Part shown: one piece after another, positions 1-34,456 of the stretch | Layout: each line of letters starts with the position of its first letter | Numbering within the stretch: position 1 is the stretch's first letter | Origin: a virus | Taxonomy: Duplodnaviria; Heunggongvirae; Uroviricota; Caudoviricetes | Length of the DNA: 34,456 nt | Strand: one strand, 5' to 3' | Virus record (IMG/VR): IMGVR_UViG_2609460219_000012 | Position numbers and translations under genes: made by a program | Notes under the pieces: model-generated | What the model was told of the DNA's origin: nothing | Seen by the model: the letters and a program-made list of their open reading frames with translations, nothing else | The model's database searches: none

Positions 1-1332
1 CGTGCCACGGCCTTTCGCCGGATTCAGCAACTGGACGAGGCAATGGTTGTTGCCTGCCGTGAAGGTGAACATGCACTGATGCATCTGATACCGGCACAAC
101 AACGAACTGTGGAACACCTGGACGCCATGCAGTGGATCAACGGCGACGGTTATCTGCATAACGTCTTTGTACGCTGGTTTAACGGTGATGTGATCCGCCC
201 GAAAACATGGTTCTGGCAGGATGTGAAAACCCGAAAAATTCTGGGCTGGCGCTGCGATGTGAGCGAGAACATTGATTCAATTCGCCTCTCGTTCATGGAT
301 GTTGTGACTCGCTACGGTATCCCGGAGGATTTTCACATCACCATTGATAACACCCGTGGTGCTGCGAATAAATGGCTGACGGGAGGCGCGCCCAATCGCT
401 ACCGCTTTAAGGTGAAAGAAGACGATCCAAAGGGGTTGTTTTTACTGATGGGTGCGAAAATGCACTGGACAAGCGTTGTTGCCGGTAAAGGCTGGGGCCA
501 GGCAAAACCTGTTGAACGTGCTTTCGGTGTTGGTGGGCTTGAGGAATACGTTGATAAACATCCGGCACTGGCTGGCGCATATACGGGGCCTAATCCGCAG
601 GCAAAACCTGATAACTATGGCGACCGCGCTGTTGATGCAGAGCTGTTTCTGAAAACCCTTGCCGAAGGTGTGGCGATGTTCAATGCCAGAACAGGCCGTG
701 AAACAGAAATGTGCGGGGGCAAACTCTCGTTTGATGATGTTTTCGAGCGTGAATACGCCAGAACGATTGTGCGTAAGCCAACCGAAGAACAAAAACGGAT
801 GCTGTTACTGCCTGCCGAGGCGGTGAACGTTTCACGCAAAGGCGAGTTTACGCTTAAAGTTGGCGGCACCCTTAAAGGCGCGAAAAACGTTTATTACAAC
901 ATGGCATTAATGAATGCCGGCGTGAAAAAAGTTGTGGTCAGGTTTGATCCGCAGCAGCTACACAGCACGGTTTATTGTTACACCCTGGACGGTCGGTTTA
1001 TCTGTGAAGCGGAATGTCTGGCACCTGTTGCATTTAATGATGCAGCGGCAGGCCGTGAATATCGCCGCCGCCAGAAACAACTGAAATCTGCGACGAAAGC
1101 AGCCGTTAAGGCGCAGAAACAAATGGACGCGCTGGAAGTTGCTGAACTGCTGCCGCAGATAGCCGAACCAGCAGCACCAGAATCAAGGGTTGTTGGTATT
1201 TTCCGGCCTTCCGGTAACACGGTGCAGGTGAAATACCAGGAAGCCGATGATGAATATGAAACTGATCGTGATGAATATCTGAATCATTCACTGGATATTC
1301 TGGAACAGAACAGACGTAAAAAAGCCATTTAA
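1..1332 (+). CDS. A: Transposase MuA, C-terminal ~443 codons (5' end truncated by window)
   Basis: Frame is open from base 1 with no stop; ORF track shows 429 aa from an internal Met at 43. Sits immediately upstream of B as in Mu. Confidence 0.85.
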
Positions 1333-1370
1333 TTAACGTTTAAACAAAATTTAATTACGAGGTTATTCAG

Positions 1371-2308
1371 ATGAATATTTCCGATATTCGCGCAGGACTG
1401 CGCACGCTTGTAGAAAATGAAGAAACCACTTTTAAACAAATTGCTCTTGAGAGCGGGCTTTCTACCGGAACTATCAGTAGTTTTATCAATGATAAGTACA
1501 ACGGGGATAACGAGCGTGTTTCACAAATGCTGCAACGCTGGCTGGAAAAATATCATGCAGTTGCAGAACTACCTGAACCGCCCCGCTTTGTGGAAACGCA
1601 GACGGTAAAACAAATCTGGACAAGTATGCGTTTTGCCAGCCTGACTGAAAGTATTGCTGTTGTATGTGGCAATCCTGGTGTGGGCAAAACCGAAGCGGCC
1701 CGTGAATATCGCCGCACCAATAACAATGTCTGGATGATCACCATTACGCCATCCTGTGCCAGCGTTCTGGAATGCCTGACTGAACTGGCGTTTGAGCTGG
1801 GAATGAATGACGCACCACGCCGTAAAGGGCCGCTCTCCCGCGCCCTGCGACGTCGCCTTGAAGGTACACAGGGGCTGGTTATCATCGACGAAGCTGATCA
1901 TCTTGGTGCCGAAGTTCTGGAAGAACTCCGCCTGTTACAGGAATCAACCGCACTGGCCTTGTGCTGATGGGAAATCACCGGGTTTATTCAAATATGACGG
2001 GGGGTAACAGAACGGTTGAATTTGCCCGTCTGTTTTCCCGTATTGCAAAGCGCACTGCAATTAATAAAACCAAAAAAGCCGATGTAAAAGCTATTGCGGA
2101 TGCCTGGCAGATTAACGGCGAAAATGAACTGGAGTTATTACAGCAGATTGCGCAGAAACCAGGTGCGCTTCGCATTCTGAATCATTCACTTCGCCTTGCC
2201 GCCATGACGGCTCACGGTAAAGGTGAGCGTGTTAACGAAGATTATCTGCGTCAGGCTTTCCGTGAATTAGACTTGGACGTTGATATTTCAACGCTGCTGC
2301 GTAATTAA
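1371..2308 (+). CDS. B: Transposition protein MuB (ATP-dependent target DNA activator); frame interrupted near 1945-1967
   Basis: Two consecutive ORFs (1371..1967, 1961..2308) together give the full-length B protein; Walker A-like motif GNPGVGKT; translation matches recalled Mu B. Strong RBS-less spacing after A. Confidence 0.85.
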
Positions 2309-2323
2309 GAAGGAGAAGAAATT

Positions 2324-2551
2324 ATGATGGCCCGAAATATAAAAATGGCAACGGATGCGCAGAACTGGTTACAGGCGCGCGGGAGTCATGTAAATGAATC
2401 ATATCTCGGCGTGGCGCGTCCGATTCTTGAAATCACTTACCCACCGGTGGAACTGGTAAAAAACGCGGTCAGGATTATGGAGCATAAGTCCGGGGTGGCC
2501 CGCTCTGTATGGACGGCCCGTCTTAATGGTTGTCAGATAATCTGGAGGTAG
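2324..2551 (+). CDS. kil: Small early protein, Kil-like by position and size (75 aa)
   Basis: First ORF after B, RBS aaggagaag upstream; position corresponds to Mu kil. Sequence identity not verified. Confidence 0.45.
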
Positions 2552-2558
2552 CATTTAA

Positions 2559-2771
2559 ATGATGGTGATAAACATTCACGATAATCTGGGAATCAGTAAG
2601 TTAATCAACCTTGATAATGTCAATGTAATGGAAACGACTGTTGAGGGCGGTGTTGCTTTTGAATTTATTGATGGTCACAGGCTGGTCGTTCATGTCGGCA
2701 ACCATCATCACGCAGAAAATGTGCTTTGTGAACTTAACAAAATCACAAATGCAACACCCGTTAATCAATAA
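2559..2771 (+). CDS. Hypothetical early protein (70 aa)
   Basis: ORF in Mu semi-essential early region, tightly packed after kil. Confidence 0.45.
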   Translation: MMVINIHDNLGISKLINLDNVNVMETTVEGGVAFEFIDGHRLVVHVGNHHHAENVLCELNKITNATPVNQ

Positions 2772-2782
2772 GGAGAAACAAA

Positions 2783-3046
2783 ATGGCAAAAGTAATTATT
2801 GAAATTAAAAATACAGTATCTGGAATAAAAGGACGGAATTTGCGCACCAGCATTGCGGTGGACGGTAGTGCGGAACTGGACGGTGATGAGGGTACACTTG
2901 CTGGCATGGTGGCGTTACTGGTGCTTAATAAAAGCCAGAAAATAATTAATGAGTCAGCCCATGAAGCCATTGAGATTTTGAAAAACGATGGTGTCATCAC
3001 AGGTGGCAGTGTCACTGAAATGGCTGTTGAAAAAACATGTCACTGA
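2783..3046 (+). CDS. Hypothetical early protein (87 aa)
   Basis: ORF with RBS aaggagaaac upstream; early region. Confidence 0.5.
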   Translation: MAKVIIEIKNTVSGIKGRNLRTSIAVDGSAELDGDEGTLAGMVALLVLNKSQKIINESAHEAIEILKNDGVITGGSVTEMAVEKTCH

Positions 3047-3480
3047 AAGGAACGCTGACAATGAACGTCAAAATCCGAAATGAAATTCAGGCATTAATCC
3101 GAATCCGGGAACGCAATAACAACGGTGGCGAATTACGCGAGTTTATTTGTGTGCGTGAAGTTGATGGTTGTGGTGAAAAGACTTACCTGATTGCTTTCGA
3201 CCATTACAGCATCTGTGCGCGTTATTGCGGCGAAAGCATATCCCGCGCCATTGCATTTGGCGGTGCGTTCAACGTGGATTTATGGGAGTACGTCATGGAC
3301 CGGGAATACATCTGCGCATCAGACCCTGAAGCCCGTGAAATGTGGCAGCGTATCTGGCGCGATTACCGGTTAATGGCAAAAGGCTGGGCGCGCTGCTGTT
3401 ATTCCTCGCTTGCCCTGAAAGCGGTTCAGTTATCGCTGCGGCATATTCCGGCATCACTGCGCGAGCCTCTGCTGTACTGA
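3037..3480 (+). CDS. Hypothetical early protein (147 aa; Met at 3061 is an alternative start)
   Basis: Continuous ORF overlapping previous stop; cysteine-rich; function unknown. Confidence 0.45.
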   Translation: MSLKGTLTMNVKIRNEIQALIRIRERNNNGGELREFICVREVDGCGEKTYLIAFDHYSICARYCGESISRAIAFGGAFNVDLWEYVMDREYICASDPEAREMWQRIWRDYRLMAKGWARCCYSSLALKAVQLSLRHIPASLREPLLY

Positions 3481-3780
3481 ATGGTGACTGACATGAAGTG
3501 TAATCGTAAGCGCTGGTCACGCGAAGACCGGGAATTTATCGAAGCCAACGTCGGGAAAATGACCATTGAAGAAATGGCGGAAAAACTGAAAGTTGCCACA
3601 ACCGCCCTCCGGGCACATGCCAGAAGGCACGGAATATCATTGTGTGTATACCGAATCAGTGAACACGACAAATATTTATGTCGTGAACTTTATAAAGAAG
3701 GACTGGATATTCATGTCATTGCCCGAAAGATGGAATTAAGCAATCGTGCTGTATCCAGCATTGTATACAGCGGATATTAA
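3481..3780 (+). CDS. Hypothetical early protein with helix-turn-helix-like segment (99 aa)
   Basis: ORF; segment MTIEEMAEKLKVATTALRAHARRHGI resembles an HTH. Start overlaps previous stop (ATGA). Confidence 0.45.
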   Translation: MVTDMKCNRKRWSREDREFIEANVGKMTIEEMAEKLKVATTALRAHARRHGISLCVYRISEHDKYLCRELYKEGLDIHVIARKMELSNRAVSSIVYSGY

Positions 3781-3799
3781 TTAACAGGAGCTTTAATTT

Positions 3800-4324
3800 A
3801 TGGCTAAACCAGCAAAACGTATCAAAAGTGCCGCAGCGGCTTATGTGCCACAAAACCGCGATGCGGTGATTACCGATATTAAACGCATCGGGGATTTACA
3901 GCGCGAAGCATCACGTCTGGAAACGGAAATGAATGATGCCATCGCGGAAATTACGGAAAAATTTGCAGCCCGGATTGCACCGATTAAAACCGATATTGAA
4001 ACCCTTTCAAAAGGCGTTCANGGATGGTGTGAAGCGAACCGTGACGAACTGACGAACGGCGGAAAGGTGAAGACGGCAAACCTGGTAACCGGTGATGTGT
4101 CATGGCGTCAGCGCCCACCATCGGTAAGTATTCGCGGCGTGGATGCGGTGATGGAAACGCTGGAGCGTCTTGGCCTGCAACGCTTTATTCGCACGAAGCA
4201 GGAAATCAACAAGGAAGCGATTTTACTGGAACCGAAAGCGGTCGCAGGCGTTGCCGGAATTACAGTTAAATCAGGCATTGAGGATTTTTCTATTATTCCA
4301 TTTGAACAGGAAGCCGGTATTTAA
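3800..4324 (+). CDS. gam: Gam, host-nuclease inhibitor (Ku-like DNA-end binding protein), 174 aa
   Basis: 174-aa ORF whose translation matches recalled Mu Gam (MAKPAKRIKSAAAAYVPQNRDAV...); RBS aggag upstream. Confidence 0.8.
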   Translation: MAKPAKRIKSAAAAYVPQNRDAVITDIKRIGDLQREASRLETEMNDAIAEITEKFAARIAPIKTDIETLSKGVXGWCEANRDELTNGGKVKTANLVTGDVSWRQRPPSVSIRGVDAVMETLERLGLQRFIRTKQEINKEAILLEPKAVAGVAGITVKSGIEDFSIIPFEQEAGI

Positions 4325-4422
4325 TACCACCATTAATATTTAATTAATTCACATTCTTTTAATTATGGCGTGATACGTCAGGAGATTGCTCGCGCCTGAA
4401 ACAGATTACTGAGGAATAAAAC

Positions 4423-4953
4423 ATGGTTGATGCAAAAATTCTGAATGGTGTCAGCACATTATTACGGGCTTACGGACGCCTGACCTGCGGAGTTCTGGCT
4501 GAAAAAATGAATATGCTGCCCTCGTCAATGGTGTATTTCCTGCGTGATGCGGTTGATGCCGGAGTGCTCACCGAATGCAACGGATTTTATGACGTTCCGC
4601 GCCCGCGTCCGACGCCGCCTGTAAGACGAAACGCAACTGAGCAGCCTGCTGTTGATGATGCGGTGTGGTGCAACTGGCGTCGCTCATTACCCTGGGTGGA
4701 AGGTAATACCATCCCCGCGCTGGCAAAAGAGTTTGCGACGGGCGTGCTGACCTGTGAATCCGTTCACATCGTTGCAGAAGTGGACAACAGAATGTACGAA
4801 CAGGGTATGCCCCGTTTTGTGATGGCTTATATCGATATCCGGCTGGGGCGTTTTATTTGCAGTTCAAGCGCCTGGAATATCACCGACCATGTACTGCGTT
4901 ATCTCATTCTTGATTGTTCTCCGGTTCCCGCAGCGGTGCAGGAGGTGGCGTGA
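4423..4953 (+). CDS. Hypothetical early protein (176 aa)
   Basis: ORF with RBS gaggaa upstream; no recognisable motif. Confidence 0.45.
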   Translation: MVDAKILNGVSTLLRAYGRLTCGVLAEKMNMLPSSMVYFLRDAVDAGVLTECNGFYDVPRPRPTPPVRRNATEQPAVDDAVWCNWRRSLPWVEGNTIPALAKEFATGVLTCESVHIVAEVDNRMYEQGMPRFVMAYIDIRLGRFICSSSAWNITDHVLRYLILDCSPVPAAVQEVA

Positions 4954-5483
4954 TGTTTTTTAAAACGTCAAATTCCGCAGCACTGCTGGCATGGGACCAG
5001 TTTATGGCGGACTGCCTGAAACTACGCGAAGAAGCCCGCCATCTTGATAAGGTTCTGGGCTGTGGTTGCCGGTCAGTATTCAGCACAGGTATTGGTGGGC
5101 GTCATTTTCATGGCGTGAATTTTCCGGGGAATGAGCGCCCCTTCTCGCGGGAGCTGTGGACCGTACAACGGCCCGCATCAGGTAACAGTTGCAGGCCCAG
5201 AACTTCGCGGATACCTGCTCATCTCAGGGAGCAGGCAAGAGAGCTGGCGAAAATATGGCAGGAGAATATTCCGGTCACTTACGCCCGCACAGACGCTCTT
5301 TTACCCGCACTGGGACTGGATTTCAGCGCAACAATATTCGGCCCGCTCCGGTGGTTCCGTGTTGGTGATGTGATTTACGTCATGATGGGGATGACGCCCG
5401 CACAAGGCCGCATGACTGAAATCCNTTCTGACGAATTTATCCGGGCGCAAAAACAGGCGGAGGTAAACAATGGAAAACAATGA
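4953..5483 (+). CDS. Hypothetical early protein (176 aa from Met at 4953)
   Basis: ORF track frame 4914..5483; Met at 4953 overlaps previous stop (ATGA) and follows RBS ggaggtgg. Contains one ambiguous base. Confidence 0.4.
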   Translation: MFFKTSNSAALLAWDQFMADCLKLREEARHLDKVLGCGCRSVFSTGIGGRHFHGVNFPGNERPFSRELWTVQRPASGNSCRPRTSRIPAHLREQARELAKIWQENIPVTYARTDALLPALGLDFSATIFGPLRWFRVGDVIYVMMGMTPAQGRMTEIXSDEFIRAQKQAEVNNGKQ

Positions 5484-5652
5484 AACATCGTATTCGTGGC
5501 TGGGGACATTTACCACTGTGAAGCAGGAATGTCCGACCTGCGGTAATGAAAACCCTGAATATCTGAAAGAGTGCCCTCATTGTGGTGGGCAGAAATGCAA
5601 CCACTGCGATATGGGCGATGACACGGCGTGCATGAATTGTGAAGGTGAATAA
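5470..5652 (+). CDS. Small zinc-ribbon protein with four CxxC motifs (60 aa)
   Basis: CPTC, CPHC, CNHC, CMNC motifs in a 60-aa ORF; RBS ggagg upstream. Confidence 0.5.
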   Translation: MENNETSYSWLGTFTTVKQECPTCGNENPEYLKECPHCGGQKCNHCDMGDDTACMNCEGE

Positions 5653-5714
5653 TATGAATAATGAAACTAAAACATTATTTTCCATAAAATCCACTCTGAT
5701 TGATGTGTAAATTC

Positions 5715-5740
5715 AGGCGGTGTTGCAGCACCGCCTCTTT
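5715..5740 (+). terminator. GC-rich hairpin (AGGCGGTG / CACCGCCT) followed by CTTT, inside the early operon upstream of gemA
   Basis: 8-bp perfect stem with 6-nt loop read directly from sequence; short T tract only. Confidence 0.3.
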
Positions 5741-5754
5741 CCGGAGGTACGATC

Positions 5755-6306
5755 ATGAGTCGCACATCCCTGATTAAATTAATCCATGTCGCCCGTCGGG
5801 AGCTACAACTCGACGACGACACTTACCGCGCTTTTCTGATGCAGAAAACGGACAAAATCAGTTGCCGCGAGCTGACGGTCACGCAACTGGAACAGGTGCT
5901 CGATGCCATGAAAGAACGCGGCTTTAAGAAGCAGAATAAACACCCACGCCGACGCTTTAAGGAACATGTCACGCCCCGCGAGAAGGTGTACAAAGTCTGG
6001 CAGCAGATGGCAGAAGACGGGTTTATTACCGACGGCAGTGATGTGGCGCTGGACAGATACGTTCAACGCCTGACGGCGAAACGCAACGGTGGACAGGGTG
6101 TTTCCACACTGGCGTGGTGTCATGGCGACACGCTGCTGACAGTCCTCGAAACACTCAAACAGTGGCACATCCGCTGTATTCGTGAAGCCTTTTCCCGTCA
6201 CGGGCTTCCGTTGCCGGTCAGTCCGTCCGGGCGTGAACTGCGCGGCTATGATGCCATGACGGCGGCTTATGCCCATGCCAGAAAGACACGGAGGATGGCA
6301 CAATGA
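5755..6306 (+). CDS. gemA: GemA-like early protein (183 aa)
   Basis: Position immediately upstream of mor with overlapping stop/start, as for Mu gemA; RBS ggaggt upstream. Confidence 0.6.
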   Translation: MSRTSLIKLIHVARRELQLDDDTYRAFLMQKTDKISCRELTVTQLEQVLDAMKERGFKKQNKHPRRRFKEHVTPREKVYKVWQQMAEDGFITDGSDVALDRYVQRLTAKRNGGQGVSTLAWCHGDTLLTVLETLKQWHIRCIREAFSRHGLPLPVSPSGRELRGYDAMTAAYAHARKTRRMAQ

Positions 6307-6692
6307 CGGAAGATTTATTTGGTGATTTGCAGGATGACACCATCCTGGCACATCTTGACAATCCCGCAGAGGATACGTCACGCTTTCCGGCACTGCTGGC
6401 GGAGCTGAACGATTTACTACGCGGGGAATTGTCCCGGCTGGGTGTTGATCCTGCCCATTCACTGGAGATTGTTGTGGCTATCTGTAAGCATCTGGGCGGC
6501 GGTCAGGTCTACATTCCACGCGGTCAGGTTCTGGACTCGCTGATTCGGGATTTGCGTATCTGGAATGATTTTAACGGTCGCAACGTCAGCGAACTGACCA
6601 CCCGTTATGGTGTCACTTTCAATACGGTTTACAAGGCCATTCGCCGGATGCGACGGCTGAAATACCGCCAGTACCAGNCCTCACTTCTGTAA
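6303..6692 (+). CDS. mor: Mor, middle operon regulator (transcription activator), 129 aa
   Basis: 129-aa ORF; translation matches recalled Mu Mor; paralogous to C downstream (shared YIP.G....L.RD....NG.N motif). Confidence 0.8.
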   Translation: MTEDLFGDLQDDTILAHLDNPAEDTSRFPALLAELNDLLRGELSRLGVDPAHSLEIVVAICKHLGGGQVYIPRGQVLDSLIRDLRIWNDFNGRNVSELTTRYGVTFNTVYKAIRRMRRLKYRQYQXSLL

Positions 6693-6697
6693 ACAGT

Positions 6698-6722
6698 AAA
6701 GCCGGTTAATCCGGCTTTTTTT
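6698..6722 (+). terminator. Perfect dyad AAAGCCGG-ttaat-CCGGCTTT followed by T7 tract; rho-independent terminator of early transcript, possibly doubling as Mor-binding dyad of middle promoter Pm
   Basis: Hairpin and T run read directly, 6 bp after the mor stop. Pm assignment is from knowledge that the Mor-dependent middle promoter lies between mor and the C operon. Confidence 0.6.
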
Positions 6723-6769
6723 ACGTCCTCAATATCCTGTGATGAATAACCGTACCGGGGGAAATCATC

Positions 6770-6988
6770 ATGGGTAAAGGCTGGAATGCATCCTTTCATC
6801 TTGGCAGACGTGAGCGGCTGCGTCAGGAGGTTTTGCACCGTGTCGCCGGTGGGCCACGGCCTGCGCCCCGCGACTATACCGGTCATGATGGCACCCACGG
6901 CAGTTATTACATGAAAGGCTGGCAGTCAGTTGATATGCCGGAAATTCTTCATCATTGCCTGCTTTACAGGGAGAAACATTATGTCTGA
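6770..6988 (+). CDS. Hypothetical middle-operon protein (72 aa)
   Basis: ORF preceded by RBS ggggga; first gene after the terminator/Pm region. Confidence 0.45.
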   Translation: MGKGWNASFHLGRRERLRQEVLHRVAGGPRPAPRDYTGHDGTHGSYYMKGWQSVDMPEILHHCLLYREKHYV

Positions 6989-7343
6989 GCGTTCTGCTCG
7001 TCAGTGGCCTGATTTTTTATCGGTGGTGTTACTGGCGCTGTTATTGTGGATAAGTCTGTTTTGTGGCTGGCGCGCGCTGATGTTTTGCTGTGCCTCGGTT
7101 TTCAGTGTTGCTTTATGTGTTGCCGGTGATTGTCTGGATGCGCTGATAATGAGCTGCCGGGTGCCTGAACATTTTGCCCGGTTCGTCTGGCCGCTGACCT
7201 GGCTGGGGAGTCTGTCCGGGCTGGGATTAGCCGTGATGGCAACGTCTCAACTGAAAACGGGTCCTGAGCATGTCATCTGGGCGATGGCCGGATTGCTGAC
7301 GTTCTGGCTCTCCTTTCGTTTTCGCGCTCGTCTGTTCGGGTAA
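6981..7343 (+). CDS. Hypothetical membrane protein (120 aa from Met at 6981)
   Basis: Several hydrophobic segments; RBS agggag before Met at 6981; ORF track frame begins 6930. Confidence 0.5.
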   Translation: MSERSARQWPDFLSVVLLALLLWISLFCGWRALMFCCASVFSVALCVAGDCLDALIMSCRVPEHFARFVWPLTWLGSLSGLGLAVMATSQLKTGPEHVIWAMAGLLTFWLSFRFRARLFG

Positions 7344-7352
7344 AGGGGCACC

Positions 7353-7472
7353 ATGTACAGAAAATTCAGTGATGAATGTTTCGGGCCGTCCACGCTGATG
7401 AGTGCGATAAAAGTGATTGNCCTTGTGGTTCTGATAACCATCAGTGCCGTGGTGTATCTTTCTGTCTGTTAA
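7353..7472 (+). CDS. Candidate small hydrophobic peptide (39 aa), below ORF-track size cut-off
   Basis: ATG at 7353 after aaagggg; translation MYRKFSDECFGPSTLMSAIKVIxLVVLITISAVVYLSVC has one predicted transmembrane helix; fills the gap before C. Confidence 0.35.
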   Translation: MYRKFSDECFGPSTLMSAIKVIXLVVLITISAVVYLSVC

Positions 7473-7484
7473 CCGGGGGAAAAT

Positions 7485-7907
7485 ATGCAGCATGATTTAT
7501 TTGAACACGATCCGGCAATTCGCCAGTTAATCGGACATATTAATAACATTCCGGCCCCGGAACTGGAATCACGCTGGCCCCGTTCGGTGGTTGATCTGAT
7601 TGATGTTCTGGAAAACGAACTGAAACGCCAGAACGTCAGCAATCCCCGTGAGCTTGCCCGTAAACAGGCCGTTGCCCTGTCCTGTTTTCTGGGCGGACGG
7701 CAGTTTTACATCCCCTGCGGCGATACGATCCTGACCGCGTTACGCGACGATTTGCTTTACTGCCAGTTCAATGGTCGTAACATGGAAGAACTGCGTCGCC
7801 AGTATCGCCTGTCCCAGCCGCAGATCTACCAGATTATTGCCCGCCAGAGAAAGCTGCATACACGACGTCATCAGCCTGATCTGTTCTCACCTGAAAGCCA
7901 GAAATAA
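7485..7907 (+). CDS. C: C, late gene transcription activator, 140 aa
   Basis: 140-aa ORF matching recalled Mu C; paralogous to Mor; RBS gggggaaaat upstream. Confidence 0.8.
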   Translation: MQHDLFEHDPAIRQLIGHINNIPAPELESRWPRSVVDLIDVLENELKRQNVSNPRELARKQAVALSCFLGGRQFYIPCGDTILTALRDDLLYCQFNGRNMEELRRQYRLSQPQIYQIIARQRKLHTRRHQPDLFSPESQK

Positions 7908-7930
7908 CCGGCATCCTGCCGGTTATTTCC
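7904..7930 (+). terminator. Hairpin ATAACCGGCA-tcc-TGCCGGTTAT after C (end of middle transcript); weak U tract
   Basis: 10-bp perfect stem read directly, overlapping the C stop codon. Confidence 0.5.
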
Positions 7931-7998
7931 TGTCACCATAATCCCGCACCTGCCATCTGATTTTTTAGACTGCCATCAGAGCATTTTTTCAGGGAAGC

Positions 7999-8517
7999 AT
8001 GATGGCGGGGATACCAAAAAAACTGAAAGCCGCACTGCTGGCGGCAACGATTGCCGGTGGCGGTGTGGGTGGTTATCAGGAAATGACCCGTCAGTCTCTG
8101 ATCCATCTGGAAAATATCGCTTATATGCCTTACCGCGATATTGCCGGTGTGCTTACGGTCTGTGTGGGACATACCGGGCCGGATATCGAAATGCGCCGTT
8201 ACAGCCATGCGGAGTGTATGGCTCTCCTCGACAGTGATTTAAAACCGGTTTATGCGGCAATCGTTCGTCTTGTCAGGGTGCCGCTGACGCCATATCAGAA
8301 AACGGCGCTGGCAACGTTTATTTTCAACACCGGTGTTACCGCATTCAGTAAATCAACGCTGCTGAAAAAACTCAATGCCGGTGATTACGCCGGAGCGCGT
8401 GACCAGATGGCCCGCTGGGTGTTTGCCGCAGGCCATAAATGGAAAGGACTGATGAACCGTCGCGAAGTGGAAATGGCTATCTGGAATATCAGGGGGGCGG
8501 ATGACCTTCGCCAGTAA
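7999..8517 (+). CDS. lys: Endolysin (lysozyme) with Gly/Ala-rich N-terminal signal-anchor-release-like segment, 172 aa
   Basis: Matches recalled Mu Lys; N-terminal KLKAALLAATIAGGGVGGY is weakly hydrophobic; first gene after C as in Mu. Confidence 0.75.
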   Translation: MMAGIPKKLKAALLAATIAGGGVGGYQEMTRQSLIHLENIAYMPYRDIAGVLTVCVGHTGPDIEMRRYSHAECMALLDSDLKPVYAAIVRLVRVPLTPYQKTALATFIFNTGVTAFSKSTLLKKLNAGDYAGARDQMARWVFAAGHKWKGLMNRREVEMAIWNIRGADDLRQ

Positions 8518-8788
8518 AAGTTTACTGCTGGCAGCCGTGTTTGCCGCCGTTCTGTCCGGGGTGTTGTGGCACAGGCTGGACAGCACCCGCCACGATAACC
8601 AGACGCTGCGCCGTGAATTACAGACGGAGCAACAGGCCCGCAACACGGCTGAATGGTTGTTACACAGTCAGGAACAGACGATGCAGGTATTTTCCGCTAT
8701 CCGTGCCGCAAATCGTGCCGCACGGCTGGCAGATGAGACAGAACATCATGATGCAAAACNAAAAAATTACAACCGCCATTACCGGTGA
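8501..8788 (+). CDS. i-spanin-like protein (N-terminal TM helix plus coiled coil), 95 aa
   Basis: TM segment LLLAAVFAAVLSGVLW then charged/Q-rich region; overlaps lys stop. Confidence 0.55.
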   Translation: MTFASKSLLLAAVFAAVLSGVLWHRLDSTRHDNQTLRRELQTEQQARNTAEWLLHSQEQTMQVFSAIRAANRAARLADETEHHDAKXKNYNRHYR

Positions 8789-9090
8789 CAATTGCAGCAC
8801 TCGTCCTGTGCCTGCCGTTGCTGCTGACAGGTTGCGGGAACTCGAAAAACGCACCCGTGCCATCGGTGGTGATCCTGCCCGAAACTGATGCAGAACTGAC
8901 GGAAGCAACGCCCGTTCCGCCCATGCCACAGCCCCTGACGTGGGGAGCATCCCTTCTCTGGAATGCTGACCTGTTGATGGCGCTCGGGCAGTGCAACCGC
9001 GACAAGGCATCAGTCCGGGAACAGGAGACCCGGAGGAAAGAAATTTATGAACGAAGACCAGAACCGGGCGGTGGCGCTGCTGCTCGCTGA
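8785..9090 (+). CDS. o-spanin-like outer-membrane lipoprotein, 101 aa (GTG start)
   Basis: Signal peptide with lipobox LLTGC, proline-rich mature part; GTG overlaps i-spanin stop. Confidence 0.55.
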   Translation: MTIAALVLCLPLLLTGCGNSKNAPVPSVVILPETDAELTEATPVPPMPQPLTWGASLLWNADLLMALGQCNRDKASVREQETRRKEIYERRPEPGGGAAAR

Positions 9091-9241
9091 ACTCTGGCAG
9101 GGGGATACCCGTGATATTCCCCGCCCGGCGGCGTATGACCTGCCTGTATTGTGTGCCGGTTGCGGTCGTGAGCTGCGGCCTGATGTGCTGAGACAGCAGC
9201 CGATGGCGAACTACTGNCACTGGTGCCGTGGAGCAGAATAA
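9047..9241 (+). CDS. Hypothetical small protein (64 aa) with CxxC motif
   Basis: ORF only; overlaps neighbours; contains one ambiguous base. Confidence 0.35.
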   Translation: MNEDQNRAVALLLAELWQGDTRDIPRPAAYDLPVLCAGCGRELRPDVLRQQPMANYXHWCRGAE

Positions 9242-9540
9242 TGGATTTGATTTCAGTTTTAGCGTTATGGCCTTACCTGTTGCCTGTTGTGGCCGGTGGG
9301 GCCGTCTGGGCAATGCGTCGTAGTTTTGCCAGCACTGAGCGTGTGGAGCGTCTTGAAAACCGGATGACCGAAATGGAAACCCGCTACGCCAGCATCCCTG
9401 GCACAGAAGATGTACACGAAATGCGCCTGCGAATTGCAGAGCTGTCCGGCGATATCCGGGTGCTGTCCCAGCGGGTGCAGTCATTTTCCCATCAACTGGA
9501 GCTGCTGCTTGAAAACGCAGTAAACCGGAGTAATTCATGA
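9241..9540 (+). CDS. Membrane protein with one TM helix and coiled-coil tail (99 aa from Met at 9241)
   Basis: Hydrophobic N-terminus LISVLALWPYLLPVVAGGAVWA followed by heptad-like region; Met at 9241 overlaps previous stop. Confidence 0.5.
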   Translation: MDLISVLALWPYLLPVVAGGAVWAMRRSFASTERVERLENRMTEMETRYASIPGTEDVHEMRLRIAELSGDIRVLSQRVQSFSHQLELLLENAVNRSNS

Positions 9541-9827
9541 TTAACGATATTCTGACCGAAGACCGTCGTCTGGTCATCTTGCGTTCCCTGATGGACTGCA
9601 ATAACGAAGCAAACGAGTCCATCCTTCAGGACTGTCTGGATGCATACGGACACAACGTTTCCCGCGATGTGGTTCGCGGCCAGATTGACTGGCTGGCAGA
9701 GCAGCAACTGGTCACCGTGGAAAACCTGCGCGGCTTTTATGTCGTAACGCTGACCTCCCGTGGTCAGGATGTGGCAGAAGGTCGTGCCCGCGTTACCGGT
9801 GTCAAGCGTCCTCGTCCCCGTGCATGA
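9537..9827 (+). CDS. Hypothetical protein (96 aa)
   Basis: ORF with overlapping stop/start coupling to neighbours. Confidence 0.5.
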   Translation: MINDILTEDRRLVILRSLMDCNNEANESILQDCLDAYGHNVSRDVVRGQIDWLAEQQLVTVENLRGFYVVTLTSRGQDVAEGRARVTGVKRPRPRA

Positions 9828-10414
9828 CAGGAGGCGTGATGGACAGGAAAACACGGGGCCGGGCTTCAAAAGTGGATTTACTGCCAGAAAACGTACGTAA
9901 AACGCTGCATGAAATGCTGCGTGATAAAGCGATCCCACAGGCCCGCATTCTGGAAGAAATTAACGCACTGATTGAAGACGCTGGCCTGCCGGATGAGATG
10001 AAACTCTCCCGTTCCGGTCTGAACCGTTACGCGACGAACGTCGAACAGGTAGGCCATAACCTGCGACAGATGCGTGAAATGACGTCAGCACTGACCGCAG
10101 AACTTGGCGACAAGCCAATGGGAGAAACCACAAAGCTGATTCTGGAAATGGCCCGCAGCCAGCTTTTTAAGGCCATGATGCGGCAAATCGAAAACCCGGA
10201 ATCTGACGTGGATATTGACCTGCTGAAAAATGCCATGCTGGCGGCACAGCGTCTGGAATCCACGGCAATGTCCAGCCACCGGCGCGAGAAAGAAATCCGC
10301 CAGGCATTCGCAGAAGAAGCGGCAAACGCCGTCAGTGAAGAACTGCGCGGGCAGGATGGTATCAGCGAAGAACTGGAGCAGCGTATCCGTGATGTGTTGC
10401 TGGGTAAAGCGTAG
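9824..10414 (+). CDS. Terminase small-subunit-like DNA-binding protein (Mu gp27-like; possibly gene D), 196 aa
   Basis: Position directly before the large terminase region; basic N-terminus. Assignment by synteny with Mu. Confidence 0.5.
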   Translation: MTGGVMDRKTRGRASKVDLLPENVRKTLHEMLRDKAIPQARILEEINALIEDAGLPDEMKLSRSGLNRYATNVEQVGHNLRQMREMTSALTAELGDKPMGETTKLILEMARSQLFKAMMRQIENPESDVDIDLLKNAMLAAQRLESTAMSSHRREKEIRQAFAEEAANAVSEELRGQDGISEELEQRIRDVLLGKA

Positions 10415-10473
10415 GAGTTACGTTATGAAAAATGATTACAAGGCGCTGCTAATCAGCGCCCATCGAAAGGCTT

Positions 10474-10962
10474 TTACTGTAGCCGGGTGTTCAGATACTC
10501 AAACGGTGATTCAATGTCAAGCTGTGATTCACCGAGCACTTTATATGGGAGCTTCATTGCGTAATACAAATAAGCTACTGCAAATTTTGTTTGTGCCGAC
10601 TGAGAAAGTCCGACAGGGATGTGCATAAGTTCGGTGTTATTGGCGAGTGCATTAGTTACGCAGAGAATCGTTGCTTGATTATGGCGTTCCAGAAGAACAC
10701 GCCAGACAACTAATGGAATTTCTGACCAGTCATCATCCTTCATCAGAAAATCCTCAATGGCGTTATCTGCGGCTTTTTCAAATTGCTTTCTGTAGCTAAT
10801 CGTTCTGATTTGCTCTATGCGTGGTGTGAATCGTTCATTCAGGGGCCAAAGGCGCTGAAGTGTTTCCCATCCGTTTATTGAGACAAATTGAACAGTATCC
10901 ATAGATTGCTTTAATTCTGTTTCACAAAATATTTCAAGTAGTTTTATTGCTTTTGGTGACAT
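10474..10962 (-). CDS. Hypothetical protein, 162 aa, opposite strand, low-GC pocket between terminase genes
   Basis: Only long ORF across 10629-10960 on either strand; RBS GAGGG 6 nt before ATG on minus strand; sampled GC roughly 26-45% versus ~50% elsewhere. No recognisable motif. Confidence 0.5.
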   Translation of the reverse strand: MSPKAIKLLEIFCETELKQSMDTVQFVSINGWETLQRLWPLNERFTPRIEQIRTISYRKQFEKAADNAIEDFLMKDDDWSEIPLVVWRVLLERHNQATILCVTNALANNTELMHIPVGLSQSAQTKFAVAYLYYAMKLPYKVLGESQLDIESPFEYLNTRLQ

Positions 10963-12718
10963 GACGTTCCCTCAGGTATTTAAAGAAAACCGAAGTATTA
11001 TGGCTGAAAAAATAATGGGGTATGAAAAAAATAGCCGGGGCAAAAAACTGATTCCGTCAAGTGAACCCCGTCAGATTGATCTTCAGGAAGAAGCAACCAA
11101 ACTTGGTGTCGAGATCGTTACAGACATCACTAACGCCCAGCCATCTAATGAACCGGTTTTTCTGGGCTATCAGCGCCGCTGGTTTGAGGATGAAAGCCAG
11201 ATTTGTATTGCTGAAAAATCCCGTCGTACCGGTCTGACATNGGCCGAAGCGGGCCGCAATGTCATGACGGCAGCAAAGCCGCGTCGCCGTGGCGGTCGCA
11301 ACGTTTTTTATGTGGGTTCCCGTCAGGAAATGGCGCTGGAATACATTGCCGCCTGTGCCCTGTTTGCCCGCGCCTTTAACCAACTGGCAAAGGCTGACGT
11401 ATGGGAGCAGACCTTCTGGGACAGCGACAAAAAAGAAGAAATCCTCACTTATATGATCCGTTTCCCTAACAGCGGATTTAAGGTGCAGGCGCTGTCAAGC
11501 CGTCCGTCTAACCTGCGTGGTTTGCAGGGGGACGTGGTGATTGATGAGGCGGCATTTCATGAAGCCCTGGACGAACTCCTGAAAGCGGCCTTTGCTCTCA
11601 CCATGTGGGGTGCCCGCGTGCGGATCATATCGACACATAACGGCGTCGATAACCTGTTTAACCAGTACATTCAGGATGCGCGCGAGGGGCGCAAGGATTA
11701 CAGCGTTCACCGCATCACGCTGGATGATGCCATCGCTGACGGGTTGTACCGACGTATCTGTTACGTCACGAATCAGCCGTGGTCGCCGGAAGCGGAAAAA
11801 GCCTGGCGTGATGGCCTGTACCGGAATGCGCCGAATAAAGAGAGTGCCGACGAGGAATACGGCTGCATTCCTAAAAAATCCGGGGGCGCTTATCTGTCAC
11901 GCGTGCTGATTGAAGCCGCCATGACGCCAGCGCGGGATATCCCGATTCTGCGTTTTGAAGCCCCGGACGATTTTGAATCGCTGACACCACAAATGCGCCA
12001 CGGCATCGTTCAGGACTGGTGTGAACAGGAGCTGCTCCCGTTGCTCGATGCGCTGTCGCCGCTCAATAAACACGTACTGGGCGAAGACTTTGCACGCCGT
12101 GGCGACCTGACGGTGTTTGTGCCGCTTGCCATCACGCCTGACTTACGCAAACGCGAATGTTTCCGCGTGGAGCTGCGTAATGTGACCTATGACCAGCAGC
12201 GACAAATCCTTTTATTCATTCTGTCCCGTTTGCCCCGTTTTACCGGCGCTGCATTTGATGCCACCGGTAACGGCGGTTATCTGGCAGAAGCCGCCCGTCT
12301 GATTTATGGCCCGGAGATGATCGACTGTGTGAATCTGACCGCATCCTGGTATCAGGAGTGGATGCCAAAACTGAAAGGCGAGTTTGAAGCGCAGAACATC
12401 ACGATTGCCCGGCACCAGACCACACTTGATGACCTGCTCCACATCAAGGTGGACAAAGGTATTCCGCAGATTGATAAGGGGCGCACAAAAGATGAAGGCG
12501 GTAAAGGCCGACGACATGGCGACTTTGCCGTGGCGCTCTGTATGGCTGTCAGGGCGTCTTATATGAATGGTTTTGTTATCGACGAGGACAGCATACAGGC
12601 GCTGCCACCACGCCACCGTGGTGATGATGTTGATAACGATGATTTTGATGATTATCACCAGTTTGAACGAGGGGCTGGTAATGGGCCGTATTCTGGATAT
12701 TTCCGGGCAGCCGTTTGA
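10961..12718 (+). CDS. Terminase large subunit (possibly gene E); true start may be Met at 11000 or 11015
   Basis: 585-aa ORF immediately upstream of portal; acidic/ATPase-like segments (VVIDEAAF). 5' end overlaps the minus-strand ORF start by 2 nt. Confidence 0.7.
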   Translation: MTFPQVFKENRSIMAEKIMGYEKNSRGKKLIPSSEPRQIDLQEEATKLGVEIVTDITNAQPSNEPVFLGYQRRWFEDESQICIAEKSRRTGLTXAEAGRNVMTAAKPRRRGGRNVFYVGSRQEMALEYIAACALFARAFNQLAKADVWEQTFWDSDKKEEILTYMIRFPNSGFKVQALSSRPSNLRGLQGDVVIDEAAFHEALDELLKAAFALTMWGARVRIISTHNGVDNLFNQYIQDAREGRKDYSVHRITLDDAIADGLYRRICYVTNQPWSPEAEKAWRDGLYRNAPNKESADEEYGCIPKKSGGAYLSRVLIEAAMTPARDIPILRFEAPDDFESLTPQMRHGIVQDWCEQELLPLLDALSPLNKHVLGEDFARRGDLTVFVPLAITPDLRKRECFRVELRNVTYDQQRQILLFILSRLPRFTGAAFDATGNGGYLAEAARLIYGPEMIDCVNLTASWYQEWMPKLKGEFEAQNITIARHQTTLDDLLHIKVDKGIPQIDKGRTKDEGGKGRRHGDFAVALCMAVRASYMNGFVIDEDSIQALPPRHRGDDVDNDDFDDYHQFERGAGNGPYSGYFRAAV

Positions 12719-14219
12719 TTTTGACGATGAAATGCAGACCCGCAGCGATGAGCTGGCAATGGTCATGAAGCGTACGCAGGAGCATCCTTCCAGTGGTGTG
12801 ACGCCGAACCGGGCCGCGCAGATGCTGCGTGATGCCGAACGCGGTGATCTGACCGCACAGGCTGACCTGGCCTTTGATATGGAAGAAAAGGACACCCACC
12901 TTTTTTCCGAACTGAGCAAGCGCCGCCTTGCCATTCAGGCGCTGGAATGGCGCATCGCTCCGGCACGTGATGCCAGCGCACAGGAGAAAAAAGACGCCGA
13001 CATGTTGAATGAATATCTGCATGATGCGGCGTGGTTTGAAGATGCCCTGTTTGATGCCGGTGATGCCATTCTCAAGGGTTATTCCATGCAGGAGATTGAA
13101 TGGGGCTGGCTGGGCAAAATGCGCGTGCCGGTGGCGCTGCATCATCGCGATCCGGCGCTGTTCTGCGCGAACCCCGATAATCTGAACGAATTACGTCTGC
13201 GTGATACGTCTTATCACGGGCTGGAGCTGCAACCGTTCGGCTGGTTTATGCACCGGGCCAAATCCCGCACCGGGTATGTCGGCACCAATGGCCTTGTGCG
13301 CACGCTTATCTGGCCTTTTATTTTTAAAAACTATTCCGTGCGTGATTTTGCAGAGTTCCTGGAAATTTACGGACTTCCCATGCGCGTCGGTAAATATCCG
13401 ACCGGCTCCACGAACCGTGAGAAAGCCACACTGATGCAGGCCGTGATGGATATCGGGCGACGTGCCGGTGGCATTATTCCGATGGGGATGACGCTGGATT
13501 TTCAGAGCGCCGCAGATGGTCAGTCAGACCCCTTTATGGCGATGATTGGCTGGGCAGAAAAAGCGATTTCAAAAGCCATTCTGGGCGGCACCCTGACCAC
13601 AGAGGCTGGCGATAAAGGTGCACGGTCGCTGGGTGAAGTGCATGATGAGGTTCGCAGGGAAATCCGTAACGCGGATGTGGGCCAGCTTGCCCGCAGTATT
13701 AACCGTGACCTGATTTATCCCCTGCTGGCACTGAACAGTGACAGCACCATTGATATTAACCGCCTGCCGGGCATTGTGTTTGATACCAGTGAAGCGGGTG
13801 ATATTACGGCACTGTCTGACGCCATTCCGAAACTGGCGGCGGGAATGCGTATTCCGGTCTCCTGGATACAGGAAAAACTCCATATTCCGCAGCAGGTCGG
13901 TGATGAAGCCGTGTTTACTGCTCAACCGGTCGTCATGGATAACGGTCCGCAGAAAGAGGCCGCATTATCCGCTGAAGATATCCCGCAGGAGGATGATATC
14001 GACCGGATGGGCGTCTCACCGGAAGACTGGCAGCGTTCGGTTGATCCCCTGCTGAAACCCGTCATTTTTTCTGTGCTGAAAGATGGCCCGGAAGCCGCCA
14101 TGAACAAAGCCGCTTCATTATATCCGCAGATGGATGATGCAGAACTTATCGACATGCTGACCCGTGCCATTTTTGTTGCCGATATATGGGGGCGTCTGGA
14201 TGCCGCAGCAGACCATTGA
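12681..14219 (+). CDS. H: Portal protein, 513 aa from Met at 12681
   Basis: Synteny and size match Mu H; RBS gagggg before ATG 12681; ORF track frame begins 12567 inside terminase. Confidence 0.8.
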   Translation: MGRILDISGQPFDFDDEMQTRSDELAMVMKRTQEHPSSGVTPNRAAQMLRDAERGDLTAQADLAFDMEEKDTHLFSELSKRRLAIQALEWRIAPARDASAQEKKDADMLNEYLHDAAWFEDALFDAGDAILKGYSMQEIEWGWLGKMRVPVALHHRDPALFCANPDNLNELRLRDTSYHGLELQPFGWFMHRAKSRTGYVGTNGLVRTLIWPFIFKNYSVRDFAEFLEIYGLPMRVGKYPTGSTNREKATLMQAVMDIGRRAGGIIPMGMTLDFQSAADGQSDPFMAMIGWAEKAISKAILGGTLTTEAGDKGARSLGEVHDEVRREIRNADVGQLARSINRDLIYPLLALNSDSTIDINRLPGIVFDTSEAGDITALSDAIPKLAAGMRIPVSWIQEKLHIPQQVGDEAVFTAQPVVMDNGPQKEAALSAEDIPQEDDIDRMGVSPEDWQRSVDPLLKPVIFSVLKDGPEAAMNKAASLYPQMDDAELIDMLTRAIFVADIWGRLDAAADH

Positions 14220-15519
14220 TCTGGCGTATGCCGCACGCCTCCCGCCAAAGGAGGCTGTCGCGTATTTCCGCGCCAAAGGCTACAACATCACCTGGAACTG
14301 GTACGAACAACTGGCAGACGCGCACGCCCGCGCCTTTACCGTTGCCAAAGCCACCCGGATGGATGTACTGACCACTATCCGTGAGGAAGTGGAGCGGGCT
14401 GTCAGTGAAGGCATCACCCGTGAGGAATTTACCCGCACACTGGCCCCCCGGCTGCAAAAACTCGGATGGTGGGGAAAACAAATCATCGTGGATGCAGACG
14501 GAAACGCAAAGGTAATCGAGCTGGGCAGTCCGCGTCGTCTGGCAACCATTTATAACGTCAATACCCGTACGGGGTACGGGGCGGGACGTTATGCGCAGAT
14601 GATGAATACCGCCGATTTGTACCCGTACTGGCAGTACGTTGCCGTTATGGATGGCAGAACACGCCCGGAACATGCGCGGCTGCATAATATGGTTTTCCGG
14701 TATGACGACATTTTCTGGCAAACGCATTACCCGCCCAATGGCTGGAACTGCCGCTGTCGCGTCCGGGCGCTGTCTGCGGCCCGCATGAAAGAACTGGGGC
14801 TACAGGTCAGTTATGGTGCGTCATTCATGAATACCCGCGAAGTGGATGCCGGTACGGATGAAAGCACTGGAGAGATTTTCCGCACATCGTCAACCACGTT
14901 TGACAACGGTCGGGTAAAAATGACGCCGGATGTGGGCTGGTCATATAACCCCGGTTCGGCGGCATTTGGTACGGATCAGGCACTGATTCGAAAACTGGTG
15001 GAAGTTCGTGACGCGCAGCTGCGTGAGCAGGTTGTTCAGACGCTGAATAACAGCCGGGAGCGTCAGCTTGCTTTTTCCCTCTGGCTTAAACGTCTGGCGA
15101 AATCACGCCGGGCCGGACATGAGGTCCGTGCGCTGGGGTTTATGACGGAAGCCGTGGCGGAGGCCGTATATCAGCGCACCGGGAATATGCCAGCCCGTCT
15201 GCTTGTGATGAACGGAAAAAGTCTGGCGACCACTGCTGATGCCGCCCTGAAACCGGAGGATTTACAGCGTCTGCCGTCACTGATGGCAAAACCACAGGCG
15301 GTATTGTGGGACAGGGAGAACCACCAGTTGCTGTATGTTGTGGCAACCCGCGACGGCACTGCAAAAGTTGTGGTCAGAACATCGCAGGCTGTCAGCAAAC
15401 AGAATGACCGGGCGGATGTGCTGGTCAGTATCAGCCGCGTATCTGCACAGTCGCTTGAAGCCGCGATTGCTGACGGGATGATTGACATACTGGAGGGGCA
15501 TGTGGAGGTGAATAAGTGA
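14200..15519 (+). CDS. F: Head morphogenesis protein F (virion protein), ~440 aa
   Basis: Follows portal with overlapping start; size and position as Mu F. Confidence 0.7.
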   Translation: MPQQTIDLAYAARLPPKEAVAYFRAKGYNITWNWYEQLADAHARAFTVAKATRMDVLTTIREEVERAVSEGITREEFTRTLAPRLQKLGWWGKQIIVDADGNAKVIELGSPRRLATIYNVNTRTGYGAGRYAQMMNTADLYPYWQYVAVMDGRTRPEHARLHNMVFRYDDIFWQTHYPPNGWNCRCRVRALSAARMKELGLQVSYGASFMNTREVDAGTDESTGEIFRTSSTTFDNGRVKMTPDVGWSYNPGSAAFGTDQALIRKLVEVRDAQLREQVVQTLNNSRERQLAFSLWLKRLAKSRRAGHEVRALGFMTEAVAEAVYQRTGNMPARLLVMNGKSLATTADAALKPEDLQRLPSLMAKPQAVLWDRENHQLLYVVATRDGTAKVVVRTSQAVSKQNDRADVLVSISRVSAQSLEAAIADGMIDILEGHVEVNK

Positions 15520-15985
15520 GTCTTGATATGAACGTTGCCGTGGATGTGCGACGTATTCAGCTTGCGCTGGATGAACTGGGAACCGCCACACGTGACCGCG
15601 TCATTCCCCGTGTGATAGCTGCGGCGCTGCTGTCATCCACGGAACAGGCATTTGAACGGCAGGCAGACCCGGATACAGGGAAAGGCTGGGAAGCGTGGAG
15701 CGATTCGTGGCTGGCATGGCGTCAGGATCATGGTTTTGTTCCGGGCAGTATTCTTACCCTGCATGGCGATCTGGCACGCAGCATTACCACCGATTATGGA
15801 CAGGATTATGCCTGATTGGTTCGCCAAAAATTTATGCTGCCATTCATCAGTGGGGCGGTACACCCGATATGGCACCCCGCCCGGCAGGCGTTCCTGCGCG
15901 TCCTTATATGGGGCTGGATAAGACCGGGGAACAGGAAATTTTTGATGCCATCAGAAAACGCGTCAGCGCCGCTCTGAGGCAATAA
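15516..15985 (+). CDS. G: Virion morphogenesis protein G; frame interrupted near 15800-15815
   Basis: Two ORFs (15516..15815, 15695..15985) join into one ~156-aa protein if a single base is restored at the gcc-tga-ttg junction; GTG start with GGAGG 7 nt upstream. Confidence 0.6.
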
Positions 15986-16181
15986 ACGGAATCAGACATG
16001 AAGTCAGCCGCACAGATTTTTTAAAACGCGCCACGGGATTTTTAAACCGGTATTTAACGGTGTATGAATCCCGTTTTATCTTCCTTCCACTTTCTTTCTC
16101 CAGTACTCAAATAGCATAACCCCAGATTTTCCCGCACCTCCCGCAAACTGACTGCTCACAAACCATGATGAGCAGCAGGAC
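15986..16181 (+). promoter_or_regulatory. G-I intergenic region: expected location of C-dependent late promoter P_I and of the Mu central strong gyrase site (SGS)
   Basis: 196-bp non-coding gap, the largest in the late region, at the centre of the element. Functional assignment is from published Mu biology, not from a motif I can verify. Confidence 0.5.
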
Positions 16182-17266
16182 ATGAAAAAACACGCGATTG
16201 GCATTGCCGCACTGAATGCGCTGTCCATTGACGATGACGGCTGGTGCCAGCTATTGCCTGCCGGTCATTTCAGTGCCCGTGATGGTCGTCCGTTTGATGT
16301 GACAGGCGGTCAGGGGTGGTTCATCGACGGTGAGATTGCCGGGCGTCTGGTTGAAGGCGTTCGCGCGCTCAACCAGGACGTGCTGATTGATTACGAGCAT
16401 AACCAGCTACGTAAGGACAAAGGATTACCCCCGGAACAACTCGTCGCGGCTGGCTGGTTTAACGCCGATGAAATGCAGTGGCGTGAAGGTGAAGGGTTAT
16501 TTATCCACCCACGCTGGACGGCGGCGGCCCAGCAGCGCATCGATGACGGCGAATTTGGTTATCTCTCTGCGGTTTTTCCGTATGACACCGCCACCGGTGC
16601 GGTGCTGCAAATCCGCCTTGCTGCGCTGACCAATGACCCCGGTGCCACCGGCATGAAAAAGCTGACCGCACTGGCGGCAGACCTTCCCGACATCCTTCAA
16701 CAGGAGAACAAACCCATGAATGAAACGCTGCGCAAGCTGCTTGCGCGTCTTGGGGTGACGGTCCCCGAAAATGCAGACATCACCGATGAACAGGCCAGCG
16801 CGGCCTGAGTGCGCTTGATGCGCTCGAAACAGATGCCGGAAAAGTGGCGTCGTTATCCGCCGAACTGGAAAAGGCACAGAAAGCCGCCGTTGACCTGACG
16901 AAATACGTCCCGGTGGAAAGCTACAACGCCCTGCGTGATGAACTGGCACAGGCGACTGCACAAAGCGCCACAGCCAGCCTGAGCGCCGTTCTGGACAAGG
17001 CGGAACAGGAAGGCCGCATTTTCAAAAGCGAACGCTCTTACCTGGAACAGCTTGGCGGTCAGATTGGCGTGGCGGCACTGTCGGCACAGCTTGAGAAAAA
17101 ACAGCCCATCGCTGCGTTATCTGCCATGCAGACCACCACAGCGAAAATCCCGTCGCAGGAAAAACCGGCGGTGGCGGTGCTGTCTGCTGATGAACAGGCA
17201 GCAGTGAAGGCGCTCGGCATTACTGAGGCTGAGTATCTGAAAATGAAACAGGAACAAGAAAAATGA
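16182..17266 (+). CDS. I: Head protease/scaffold protein I (with C-terminal scaffold Z domain); frame interrupted near 16790-16808
   Basis: ORFs 16182..16808 and 16844..17266 are contiguous; second frame is open back to 16790; combined ~360 aa as Mu I. Confidence 0.75.
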
Positions 17267-18180
17267 TTGTCACCCCGGCATCCATTAAAGCCCTGATGAC
17301 CTCCTGGCGTAAGGATTTTCAGGGCGGTCTTGAAGACGCCCCGTCGCAGTACAGCAAAATTGCAATGGTGGTGAACTCTTCCANCCGCAGTAATACCTAT
17401 GGCTGGCTGGGTAAATTCCCGACCCTGAAAGAATGGGTGGGTAAGCGAACCATTCAGCAAATGGAAGCGCATGGCTACTCCATCGCCAATAAAACGTTTG
17501 AAGGCACCGTGGGTATTTCCCGTGATGACTTCGAGGATGACAATCTGGGTATTTATGCGCCGATTTTTCAGGAGATGGGGCGTTCTGCGGCAGTTCAGCC
17601 GGATGAGCTGATTTTTAAACTTCTGAAAGATGGCTTTACCCAGCCCTGCTATGACGGTCAGAACTTCTTCGACAAGGAGCATCCGGTATATCCGAATGTG
17701 GACGGCACGGGCAGCGCGGTTAATACCTCCAACATCGTTGAGCAGGACAGCTTCAGCGGTCTGCCATTCTATCTGCTGGACTGCTCCCGCGCAGTCAAAC
17801 CGCTGATTTTCCAGGAGCGCCGCAAACCGGAGCTGGTCGCACGTACCCGTATCGATGACGACCACGTTTTTATGGATAACGAGTTCCTGTTTGGTGCCAG
17901 CGCCCGCCGAGCTGCCGGTTACGGCTTCTGGCAGATGGCTGTCGCGGTAAAAGGCGATCTGACGCTGGATAACCTCTGGAAGGGCTGGCAACTGATGCGA
18001 TCTTTTGAAGGTGATGGCGGTAAGAAGCTGGGCCTGAAGCCGACGCATATCGTTGTACCGGTCGGGCTGGAAAAAGCCGCAGAGCAACTGCTTAACCGTG
18101 AACTGTTCGCGGATGGCAATACCACCGTCTCCAACGAGATGAAGGGCAAGCTGCAACTGGTTGTCGCTGACTACCTGTAA
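17263..18180 (+). CDS. T: Major capsid protein T, 305 aa
   Basis: 305-aa ORF at the expected position and size for Mu T; followed by strong hairpin. Confidence 0.8.
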   Translation: MIVTPASIKALMTSWRKDFQGGLEDAPSQYSKIAMVVNSSXRSNTYGWLGKFPTLKEWVGKRTIQQMEAHGYSIANKTFEGTVGISRDDFEDDNLGIYAPIFQEMGRSAAVQPDELIFKLLKDGFTQPCYDGQNFFDKEHPVYPNVDGTGSAVNTSNIVEQDSFSGLPFYLLDCSRAVKPLIFQERRKPELVARTRIDDDHVFMDNEFLFGASARRAAGYGFWQMAVAVKGDLTLDNLWKGWQLMRSFEGDGGKKLGLKPTHIVVPVGLEKAAEQLLNRELFADGNTTVSNEMKGKLQLVVADYL

Positions 18181-18188
18181 CCGTCATT

Positions 18189-18212
18189 AAAAGGCGGTTC
18201 AGACCGCCTTTT
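18189..18212 (+). terminator. Hairpin AAAAGGCGGT-tcag-ACCGCCTTTT after major capsid gene
   Basis: 10-bp perfect stem read directly, 9 bp after T stop; T4 tract. Confidence 0.55.
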
Positions 18213-18246
18213 AACCTGATTTAAAGGAAAAGGAGGAGCATGTGTT

Positions 18247-18657
18247 ATGTCAGGCACTTCGCTTAATTCACAACGGCTGGACACTTCTCGCATCACTTGC
18301 ACGGCGATTATTAAATGCCTTCGTCCGGTCTACCGCCGCGCCGGAATCGCCTTTACTCGTGGCGAAAACACCGTGGAAGTCACCGAAGAACAACTGGCGA
18401 TCATTCGTGCCGACAGCGTGCTGTCTGTGGTATCTGCATCGTCAGCAGAAACGCTCGCTGAGGCTGGGGGGCTGGACGTTCTGGGTGTGGGCGATCTGAA
18501 TACCCGTATCCGTGCGACCGTTGCCGGTCTGGATAAGGCAAACCCGGAACACTTTACCGCAGGGGGAGAACCCAAAGTGAAAGCCGTCAGTGCGGCGCTG
18601 GGGGAACCGGTGAGCAGTGCGCAAATCAAAGCGGCGCTGGCTGAGGCGGATGCATGA
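18247..18657 (+). CDS. Hypothetical virion-associated protein (Mu gp35-like), 136 aa
   Basis: ATG 18247 with RBS AGGAGGAG 8 nt upstream; position after T. Confidence 0.5.
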   Translation: MSGTSLNSQRLDTSRITCTAIIKCLRPVYRRAGIAFTRGENTVEVTEEQLAIIRADSVLSVVSASSAETLAEAGGLDVLGVGDLNTRIRATVAGLDKANPEHFTAGGEPKVKAVSAALGEPVSSAQIKAALAEADA

Positions 18658-19079
18658 ATTACGCGACGGTAAATGACCTGTGCGCCCGCTATACACGTAC
18701 GCGGCTGGATATTCTCACCCGCCCTAAAACAGCGGACGGGCAGCCGGATGATGCCGTGGCAGAACAGGCACTGGCAGATGCCTCGGCCTTTATTGATGGC
18801 TATCTCGCCGCGCGCTTTGTTCTGCCGCTTACCGTCGTCCCCTCACTGCTGAAACGGCAGTGTTGCGTGGTGGCCTGGTTTTATCTGAATGAATCACAAC
18901 CCACCGAGCAGATCACCGCTGNCTACAGGGACACAGTGCGCTGGCTGGAACAGGTGCGCGATGGCAAAACAGATCCCGGCGTGGAAAGCAGGACGGCAGC
19001 CTCGCCGGATGGTGAAAACCTTGTGCAGGTGCAGTCTGACGCGCCGGTCTTCTCACGAAAACAGAAGGGGTTTATCTGA
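18654..19079 (+). CDS. Head-tail connector/head completion-like protein, 141 aa
   Basis: ORF with overlapping stop/start; synteny with Mu gp36 region. Confidence 0.5.
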   Translation: MNYATVNDLCARYTRTRLDILTRPKTADGQPDDAVAEQALADASAFIDGYLAARFVLPLTVVPSLLKRQCCVVAWFYLNESQPTEQITAXYRDTVRWLEQVRDGKTDPGVESRTAASPDGENLVQVQSDAPVFSRKQKGFI

Positions 19080-19627
19080 TGCTGGAAGAAACCGAAGCCG
19101 CACTGCTGGCGCGCGTTCGTGAGTTGTTTGGGGCAACCCTGCGGCAGGTGGAACCCCTTACCGGCACATGGACTAACGAGGATGTGCACCGTCTCTTTCT
19201 GGCCCCGCCATCGGTATTTCTGGCATGGATGGGCTGTGGTGAGGGGCGTACGCGTCGGGAAGTTGAAAGTCGCTGGGCATTTTTTGTCGTGGCGGAGTTG
19301 CTGAACGGGGAACAGGTAAACCGGCCCGGTATTTATCAGATTGTGGAGCGACTGATTGCCGGTGTTAACGGTCAGACGTTTGGCCCGACCACCGGGATGA
19401 GACTGACGCAGGTCAGAAATCTTTGTGACGACAACCGTATCAATGCCGGTGTGGTGCTTTACGGCGTTCTGTTCAGTGGCACTACCCCGCTGCCGTCCGT
19501 GGTGGACATGGATTCGCTGGATGATTACGAGCGTCACTGGCAGACCTGGAAATTCCCGGACGAAACCCCGGAATTTGCCGCACATATCAATGTGAATCAG
19601 GAAAAGGCTCATGATGCTGAAAATTAA
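19079..19627 (+). CDS. Tail completion/head-tail joining-like protein, 182 aa
   Basis: ORF; synteny with Mu gp37 region. Confidence 0.5.
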   Translation: MLEETEAALLARVRELFGATLRQVEPLTGTWTNEDVHRLFLAPPSVFLAWMGCGEGRTRREVESRWAFFVVAELLNGEQVNRPGIYQIVERLIAGVNGQTFGPTTGMRLTQVRNLCDDNRINAGVVLYGVLFSGTTPLPSVVDMDSLDDYERHWQTWKFPDETPEFAAHINVNQEKAHDAEN

Positions 19628-19817
19628 ACCCGCAGCGGGAAAAGCCATCCGTGACCCGCTCACGATGAAATTACTGGCTCCGGAGGGAGAAGAAAAGCCC
19701 CGTAACAGTTTCTGGATACGTCGCCTTGCAGCCGGTGATGTGGTTGAAGTCGGGAGCACCGAAAACACGGCGGATGATACCGACGCTGCGCCGAAAAAAC
19801 GGAGTAAATCGAAATGA
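19611..19817 (+). CDS. Small hypothetical protein, 68 aa
   Basis: ORF directly upstream of sheath gene. Confidence 0.45.
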
Positions 19818-21301
19818 GCGATATTTCATTTAACGCGATCCCGTCAGATGTTCGCGTTCCTCTGACGTATATCGAATTTGATAACAGTAATGCCGTCAGC
19901 GGAACACCGGCACCCCGTCAGCGCGTGCTGATGTTCGGGCAAAGCGGAAGTAAAGCCAGTGCGGCACCAAACGTGCCTGTCCGTATCCGCTCCGGCTCAC
20001 AGGCCAGTGCGGCATTTGGTCAGGGTTCCATGCTGGCACTGATGGCTGATGCATTCCTGAACGCTAACCGCGTGGCGGAGCTGTGGTGTATTCCGCAGGG
20101 AAACGGCACCGGTAATGCTGCTGTCGGTGAAATCTCACTGTCCGGAACGGCAGGCGAAAACGGCTCGCTTGTGACTTACATAGCCGGTCAGCGACTGGCG
20201 GTATCTGTCGCAGCAGGTGCAACGGGAGCGGCGCTGGCTGACCTGCTGGTTGCCCGAATCAAAGGCCAGCCGGATTTACCGGTGACGGCAGAAGTTCGCG
20301 CAGACAGCGGAGATGATGACACTCATGCTGATGTGGTTCTGAGTGCAAAATTTACGGGTGCATTATCTGCCGTGGACGTGCGCTGGAACTATTACGCGGG
20401 TGAAACCACCCCTTACGGGATTATCACGGCATTCAAAGCCGCCTCCGGGAAAAATGGCAACCCGGATATCAGCGCAAGTATCGCGGGAATGGGCGATCTG
20501 CAATACAAATATATTGTGATGCCCTATACCGATGAACCGAACCTGAATCTGTTACGCACTGAATTGCAGGAACGTTGGGGACCGGTCAATCAGGCTGATG
20601 GTTTTGCCGTGACAGTGCTGTCCGGCACGTATNGGGATATTTCCACGTTTGGTGTCAGTCGTAATGACCATCTGATCTCCTGTATGGGGATTGCCGGTGC
20701 ACCGGAACCGTCATATCTGTACGCCGCCACACTGTGTGCCGTTGCCAGCCAGGCGCTTTCCATCGACCCGGCTCGTCCTCTCCAGACGCTGACCTTGCCC
20801 GGAAGAATGCCGCCTGCGGTGGGGGATCGTTTCACCTGGTCTGAACGTAATGCGCTGCTGTTTGACGGCATCTCCACGTTTAACGTGAATGATGGTGGTG
20901 AAATGCAGATTGAACGCATGATCACGATGTACCGCACAAACAAGTACGGTGACAGTGATCCGTCTTATCTGAACGTGAATACCATCGCCACGCTGAGTTA
21001 TCTGCGTTATTCGCTGCGAACCCGCATCACGCAGAAATTCCCGAACTACAAGCTGGCAAGTGATGGCACCCGCTTTGCCACCGGTCAGGCCGTGGTGACG
21101 CCATCCGTGATCNAAACGGAGCTGCTGGCACTGTTTGAAGAATGGGAAAACGCCGGACTGGTCGAGGATTTCGACACGTTCAAAGAGGAGCTGTATGTGG
21201 CACGTAACAAGGACGACAAAGACCGTCTTGATGTGCTGTGCGGCCCGAATCTGATTAACCAGTTCCGCATTTTCGCGGCACAAGTTCAGTTCATTCTGTA
21301 A
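19814..21301 (+). CDS. L: Contractile tail sheath protein, 495 aa
   Basis: Size and position match Mu L; followed by small tube gene. Confidence 0.85.
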
Positions 21302-21310
21302 GGAGCATTT

Positions 21311-21667
21311 ATGGCTGGAAATCAGCGTCAGGGGGTGGCGTTCATCCGTGTCAATGGCATGGAGCTTGAAACGATGGAAGGTGCCTCCTTCACACCTTCC
21401 GGCATCACCCGTGAAGAAGTGACCGGCTCGCGGGTTTATGGCTGGAAAGGTAAACCACGTGCCGCAAAGCTGGAATGCAAAATTCCGGGCGGTGGTGATA
21501 TCGGTCTGGATGAAATCATCGGCTGGGAAAACATCACGGCAGAGTTTCAGGCAGACACCGGTGAAACCTGGATGATGGCGAATGCCTGGCAGGCAGATGA
21601 ACCGAAAAACGACGGCGGCGAAATTTCGCTGGTACTGATGGCAAAACAAAGCAAACGCATTGCATAA
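21311..21667 (+). CDS. M: Tail tube protein, 118 aa
   Basis: 118-aa ORF after sheath; RBS aaggag upstream. Confidence 0.75.
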   Translation: MAGNQRQGVAFIRVNGMELETMEGASFTPSGITREEVTGSRVYGWKGKPRAAKLECKIPGGGDIGLDEIIGWENITAEFQADTGETWMMANAWQADEPKNDGGEISLVLMAKQSKRIA

Positions 21668-21676
21668 GGGGAAACA

Positions 21677-22111
21677 ATGGACGAAATGAATTTAGGTCCT
21701 GAAGCACAGGAACTGCATGACAGCATTGTGGCAGAAATTCAGTCCGGCGTGCTGAAACTGAAAGACGGCCTGCCGTTCGGCACCGGTGACGAGACTGAAA
21801 TGCAGTATGACGTGACACTGCGTGAACTGACCGCAGGCGATATGATTGATGCACAGGCGGCTGCTGAAAAGCTGGTAATGAGCAAGGAAGGTCCGGTGCT
21901 GGTCAGTTCCCCGTCCCGGATGGGACTGGAAATGCTGCGCCGACAGATTGCCAGCGTGGGCTGCATCAAAGGCCCGTTGTCGATGGCGCTGATTCGTAAA
22001 CTGTCCGTCGATGACTTCCAGCGTCTGTCGCTGGCCACAGAAATGTACGACATGGCTGTGGCAGCATCACTGACACAAGAACGGGGGCGAGTGGCTGCGG
22101 TGCCGGAATGA
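21677..22111 (+). CDS. Tail assembly chaperone-like protein, 144 aa
   Basis: Position between tube and tape measure; acidic protein. Confidence 0.5.
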   Translation: MDEMNLGPEAQELHDSIVAEIQSGVLKLKDGLPFGTGDETEMQYDVTLRELTAGDMIDAQAAAEKLVMSKEGPVLVSSPSRMGLEMLRRQIASVGCIKGPLSMALIRKLSVDDFQRLSLATEMYDMAVAASLTQERGRVAAVPE

Positions 22112-22255
22112 TATTGAGAAAGCGGCGACAGCGATTGGCGTTATTCTGAAAAGTGGCCCGGAATGGGCCTTATCCCTTCCGCTGTCCCGCTTTTTCCGGC
22201 ACTGCCAGCAGGCTAAAACCCTCTCTCAATATCACCGTTAAATCAGGAAATCTCT

Positions 22256-24327
22256 ATGACCGGGAAACGCTTAAAGGCGTCTGTCATTATTGATCTTAAT
22301 GGCAATCTTTCCCGGCGTTCCCGCCAGTATTCGAACCAGATAAACGCCCTGTCCCGTAGCGGGCAAAGTTCCCTTCGTGCCCTGCGTATGGAGGTTGTGC
22401 GCGTTTCTGGTGCCATTGACAGAATGGGTTCTCTGTCAACCCGTACATTCCGAATGCTGTCAGCCGGGGCGCTGGGTATTGCTGGCGTGGGTTACACCGC
22501 CAATAAACTGTTTATTGGTGCAGCCGCCCAGCGTGAGCAACAGATTATCGCCATGAACTCGCTGTATCACGGCGATAAGGTCAGAGCGCAGGCCATGATG
22601 GCCTGGGCAAAGCAGAACGCGAAGGACACCACGTGGGGGCTGAGTGGTGTTCTGGATGAGATCCGTTCGTCGAAAGGCTTCGGCATGACGGATGAACAGA
22701 CGAAACAGTTCATCACCATGTTGCAGGATCAGGGGGCCATGCACGGCTGGGATTTACCCACTGCACAGGGTGCCTCACTGCAACTGAAACAGATGTTTGC
22801 CCGCCAGCAAATCACAGCGGCGGATGCCAACCTGCTGACCGGTTACGGTATTAACGTTTACCAGACGCTGGCGGATGCACTGGGTAAAGACGTTAAGGAT
22901 ATCCGCAAACAAGGTGAAAAAGGCAAGCTGGGCCTGAAATCCATTCTGACGGTATTCAGAACGCTGTCAGAACAGTCAAAAGGTGCACAGGCCAGTGCGA
23001 TGAACTCCTGGGACGGGATGTTCGCCCAGATGGAAGCTAACCTGCTTGAATTTCGCATAAAGGTGGCAAACAGCGGCCCCTTTGAAGAAATCAAGAACGA
23101 GATGCGCCGGGTGCTTAACTGGCACGACATGGCGGATAAATCCGGGGAACTTGACGCACTGGCAGAAAACATTGGTCAGAAATTTCTGACCACGTTCAGA
23201 ACGGTAAAAATCGCGGCGCAGGAATTATGGCGCTGGCTGAAACCGGGTAAAGATGCGCTGGCATGGGTTGACCAGAATATTGTCAGCCTGAAAAAACTGG
23301 CTGCTGTTCTGGTGTCTGTCTGGCTTGCCAATAAAGCCCTGAGAGCAGGCTGGGCCGTGGCAAAACCCTCATGGCAGGTTGCCAGTTATCCGTTTAAAAC
23401 CGGGCGTCGTATGTGGCGCTGGATGCGAAACCGCAAACGTGGGCAGCAGGTCTGCCGGTCCCGGATGCCATGACGTCTGAGACGCTGTTGCAGGGTATCG
23501 GCATTCAGCGTGTGTTTGTCATCAACTGGCCCCGTGGATTTGGTGGCTACGGGAGTGGCGGCGGTCGTCGCGGACGGAGCGGCGGAAGAATGGCCCCGCT
23601 GTTACCCCGCCAGCCGTTATTGCTGTCCGGGCCACAGCCGCTGGCATTACCTGCACCACGCCCTGTACTGACATTACCCCCACCCGGCGTACCGGTAACA
23701 GCACGGCCTGCACCATTACCTTTATCCGGTAAATCCGGTCTTCTGAGCAGGCTTGCAGGCAGTGCTGCCGGGCAACTGGTTACAGGAACGGTCGGAAAGC
23801 TGGCTGATGCCGGGCGTGCTGTTGGCGGGTGGTTTTCCGGTATCGGAAACAAACTTGCAGGCAGTGCGATCGGTCGGGTTGTGACAAAAGGTGCCGGGGC
23901 GCTGGGCTGGATGGGGAAAGGTGCCGGTCGTGCGTTGTCACGTCTGGGTGGCCCGGTAATGGGGGCACTCCAGCTTGCCCCCGTCCTGATGGATGAGCAG
24001 GCGTCAACCCATGAAAAAGCAGGCGCAATTGGCAGTACAGCCGGTGCATGGCTCGGCGGTGNCGTTGGCAGCCTTGCCGGACCGCTGGGTACGGTTGCCG
24101 GTGCCACGCTGGGCAGTGTCGCCGGGGAGTATCTGGGCGGTTTTGTAACCGACCTGTATCAGAAATGGACGGCCACGGATAAGGAACCGCAGGAACAAAA
24201 AGTCAATGCGGAAGCCTCGTTGCGCGTCGAACTCGGCGAGGGGTTACGTCTGACCAGTTCCCGCGTCACCGAGGATGGTATGGGGCTGAATATTTACGCG
24301 GGAGATAACTACATTACAGGCTGGTAA
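22256..24327 (+). CDS. Y: Tail tape measure protein; frame interrupted near 23413-23473
   Basis: ORFs 22256..23473 and 23413..24327 overlap by 60 bp; Gly/Ala-rich repeats in C-terminal half; combined ~690 aa. Confidence 0.75.
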
Positions 24328-24331
24328 AACC

Positions 24332-25819
24332 ATGTTTGAAGATGCTTTAAATGCCGTTAATGCTGTCCGGGATAAAATCAGCGGTGGTAAGAAAACAACC
24401 GGCAAAGGCACGTTCCGTAACGTGCCGTTTCTCGTCATCGAGGAGCAAAAACAGGCTGGCGGACGTCGCCTGGTTAAACGCGAGTACCCGTTACGTGATA
24501 CCGGCGGCGTCAATGACCTGGGGAAAAAGCTTCGCTCCCGTACATTCAGCGCCTGCATTCTGAACAGCAACGCAGAAACAGCCAGAGATGAAGCGGGTGC
24601 GCTGATGGATGCTCTTGATGCTCCGGGTAGCGGTGAACTGGTACATCCTGATTTCGGCACTGTGGACGTCATGGTGGATTCATGGGAATGTCGCACTAAA
24701 GCGGATGAACTGAATTATTACGCGTTCACCGTTACCGTTTATCCGTCGTTGCAGGATACTGCCCCGGACGCAGAGACAGACACCAGTGCAGCCGTACCGG
24801 CACAGGCCGTTGCTGTAACCGGTTCTCTGGGAGATACGCTGTCCTCTGTCTGGCAGACCGTAAAAGATGGCACTGCGGCGGCAACCGNCGTGATGGAAGC
24901 TGTAACCGGTGTCATCGATGATATCAGTGATGCGGTGGACAATCTGGGGGTTACGCAGACTGTCAGCGGTCTGATGGGATCGCTTTCTGCGATGAAAGGC
25001 TCTGTGACCAGCCTGATTAACCAGCCTGCCATGCTGGCCTCATCGCTGATGGGGGCGCTGTCCGGCGTTTCATCGTTATGCGATACCCGGACAGCATTTT
25101 CCACATGGAACCGTCTGGCGCAGCGATTCGAACGTCGCCATGCCGCCACTGCAGGCAGACAGGGAACAATCACAACCTCGTACAACAGTCCGGTTGCAGA
25201 AAAAAATATTGCCACACTGAACTACGTCATGCTGGCAGCGGCGCAGACATACCGGGCAGAAGCTGCCAGCCAGGCACTGACTGCGGCACTGGATTTCAGT
25301 CGCCGGATGGATAATGCCGCCCGTGCACCTGTACTGGATGCCCCGTCCACCGCAACCGGCACAGCCAGCGGGGCCAGCAGCACATCTGCTACCGTCACAC
25401 AGGGACAGTTACAGTTAACTGCCATAACCCCGGACGGCGGCTTTTCACAGGTATCCTTTTCAGACAGTGGTACAGCCACGCCCCCGGTATTTGAAAGTGT
25501 GTCCGATATCGGAAAAACAGCCGCCATGCTGGGGGCTGCACTGGATACCGTCATTCTGACGGCATCTGAGCAGGGCTTTTCGACAGACAGCGTTCAGCTT
25601 ACGCAACTGCGTCTGCTGGTTGTTGCCGACCTGGAAAAACGCGGGCTGCAACTGGCGGGCAGTGAAATGCACCGCCTGCCGGAGACGATGCCTGCAATGG
25701 TGGCCCTGTACCGTTACACAGGAAACAGCCGGAACTGGCAACGGCTGGCCCGCAGGAACGGTATCAGCAACCCGTTGTTTGTTCCCGGTGGTGTCAGTAT
25801 TGAGGTGATTAATGAGTAA
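24332..25819 (+). CDS. N: DNA circularisation protein N, 495 aa
   Basis: Synteny after tape measure; size as Mu N. Confidence 0.7.
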
Positions 25820-26951
25820 TACCGTCACGCTGCGAACGGATGGCAGGCTTTTTACCGGCTGGACGTCAGTCTCTGTCACCCGCTCCATTGAATCCGTAGC
25901 CGGATATTTTGAGCTGGGGGTGAATGTGCCACCGGGTACAGATTTATCCGGGCTGGCACCGGGGAAGGCGTTCACGCTGGAAATCGACGGGCAGATTGTC
26001 TGCACCGGTTATATCGATTCGCGGCGACGCCAGATGACCGCTGACAGCATGAAAATCACTATCGCCGGACGTGACAAAACGGCTGACCTGATTGACTGTG
26101 CTGCCGTTTACAGTGGCGGACAGTGGAAAAACCGCACACTGGAGCAGATTGCGCGTGACCTGAGCGCCCCTTATGGCGTTACCGTTCGCTGGGAGCTTTC
26201 CGATAAGGAAAGTTCGGCAGCTTTTCCCGGCTTCACGCTGGACCATTCAGAAACCGTTTATGAGGCGCTGGTGCGTGCCTCCCGCGCACGCGGTGTACTG
26301 ATGACCAGCAATGCCGCCGGAGAGCTGGTATTCAGCCGGGCTGCCAGCACAGCCACTGATGAGCTGGTTCTCGGAGAAAATCTGCTGACACTGGATTTTG
26401 AGGAAGACTTCCGCGACCGGTTCAGCGAATACACCGTCAAGGGGTATGCCCGCGCAAATGGTGCTGAGGGTGATGATATTGATGCGAAAAGTATCGTCTC
26501 CCGGAAAGGGACCGCCACTGACAGTGATGTGACCCGTTACAGACCGATGATCATCATTGCCGACAGCAAAATTACGGCGAAGGATGCACAGGCCCGCGCC
26601 CTGCGTGAGCAACGCCGCAGACTGGCAAAATCCATCACCTTTGAGGCTGAAATTGACGGATGGACTCGCAAGGACGGGCAACTCTGGATGCCGAACCTGC
26701 TGGTCACTATTGATGCCTCGAAATATGCCATCAAAACCACGGAATTACTGGTCAGCAAAGTCACCCTGATACTGAATGACCAGGACGGGCTGAAAACCCG
26801 CGTCAGCCTTGCACCACGCGAAGGCTTTCTGGTGCCGGTTGAAAGCGACCGTAAAAACAGGAAAGGCGGCGACAGTAACGGCGGTATTGATGCGCTGGTT
26901 GAAGATTATTATCGCAGACACCCGGAGAAAACGCCGCCGTGGAAAGAGTAA
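25812..26951 (+). CDS. P: Baseplate hub protein P, 379 aa
   Basis: Synteny and size as Mu P. Confidence 0.7.
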
Positions 26952-27532
26952 ATGATTCCGCCCTGAACCGCCTGCTGACGCCGCTGATGCGTCGTGTGCG
27001 CCTGATGCTTGCGCGCGCTGTTGTTAACGTGATTAACGACGGGCGAAAGGTTCAGAACCTGCAGGTCGGCCTGCTGGATGATGAGGAATCTGATGAAGTG
27101 GAGCGCCTGCAAAATTACGGGCATTTCAGCGTTNCCCTGCCGGGAGCAGAGGCGCTGATTGCCTGTGTGGGCGCACAACGTGATCAGGGGATTGCTGTTG
27201 TGGTGGAAGACCGCCGCTACCGCCCGACAAATCTTGAACCGGGTGATGCAGGCATTTACCACCACGAGGGGCATCGTATCAGGCTGACAAAGGACGGACG
27301 CTGCATCATTACCTGTAAAACGGTTGAGGTTTACGCTGATGAAAGTATGACCGTTGACACACCCAGAACCACGTTTACCGGCGACGTTGAGATCCAGAAA
27401 GGTCTGGGCGTTAAAGGTAAAAGCCAGTTCGACAGCAATATTACTGCCCCGGATGCCATCATCAATGGCAAATCGACGGATAAGCATATCCACCGTGGCG
27501 ACAGCGGCGGAACCACGGGGCCAATGCAATGA
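26939..27532 (+). CDS. Q: Baseplate spike/puncturing protein Q, 197 aa
   Basis: Synteny and size. Confidence 0.6.
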   Translation: MERVNDSALNRLLTPLMRRVRLMLARAVVNVINDGRKVQNLQVGLLDDEESDEVERLQNYGHFSVXLPGAEALIACVGAQRDQGIAVVVEDRRYRPTNLEPGDAGIYHHEGHRIRLTKDGRCIITCKTVEVYADESMTVDTPRTTFTGDVEIQKGLGVKGKSQFDSNITAPDAIINGKSTDKHIHRGDSGGTTGPMQ

Positions 27533-27906
27533 CCGATTTAGCCATTATCTGGACGAACGGACGCGGCGATATTGCACAGGATGGCATTGATATGCTGACC
27601 GACGACAGCCTGACAACCGATGTGACAATCTCCCTGTTTACCGACCGGCGCGCGCTGGATTCTGACACGCTGCCGGATGGTTCAGATGATCGCCGTGGAT
27701 GGTGGGGTGACAGTTACCGCGACCGCCCCATCGGTTCGCGGTTGTGGCTGTTATCACGTGAAAAAGCCACACCGGATACGCTGGAACGCGCCAGAGGGTA
27801 TGCCGAAGAGGCGCTGGAATGGCTGAAAACAGCGGGCCGGGTAAGTGCGATTAACGTCAGAGCGGAACAGTTACATCAGGCTGGTTATACCTCTACATTG
27901 CACTGA
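27529..27906 (+). CDS. V: Baseplate protein V, 125 aa
   Basis: Synteny and size. Confidence 0.6.
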   Translation: MTDLAIIWTNGRGDIAQDGIDMLTDDSLTTDVTISLFTDRRALDSDTLPDGSDDRRGWWGDSYRDRPIGSRLWLLSREKATPDTLERARGYAEEALEWLKTAGRVSAINVRAEQLHQAGYTSTLH

Positions 27907-27965
27907 CATTACCGGATGGTTCCGTTATTCCTTATGAGTTTAAAGCAGCATTTAACGGGGTTTAA

Positions 27966-29048
27966 ATGGCTTATTCACCACCGACATTATCATCGCTGAT
28001 TGCCCGTACAGAACAGAATATTGAACAGCGCCTGCCGGGTAGCTGGCCTCAGGCCCGTGAAAAAACGCTGAGTGCCATTGCTTATGCTCAGGCGGGCCTT
28101 GCTGCCGGTTGTCACGAGCATATTTCATGGGTTGGACGGCAGATTATCCCGTCGACAGCAGATGAAGATGAGTTGCTGGAGCACTGCCGGTTCTGGGGCG
28201 TGCGCCGCAAACAGGCAACAGCCGCCAGCGGCCCGCTGACTGTCACCACATCGGCAGCGACCACCATTCCTGCCGGTACACGCTGGCAGCGTGCTGATGG
28301 TGTGGTTTACAGCCTGGCTGATGCCATTGTGATTGACCGTGCAGGAACGACGGAAATTACCGTTACCGCACTGGCTGCCGGTGAGGCAGGAAATACCGGT
28401 GAGAATACCCTTTTAACGTTGATCACCCCGGTTGCCTGTGTTGTTTCCGATGCCATCACTGTAAAAGGGTTTTCCGGTGGAGCTGATATTGAGAGTGCAG
28501 CGGAGCTGCTGTCACGGCTGGAATATCGTGTCCAGTATCCTCCGTTCGGCGGTAATCAGTTTGATTACGTTCGCTGGGCACGTGAAGTCAGCGGCGTTAC
28601 CCGTGCCTGGTGTTTTCCGACATGGAAAGGTGGTGGCACAGTTGGGGTGACGTTTGTTATGGATAACCGGAGCAATATTTTTCCACAACCGGCAGATGTG
28701 GAACGCGTGGCGGATTATATCGCCGGTCATACTGACCCAATCACTGGTCTGATTGTCGGACAGCCTGACGGTGTAAATGTCACTGTATTTGCGCCAGAGG
28801 CAAAGCCGGTAAATCCACGGATTTATATATCACCGAAGACAGCCGAACTGAAACAGGCTATTACCCACGCCATTAATACCATGTTTTTTAATGAGGTGAC
28901 GCCGGGCGGCGCACTTGCCCCCTCCCGTATTATCCGTGCGGTGGCAGGTGTTACCGGTCTGGATGATTTTGAAGTGCGTTTCCCGACAGAGATCCAGCGT
29001 TCGGAGAATACGGAACTGTTAACACCGGGGACAATTGAATGGCTGTAA
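27966..29048 (+). CDS. W: Baseplate wedge (J-like) protein W, 360 aa
   Basis: Synteny and size. Confidence 0.7.
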   Translation: MAYSPPTLSSLIARTEQNIEQRLPGSWPQAREKTLSAIAYAQAGLAAGCHEHISWVGRQIIPSTADEDELLEHCRFWGVRRKQATAASGPLTVTTSAATTIPAGTRWQRADGVVYSLADAIVIDRAGTTEITVTALAAGEAGNTGENTLLTLITPVACVVSDAITVKGFSGGADIESAAELLSRLEYRVQYPPFGGNQFDYVRWAREVSGVTRAWCFPTWKGGGTVGVTFVMDNRSNIFPQPADVERVADYIAGHTDPITGLIVGQPDGVNVTVFAPEAKPVNPRIYISPKTAELKQAITHAINTMFFNEVTPGGALAPSRIIRAVAGVTGLDDFEVRFPTEIQRSENTELLTPGTIEWL

Positions 29049-29581
29049 CACCCTATCAGACGGCCTTTCTGCAATTACTGCCGTCAGGGCTTGCCTGGAA
29101 TAAAAGCCCCGACAGCAAATTATCTGCGCTGGCGCAGGCCATCAGCGACGTGATTGCCACTGCGGCGGATGATGCGCGGCAAATGCTGCGGGAGCGTTTC
29201 CCTTCCACATCCCGCTGGTATCTGTGGGAGTGGGAATCATTTCTGGGGTTGCCGGACTGTACCAGCGAAAACGGCACCCTGTCCGAACGCCAGCGGGCTG
29301 CCGCGAATAAAATGCGTATGACCGGCAATCTGAGTCGGCGCTTTTATGAATGGCTGGCTGCGCAGTACGGTTTTACCGTCAGGCTGACGGATTCCACAGA
29401 AGGCCAGTGGGTTACGCAGGTCAATATTTACGGTATTAAAAATTATCGCAACGCAACGGTGCTGGATAATGTTCTGACGCCGTTACGTGTTTATGAATCG
29501 GGTGCGCTGGAATGTTTACTGGAGAAATATAAACCCGCGCATCAGATTTATAAATTTGTTTACCATGACGGAGATAACTAA
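29039..29581 (+). CDS. R: Baseplate/tail-fibre attachment protein R, 180 aa
   Basis: Synteny and size. Confidence 0.5.
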   Translation: MAVTPYQTAFLQLLPSGLAWNKSPDSKLSALAQAISDVIATAADDARQMLRERFPSTSRWYLWEWESFLGLPDCTSENGTLSERQRAAANKMRMTGNLSRRFYEWLAAQYGFTVRLTDSTEGQWVTQVNIYGIKNYRNATVLDNVLTPLRVYESGALECLLEKYKPAHQIYKFVYHDGDN

Positions 29582-30768
29582 TGTTTTATATTGATAACGA
29601 CAGCGGCGTAACCGTCATGCCGCCCGTATCCGCCCAGCGTAGTGCTATCGTTCGCTGGTTTTCAGAAGGTGACGGGAATAATGTTATCACATGGCCCGGC
29701 ATGGACTGGTTTAATATTGTGCAGGCGGAGTTATTAAACACGCTGGAAGAAGCCGGTATTCAACCGGATAAAACAAAATTAAACCAGCTTGCACTGTCCA
29801 TTAAAGCCATCATGAACAAGAACGCGCTGCTGATAAAAAATAACCTCAGCGAAATTAAAACTGCCGGGGCATCAGCACAGCGTACAGCACGTGAAAATCT
29901 GGATATCTATGATGCCAGCCTGAACAAAAAAGGACTCGTTCAGCTAACCAGTGCCACTGACAGCCCCAGTGAAACGCTGGCAGCCACCGCAAAAGCGGTG
30001 AAAATTGCGATGGATAATGCCAATGCCCGTCTGGCAAAAGACCGGAACGGAGCAGATATTCCCAATAAGCCGCTGTTTATCCAAAACCTCGGTTTACAGG
30101 AAACTGTAAAATTAGCTTCGGAAGCGTTATCAACATATGGCGGGGTGGTTAACGGTGATGTGATTATCAAGGGCATTCTCTCGTTAATTGGGAATGAATT
30201 ACTTATTGAAAAAGATAATGGCTTTTCTGGTATTCACATCAGAAACAAGAGCACGGTTGCAGGGAGTGCAAATGGAGTCGACTTTTCATTTGGCGGTGCG
30301 ATTATGTCGTCGCTCATTTGCGGAATAATGGAAAATGGCGCGAACTACATAGACGTTGCATTGTCTCCGGCAGGCAATATTTCTGACCGCCGTCTGCTTG
30401 CATTTACTTTGGATGGAAATATCAGGCAGTTAATTCCCCGGAATGGATGGAGCATTCAGGGATATACAAAAAACAGTGATTTTACCCAGGCGATGGCTGA
30501 TGCTGGTTGGGTCCGTTTTCCAAATGGCATCATTTTTCAATGGTGTTGGGGGAATACTGATGCCAGTGGCTGGGCATCTGCCCCGTTTCCTGTTGGCTGG
30601 CCTGTTCGTTGCTTTGGTTTGTTAGCCTGTAACGTTGCTGGTGACTCGATAGCAAGTGCAATTGCGGGTGTTAAAAGATTAAATGATCGCGATATGCAGG
30701 TCACGTTAATGGAAAGGTCTGGGGTTGCTGTTTCTAAACCATTCTTCTGTATTGGTGTGGGGTGTTAA
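29581..30768 (+). CDS. S: Tail fibre protein S: constant part (29581-~30087) fused to the variable part carried by the invertible segment in its present orientation
   Basis: 395-aa ORF that crosses the left gix repeat; shares the IQNLGLQETV junction peptide with the opposite-strand variable segment. Confidence 0.75.
   Translation: MFYIDNDSGVTVMPPVSAQRSAIVRWFSEGDGNNVITWPGMDWFNIVQAELLNTLEEAGIQPDKTKLNQLALSIKAIMNKNALLIKNNLSEIKTAGASAQRTARENLDIYDASLNKKGLVQLTSATDSPSETLAATAKAVKIAMDNANARLAKDRNGADIPNKPLFIQNLGLQETVKLASEALSTYGGVVNGDVIIKGILSLIGNELLIEKDNGFSGIHIRNKSTVAGSANGVDFSFGGAIMSSLICGIMENGANYIDVALSPAGNISDRRLLAFTLDGNIRQLIPRNGWSIQGYTKNSDFTQAMADAGWVRFPNGIIFQWCWGNTDASGWASAPFPVGWPVRCFGLLACNVAGDSIASAIAGVKRLNDRDMQVTLMERSGVAVSKPFFCIGVGC
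30077..30104 (+). repeat. gixL, left recombination site of G inversion (28-bp perfect inverted repeat with 32854-32881)
   Basis: ttatccaaaacctcggtttacaggaaac read directly; exact reverse complement found at 32854-32881. Confidence 0.85.
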
Positions 30769-30770
30769 TC

Positions 30771-31247
30771 ATGTCCAGTAAAATATTCTATAGTGCCAGG
30801 AATAATACGTTTTTCTTTGAATCCATGAAACCGGACTATGAAAAATCAGGCGCATGGCCTGACGATTTGGTGGCAGTCACAAACGATATGTATGAAGAGT
30901 TTACGGGAAGACCGCCAGAGGGAAAAAAGAGAGGCCGTGATGAATCTGGTTTCCCTACATGGATTGATGTATCAGAACCAACAACAGAGCAGTTAATCGC
31001 ATTAAAAGAGCAGAAGAAAAAGGATTTAGCTGAGATTGCGAACACAGAAATTGCCTGGCGGCAGGATGCTGTTGACGCAGGGATGGCGACAGAAGCAGAA
31101 ATCACAGTGCTGGCTGAATGGAAAAAATATCGTGTGCTGCTTATGCGTATTGATACATCAACCGCGACGGATATTGAGTGGCCCGCTGTTCCAGACGAAC
31201 AAAGCGGCAAAGAGAGCAGCGCAGAGGATGTGAAAACGACGCTATAA
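30771..31247 (+). CDS. U: Tail fibre assembly chaperone U (present orientation), 158 aa from ATG 30771
   Basis: Follows S; ORF track frame starts at GTG 30762. Confidence 0.65.
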   Translation: MSSKIFYSARNNTFFFESMKPDYEKSGAWPDDLVAVTNDMYEEFTGRPPEGKKRGRDESGFPTWIDVSEPTTEQLIALKEQKKKDLAEIANTEIAWRQDAVDAGMATEAEITVLAEWKKYRVLLMRIDTSTATDIEWPAVPDEQSGKESSAEDVKTTL

Positions 31248-31373
31248 TACCAGCACAATTATTATCATTTTGGTTATTTTGTATTTCCTTGCTTTCCGCA
31301 GTCATGTGGATATGGAAAAGCCTGGATGGCCACAAAAGCCTGAGTAAAATTAAGGCCCGATAACGGGCCTTTC

Positions 31374-31907
31374 TCATTCTGGTTGTTCGGGGAATGTTAC
31401 CGGCAGGCTGGAGGTGTCTGTGGATTCGACTTTCTGCGCAAAGAGCATCCACTCTGTTAATTTTTGTTTATTCTCGTCGGAAATGATGCCCAGCCGTAGC
31501 TGTGAGTCCCATAGCTGGGTTTTATCCCTGACAAGTTGCAACAGGCTTTGCTTTTCATTCTCTGCCTGCTGCCTCTGTTCCTCCTCGGTATAAGTTCGCT
31601 TTATCACTACGCCATCTTTGAACATCCATTTACCCGAAATATCAGCCCGGCGATTTGCTGTAATATCAGGAACCTCAACGACGCTTGCGCCTTCTGGATT
31701 AATTGCTGAAACATCCTTTTCAATACAAATAATAACGCCGTTGTGGTCATAGACCATTTTCAACGTATCTGGCTGGAAATTCTTTTGTTCCTCATACCAG
31801 TTTTTTCCATCCTCTGTATAAAGCCATTTGATGTTAAATTGTTTCGTTAGCTGGTATTGCTCTTTTGTTTTAGGGTTGCCAGCTGTAATATTTTTTAAGT
31901 GCATCAT
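31374..31907 (-). CDS. Alternative tail fibre assembly chaperone U', 177 aa
   Basis: Minus-strand ORF inside the G segment, downstream of the alternative fibre tip. Confidence 0.65.
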   Translation of the reverse strand: MMHLKNITAGNPKTKEQYQLTKQFNIKWLYTEDGKNWYEEQKNFQPDTLKMVYDHNGVIICIEKDVSAINPEGASVVEVPDITANRRADISGKWMFKDGVVIKRTYTEEEQRQQAENEKQSLLQLVRDKTQLWDSQLRLGIISDENKQKLTEWMLFAQKVESTDTSSLPVTFPEQPE

Positions 31908-31909
31908 AA

Positions 31910-32853
31910 TTAAATACTCCCCGCGTTATACCACGTCCCATTAATGCAATACTGAATTGGCCTTGCCTGAGTTGTATCAATTAATTCATCACGGTTTCCG
32001 TTAACTGAACCCGTAACGACATAACCTGACCTGTCAGACCAGCCGGGACCATTCCATGTCTGAACAGATGACAGACCGCCAAGGCGAATACCTGTAATAA
32101 ACCTTGAGTTACATTCTGCCTGCGTATATGCACCAACATCTCCCGCAGAGGGTTTGCGGGTTGTGGTGTAAAACTCTGACCAGTCAGCTTCAAAGCCATA
32201 ACCATCACGCGCTGAACGATAATAGATACCGCCATTTCTGTAATTCACGCGGAACTGTACAGCAGGGCAGCTCCCCGTATTCATATTGAAGTGGAGGATT
32301 AATGTCGATGCGCCACTGATAGCTGCATCATAAACGCCGCTATTCCAGTTCCAGCCAACAGCTTTGTCGTTTGCAACCCTGCTTCCTGTTTGCCCTAAAG
32401 CAAATGCAGGCTGCTGATTTTTCGTGTTGTAGTCACGCCGCCAGCCTGGCGCATAAGCATCACCATGATTAATATAAGTGAATTGAGCGTTAGTGATTCC
32501 GCCGCCGCTGGACGTGCTCGGCGTGGTAACGCGTATGGTCATTGCGCCGCGAGTGCCAATAACTTCCACCACAGCACCTGCAAGACAAATATTTCCGCAA
32601 CCTGTATCTGTAATGACCTTATTGTTTGCATAAGCCCATGAGCCTTTGCACATCCAGTAAGGATGGTTAAATGCCCCCTGACTCTCCAGCCACGAAATAA
32701 ATTGTGCGGTTGTCCAGACCTGACTATCGCCACCAATATTCAGCCATGCGCTATATGCGCGACAGGCCCCAATATTTTTGGTGAAGGTATCTTTTCCTGG
32801 AATATCTGCACCGTTCTGGTTTTTCTGTAATGCGCCAGAAGCCTGATTTACCG
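31910..32853 (-). CDS. Alternative tail fibre variable segment S'v (C-terminal part only; expressed only after inversion fuses it to the S constant part)
   Basis: Minus-strand ORF 31910..33106; only the part inside the gix boundary is meaningful; Gly/Ser/Asn-rich fibre-tip-like sequence. Confidence 0.65.
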
Positions 32854-32881
32854 TTTCCTGTAAACCGAGGTTTTGGATAAT
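32854..32881 (-). repeat. gixR, right recombination site of G inversion
   Basis: Exact reverse complement of 30077-30104. Confidence 0.85.
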
Positions 32882-32934
32882 GGCTGTTTCCGGCCTGCAT
32901 GGCATGATTTGCGCTTTTAAACGGGAGATCCAGA

Positions 32935-33516
32935 GTGCTGATTGGCTATGTAAGGGTATCAACAAATGACCAGAATACAGACCTGCAACGAAACGCTCTT
33001 GTTTGTGCAGGATGTGAACAAATATTTGAAGATAAATTAAGCGGAACAAGGACAGACAGACCTGGATTAAAACGCGCTTTAAAGCGCCTTCAAAAAGGTG
33101 ACACACTGGTTGTCTGGAAACTGGATCGCCTCGGGCGAAGCATGAAACATCTGATTTCTCTCGTCGGGGAACTACGGGAGCGAGGGATTAATTTTCGCAG
33201 TCTGACCGACAGCATAGACACATCTTCTCCAATGGGGCGTTTTTTCTTCCACGTTATGGGTGCCCTGGCTGAAATGGAACGAGAACTAATCATCGAGCGA
33301 ACGATGGCTGGACTTGCTGCCGCCAGAAATAAAGGCCGTATTGGTGGGCGACCACCTAAACTAACCAAAGCGGAATGGGAGCAGGCCGGGCGTTTATTAG
33401 CACAAGGAATCCCCCGCAAGCAGGTTGCATTGATCTACGATGTGGCCCTGTCAACTCTGTATAAAAAACACCCCGCGAAACGAGCGCATATAGAAAACGA
33501 CGATCGAATCAATTAA
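32935..33516 (+). CDS. gin: Gin DNA invertase (serine recombinase), 193 aa, GTG start
   Basis: N-terminal resolvase/invertase catalytic motif YVRVSTNDQ and C-terminal HTH; adjacent to gixR. Confidence 0.9.
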   Translation: MLIGYVRVSTNDQNTDLQRNALVCAGCEQIFEDKLSGTRTDRPGLKRALKRLQKGDTLVVWKLDRLGRSMKHLISLVGELRERGINFRSLTDSIDTSSPMGRFFFHVMGALAEMERELIIERTMAGLAAARNKGRIGGRPPKLTKAEWEQAGRLLAQGIPRKQVALIYDVALSTLYKKHPAKRAHIENDDRIN

Positions 33517-33610
33517 ATCGATCGGTAATACAGATCGATTATGNCCCAATAACCACACTCAACCCATGATGTTTTTTAAGATAGTGGCGAATTGATGCAA
33601 AGGAGGTGAG
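33498..33610 (+). promoter_or_regulatory. mom operon control region: three GATC Dam sites (33502, 33520, 33533) followed by T6 run (33572-33577) and weak -10
   Basis: GATC sites and T run read directly; matches the known Dam/OxyR- and C-regulated mom promoter architecture. Confidence 0.6.
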
Positions 33611-33799
33611 ATGAAATCAATTCGCTGTAAAAACTGCAACAAACTGTTATTTAAGGCGGATTCCTTTGATCACATTGAAATCAGGTGTCCGCGTTGCAAA
33701 CGTCACATCATAATGCTGAATGCCTGCGAGCATCCCACGGAGAAACATTGTGGGAAAAGAGAAAAAATCACGCATTCTGACGAAACCGTGCGTTATTGA
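33611..33799 (+). CDS. com: Com, zinc-finger translational activator of mom, 62 aa
   Basis: CxxC...CxxC zinc finger (CKNC, CPRC); strong RBS aaggaggtgag; directly upstream of mom. Confidence 0.75.
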
Positions 33800-33907
33800 G
33801 TATGAGGCCAGATTGTTGGCTATGGTTCAAAGGAGCTGCGCGTTGAAACCATATCCTGCTGGCTGGCCCGCACAATTATTCAGACAAAGCACTATTCCCG
33901 CCGTTTT

Positions 33908-34456
33908 GTGAATAACTCTTACCTCCACCTGGGAGTATTCAGCGGACGCGATCTGGTTGGCGTTCTCCAGTGGGGATATGNCCTTAACCCCAACTCAGGT
34001 CGTCGTGTCGTGCTTGAAACGGATAACCGGGGCTATATGGAGTTGAATCGCATGTGGCTACACGACGACATGCCCCGCAACTCTGAATCACGGGCCATCA
34101 GCTACGCGCTGAAAGTTATCAGATTACTGTATCCGTCAGTGGAGTGGGTTCAGTCCTTTGCTGACGAACGCTGCGGACGCGCAGGCGTTGTGTATCAGGC
34201 GTCGAATTTTGATTTTATTGGCAGNCATGAAAGCACGTTCTACGAGCTGGATGGTGAGTGGTATCACGAGATAACGATGAACGCAATTAAGCGCGGTGGA
34301 CAACGAGGCGTGTATTTACGGGCCAATAAAGAGCGTGCCGTGGTGCACAAATTTAATCAGTATCGCTACATCAGGTTCCTGAACAAGCGAGCAAGGAAGC
34401 GACTAAATACTAATCTATTCAGGATTCAGCCATACCCAAAAAGCAGTTCTGATTAG
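33908..34456 (+). CDS. mom: Mom DNA modification protein (adenine modification, anti-restriction); 5' boundary uncertain
   Basis: Last ORF, ends with TAG at window end; frame is open upstream to 33806 without an ATG; ORF track starts it at GTG 33908. Contains two ambiguous bases. Confidence 0.7.

Follow-up and report, generated by a model that had tools for sequence, protein, structure and literature searches.

Amber and truncated alleles of gene B are known from the B-defective mutants of phage Mu. The gene encodes MuB, an AAA+ target-DNA activator with two Pfam domains, PF13401 (AAA_22) and then PF09077 (Phage-MuB_C). Structures of MuB include 8xvb, 1f6v and 2mqk, and the full-length protein has been solved under the name 'ATP-dependent target DNA activator B'. 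Mutation of either R224 or R268 strongly lowers the ATPase activity of MuB (PMC11292022). Mutants in the ATPase pocket and in the DNA-binding residues are, in addition, impaired in filament formation (PMC11292022). Our residue numbering follows that cryo-EM paper throughout. For E10-E12 and N, remarks in the RefSeq record of Mu (at Mup11 and Mup43) mention frameshifts that were errors of earlier sequencing.

Here we analyse a Mu-like element in which B is written as two pieces in two reading frames. Judged from the sequence record, this frame break is very probably an artefact of sequence determination, namely the undercall of a homopolymer.

The window and its place among Mu-like phages

By the window we mean the whole stretch of DNA analysed here, 34,456 bases long. 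It is a phage genome of the Mu/D108 type (Muvirus) with about 98% identity to Mu. Block by block it is 96-99% identical to Mu (NC_000929), D108 (GQ357916), Mu_3F6 and many E. coli prophages, and its overall G+C content is 52.5%. By tblastn, the window opens within the transposase gene A, with Mu residue 221, and extends as far as the end of mom.

1..1332, + strand, 3' part of the transposase gene A (tblastn to Mu A residues 221-663, 98.2% identity, frame 1)

The window contains no c/ner, no attL or attR, neither of the two Mu ends and no host DNA. The earlier note had spoken of a prophage; since the window has neither Mu ends nor host flanks, it does not establish that status. Its two ends (positions 1 and 34456) look like those of a contig that was broken within the element, as is seen when a genome carries more than one Mu-like copy, and they are no evidence for or against integration.

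Several regions set the element apart from Mu. The invertible G segment occupies 30077..32893. Its minus-strand pair (31377..32893) is 97-99% identical to Mu S'/U'; for the plus-strand Sv/U part (about 30195..31350), Mu has nothing that matches closely. The alignment of the entire segment with Mu_3F6 is inverted. The gp14/gp15 region of Mu (Mu 7672-8149) is missing at window position 5671/5672, and the gp6/gp7 region (2551..3046) carries an allele that differs from those of both Mu and D108; this is ordinary mosaicism in the semi-essential early region. Between gp27 and the terminase large subunit lies an insert of roughly 600 bp, present neither in Mu nor in D108, which holds a minus-strand ORF of 162 aa (10474..10962). 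The public collection lists an identical protein in 486 blocks; in 7 of the 7 loci shown it occupies the same position in a Mu-like prophage. The ORF gave no match to Pfam or PHROG, and a PADLOC match at chance level only. It is a moron.

Gene B is written in two frames

The order of the early operon is that of Mu: A ends at 1332, B starts at 1371, and kil, gam and the rest follow. The parts of B are these:

1371..2308, + strand, gene B, encoding the AAA+ target-DNA activator MuB; length 938 nt, one less than the 939 nt of all relatives
1371..1967, + strand, first piece of B: native residues 1-193, then five out-of-frame residues (ALALC), then TGA
1947..1949, + strand, the lesion: codon ACC (T193), with a run of two C (1948-1949) where the relatives have three (ACC CGC)
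1949..2308, + strand, second piece of B: MuB residues 194-312, in the -1 frame

According to the earlier note, B is split into ORFs 1371..1967 and 1961..2308 that jointly make up the full-length protein; the ORF list, tblastn and Pfam all agree with this description. In the ORF list the first piece is 198 aa long and in frame 3, and the second (1961..2308) is 115 aa long and in frame 2. The GTG at 1961 is a mechanical ORF start only, and homology in the second frame begins already at 1949. Using tblastn, Mu B residues 1-198 match frame 3 and residues 194-312 match frame 2, with no other stop or gap. AAA_22 is found in the first piece (3e-19) and Phage-MuB_C in the second (1e-34), both above the curated cut-offs and together in the intact domain order of Mu B. 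The first piece contains the N-terminal domain, Walker A (G100-T107), the DNA-binding loop R150-K152 and Walker B (D173/E174). The second contains the arginine finger R224, the sensor II residue R268 and the C-terminal domain, that is, R224 and R268 fall in the second frame of the sequence as written.

Aligned with Mu, D108 and a prophage of E. coli RM8082, the window reads ACCGC at 1947-1951 against ACCCGC in these relatives: one C is missing. In codons, the window has TCA ACC GCA where the relatives have TCA ACC CGC or TCA ACC CGT. The alignment confirms the one-base indel that the earlier note had placed within 1940-1970, and the comparison with reference Mu B pins the lesion to the ACCCGC run of a gene that is 939 nt long in the relatives. 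The description of the junction as GC-rich is weaker: G+C makes up 58% of 1940-1970, compared with 52.5% over the whole window, and what counts here is the C homopolymer. While an uninterrupted B frame of about 312 codons is absent from the sequence as written, it is regained on restoring one C. The repaired translation has Walker A T107, the R150-K152 loop, Walker B, R224 and R268.

B in relatives and public collections

The B gene spans 939 nt and is annotated as intact in 15 of 15 phage records, and likewise in every E. coli entry of more than 95% identity among the matches listed from a set of 5426 complete genomes. The same C gap opens in the window's B against each of four full phage or prophage loci (L004-L007) and against six of seven further prophage loci (L027-L033). 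One of the latter, L032, has a more divergent B allele of 310 aa and gives no alignment at the lesion site. With one C restored, the B of the window encodes 312 aa with no difference from the MuB allele P0028, which is recorded on at least 1000 public contigs.

To look for the broken allele, we scanned with DNA patterns spanning the junction, some exact and some degenerate. There were 0 occurrences of the CC allele in genome_contigs (two scans; this collection holds one genome per species, which limits the search), viral_contigs and metagenome_contigs, while the control pattern with CCC retrieved 19 IMG/VR loci. At the protein level, none of the 120 best matches ends in ESTALALC, and 114 of the 120 are 312 aa long. 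With the 198-aa piece as query, the protein search yielded nothing but full-length MuB and partial proteins at contig ends, and no cluster of truncated B. An exact-product search has the 198-aa B product not on record, and the same is true of the 208-aa piece of I and of a 147-aa ORF at 3037..3480.

A second assembly of the same element, at more than 99.9% identity, was not found via the 162-aa ORF at 10474..10962. The closest relative (L029) is 99.3% identical over 15 kb, and the best relatives lie at 98.9-99.3%; these are not the same strain, but they suffice to show that the indels are private. In the A-B block (1..2547) the private substitutions of the window number 38, and none of four relatives has more than 4. 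Its A allele is therefore distinct, though the repaired B protein is the common allele.

Similar one-base breaks elsewhere in the window

The break in B does not stand by itself. We compared the whole window with 11 relatives, comprising the four full-length ones and the seven further prophage loci, and found one-base shortenings of short base runs, private to the window, at the end of gp28 and in G, I/Z, gp42, gp46 and mom. None of these sister changes is seen in any of the 11 relatives (0/11). The sites, with the remaining one-base changes, are:

8760, + strand, gp23 (Rz-like spanin): an extra N before an A6 run, not in the relatives; 95 aa as written, 128 aa without the N
12671..12675 (site 12675), + strand, last codons of gp28 (terminase large subunit): GGGGG written as GGGG; the reference end is regained on restoring the base
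15811..15813 (site 15813), + strand, gene G: CCC written as CC; 99 aa, restored 156 aa
16804..16806 (site 16805), + strand, I/Z (protease/scaffold): CCC of D108-type relatives written as CC; 208 aa, restored 361 aa
23445..23446 (site 23446), + strand, gp42 (tape measure): GG written as G; 405 aa, restored 690 aa
27878..27879 (site 27879), + strand, gp46 (baseplate): GGG written as GG; 125 aa, restored 145 aa
33804..33805 (site 33805), + strand, mom, broken: AA written as A
31350 and 31372, U/U' intergenic terminator region: one-base gaps, of which 31350 shortens an A run and 31372 lies outside any run

Frame switches were detected by tblastn in B, gp23, G, I, gp42, gp46 and mom. Adding back a single base (or, in gp23, deleting the N) is enough to regain the exact reference lengths of B (312 aa), G (156), I (361), gp42 (690), gp46 (145) and gp23 (128). 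Over a collinear alignment of 26 kb, the private changes of the window amount to 6 one-base deletions and 122 substitutions; pooled over four relatives, the same alignment has no private deletion, 1 private insertion and 456 private substitutions. The excess of private indels in the window is significant (Fisher p = 6e-4). The lesion in B, itself in a base run and private to this record, is thus of a class that recurs across the record, with seven other genes affected and two intergenic one-base gaps, and the Ns at run starts described below are an independent sign of low base-call quality.

Isolated Ns and the signature of selection

The window contains 17 isolated Ns:

4021, 5425, 6678, 7420, 8760, 9217, 11241, 17384, 18922, 20633, 21113, 24062, 24888, 27134, 33544, 33981 and 34225, isolated Ns

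At 16 of the 17, the N takes the place of the first base of a homopolymer, as the base that every matchable relative has there equals the base that follows. The exception is the N at 8760, which is an additional base before the A6 run and corresponds to no base in any relative. By comparison with the relatives, the 16 Ns replace 12 C, 3 G/A and 1 T. The first positions of runs make up 19.7% of the window, and the chance of the observed pattern is about 5e-12. Because the Ns stand at the starts of homopolymers, the consensus caller appears to have been unsure of run lengths. We also considered that the Ns might be collapsed polymorphism between two Mu copies, and rejected this because all matchable relatives agree in the base at each N site.

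The codon changes private to the window comprise 81 synonymous, 29 non-synonymous and 0 nonsense changes. In four relatives the corresponding synonymous to non-synonymous counts are 106:45, 71:18, 56:21 and 56:23; the proportions in the window match those of these relatives and of finished phages. A tblastn comparison with Mu found no internal stop made by substitution in any gene, and protein identity to Mu is 95-100%. The window has no sign of relaxed selection in the form of a raised non-synonymous fraction, nonsense codons or larger deletions. This profile is not that of a decaying element with eight frameshifts, and, apart from the one-base changes, the genome looks to be under normal purifying selection.

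Artefact, mutation or expression across the break

The earlier note had left the choice between a sequencing error and an inactivating mutation that would make the prophage transposition-defective. Its account did not include the series of sister breaks, and it is because the break in B is one of a series of like breaks that error is strongly favoured over mutation; a transposition-defective prophage is unlikely. Mutation by homopolymer slippage does nonetheless occur, many prophages are defective, and the sequence as given encodes exactly such a truncated B. Genuine slippage mutations also prefer homopolymers, which means that run context alone does not discriminate, and a single indel may be genuine even in an error-prone record. 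Moreover, the residues lost in the truncated B are needed for the ATPase activity of MuB (PMC11292022). However, a genuine and very recent -1 mutation inactivating B would require either that eight private frameshifts arose together, in a genome whose dN/dS is normal and which lacks nonsense codons, or that the change in B alone is a true event and its seven look-alikes are errors. It is precisely in run lengths that the Ns mark the record as unreliable, B is otherwise unchanged from the common intact allele, and no second occurrence of the broken B came up in any collection searched. We consider such a mutation unlikely. Were the deletion real, the product would be residues 1-193 followed by ALALC, lacking R224, R268 and the C-terminal domain; a B truncated in this way would be without ATP hydrolysis, filaments and MuA activation, which would give the element a defect in replicative transposition. 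That the locus represents a fresh MuB truncation (1-193), possibly accompanied by a C-terminal fragment re-initiated at TGATG, in a transposition-impaired Mu prophage is decidedly improbable, and it would then be one more B-defective Mu-like prophage, of a kind that is already known. The same thought may be extended to the whole element, as eight genes are broken as written: it could be a decaying, cryptic prophage in which all eight frame breaks are real. This is very hard to reconcile with about 50 genes free of nonsense substitutions, large deletions and IS insertions, with proteins that are 95-100% identical to those of Mu, and with a private synonymous to non-synonymous ratio equal to that of functional phages. 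Nearly every lesion either shortens a short run or is an N where a run begins, a pattern that suits a problem of the caller and not neutral decay; we give a cryptic prophage very little credence.

It could also be that the sequence is correct and B is expressed across the break, by a programmed -1 ribosomal frameshift, by transcriptional slippage or by termination and reinitiation at TGATG (1965-1969). The downstream part of B is in the -1 frame, and the first piece ends in a TGA (1965-1967) whose last base is also the first base of the ATG for M200 (1967-1969), an arrangement of the coupling type. Several features speak against this reading: TGATG is what the native CTG ATG gives in the shifted frame, and all intact relatives have it, 1947-1967 (ACC GCA CTG GCC TTG TGC TGA) contains no slippery heptamer of the form X XXY YYZ, and a run of two C is far too short for polymerase slippage. 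A split would also take residues 194-199 out of the AAA+ core. The relatives, on thousands of contigs, have a single frame, and none of them uses a split B. On the sequence we rejected a programmed frameshift, transcriptional slippage and a split gene alike, and regard expression across the break as extremely improbable.

We are thus left with the homopolymer undercall. A technical cause is favoured because the sister shortenings are private, the Ns fall at runs, selection is normal, the repaired allele is the common one and the CC allele is absent from the collections searched; taken together, this pattern almost certainly reflects the way in which the sequence was determined. The consensus caller would have under-counted the C homopolymer and written CC for CCC at 1947-1949. 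Where a run length was undecided, an N would have been placed at the first base of the run, and where the shorter length was chosen, a one-base 'deletion' would have resulted. The actual molecule most likely carries an intact B of 939 nt that encodes a normal MuB of 312 aa. More generally, the record appears to have a systematic fault in the lengths of short base runs. Run-length faults of this type are typical of flow-based or otherwise homopolymer-sensitive chemistry, or of thin coverage, and one of these may apply to this record.

An annotation that took the record as written would make B a false pseudogene, split seven other genes falsely and suggest a defective prophage. One-base differences in run length, and the Ns, are in this record best treated as consensus errors before they are given a biological reading.

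Comparison with known systems

Errors in homopolymer length are known from flow-based and nanopore data. The window resembles draft consensus sequences with such errors in its one-base run shortenings in otherwise intact genes and in its ambiguity codes at run starts, an assignment made by pattern only. The likeness to B-minus Mu phages is conditional: if the truncation were present in the DNA molecule itself, it would likewise remove the regions needed for ATPase activity and MuA stimulation.

A close counterpart is Mu B itself (NC_000929 Mup04, NP_050608). The B of the window follows A, as in Mu, and is 98.9% identical to Mu B at the DNA level over 938/939 nt. The two have the AAA_22 and Phage-MuB_C domains in common, and the repaired product of the window is 312 aa long. 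Unlike Mu B, the window has one C fewer at codon 193/194 and, as written, a split frame; a few of its substitutions relative to Mu are common with D108, for example RTG for RIG at 194-196. D108 B (GQ357916) is closer, with 99.4% DNA identity to the B of the window, and the protein of P0028, an allele of E. coli and Salmonella prophages, is that of the repaired window B. Compared with D108 B and P0028, the missing C is the only difference.

Follow-up and report, generated by a model that had tools for sequence, protein, structure and literature searches.

Background

Small membrane proteins such as MgrB, AcrZ and MgtS are about 30-50 amino acids (aa) long, consist of a single transmembrane helix without any enzymatic domain, and are dispensable in the laboratory. 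The usual mechanism of these bacterial regulators is the binding of a larger membrane protein. Phages also encode small membrane proteins close to their endolysin genes, e.g. the holin/antiholin pairs S105/S107 of lambda and S68/S71 of phage 21.

In phage Mu only four coding sequences have a predicted transmembrane domain, namely genes 19, 20, 23 and 25 (Chamblee et al. 2022, PMC9239132). Genes 19 and 20 are described by these authors as middle genes. According to the same paper, Samanta et al. 2021 proposed that gp19 and gp20 form a holin-antiholin pair, while Mathee & Howe 1993 are cited there for the observation that both genes can be inactivated and are dispensable. Induction of gene 19, gene 20 or both, followed by the addition of DNP, did not impair viability, in contrast to lambda S105 and phage 21 S68, which kill the cell under such conditions; according to the authors, Mu lacks a holin and relies on the releasin gp25 together with a SAR endolysin (PMC9239132).

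In this study we analysed a short open reading frame (ORF) placed directly upstream of the gene for the late activator C in a Mu-type phage genome, and compared it with the systems mentioned above. All coordinates without further qualification refer to the window, i.e. the whole stretch of 34,456 nucleotides that was analysed; L numbers are our handles for the other sequences.

The window and its middle operon

The window represents a Mu-type phage genome extending from inside the transposase gene A through mom. Its region 6900-7950 shares 98.5-98.6% identity with Mu and D108. Mu coordinates exceed those of the window by 1987 at its first base and by 2478 at gene 20 (window 1-7353 versus Mu 1988-9831). 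Approximately 490 bp of the early (semi-essential) region of Mu must therefore be missing from the window, at some point within the interval from about 3000 to 7353. Scattered over the window are 17 isolated ambiguous bases (4021, 5425, 6678, 7420, 8760, 9217, 11241, 17384, 18922, 20633, 21113, 24062, 24888, 27134, 33544, 33981 and 34225). One of them, at 6678, introduces an X near the C-terminus of Mor, and another falls within the ORF under study.

The features of the region are as follows (the position of Pm was carried over by homology and is putative):

6303..6692, + strand: mor, middle operon activator (Pfam Mor match, E 9.5e-33; equivalent to Mu_17)
6685..6755, + strand: Pm, putative Mor-activated middle promoter, mapped from the Mu annotation (AF083977, Pm 9163-9233, offset 2478)
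6698-6718, inside Pm: terminator-like site, early-transcript terminator hairpin (AF083977, terminator 9179-9200)
6770..6988, + strand: gene 18 (E18), first ORF of the middle operon (Mu_18; phrog_2121)
6981..7343, + strand: gene 19 (E19), 120 aa, 4 transmembrane segments (Mu_19; phrog_4975)
7342..7348, + strand: aaagggg, Shine-Dalgarno-like sequence before gene 20
7353..7472, + strand: ORF assigned to gene 20 (Mup20/gp20), 39 codons, TAA at 7470-7472
7353-7412, + strand: gene 20 codons 1-20, N-terminal segment with a conserved motif, probably cytoplasmic
7413-7469, + strand: gene 20 codons 21-39, transmembrane helix
7420, + strand: ambiguous base, position 1 of codon 23 (NCC; GCC, Ala, in relatives)
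7475..7481, + strand: GGGGGAA, Shine-Dalgarno sequence of C (ribosome-binding site annotated here in Mu)
7485..7907, + strand: C, late transcription activator, last gene of the middle operon (Pfam Mor family, E 9.3e-34; equivalent to Mu_21)

Identification of the ORF and properties of its product

The ORF was pointed out in a preliminary description of this DNA, and its basic features were found as given there: an ATG at 7353-7355, 39 sense codons, a TAA at 7470-7472, and an aaagggg ribosome-binding sequence at 7342-7348, whose GGGG ends 4 nt ahead of the ATG. The gap of roughly 140 bp said to harbour it measures 141 bp, between the stop of gene 19 (7343) and the start of C (7485).

Comparison with known sequences indicates that this ORF very probably corresponds to gene 20 of phage Mu and is translated into a membrane peptide. 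In the Mu genome record AF083977, Mu_20 (AAF01097.1) is annotated as "transmembrane domain-containing protein gp20", with its own ribosome-binding site, and is surrounded by gene 19, C, Pm and Plys. The same gene is Mup20 in NC_000929 (NP_050624.1), gene 20 in D108 and SfMu_20 in SfMu. An older record of the Mu left end (M64097.1) contains no gene 20 on the + strand and shows two putative antisense ORFs instead. The preliminary claim of a small membrane peptide just upstream of C is thus upheld by the comparative evidence, but the ORF does not fill an annotation gap, since it is the annotated Mu gene 20. As the gene is already annotated and partly tested, the finding is an ordinary one.

A tblastn search found gp20 at 90-100% identity in all 14 matching Muvirus records. 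The window's gp20 is 95% identical to Mu gp20, which has the same length, the same predicted single transmembrane segment and the same slot between gene 19 and C, 97% identical to that of D108, and 100% identical to the homologues from Yersinia vB_YpM phages. It differs from Mu gp20 in having Met16/Ser17 in place of Ile16/Asn17, an allelic difference only, plus the one ambiguous base. The peptide matches phrog_19823 (E 1.8e-29, residues 1-39 of 39), placed by PHROG in the category of unknown function, while comparison with Pfam, NCBIfam and PADLOC gave no meaningful match.

The product encoded in the window is MYRKFSDECFGPSTLMSAIKVIXLVVLITISAVVYLSVC. The X at residue 23 results from the ambiguous base at 7420. 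It had been considered that this base might hide a stop codon, which is impossible, since NCC can encode only Thr, Pro, Ala or Ser; codon 23 is GCC (Ala) in Mu, D108 and every Mu-type relative recovered. Residues 21-39 constitute the most hydrophobic 19-residue stretch (mean Kyte-Doolittle value 2.77), and AlphaFold2, run on a shallow alignment of 7 sequences, modelled a single helix covering residues 6-38, with block-mean pLDDT values of 96 (residues 21-30) and 92 (residues 31-39). Both hydropathy and this model agree with the single, strongly hydrophobic helix described previously. The charges are located on the N-terminal side of the helix (+3/-2), with none on the C-terminal side, and the annotated topology is N-in C-out. 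With its helix occupying residues 21-39 of 39, i.e. the extreme C-terminus, gp20 has the architecture of a tail-anchored protein; its relatives contain 0-1 residues beyond the helix, except for the L007 class (see below).

Distribution of gene 20

Gene 20 was found in 44 out of 5426 complete Escherichia coli genomes, in classes that include sequences of approximately 92% and, in E. coli SE11, approximately 67% DNA identity. An exhaustive HMM search of 1.84 billion representative proteins yielded only seven clusters (defined at 50% identity), five of which are distinct forms of the peptide (Mu type, SE11 type, P0009, P0010 and P0011), the other two (P0004 and P0008) being frameshifted or chimeric versions of the Mu-type peptide. 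Scans of viral and metagenome sequences with the gp20 alignment recovered the Mu and SE11 types only, and no relative was confirmed when a species-representative genome collection was scanned with C and with gp20. The gp20 family is tiny, and it is restricted to enterobacterial Mu-like prophages.

All recovered gene 20 loci reside in Mu-like prophages, and in each of them gene 20 is placed directly 5' of a C homologue. The order of genes is gemA - mor - (GH108 muramidase) - gene 18 - (gene 19) - gene 20 - C - lysozyme, where brackets mark genes that are not always present. Gene 18 of this operon shares 85% amino-acid identity with its SE11-type homologue (dN/dS 0.05). More distant relatives, whose C-type activator is 60-74% identical, do not contain gene 20. 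In six such IMG/VR sequences (L031-L034, L036 and L037) we found no ORF at the mor position between gemA and the activator; the interval either carries unrelated cargo, such as an ORF of 150 aa with a hydrophobic N-terminus in L031, or is devoid of long ORFs.

One divergent Mu-type allele deserves separate mention. It occurs in six E. coli genomes (H67-H72; L007/L012, with the gene at 1999-2140 of L007), starts with GTG and has a 2-nt deletion near its 3' end. As a result, the last 5 residues, YLSVC, are replaced by a 12-residue tail, SFCLLTGGKYAA, with the helix retained, and the stop codon is shifted so that it overlaps the start of C (ATGCAGCATGA). No gene 20 is called by PGAP in the L007/L012 genomes.

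Coding capacity and selection

When the 141-nt gap was shuffled by mononucleotides, about 1% of the resulting sequences contained a complete ORF of 39 codons or more that begins with ATG. This frequency is, by itself, suggestive; it is the conservation evidence, added to it, that makes the case for a real ORF convincing. Conservation of the frame in related phages had been named as a check on the ORF, and the frame is indeed kept: together with its start, stop and Shine-Dalgarno sequence, it is retained in five lineages at a synonymous divergence of approximately 50-60%. The start codon is ATG or GTG, and it is preceded by its own Shine-Dalgarno sequence in three different upstream contexts: (i) AAAGGGGCACC-ATG in Mu, (ii) GGAGGCAT[A/G]-ATG in four lineages, and (iii) the gene 19 initiation region, in cases where gene 19 has been deleted. 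At the protein level, conservation concerns the N-terminal motif M-Y-[RK]-[KR]-[FI]-[ST]-[DNE]-E-[CY], Leu15, Lys20 and the 19-residue hydrophobic C-terminus.

Of the six possible frames, only that of gene 20 (+0) is open in all seven sequences compared. It also has the lowest pooled pN/pS, 0.51 versus 0.61-1.21 in the other frames, a statistic that comes from seven sequences of five lineages whose synonymous sites are near saturation. The values range between 0.21 and 0.73 over all pairs, and those obtained when the Mu type is compared (0.45-0.73) are only moderately below 1; for the least saturated pair, SE11 versus L075, pS is 0.52 and pN 0.11. Variability at codon positions 1, 2 and 3 equals 0.36, 0.27 and 0.48, respectively. 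Judged from these sequence comparisons, gene 20 is a genuine protein-coding gene under purifying selection.

The presence of antisense ORFs in M64097.1 (E-64 and F-60) raises the question of whether the true gene is one of these, or lies in the + frame 7376..7495, which is open in the window (39 codons) and overlaps both gene 20 and the start of C. Six of the 7 sequences keep one antisense frame open, and its pN/pS is 0.61. The third codon positions of this frame, however, coincide with those of gene 20, and a stop can arise in it only opposite Tyr, His or Gln codons in certain contexts; reasoning from the sequence, it would stay open automatically because it lies opposite a hydrophobic peptide. 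The length and ends of the antisense ORF also vary widely (64, 189 and 159 aa), and all annotated Mu genes of the region read rightward. As for the + frame 7376..7495, Mu interrupts it with TAA and D108 with TAG, and stops are present in all seven sequences over the span of gene 20. The probability that the gene resides in any of these frames is negligible. The antisense ORFs seen in the window (7227-7493 and 7247-7441, - strand) match E-64 and F-60, and we regard them as shadow frames.

It is also very improbable that we are dealing with a chance frame in a non-coding spacer, or with a region conserved as an RNA or DNA element. The shuffles show that such an ORF can occasionally arise by chance. 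Moreover, only three differences, each of them non-synonymous, separate the Mu and SE11 types within the first ~32 nt, and this segment could form an ATTCA-GNRA-TGAAT hairpin. Nevertheless, neither idea accommodates the retention of frame, start, stop and Shine-Dalgarno sequence at the synonymous divergence given above, and a chance ORF is excluded by this conservation. The hairpin is disrupted in L074, L075 and L077, in which synonymous changes occur, and the fold energy of the region is unremarkable (z = -0.74). The hairpin (~7366-7379) was for these reasons dropped as a candidate element.

Relation of gene 20 to the C gene

Between the stop codon of gene 20, ending at 7472, and the ATG of C (7485) there are 12 nt, the first 2 of which separate the stop from the C Shine-Dalgarno sequence. 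In other lineages the distance to the C start is usually 10-14 nt, with an overlap in the L007 class. The layout is the same in all lineages, and in each of them C has its own strong Shine-Dalgarno sequence. Gene 20 resembles translationally coupled upstream ORFs as a general class in that its stop is found 12 nt before the next start and 2 nt before the corresponding Shine-Dalgarno sequence; it is unlike them in the purifying selection that acts on its peptide and in the strength of the Shine-Dalgarno sequence that C possesses.

This arrangement invites the interpretation that the ORF is purely a leader, whose translation opens the C ribosome-binding site while the peptide itself is functionless. 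The constant proximity of the stop to the C start, including its overlap in the L007 class, agrees with such a role, as does the frameshift tolerated by the gp20 C-terminus in that class. Folding predictions place most of the C Shine-Dalgarno sequence in base pairs with the 3' end of gene 20 (unpaired probability 0.15-0.40). Furthermore, overexpression of C has been reported to be lethal (10.1101/2025.01.04.631326), so the dosage of C plausibly matters. A functionless peptide, however, would not be expected to conserve its N-terminal motif, Lys20 and hydrophobic helix over synonymous changes, or to show a pN/pS below 1 that is lowest in its own frame. That C possesses a strong Shine-Dalgarno sequence in every lineage also speaks against a pure leader, and the fold energies of the seven sequences are unremarkable (z-scores from -1.2 to +0.2), with pairing partners that are not conserved. 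Finally, the relatives with a C-type activator mentioned above have no such ORF. Since the peptide itself is constrained, a pure leader role appears unlikely. Masking of the C ribosome-binding site by the gene 20 3' end was predicted to no greater extent than in shuffled sequence, and this idea was set aside.

A related proposal is that gene 20 and C constitute a conserved functional unit, in which the peptide or its translation sets the amount or timing of C, acting either by coupling or by the retention of a factor at the membrane. Such a unit would explain why gene 20 is kept beside C while gene 19 is lost and the upstream cargo varies, but we consider it rather improbable. The reading that we prefer for gene 20 remains that of a translated membrane peptide constrained in its own right.

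Loss of gene 19 and variability of the middle operon

Gene 19 is absent from SfMu, five Yersinia vB_YpM phages, PhiR68_1, many IMG/VR contigs and L074. The SfMu-type deletion is exact, running from the start codon of gene 19 to the start codon of gene 20, and a junction of the same kind is present in L074; in L077 gene 19 is reduced to an internally deleted remnant (3907-4001). As a consequence of the exact deletion, gene 20 comes to follow the initiation region of gene 19 and is overlapped by the end of gene 18 (..VQKIQ*). In all lineages in which gene 19 is missing or broken, i.e. in three different settings, gene 20 is intact.

The ends of the SfMu-type deletion and of that in L074 share CACC/ATGT microhomology (L003-L006, ~1450-1520; L074, 1150-1200). 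In SE11-type phages the N-terminus of gp19 (MFKRFC...) resembles that of gp20 (MYRRFS...), as seen in L008 (2127-2145 versus 2507-2525) and L075 (3621 versus 4001). This likeness may reflect an old partial duplication, or may be a short homology that mediates the loss of gene 19.

Other parts of the operon are variable as well. In all lineages that are not of the Mu type, a gene for a GH108 muramidase with a PG_binding_3 domain opens the middle operon, between mor and gene 18 (L008, 1363-1923; L072, 1551-2111; L073, 1857-2417; L074, 414-974; L075, 2812-3408; L077, 3143-3703); Mu and the window do not contain it. In these relatives C is followed by a shorter lysozyme and then directly by a DUF2730 (gp25-like) gene, and genes 23, 23.1 and 24 (spanins and gene 24) are not called between the two.

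These observations bear on the proposal that gp20 and gp19 form a holin-antiholin pair controlling the timing of Mu lysis. Both are membrane proteins encoded near the endolysin gene, and the operon of SE11-type relatives additionally carries the GH108 muramidase. Against this stands the lack of lethality after induction of gene 19, gene 20 or both and the addition of DNP (PMC9239132), together with the persistence of gene 20 in the three settings without an intact gene 19. If gene 19 can be lost while gene 20 stays, gp19 and gp20 are not an obligate pair. Nor is gene 20 expressed as a late gene together with the endolysin, since it belongs to the middle transcript from Pm and precedes both C and the C-dependent promoter Plys. 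Thus, although gp20 is similar to the lambda and phage 21 proteins in its small size, membrane location and proximity to an endolysin gene, it differs from holins in being the product of a middle rather than a late gene, in being non-lethal after DNP and in being dispensable for lysis (PMC9239132). We consider a holin-antiholin function of the pair highly improbable. Toxicity on expression had been suggested as a check on the preliminary description, and the published result is negative for gp20 alone or with gp19, even after DNP (PMC9239132); the host-targeting or timing role envisaged in that description is unsupported.

Proposed role of gp20

The best-supported reading is that gp20 is a non-essential, tail-anchored, single-pass inner-membrane peptide of the middle phase. 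Gene 20 would share the Mor-dependent middle transcript initiated at Pm with genes 18, 19 and C, and would be translated from its own Shine-Dalgarno sequence. In tail-anchored proteins the helix at the C-terminus of the chain is still within the ribosome tunnel at termination. Since the helix of gp20 forms the C-terminus of a 39-residue chain, it cannot emerge before termination, and insertion of the peptide would have to be post-translational, probably via YidC or unassisted. Residues 1-20 probably face the cytoplasm, and this conserved, charged N-terminal segment is likely to be the functional surface of gp20.

By analogy with the small bacterial regulators introduced above, gp20 may act by binding and modulating a larger membrane protein; this is the likeliest mode of action, although we put it forward tentatively. 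It resembles MgrB, AcrZ and MgtS in its size, single helix and dispensability, a comparison that concerns the mode of action and not membership of a family. It has no sequence relationship to them (no Pfam or NCBIfam match), and, unlike them, it comes from a phage and is produced only during the middle phase of lytic growth. A host protein is a more likely partner than gp19, given that lineages which have lost gene 19 still keep gene 20. A secondary effect, compatible with such a role, is also probable: ribosomes terminating on gene 20 would keep the C ribosome-binding site unfolded or would re-initiate, and in this way translation of gene 20 may help that of C.

The discovery value of this ORF is small, as it represents an annotated gene of a very well-studied phage, and published tests have excluded the candidate role of this gene in lysis. 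Gene 20 is nevertheless under purifying selection, is constantly adjacent to C and outlasts gene 19. It therefore constitutes a reasonable small target for studies of phage small membrane proteins and of the dosing of C.

Follow-up and report, generated by a model that had tools for sequence, protein, structure and literature searches.

What is an open reading frame doing on the opposite strand between the two terminase genes of a Mu-like phage? The window analysed here is the whole 34,456-nucleotide stretch of the Caudoviricetes record IMGVR_UViG_2609460219_000012. It is 97-98% identical to phage Mu outside a few substitutions, and one of these holds ORF162, a frame of 162 codons on the minus strand (10474..10962 in the ORF listing) with an ATG start and a TAA stop. 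An earlier note, made from the letters of the window, had described it as a low-GC antisense frame in a space of ~550 bp and had read it as a horizontally acquired accessory gene, a moron. The frame is present exactly as claimed, running from 10962 to 10474, and the identities proposed for its neighbours hold as well: gp27 (9824..10414, plus strand) is the terminase small subunit, terS (Pfam PF11985, 1.4e-52; PHROG 426), and gp28 (11000..12718, plus strand) is the large subunit, terL (PHROG 2, Terminase_6N). For terL, the best choice of start is the ATG at 11000, at a distance of 37 bp from that of ORF162, and in relatives terL is called at 560 aa with the same gap of 36-37 bp. The distance from the gp27 stop (10414) to this likely start is 585 bp, while in reference Mu it is 7 bp. 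The size given earlier for the gap was thus roughly right, but the gap is not otherwise empty, since it also contains a late-strand ORF of 67 codons.

Is ORF162 a real gene? Across 10629-10960 it is, as had been noticed before, the only long open frame, every other ORF on either strand being 42 aa or shorter, and in 2000 shuffles of the segment no ATG ORF of at least 150 aa arose (the longest had 135). The reported drop in GC content is also borne out: ORF162 has 41.1% (GC3 37%) against 53.8% in gp27 and 54.5% in gp28 (flank GC3 58%), with a minimum of 36.5-38% in 200-nt windows. A search of 5.8 billion proteins returned 16 close homologues with 99-51% identity, 13 of them exactly 162 aa long, from Escherichia, Salmonella, Aeromonas and uncultured Caudoviricetes. 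An exhaustive profile search extended these to 167 cluster representatives (E<=1e-3, mostly 155-166 aa), so the family comprises at least 167 clusters at 50% identity. Residues 1-110 of ORF162 overlap no other ORF, and over this part the pairwise differences among nine loci at 49-73% identity are 0.35, 0.24 and 0.61 at codon positions 1, 2 and 3. This pattern indicates purifying selection on the protein. Hundreds of Escherichia, Salmonella and Aeromonas contigs moreover carry the frame unbroken. We regard it as practically certain that ORF162 is a genuine protein-coding gene. One homologue, at L026:6001-6488, is frameshifted (its tblastn match is split at residue ~128), the same indel lengthening the small ORF beside it; this copy is a pseudogene or an assembly error.

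Then what kind of protein does it encode? The product has 162 aa, 18.9 kDa and a pI of 5.25. Structure prediction, which the earlier note had proposed, gives a confident fold (AlphaFold, AF2, pLDDT 91.7, from an alignment of 86 of the 167 representatives), in which residues 1-140 form a compact helical domain of five helices and two short strands, followed by an acidic, low-confidence tail at 141-162. The hallmark residues of the family are Y57, D66, A68, R88, V89, E92, R93 and P116, with R93 and P116 each present in 86/86 members. The hope of placing the protein in a recognisable family by protein and HMM searches was disappointed, as profile searches of Pfam, NCBIfam, PADLOC, PHROGs and PDB gave no sequence match; the best score in PHROGs was a single match with E 0.076. 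In PADLOC-DB v2, ORF162 had only a sub-threshold hit to Csx15 (E 0.0084 over 36 residues) and three of its relatives had no match. Foldseek against BFVD found no structural match, and the Rfam search found nothing. The sole fold match, a weak one, is HI1480 of Haemophilus influenzae Rd (PDB 1MW5), itself an orphan protein from a Haemophilus Mu-like prophage. The literature on the accessions, on HI1480 and on accessory regions of Mu-like phages yielded no functional information. A HEPN ribonuclease was considered for the motif-like R88-x5-H94 and rejected: the histidine is present in only 49/86 members and the fold scores are low. Judged by these searches, ORF162 represents a large, unnamed family of ~160-aa proteins that has neither an annotation nor an informative structural relative. 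We infer a soluble acidic helical domain without a conserved catalytic motif, and it probably acts by binding another protein.

Where did the gene come from? Comparison of the window with the Mu genome (blastn against NC_000929) delimits a segment of 672 bp without a Mu counterpart (10430..11101), which replaces 70 bp of Mu (12904-12973) and substitutes the first ~25 codons of terL. The earlier note had left it undecided whether the same ORF lies in reference Mu; alignment with Mu and D108 shows that the ORF162 segment is absent from both. It is absent likewise from 14/14 deposited phage records that match the 3' end of gp27, which include Mu, D108 and SfMu. A tblastn search of 50,697 deposited phage records (INPHARED) with ORF162 and two distant relatives found no family member, and nothing for ORF162 was found in 5,426 complete E. 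coli genomes (megablast and blastn) or in the PLSDB plasmids. Yet there are records of identical or near-identical ORF162 proteins for more than 300 contigs of E. coli and Salmonella, among them one of 5.27 Mb.

The window differs from its relatives at other places too. At 5671/5672, Mu 7673-8148 (476 bp) is missing, which takes away almost the whole of gp15 and the 3' part of gp14. At 2551-2762, blastn leaves ~212 bp unmatched to Mu 4539-4763 (gp6 region), a second substituted segment, in the early region. Near 12674, a G-run is one G short relative to L023 (IMGVR_UViG_2875703104_000002; 99.2% identity over 12.4 kb), which shifts the terL frame so that the ORF ends at 12718, not at about 12682; the missing G is either a sequencing error or a real frameshift.

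Presence of ORF162 also varies on a finer scale. Loci L027 and L032 differ by a presence/absence indel of 582 bp, bounded by GGG and lying within the small late-strand gene, and ORF162 is lost in such close relatives. On a larger scale, ORF162 keeps 49-57% identity across phages with gp27-type and DUF1804-type terS genes, while the terL genes of these two lineages are mutually undetectable by tblastn (that of the window does not find that of the DUF1804-type lineage). ORF162 is thus far better conserved than its neighbour genes, which indicates that it has moved between lineages. Very probably, then, ORF162 travels on a mobile accessory cassette. Horizontal acquisition, as suggested from the composition of the window, now rests on the foreign GC content, the patchy presence and the movement between lineages with unrelated terminases. 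The moron reading was right as far as it went, but it took the unit to be a single gene, whereas the unit is a cassette of two genes overlapping in antisense.

The second gene of the cassette lies on the late strand (10425..10628, plus strand) and encodes 67 aa (MKNDYKALLISAHRKAFTVAG...), MuF-related and UBA-like. Its ATG at 10425 is preceded by GGAG at 10414-10417, right after the gp27 stop, and the ORF is open and has a start codon in every related terminase-junction locus, though gene callers call it rarely (11 clusters). A profile of 24 small-ORF sequences aligns with residues 44-95 of the gpF of the window (hhalign probability 93%, E 3.3e-7). The N-terminal motif W..aH..AF, which lies outside the overlap with ORF162, is conserved and matches MuF, and the second half is similar to the three-helix UBA domain, that of Cbl-b matching at E 0.0046. 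The homology to MuF is limited to the segment before the core: against the Pfam model of the core (PF04233, Phage_Mu_F), the best E was 0.15, in 1/24 members. The predicted product is therefore a MuF-N-like mini-protein of ~65 aa, not a MuF. The gene also occurs free-standing, without ORF162, between terS and terL in Yersinia phage Tongde, in L034 and in the Yersinia prophages L032 and L033; the 64-aa ORF of the L032 type is better read as a deletion chimera.

How far do the two genes share their DNA? Over 155 nt (10474..10628), codons for residues 112-162 of ORF162 lie opposite those for residues 17-67 of the small ORF. Third-position divergence of ORF162 falls from 0.61 to 0.39 in this overlap, and to 0.23 at residues 131-146, which is what a second coding constraint would produce. 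With the amino acids of the ORF162-type proteins fixed, synonymous resampling predicts that the small frame should be open in 12.6 loci, while it is open in 37/38; this contrast overstates the independence of the loci, which are phylogenetically related, and is to be taken as strong, not exact. The reverse resampling gives 37/37 open against 12.4 expected, and is partly circular because the end of the ORF is defined by its own first stop. Among distant loci, with GC contents between 44 and 72%, 30/31 have no stop in the antisense frame across the final 40 codons, and ATG starts for the small ORF lie 13-25 codons upstream. The stop of ORF162-type genes falls within the small-ORF motif AF-(S/T/N)-VA in most loci, and the register of the overlap is fixed across most of them. 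Bacteria and phages seldom show conserved antisense overlaps between protein-coding genes, and the cases described are often disputed; a register kept at 25-50% identity and at very different GC contents makes this one a strong test case. As far as the aligned loci can tell, both overlapping frames are kept open and are constrained beyond what a single coding frame would require, and it is quite likely that both are translated.

Two other origins were considered and rejected. One is that ORF162 is an antisense shadow of the MuF gene; the 193-aa ORF antisense to gpF is in a different register, and the hhalign probability is 0.1%. That ORF (14146-14727, minus strand, ATG start, opposite gpF codons 1-188) is unrelated to ORF162 and probably a chance frame. 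The other, an idea that came from the L032/L027 indel, which ends at codon 138, is that the tail of ORF162 arose late, by overprinting a small gene that was resident there; tail and overlap, however, are found family-wide, in other contexts as well.

Could the overlap still be a frozen accident? Both genes would then be real and the overlap would have no regulatory meaning, persisting only because separating the genes would damage either one; in a variant of this reading, the small ORF may be a non-functional remnant in the phages that bear ORF162. The codon positions of the small ORF within the overlap speak for it, with differences of 0.18, 0.31 and 0.20, so that the third position is not the most variable. 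So do the small number of gene calls, the clade-specific distribution of the hairpin described below, and the lack of any BLASTP alignment between the overlapped C-terminal halves and those of free-standing small ORFs. However, synonymous choice keeps the small frame open far beyond expectation, its start codons lie at a consistent upstream distance, its non-overlapping motif is conserved and matches MuF, and opposite free-standing small ORFs the antisense frame is riddled with stops. On balance we consider a frozen accident unlikely.

Why does the cassette sit at this junction? DNA homology between the window and L034 breaks at ~10474, the stop of ORF162, and resumes at ~11114. The simplest reading is that many Mu-like phages have, at the terS/terL junction, a resident small late gene of the MuF-N-like kind, that the ORF162 cassette brings its own copy of this gene, and that the shared small-gene sequence serves as a landing pad. 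Such a landing pad would account for finding the cassette at this junction in phages with two unrelated terminase systems. The gap between terS and terL is a hotspot for cargo, and other Mu relatives hold different cargo there. A late-strand ORF of 65-66 aa is found in the gap at L034:4182-4548 and, in Tongde, at L002:3307-3507; L034 has in addition an insert of ~200 bp with a different antisense ORF of 64 aa (MKEKLTIDQKIEIARIAV...). In L028-L031 of the DUF1804-type lineage, a further ~700 bp (about 5044-5766) lie between terL and a 68-aa ORF that adjoins the ORF162-type gene.

Is the family confined to this junction? All relatives with at least 49% identity lie antisense between terS and terL, and start 36-40 bp from the next late gene, which is either terL or the 68-aa ORF preceding it. 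This placement is shared by gp27-type Mu-like phages of Escherichia, Salmonella and Aeromonas and by the DUF1804-type lineage, and the distant relatives L050 and L077 are at a terS/terL junction too. Distant relatives at 30-40% identity (46 viral and 7 genomic loci were sampled) mostly lie elsewhere, at the repressor/transposase end of transposable phages. Of the loci that have MuA or MuB no further than 5 kb away, 25/25 have the family gene oriented divergently from that operon, and in L049, L054, L063 and L078 its start is 45-90 bp from MuA. A CI-type repressor (HTH and Peptidase_S24, Pfam) is encoded on the strand of the family gene in L049, L057 and L063. On the other strand, L063 also has a Ner-like HTH_35 gene, and L056 a weaker match to one. 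The family gene belongs to an operon headed by an HTH_3 repressor-like gene in L012, L013 and L045; in L045, and probably also in L043, L061 and L076, it has the same direction as the downstream late genes.

Prophage-expressed accessory genes usually sit against the lytic operons, alongside the repressor. The orientation of the family against lytic operons, and with the repressor where one is identifiable, fits expression of ORF162 in the prophage state. Wherever the neighbourhood of a relative is identifiable, the phage is a transposable, Mu-like one, and this distribution agrees better with a housekeeping or regulatory role specific to the phage than with a defence gene of a generic kind.

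The architecture of the relatives varies. Some have one or two N-terminal transmembrane helices, with the domain predicted to stay cytoplasmic, and others are fused to a TPR-like module or to a MuF-C-like segment. P0045 (L012:2488-3717) joins a transmembrane helix, an ORF162-like domain and a MuF-C-like CxxC...NCRC segment; further fusions are P0050, P0064, P0105 and P0032, and some of the fusions combine transmembrane helices, a TPR-like module of ~110 aa and the ORF162-like domain. By itself, the TPR-like module exists as well, as an unannotated family of ~134 aa. By tblastn it occurs in four loci, as the N-terminal part of the P0050 fusion in L013 and L014 and as a separate neighbouring gene in L067 and L074, and searching with it for a functional lead gave none.

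Which signals could express ORF162? A ribosome-binding site GAGGG (10969..10973, minus strand) is read directly from the sequence 6 nt upstream of its ATG, as the earlier note had it, and GAGG-like purine runs are at the same place in L008, L009 and L010. Further upstream, a consensus scan finds a single promoter-like site for ORF162, TTCATA and CATAAT with an 18-nt spacer (10997..11026, minus strand), matching the sigma-70-like consensus in 9/12 positions, in a region where such sites are no more numerous than in shuffles. The putative -10 hexamer reads ATTATG on the other strand and takes in the start codon of terL; CATAAT is present in 4/4 loci compared, a conservation confounded by the coding of that start codon. 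The site suggests a promoter that may drive ORF162.

At the other end, a GC-rich hairpin (10441..10461) lies 12 nt after the ORF162 stop, in codons 6-13 of the small ORF. It folds in 12 loci, with 95.8% of cells paired and compensatory changes in 3/8 pairs, and is limited to the terminase-junction clade, the mean z in 31 distant loci being -0.24. An intrinsic terminator was rejected, as a T-tract is absent on both strands and distant relatives lack the hairpin; within its clade it may be an element of the 3' end or of processing.

How would the parts work together? The explanation that we narrowly favour overall is that ORF162 is a mobile factor that binds a protein in the prophage state and is linked with the small gene through antisense transcription. 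ORF162 would be transcribed in the repressed prophage from its own promoter, whose -10 element would overlap the terL start codon; that the gene is expressed in the lysogen is somewhat more probable than this scenario as a whole. Note that, as the genes are convergent and their 3' ends overlap, the two transcripts would be antisense to each other. Expression of ORF162 in the prophage state and of the small gene in the lytic state would then oppose each other. The ORF162 protein would bind a partner, in some relatives while tethered to the membrane or fused to a TPR-like module. Most likely it would keep out superinfecting phage or hold the lytic machinery of its own prophage in check; exclusion or defence, taken by itself as the actual function, has rather low odds. 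More specifically, ORF162 and the MuF-N-like mini-gene might form a previously undescribed two-protein module of transposable phages, in which ~150 nt are dual-coding and the convergent overlap acts as a lysogeny/lysis switch with lysogeny-coupled exclusion or self-control, possibly with a fold related to HI1480. This we offer as a speculative proposal, with the odds against it in its full form.

Might ORF162 instead have only the prophage itself as its target? It would then be a component specific to transposable phages that restrains MuA or the terminase in the lysogen, either by binding the enzyme or by outward transcription that blocks read-through into the gene starting 37-90 bp away. The restriction of all relatives with an identifiable neighbourhood to transposable phages is in favour of this, together with the short distance of ORF162-type starts from the next late gene, or from MuA in the four loci named above, and with the placement of the family gene, which is always antisense to the adjoining gene. 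However, ORF162 is dispensable, since Mu, D108 and L032-type phages do without it, and in several loci Ner-like or other genes stand between the family gene and MuA. Self-control as the sole role seems improbable to us.

Many small acidic phage proteins neutralise host functions, and ORF162 could be one more, a counter-defence or host-takeover protein made in the lytic cycle or constitutively from its own promoter. The protein is indeed small, acidic and non-enzymatic and ends in a disordered acidic tail, the gene is accessory and patchily distributed, and it matches no known defence family. Against this, its orientation is opposite to both the early and the late lytic operons and the same as that of the repressor, and relatives that are membrane-tethered or TPR-fused are unlike known anti-restriction decoys. 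This role is less probable still than self-control. Finally, a spurious ORF or a sequencing artefact at a broken terminase 5' end, a source that the earlier note had itself raised and that the 17 N's of the window and its homopolymer indels relative to L023 might suggest, has a negligible chance of being right, since terL is complete downstream and ORF162 is conserved in its homologues, intact in hundreds of contigs, under purifying selection by its codon-position divergence, and confidently folded. The reading of ORF162 as a prophage-state binding factor coupled to the small gene stays the preferred one.

Does the cassette resemble any known system? Phage morons in the sense of Hendrix and Juhala include rexAB, bor and lom of lambda, gp15 of HK97, and old and tin of P2. 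ORF162 is like them in being present in some but not all close relatives, in its foreign composition, in lying at a gene junction with its own ribosome-binding site, and in facing against the surrounding operon. It differs in that the unit consists of two antisense-overlapping genes and a replaced 5' end of terL, and the protein has no resemblance to those of the named morons. Compared with MuF and SPP1 gp7, the small ORF aligns with gpF residues 44-95 through the pattern AH..AFTVA and G.s..e....L, but covers only ~52 residues, the PF04233 core and the C-terminal parts being absent. Convergent type I toxin-antitoxin loci with 3' overlap are known in par (fst/RNA II) of pAD1, in txpA/RatA and in bsrG/SR4. 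ORF162 and the small gene are likewise convergent, with a 3' overlap of ~100-150 nt, in a prophage, and with a hairpin in the overlap region; this is a likeness of layout only, as here both partners encode conserved proteins. Within Mu itself, gp15 (Mup15) is also small and antisense to the lytic operon. It is the sole antisense gene of the Mu early region, at a position unrelated to that of ORF162, and is deleted in the window along with part of gp14.

What does the cassette mean for Mu-like phages? It has no existing name, and is a phage accessory module whose unusual feature is a conserved dual-coding overlap. Phage Mu is a classic model, and since the phage of the window differs from it by few clean substitutions, the function of the cassette is open to a simple isogenic comparison. 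If the lysogeny/lysis switch or the exclusion system proposed here were true, the cassette would be a new type of module in prophage biology, and it might give the first functional lead for the orphan structure HI1480.

Follow-up and report, generated by a model that had tools for sequence, protein, structure and literature searches.

A gene that faces backwards within a phage late operon raises the question of how it comes to be transcribed. In the stretch of DNA analysed here (34,456 nucleotides; hereafter the window), such a gene, ORF162, is found in a Mu-like prophage, in antisense orientation between the genes for the small and the large terminase (Table 1). The original prediction had placed a candidate sigma-70 promoter for this gene inside the 5' end of the large terminase gene, which would allow its expression in the lysogen at a time when the late operon is silent.

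Table 1. Positions of genes and sequence elements at the ORF162 locus, in window coordinates
Feature	Position	Strand	Remark
Small terminase (Mu gp27, PF11985)	9824..10414	plus	
Small late-strand gene, 67 aa	10425..10628	plus	begins 10 nt after gp27 stop
Low-GC variable segment	10430..11101	unstranded	absent from Mu
GC-rich 8-bp hairpin	10441..10461	minus	13 nt after ORF162 stop
ORF162, antisense accessory gene, 162 aa	10474..10962	minus	ATG at 10962
Shine-Dalgarno GAGGG of ORF162	10973-10969	minus	6 nt before ATG
Predicted transcription start	10989-10991	minus	6-8 nt 3' of −10, from standard sigma-70 geometry
Weak TerL Shine-Dalgarno GAAG	10992..10995	plus	within predicted antisense 5' UTR region
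Candidate −10 hexamer CATAAT	11002-10997	minus	5/6 consensus; A-11 and T-7 present
Spacer between hexamers	11020-11003	minus	18 nt
Candidate −35 hexamer TTCATA	11026-11021	minus	4/6 consensus; within TerL codons 8-9
Large terminase TerL (Mu gp28 homologue)	11000..12718	plus	start ATG 11000-11002

ORF162 is a real gene within a low-GC cassette

The cassette nature of the locus is seen directly in the comparison with Mu. Just 7 bp separate the gp27 stop from the gp28 start in Mu, and in the window about 630 bp of low-GC DNA lies between the two genes. The variable segment has 37-43% GC, compared to 51-60% in its flanks; across 10400-11100 the GC content is 0.365-0.43, compared to 0.51-0.62 outside it. 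At the DNA level, similarity to Mu ends at 10429 and is picked up again at 11102. The gp27/gp28 junction was found with at least five alternative contents. No match to the cassette was obtained by blastn among 5,426 complete E. coli genomes.

The ORF162 gene itself was found in at least three genomic contexts: in one it lies between gp27 and TerL, in another its neighbours are a DUF1804-type TerS and a gene of 67-72 aa, and in distant bacteria it stands beside Ner-type HTH or ParB genes. A gene whose cassette occurs in at least three contexts would not depend on any one host-operon promoter, which argues that ORF162 needs a promoter of its own. We consider it fairly likely that ORF162 is a horizontally mobile gene, placed backwards in the late (Plys) operon between the small and large terminase genes.

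The divergence at the three codon positions of ORF162 is 0.27, 0.18, and 0.55, respectively, its family comprises 168 clusters, and its AF2 model has a pLDDT of 83.6 with a confident fold through residue 135. These codon-position statistics, together with the family and the confident structure model, show that ORF162 is a real gene. In addition, ORF162 is under purifying selection and must therefore be expressed. There is no upstream minus-strand gene from which read-through could come, because all of the neighbours are on the plus strand.

For the function of the protein, ORF162 alone gave no matches in Pfam, PHROGs, PADLOC, or NCBIfam, and 76 family members searched against Pfam, PADLOC, and PHROGs yielded nothing beyond a sub-threshold Csx15 match and a stray MDMPI_N match, both of which are taken as noise. 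Profile searches against PDB sequences found nothing meaningful, a Foldseek search of the model against the PDB found nothing, and a tblastn search of 50,697 phage records gave no match. An HEPN-type RNase, considered for the RVLLERH motif, was rejected: the His is unconserved, the structural scores are low, and ORF162 does not show the conserved Rx4-6H in a four-helix core that defines these enzymes. HI1480 of Haemophilus influenzae (PDB 1mw5, 162 residues) shares 5% identity with ORF162; there was neither a Foldseek match nor a profile-sequence match between the two, homology is not established, and the comparison suggests no function for ORF162. A literature search on HI1480 gave nothing useful; its gene lies in FluMu, a Mu-like prophage region of H. 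influenzae.

A small late-strand gene overlaps the 3' end of ORF162

The last ~50-51 codons of ORF162 are overlapped, on the opposite strand, by a small late-strand gene. This ORF is open in all of the 14 close loci, where 0.05-0.32 per locus would be expected, and in five of the six distant loci. A standalone homologue is annotated in E. coli RM8082, and the small proteins match PHROG 220 and PHROG 30922; when the small ORF was the query in a word-indexed protein search, the self-match alone came back. Synonymous change in ORF162 is reduced in the overlap (0.52 vs 0.32 per column, Mann-Whitney p = 3e-6), and the drop starts near codon 121. Both frames are thus conserved, each has independent coding evidence, and synonymous change is reduced, which is the pattern looked for in an antiparallel overlap.

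Neither gene is an artefact of the other. For the small ORF, such an origin is opposed by the standalone homologue, the PHROG matches, the avoidance of stops, and the synonymous suppression, and for ORF162 it is opposed by the codon pattern in the 111 non-overlapped codons, the family size, and the fold. The pair of genes has a wide range, being present in enterobacterial Mu-like phages and as far away as prophages of Azospirillum, Thiobacillus, and Sulfitobacter. The small late gene is overlooked by gene callers when these retain the longer ORF alone.

The hairpin downstream of ORF162 (dG −21.8, z −2.5) falls within codons 6-13 of the small gene. All of the 11 loci have it, and three of its pairs show compensatory changes. 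The hairpin is without a canonical U-run and was not called in an intrinsic-terminator scan, and an Rfam scan of 10200-11300 with E up to 1 gave nothing. It is a candidate terminator or 3'-end stabiliser.

Sequence and geometry of the candidate promoter

A reading of the sequence and a consensus scan agreed on the minus-strand hexamers TTCATA and CATAAT, separated by 18 nt as had been predicted, which together match the consensus at 9 of 12 positions. The end of the −10 is 34 nt from the ORF162 ATG, compared to the ~35 nt claimed. The −10 has the A at position 2 and the T at position 6. The candidate −15/−14 positions are AG and not TG, and there is no extended −10. The leader of ORF162, counted from the predicted start, would be ~27-29 nt long, and the ORF162 relatives carry AAGGA/GAGG-type Shine-Dalgarno sequences at the equivalent position.

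The predicted location inside the terminase gene applies to the −35, which lies within TerL codons, whereas the −10 overlaps the start codon and the spacer between the Shine-Dalgarno sequence and the ATG. An in-frame extension of TerL back to 10961 is not conserved, and the comparison of relatives corrects the annotation by placing the true TerL start at the ATG at 11000 instead of 10961. With this conserved start, the first three bases of the −10, CAT, are complementary to the start codon of TerL. The Shine-Dalgarno sequence of TerL is weak in the window, and relatives have GAGGG, GAAGG, or GGAAG at an equal distance. Compared to L026, the window has a 1-nt deletion at 12671 that shifts the 3' end of TerL.

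The −10 region is invariant among relatives

The comparison set consisted of 14 distinct ORF162-bearing loci with 49-100% protein identity, from Escherichia, Salmonella, and Aeromonas and from two types of Mu-like phage. In all 14 of these loci CATAAT is invariant, and it lies 33-39 nt from the ATG throughout. In the MAFFT alignment (A4), the sole invariant block upstream of the ATG is TTnTCAGnCATAAT (11010-10997, minus strand); the columns of the region in which it lies average 61% identity, and among the other leader columns, 1 of ~36 is invariant.

On the plus strand, TTnTCAGnCATAAT reads ATT-ATG-(G/A)CT-GAn-AA and encodes M-(A/T)-(E/D)-K. Its CAT corresponds to the start codon of TerL or, in the DUF1804-type phages, of the MADKLIQ gene, and 9 of the 13 invariant columns are also accounted for by this conserved N-terminus. 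The block might thus be conserved as the site at which translation of the divergent late gene is initiated, together with the N-terminus of that gene, or as a junction at which cassettes are exchanged, with ORF162 transcribed from elsewhere and the likeness to a −10 a coincidence. The related sequence TCAGCCATTAAT is present in the Mu-like prophages L003 and L004 with different cargo, which suggests that the block is possibly a conserved recombination or translation-start junction; in the same two prophages the near-copy TTCAGCCATTAAT persists upstream of TerL, and the gp27/gp28 junction is a recombination hot spot.

However, four invariant columns have no coding explanation, namely the ATT before the TerL ATG and the wobble base of TerL codon 2 (the T of GCT/ACT). 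This ATT lies in the Shine-Dalgarno-to-ATG spacer of TerL and, on the minus strand, forms the AAT of the −10. Spacers and wobble positions are normally free to vary, and the Shine-Dalgarno sequence itself does vary. In addition, the consensus scan found no second promoter-like site on the minus strand in 10962-11100, and Mu-like phages without ORF162 have unrelated TerL start contexts. Judged from the alignment, the invariance of the −10 exceeds what TerL coding requires, and an initiation region or exchange junction with ORF162 transcribed from elsewhere is an improbable account of the block, although one that keeps some weight.

The −35 region and the question of an activator

In contrast to the −10, the −35 TTCATA is not conserved. 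The best −35 sequences in the relatives match 2-4 of 6 positions at 16-18 nt, and the only recurring features of the region are a TT/TTC start and a T-rich stretch. Of the predicted sigma-70 promoter, the hexamer position, the distance, and the −10 stand, and the −35 lacks conservation. The poor, unconserved −35 and the lack of a TG extended −10 suggest that the promoter is either weak or activator-dependent.

Activator-dependent promoters, the middle and late promoters of Mu (Pm and Plys) among them, classically pair a good −10 with a −35 that is poor and unconserved, and the putative Plys −10 of the window is likewise CCATAAT (7936-7942). The ORF162 promoter might then be real but driven by an activator of the Mor/C type or by a host factor, with ORF162 expressed lytically or conditionally and not constitutively in the lysogen. 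Nothing, however, is conserved upstream of −20 across the loci in the alignment, and the only local similarity between the ORF162 upstream region and the dyad-containing region upstream of Plys is a T-run. CCATAAT is not enriched in the window, with 7 occurrences compared to 4.5 expected. Furthermore, the cassette is found in phages with different regulators and in non-terminase contexts, and expression of the antisense gene while the late genes are transcribed would clash with that of TerL. A C-dependent late promoter of the Mu type was rejected, having no upstream box in common with Plys and no enrichment of CCATAAT, and activator dependence of any kind appears decidedly improbable.

Chance expectation of the hexamer match

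In the consensus scan, the region 9000-14000 contained 3 comparable sites, against 3.9 +/- 1.8 in shuffles, and the entire window contained 16, which corresponds to 0.23 per kb per strand. When the 671-nt low-GC segment was subjected to dinucleotide shuffling, 5% of the trials yielded a hit with the −10 ending 20-60 nt upstream of the ATG. Because the scan count is within the shuffle range and the local shuffles reach this frequency, the hexamer match in the single sequence is only marginally above chance. These figures would also suit a functionless product of AT-rich DNA, with ORF162 silent or reached by read-through only, but this is very improbable, since 14 loci, with protein identities as low as 49%, share an unchanged −10 whose distance from the ATG is constant, purifying selection acts on ORF162, and no minus-strand gene lies upstream to supply read-through. 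The evidence for the promoter is carried by the conservation across the aligned loci and not by the match itself.

Overall, TTCATA/CATAAT is probably a real but weak sigma-70-type promoter, an ordinary type of element in an unusual layout. We hold, with moderate confidence, that the hexamers are the cassette's own sigma-70-type promoter for ORF162, a mobile accessory gene in a Mu-like late operon.

Proposed expression of ORF162

In this scheme, the RNA polymerase holoenzyme would bind the near-consensus CATAAT built on the TerL start codon, in a promoter with the weak −35 TTCATA at 18 nt and a T-rich spacer. We infer that transcription would begin near 10990, giving a ~28-nt leader with the GAGGG ribosome-binding site, and that the transcript would cover ORF162 and stop at or past the hairpin. 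Since no conserved activator site is visible and the cassette occurs in several unrelated contexts, the promoter would be expected to fire without the phage Mor/C activators, that is, in the lysogen. Expression of ORF162 in the lysogen, with the late operon silent, is plausible, as originally predicted.

During lytic growth, strong late transcription would pass head-on through the ORF162 promoter. The candidate promoter overlaps the TerL ribosome-binding site, and the entire predicted ORF162 mRNA would be complementary to the late mRNA; owing to this overlap and complementarity, the expression of ORF162 and that of the late genes should exclude each other.

A more far-reaching proposal, which we put forward only tentatively and regard as unlikely, is that the locus is a self-contained switch cassette, with the −10 fused to the TerL start, the 3' end co-encoded with a late gene, and mutually exclusive expression. 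If so, the exclusion would operate in three ways, in that the promoter would be occluded, the ribosome-binding site of TerL would be masked, and the sense and antisense RNAs would pair completely; the next late gene at the −10 would be TerL or its substitute. ORF162 and the small gene would then form a two-protein unit, for example for prophage defence or exclusion with a late-expressed partner.

If the promoter is active, a Mu-like prophage would express an uncharacterised 162-aa protein from within its silent packaging operon. Cargo expressed in lysogeny often has phage exclusion or host-fitness functions, for which the unannotated 168-cluster family would be a candidate. The layout would also offer a small natural system in which transcriptional interference and dual coding could be studied in phages.

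Comparison with known systems

Morons are recognised by added DNA that separates genes lying side by side in related phages and by deviating composition, and further by their own promoter, their own terminator, and expression from the repressed prophage (PMC3594210, PMC4378225). At the level of sequence, the ORF162 locus resembles a moron, with extra DNA in place of the 7-bp gap of Mu, a GC content below that of its flanks, a candidate promoter, and a conserved downstream hairpin. Like the morons HK97 gene 15, lambda lom, and bor, it carries one cargo gene, which is preceded by a promoter-like site and followed by a hairpin, and it lies inside an operon of late structural or packaging genes. 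Lambda bor lies on the opposite strand to the late genes, has its own promoter, and is expressed in lysogens; ORF162 is likewise oriented against late transcription. Unlike the known morons, ORF162 has a candidate −10 that is merged with the start codon of the late gene that follows, its 3' third overlaps a conserved late-strand gene, its candidate terminator is without a U-run, and its protein belongs to an uncharacterised family.

For the Pseudomonas Mu-like phages, accessory loci (regions of genomic plasticity) have been described in the head/packaging region (PMC4378225). These loci and the ORF162 cassette are alike in being variable-cargo hot spots in the late region of a transposable phage, in forming low-GC valleys, and in carrying cargo whose expression presumably does not need the late activator, whereas the Pseudomonas cassettes lie elsewhere in the genome. 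Among such accessory loci is an anti-CRISPR/aca locus with its own promoter. Anti-CRISPR cassettes run in the direction of the late genes and come with a repressor dedicated to them, Aca, whereas the ORF162 cassette contains no regulator gene and ORF162 has no match to PADLOC or other known families.

In coliphage 186, the lytic pR and the lysogenic pL interfere face to face. As predicted for ORF162 and Plys, a weak promoter faces a much stronger one, and silencing would be expected once the strong promoter fires. Unlike those of 186, the putative promoters of the ORF162 locus are ~3 kb apart (Plys near 7940 vs 11000). By analogy, coliphage 186 may illustrate a possible working mode of the ORF162 locus, and not a class to which the locus belongs.

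Hexamers and conservation of the -10 element

On the minus strand, TTCATA and CATAAT are separated by 18 nt, and the ATG of the antisense accessory gene ORF162 lies 34 nt further on, preceded by GAGGG, so that the coordinates and spacing in the original prediction were correct. The two hexamers match the consensus at 9 of 12 positions. Sites found by the same rule numbered 3 within 9000-14000, compared to 3.9 ± 1.8 in shuffled sequences, and 16 over the full window on both strands. When the 671-nt low-GC segment was shuffled with dinucleotides preserved, a site with its -10 ending 20-60 nt upstream of the ATG arose in 5% of the shuffles. These counts and the score indicate that, within the window sequence alone, the hexamer match is only marginally better than chance. 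A promoter-like pair on the plus strand (TTGAGA, 18 nt, TAGATT), which lies within ORF162 ~90 nt upstream of the large terminase gene (TerL, the Mu gp28 homologue), may be a chance product of AT-rich DNA.

The upstream regions of 14 distinct loci were compared, and CATAAT was present in all 14, at a distance of 33-39 nt to the ATG. When the 80 nt upstream of the ATG were aligned with MAFFT, the mean column identity was 61% and the sole invariant block was TTnTCAGnCATAAT, which contains the -10; only 1 of the ~36 leader columns between this block and the ATG was invariant. The best -35 among the relatives matched merely 2-4 of 6 positions. The reading as a promoter for the antisense gene is partly supported; its -35 is weak.

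The -10 is tied to TerL more closely than originally thought: the -35 does lie inside the terminase gene, within codons 8-9, but three bases of the -10, CAT, are the start codon of TerL read in reverse. TerL starts at 11000, as judged from the gene calls in relatives, which place its start 37-38 nt from that of ORF162, from the in-frame upstream extension, which is open for 5 to 64 codons and not conserved, and from the constant context of this ATG, which always follows a purine-rich Shine-Dalgarno sequence and always precedes M-(A/T)-(E/D)-K. A 585-codon ORF from 10961 was rejected as the TerL gene; the ATG of its 13-codon extension (10961-11002 region) overlaps the ORF162 ATG. At the other end of TerL, the window lacks one G at 12671 relative to a relative's locus (L026) that is otherwise 99.4% identical, which shifts the 3' end and lengthens the ORF by 12 codons, to 12718, so that it runs past the start of the portal gene near 12681. 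Because the window also has 17 Ns, this may be a sequencing error.

The conserved TerL N terminus can account for 9 of the 13 invariant columns. The remaining four, namely the ATT before the ATG and the wobble base of codon 2, have no such coding account, and this ATT is the AAT of the -10, including the critical T at -7. In addition, the Shine-Dalgarno sequence beside the invariant ATT varies freely, and the TerL start contexts are unrelated in Mu-like phages without ORF162. These three observations are the main evidence for selection acting on the -10 itself, and from sequence comparison it is very probably functional.

Coordinates of features in the window
Feature	Strand	Coordinates	Remarks
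MuA DDE domain		43-1332	
Mor-family activator		7485-7907	
Dyad AAATAACCGG-N7-CCGGTTATTT, then CCATAAT	+	7903-7942	~57 nt upstream of lysozyme ATG
CCATAAT, putative Plys -10	+	7936-7942	
Lysozyme		7999-8517	
gp27, small terminase		9824-10414	PF11985
gp27/gp28 junction		10415-11101	
Small late-strand ORF	+	10425-10628	67 aa
Hairpin		10441-10461	8 bp, GC-rich
ORF162	-	10474-10962	162 aa
Overlap of ORF162 and small ORF		10474-10628	~155 nt
Promoter-like TTGAGA/TAGATT	+	10878-10907	
GAGGG	-	10973-10969	
Invariant block TTnTCAGnCATAAT	-	11010-10997	
CATAAT (candidate -10)	-	11002-10997	
TerL start codon	+	11000	
TTCATA (candidate -35)	-	11026-11021	

The ORF162 cassette in a Mu-like phage

The genome in the window is that of a Mu-like (Muvirus-type) phage and extends from transposase through tail fibres. 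MuA is followed by a MuB-like AAA protein and then GemA, and lysozyme by DUF2730, gp27, the terminase large subunit, the Mu portal and MuF. The DNA flanking the candidate promoter shares 88-97% identity with Mu, D108, SfMu and many E. coli Mu-like prophages; the candidate therefore lies ~3 kb within the late operon that starts at the lysis genes. The stretch with the dyad and CCATAAT upstream of lysozyme probably comprises the Mor-family gene's end and the late promoter, Plys, together with its activator site.

Homology to Mu DNA ends at 10429 and restarts at 11102, and the GC content is 37-43% over 10400-11100 as opposed to 51-62% in the flanks; the ORF162 segment is a cassette. The gp27/gp28 junction (also in relatives' loci L001-L005) is a hot spot in Mu-like phages and carries at least five alternative contents. 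It is empty in Mu, where 7 bp separate the gp27 stop from the gp28 start, and holds 267 bp without an annotated gene in E. coli A21, two small genes in SE11, three in RM8082 and one in Yersinia phage Tongde; in both E. coli SE11 and RM8082, one small gene just upstream of TerL is antisense. In two relatives' loci (L003, ~990-1030; L004, ~815-853), a vestigial ATGGCTGAAAA follows TTAAT 35 nt upstream of a Mu-type TerL start, out of frame. It resembles the TerL start/-10 block of the window with one extra base, which suggests past recombination at the junction.

ORF162 is antisense in every locus and occurs in three contexts. In nine Mu-type loci it lies between gp27 and TerL, and in a second Mu-like phage type it is flanked by a DUF1804-type small terminase and by a 67-72-aa gene (MADKLIQ...) that lies before TerL. 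The third comprises homologues of 31-38% identity in assemblies of Nitrospirae, Thiobacillus, Sulfitobacter, Azospirillum and Rhodocyclaceae, where the neighbours are not terminase genes but Ner-type HTH_35 genes or a ParB_N gene. As a gene that moves among such differing transcriptional contexts, ORF162 would need a promoter of its own. In the Thiobacillus locus (L020, 2440-2477), a divergent Ner-type gene has its start codon 34 nt away from where the ORF162 homologue is inferred to start, echoing the layout in the window. ORF162 was not found in 50,697 deposited phage genomes or in 5,426 complete E. coli genomes.

ORF162 had no match in Pfam, PHROG, PADLOC or NCBIfam. Its homologues form 16 clusters (51-99% identity) in Escherichia, Salmonella, Aeromonas and phage MAGs, and a profile search of 1.8 billion representatives gave 168 clusters with E values of up to 1e-3, almost all of ~160 aa. 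Over codons 1-111 in nine loci, pairwise differences were 0.27, 0.18 and 0.55 at codon positions 1, 2 and 3, respectively, a clear signature of minus-strand coding. AlphaFold2 with the family alignment predicted a helical bundle with two short strands (pLDDT 83.6, pTM 0.81). ORF162 is a real gene.

The hairpin 13 nt past the ORF162 stop (dG -21.8 kcal/mol, z -2.5) is kept in 11 of 11 loci, with compensatory changes at three pairs. Its tail is just moderately U-rich, and a terminator scan made no call there; it is a candidate terminator or 3'-end stabiliser.

The overlapping small gene

The small ORF begins 10 nt past the gp27 stop, with GGAG upstream, and, on the strand opposite to ORF162, overlaps the final ~51 codons of that gene. 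It is open in 14 of 14 close loci, whereas under random synonymous recoding of ORF162 the expected share of open cases is only 5-32% per locus. Of 6 loci with distant ORF162 homologues, 5 have it again on the strand facing the homologue's 3' end, where it shows the pattern AF..A...G(A/V)S(L/F)..T...L..L. In Azospirillum (L023, 3026-3029), its start codon and the stop codon of the ParB_N gene before it overlap as ATGA. Over 55 aa, the protein shares 49% identity with the product of a stand-alone 63-aa gene annotated in E. coli RM8082, where ORF162 is absent and the antisense frames are full of stops. Four such small proteins matched PHROG 220 (minor head protein), all in one and the same segment, and two matched PHROG 30922. 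Within ORF162, synonymous divergence stays level at ~0.52 through codons 1-120, then drops to 0.23-0.36 for codons 121-162 (Mann-Whitney p = 3e-6). Because the ORF162 fold is confidently predicted through residue 135, both overlapping frames appear to be functional, and the two genes look like a conserved convergent overlapping pair with predicted dual coding. In a natural deletion derivative (L035, 2436-2654; IMG/VR UViG_2859720988_000002), the MADKLIQ gene continues in frame, at its C terminus, into the small gene, and ORF162 is gone save for its last ~23 codons.

Alternative explanations and proposed mechanism

The block could be conserved solely as a translation start or a recombination junction, as a near-copy, TCAGCCATTAAT, remains upstream of TerL in prophages with other cargo; this, however, leaves the four non-coding invariant columns unexplained. 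Alternatively, activator-dependent promoters, the Mu middle and late ones among them, combine a good -10 with a poor -35 as here, and the putative Plys -10 has the same CCATAAT. However, no conservation was seen upstream of -20, the ORF162 upstream region does not resemble the region upstream of Plys that contains the dyad, and CCATAAT is not enriched. Pure chance is unlikely, because the -10 is conserved in relatives and no upstream minus-strand gene could supply read-through.

A weak sigma-70-type promoter would start transcription near 10990, against the late operon. Late transcription and ORF162 expression would be expected to interfere mutually, because the promoter overlaps the TerL Shine-Dalgarno sequence and start codon and the ORF162 transcript would be wholly complementary to the late mRNA. 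The unusual parts of the locus are its layout and the overlapping small gene. Morons, by definition, possess a promoter and terminator of their own, are expressed in repressed prophages and have a GC content unlike that of their neighbours (PMC3594210, PMC4378225). By analogy, the promoter may fire in the lysogen, and the element is, in kind, a predicted ordinary moron promoter for an uncharacterised cargo family.

Follow-up and report, generated by a model that had tools for sequence, protein, structure and literature searches.

The G–I intergenic gap of a Muvirus mu element very probably corresponds to the central control region of phage Mu

Results

Borders, size and position of the gap

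In the window analysed here, meaning the whole 34,456-nucleotide stretch of IMG/VR virus record IMGVR_UViG_2609460219_000012, genes G and I are separated by exactly 196 bp (15986-16181). On the left, gene G (15516-15985, plus strand; Mu 17389-17859), which codes for the virion morphogenesis or tail completion protein, ends with the TAA stop codon at 15983-15985 that forms the border of the gap. On the right, the ribosome-binding site of gene I (16170-16172; Mu 18044-18046) precedes the ATG at 16182, and gene I, coding for the head protease/scaffold with an internal Z, continues on the plus strand to 17266 (Mu 18056-19141). The gap corresponds to Mu 17860-18055 and shares 191 of its 196 bases with it (97.4%), the five differences lying at 15988, 15996, 16000, 16003 and 16087. 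For this gap, the curated Mu record lists a gyrase cut site, a predicted terminator, a late promoter and the ribosome-binding site of I. It is also the largest intergenic gap between the ends in the Mu annotation (196 bp), followed by those of c-ner (169 bp) and of 105 bp.

The original prediction described these 196 bp as the largest non-coding gap of the late region, placed at the midpoint of the element and free of ORFs, and each of these points holds. The size and the borders agree with the G stop at 15985 and the I start at 16182. The sole competitor for the largest gap, 10415-10960, counts as coding because it carries a conserved antisense gene (described below), and the claim therefore stands. 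The gyrase cut falls at 46% of the window and, with the missing ends of the element restored, at ~49.2% of its length (48.7% in Mu). We found no ORF of at least 60 aa in the gap, the longest complete one being of 30 aa on the minus strand.

Identity of the element and quality of its sequence

The window is collinear with positions 1988-36595 of Mu (AF083977) at ~98% identity by BLAST. In this alignment, its left end lies inside the transposase gene A and its right end inside mom, and the first 1987 bp and the last ~122 bp of Mu are absent. The best matches over 24 kb are Mu_3F6 (98.7%), D108 (98.5%) and Mu (97.9%), with Mu_3F6 and D108 the closest overall. Judged by this collinearity and these best matches, the window is a member of the species Muvirus mu with both ends cut off. 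A few regions depart from Mu. At 5671/5672, 476 bp of Mu (7673-8148) are deleted, which removes most of gp14 and all of gp54. Two further segments find no match in Mu at the level of megablast: 2547-2763, in the kil/gp6 region, and 30110-31299, which lies within the invertible G segment and is the variable C-terminal part of its tail-fibre S/U region. The invertible G segment is in the orientation of the Mu reference.

Comparison with Mu shows 11 deletions and 2 insertions of a single base in the window (at 1947, 12670, 15810, 16804, 23445, 27878, 33804 and other positions), several of which cause frameshifts, among others in B, G, I/Z, gp46 and the tape-measure gene. Both neighbours of the gap are affected. 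A 1-bp deletion (CCC to CC) after 15810 splits G into ORFs 15516-15815 and 15695-15985, and another near 16804 splits I into ORFs 16182-16808 and 16844-17266. If these frameshifts were real, the element would be a defective prophage, and its SGS (strong gyrase site) and P_I would be relics, intact in sequence and unused, with no lytic role. The number of indels, several of them in coding sequences, speaks for such a history, as does the fact that the E. coli prophages listed as matches do not share the G and I deletions (a query of 1901 bases aligns to 1903-1904 bases in each). However, most of the deletions are contractions of homopolymers, for example G5 to G4 or C3 to C2, and 17 isolated N occur in the window, a pattern that is usual for errors of sequencing or assembly rather than for decay. 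The absence of large deletions and of insertion-sequence elements, and a substitution divergence from Mu of only ~2%, point the same way. This pattern suggests a draft-quality sequence with sequencing or assembly errors rather than a decayed prophage, and we consider a true relic unlikely, if somewhat less so than the other alternatives.

The strong gyrase site

The supplement of PMC6379681 gives a 133-bp ‘Mu SGS’ fragment used in gyrase binding and supercoiling assays. This fragment is Mu 17812-17944 and corresponds to 15938-16070 of the window. The window agrees with wild-type Mu at 129 of the 133 positions and with the fragment as published at 128, because the published fragment itself carries one change, at Mu 17881. 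At that position this fragment (Sutormin et al. 2019) has C in place of the G of the Mu reference, and the window has the reference base (16007). The fragment was amplified from pMP1000, a plasmid that, according to another paper, carries a nuB mutant SGS.

The site is described as ~150 bp long, of which the left arm takes up 40 bp, the core 50 bp and the right arm 60 bp (PMC6463007). With the Mu fragment mapped as above, this layout would place it at about 15938-16088, with approximate outer limits: the left arm would lie in the 3′ end of G, and the core around the cut and the right arm in the gap. Since the fragment starts at 15938, ~47 bp of the SGS lie inside G. The expectation that the SGS would be found within the gap is thus correct for the core and the right arm, whereas the left part extends into coding sequence.

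Activity is reported to require the right arm and to tolerate loss of the left (PMC10052514; PMC13284261). The A/T-phased DNA of the right arm wraps one GyrA C-terminal domain (PMC11626157). From 16006 to 16086, the window is identical to Mu. Within this stretch lies a signature of three TTTRA elements (16020-16057), also identical to Mu, whose starts are 21 and 12 bp apart, or about two helical turns and one. The phased triple occurs once in the window, both strands considered, and once in the Mu genome, with 0.014 occurrences expected by chance per window, a figure that is generous because the pattern was derived from the same sequences, so that it serves as a description more than as an independent test.

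General measures of gyrase preference were less discriminating. Among non-overlapping 50-bp stretches of the window, 16035-16084 ranks second for AT periodicity (z = 6.1); with stretches of 60-80 bp, the right arm is outside the top 8. The second rank, obtained at one of four sizes tried, lends support without being decisive and is partly post hoc. When the 133-bp gyrase consensus was reduced to a strong/weak (GC/AT) pattern, the SGS ranked ~31,000th of ~34,000 positions, which says little since this binary proxy differs from the published weight matrix. The strongest 50-bp AT-periodicity signal of the window lies elsewhere, at 18178-18227, just past the major head gene T, where a hairpin is flanked by A/T tracts; it coincides with a predicted terminator of the Mu record (Mu 20068-20087). 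Two relatives (L008 and L011) have a similar phased TTTAA triple ~2 kb beyond their I start.

Conservation of the gap in other genera

Within Muvirus mu, the G–I gaps of D108, of Mu-like prophages of E. coli and Yersinia and of Shigella phages are 97.4-98.5% identical to that of the window. We also compared more distant Mu-like prophages, from an Enterobacteriaceae isolate, Kluyvera, Apirhabdus, Edwardsiella and Erwinia (I protease 50-71% identical), and a divergent E. coli prophage. The gap measures 198-208 bp in six of these eight distant relatives. Most of its sequence diverges, and three TT..AA elements are invariant, at window positions 16021-16028, 16042-16050 and 16053-16059, with centres 21 and 11 bp apart. 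The columns of the right-arm signature are invariant across nine sequences from six genera, and the TTTRA triple is in the same place in seven of the eight distant relatives (E. coli, the Enterobacteriaceae isolate, Kluyvera, Erwinia and Edwardsiella). The gap of the L004 type is common to E. coli strains TUM9757, PEC422 and SE11. The SGS of a prophage of O157 Sakai reportedly works in Mu.

The cleavage core

The gyrase cut site of the Mu record (17879/17880) corresponds to 16005/16006. Cryo-EM located the scissile bonds at A/A on one strand and at 5′-T/GATTT on the other (PMC11626157); together with the cut of the record, they place the four-base stagger of the double-strand break at Mu 17876-17879 (AATC), which is 16002-16005 in the window and reads AGTC. 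Thus, unlike the right arm, the cleavage core is not identical to the characterised allele: 16003 is G where Mu has A, and at 16000 an A is replaced by G, as in D108. Identity in the core is not known to define an SGS. Besides 16003, the three substitutions (15988, 15996 and 16000) lie 6-18 bp to the left of the cut, and three of the four left-side variants are common to some D108/Muvirus mu relatives. The fourth stands apart, as G at 16003 was not found in Mu, in D108 or in ten IMG/VR contigs, and no complete E. coli genome has a perfect match to 15984-16034, the best reaching 50 of 51.

It is conceivable that the 16003 change, together with the D108-type changes to its left, makes this copy of the SGS functionally different, either weaker or stronger in the manner of the nu mutations. 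According to a figure legend in PMC6463007, the SGS-strengthening mutations nuB1 and nuB103 fall within ~3 bp of the cleavage centre, although the cut numbering of that legend fits the cryo-EM description inexactly. The rarity of the base and its closeness to mutations that raise activity both favour such a change. However, no change affects the right arm, to which the decisive role is ascribed, and in a window that looks like draft sequence, the G at 16003 may itself be an error of sequencing. An altered site is accordingly improbable in our estimation, and the narrower proposal of a natural allele in which 16003 A-to-G, near the nuB sites, would by itself change the behaviour of gyrase is slightly less probable still. 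An SGS of the ordinary Mu type remains the preferred reading of this region.

The late promoter P_I and its activator

The late promoter P_I is annotated at 17977-18043 of the Mu record (PMID 2522923), and the corresponding 67 bp of the window (16103-16169, plus strand) have no mismatch. The 87-nt P_I oligonucleotide of PMC4461284 is found without a mismatch at 16090-16176; with this fragment, C was found to act at the isomerisation of the closed to the open complex at P_I (PMC4461284). The promoter is of the C-dependent, sigma-70 type and has no -35 element. Its -10 hexamer, CAAACT (16144-16149), falls in the same column as TAGACT of Plys, TATCCT of PP and TAAGAT of Pmom, the four late promoters of the window aligning without gaps on their -10 hexamers and having in common the box cATAAcCCC. 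The start of transcription would be near 16156.

The C dyad of late promoters is centred near -43.5, with the consensus TTAT-N5-6-ATAA (PMC2582627; PMC12867686). By alignment on the -10, the presumed site of the C dimer at P_I is a 16-bp imperfect dyad at 16105-16120, with a perfect right half (ATAA, 16116-16119) and a degenerate left half (CTCA/TCAA), as in Mu P_I. A scan of 15700-16500, a stretch that includes the gap, found no sigma-70 consensus promoter, which fits an activator-dependent promoter without -35. The activator itself is encoded by the window: gene C (7485-7907, plus strand) is intact, and 137 of its 140 residues (98%) are identical to those of Mu C. In the distant relatives, an ATAAC-like box and a -10 element in which A.A.TG is invariant are found at the same distance from the I start.

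A predicted terminator overlapping the right arm of the gyrase site

The original prediction did not mention a further element of the gap, a hairpin that overlaps the right arm of the SGS. The TransTermHP terminator at 17908-17953 of the Mu record corresponds to 16034-16079 of the window. In our delimitation, the predicted intrinsic terminator of the lys-to-G late transcript spans 16033-16083 on the plus strand, with a hairpin at 16033-16074 followed by a tail that is only UUUUAUCUU, and the hairpin covers the second and third elements of the right arm. The folded RNA has an energy of -19.8 kcal/mol (z = -3.3). A simple terminator scan of 15700-16500 reported none, which we attribute to the interior loop of the hairpin. 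RNAalifold found no structure shared by eight relatives, in which hairpins are located at other positions. The hairpin is thus probably a terminator specific to the Mu type.

A stable hairpin with such a z-score could also be taken as the sign that a structured regulatory RNA, be it small RNA or leader, is encoded here rather than signals acting at the DNA level, but an Rfam search of the gap gave no match at E up to 1, the RNAalifold result led us to reject a conserved RNA element, and a role as terminator explains the hairpin adequately, which makes this reading very improbable.

Protein-coding readings and insertions in the late region

A small protein has in effect been proposed for this gap, as the D108 record annotates a 42-codon CDS, ‘31.5’, at the equivalent place (L002 1506-1634), and the same frame is open in the window from 15991 to 16119. 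However, this frame starts with ATC in D108, in Mu and in the window alike, which is not a start codon, and the first canonical start leaves only 19 codons here. In the more distant relatives, the ORFs of the gap keep neither position nor strand, and the gaps themselves differ by indels. The columns that are conserved form phased TT/AA elements and promoter boxes and are not codon-like. We therefore rejected ‘31.5’ as a protein gene on the grounds of its ATC start and its lack of conservation; it is probably an annotation artefact, unsupported in the window. That the gap encodes a small protein, be it ‘31.5’ or another micro-ORF, is hardly credible.

In Mu-like phages of Pseudomonas, the G homologue is separated from the protease/scaffold gene by anti-CRISPR genes (PMC3993853). 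The original prediction was right to name this as the equivalent position, and right that no such gene is present here: there is no credible ORF, and the gap has the length of that of Mu. The slot is enlarged in a Mu-like prophage of Edwardsiella anguillarum (L009 1810-2485), where the G–I gap is 676 bp against ~200 bp. An AT-rich insert separates the SGS-like right arm from the P_I-like region there. Its 117-aa ORF, on the minus strand (1988-2341), has a hydrophobic N-terminus and matches nothing in Pfam or PADLOC.

A second insertion concerns the terminase genes of the window. Between the small and the large terminase genes, where Mu has 7 bp, there is a low-GC (38-43%) insert of ~546-600 bp (10415-10960) with an antisense ORF of 162 aa (10474-10962, minus strand). 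Searches of Pfam, PHROGs and PADLOC gave no credible match for this ORF, and none was found at the DNA level in 5,426 complete E. coli genomes or by tblastn in the phage records. Escherichia, Salmonella, Aeromonas and a Caudoviricetes MAG nevertheless encode 16 homologues at 51-99% identity, the majority of full length. In three contexts, from Aeromonas and Salmonella Mu-like prophages, the homologue is likewise antisense, between gp27 and a gene at the position of the large terminase. By these comparisons, the 162-aa ORF is a conserved moron.

Discussion

The SGS and P_I of phage Mu have been the subject of genetic, biochemical and structural characterisation for over 30 years. The original prediction had placed both in the G–I gap of this element, and the identity of the gap to that of Mu, whose record annotates both, supports it. 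We are highly confident, from sequence comparison, that the gap is the central control region of Mu, with the SGS, a probable terminator and P_I. For this copy, the assignment relies on sequence identity, position, the conserved right-arm signature and promoter boxes and an intact C gene, while for gyrase binding, synapsis of the ends and dependence on C it draws on published work with Mu itself. The elements found, namely the Mu SGS, predicted terminator and P_I, are almost unchanged, already known and ordinary.

The closest comparison for the gyrase site is the Mu SGS itself (AF083977), which is reportedly due to Pato, Howe and Higgins in 1990. The position is the same, near-central and between G and I, and the differences from Mu are the four substitutions at or to the left of the cut. 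Outside Mu-like phages, the strong gyrase sites of pSC101 and pBR322 and the 130-bp degenerate motif obtained by Topo-Seq follow the same principle, a core with AT/GC arms phased at ~10.5-11 bp that wrap the GyrA C-terminal domains, but they have no sequence relationship to the SGS of the window. According to a review, other strong gyrase cleavage sites placed at the centre of Mu did not promote its replication (PMC10052514). As for P_I, the promoter is the same as in Mu and its cognate C nearly so, whereas the gene that it drives, I/Z, has an apparent frameshift in the window. The C-dependence of Mu P_I is said to go back to Margolin, Rao and Howe in 1989.

By analogy with Mu, the 196 bp would combine three functions. 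Host DNA gyrase would bind the SGS and cut it with the 4-bp stagger at 16002-16005, and the right arm, from 16006 to ~16088, would wrap one GyrA C-terminal domain and present the T-segment, resulting in unusually processive supercoiling. Because the SGS lies midway between the ends, the supercoiled loop extruded from it would bring the two Mu ends together, which would allow assembly of the transpososome and efficient replicative transposition. In Mu, an SGS at the centre is needed for replication and for synapsis of the ends (PMC10052514; PMC3820752), and its deletion reportedly causes a delay of tens of minutes to ~100 minutes after induction. The hairpin and its U-rich tail would probably terminate late transcription from Plys through G. 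Downstream, RNA polymerase with sigma-70 would bind P_I through its -10, without a -35, and a C dimer near -43.5 would drive the passage from the closed to the open complex, so that the I-Z-T head-gene transcript would start ~25 nt upstream of the I ATG.

For annotation, our analysis provides exact coordinates for the cut site, the right arm, the predicted terminator and the promoter elements, and it shows the SGS running into the end of G. Should the G at 16003 be real, it could modulate the efficiency of cleavage or processivity, and hence phage replication, in hosts with different gyrase activity. The slots of the JBD30 and D3112 group of Pseudomonas phages hold an anti-CRISPR locus at the same genomic position at which the window has no inserted genes and only the 196-bp control region; with the 117-aa ORF of the Edwardsiella prophage, this indicates that the G–I slot can take foreign genes. 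Finally, in Mu-like prophages from several genera of enterobacteria the TTTRA triple and a gap length of ~200 bp are kept while the rest of the gap diverges, which fits recognition of the site by the shape and phased bendability of its DNA rather than by its base sequence.
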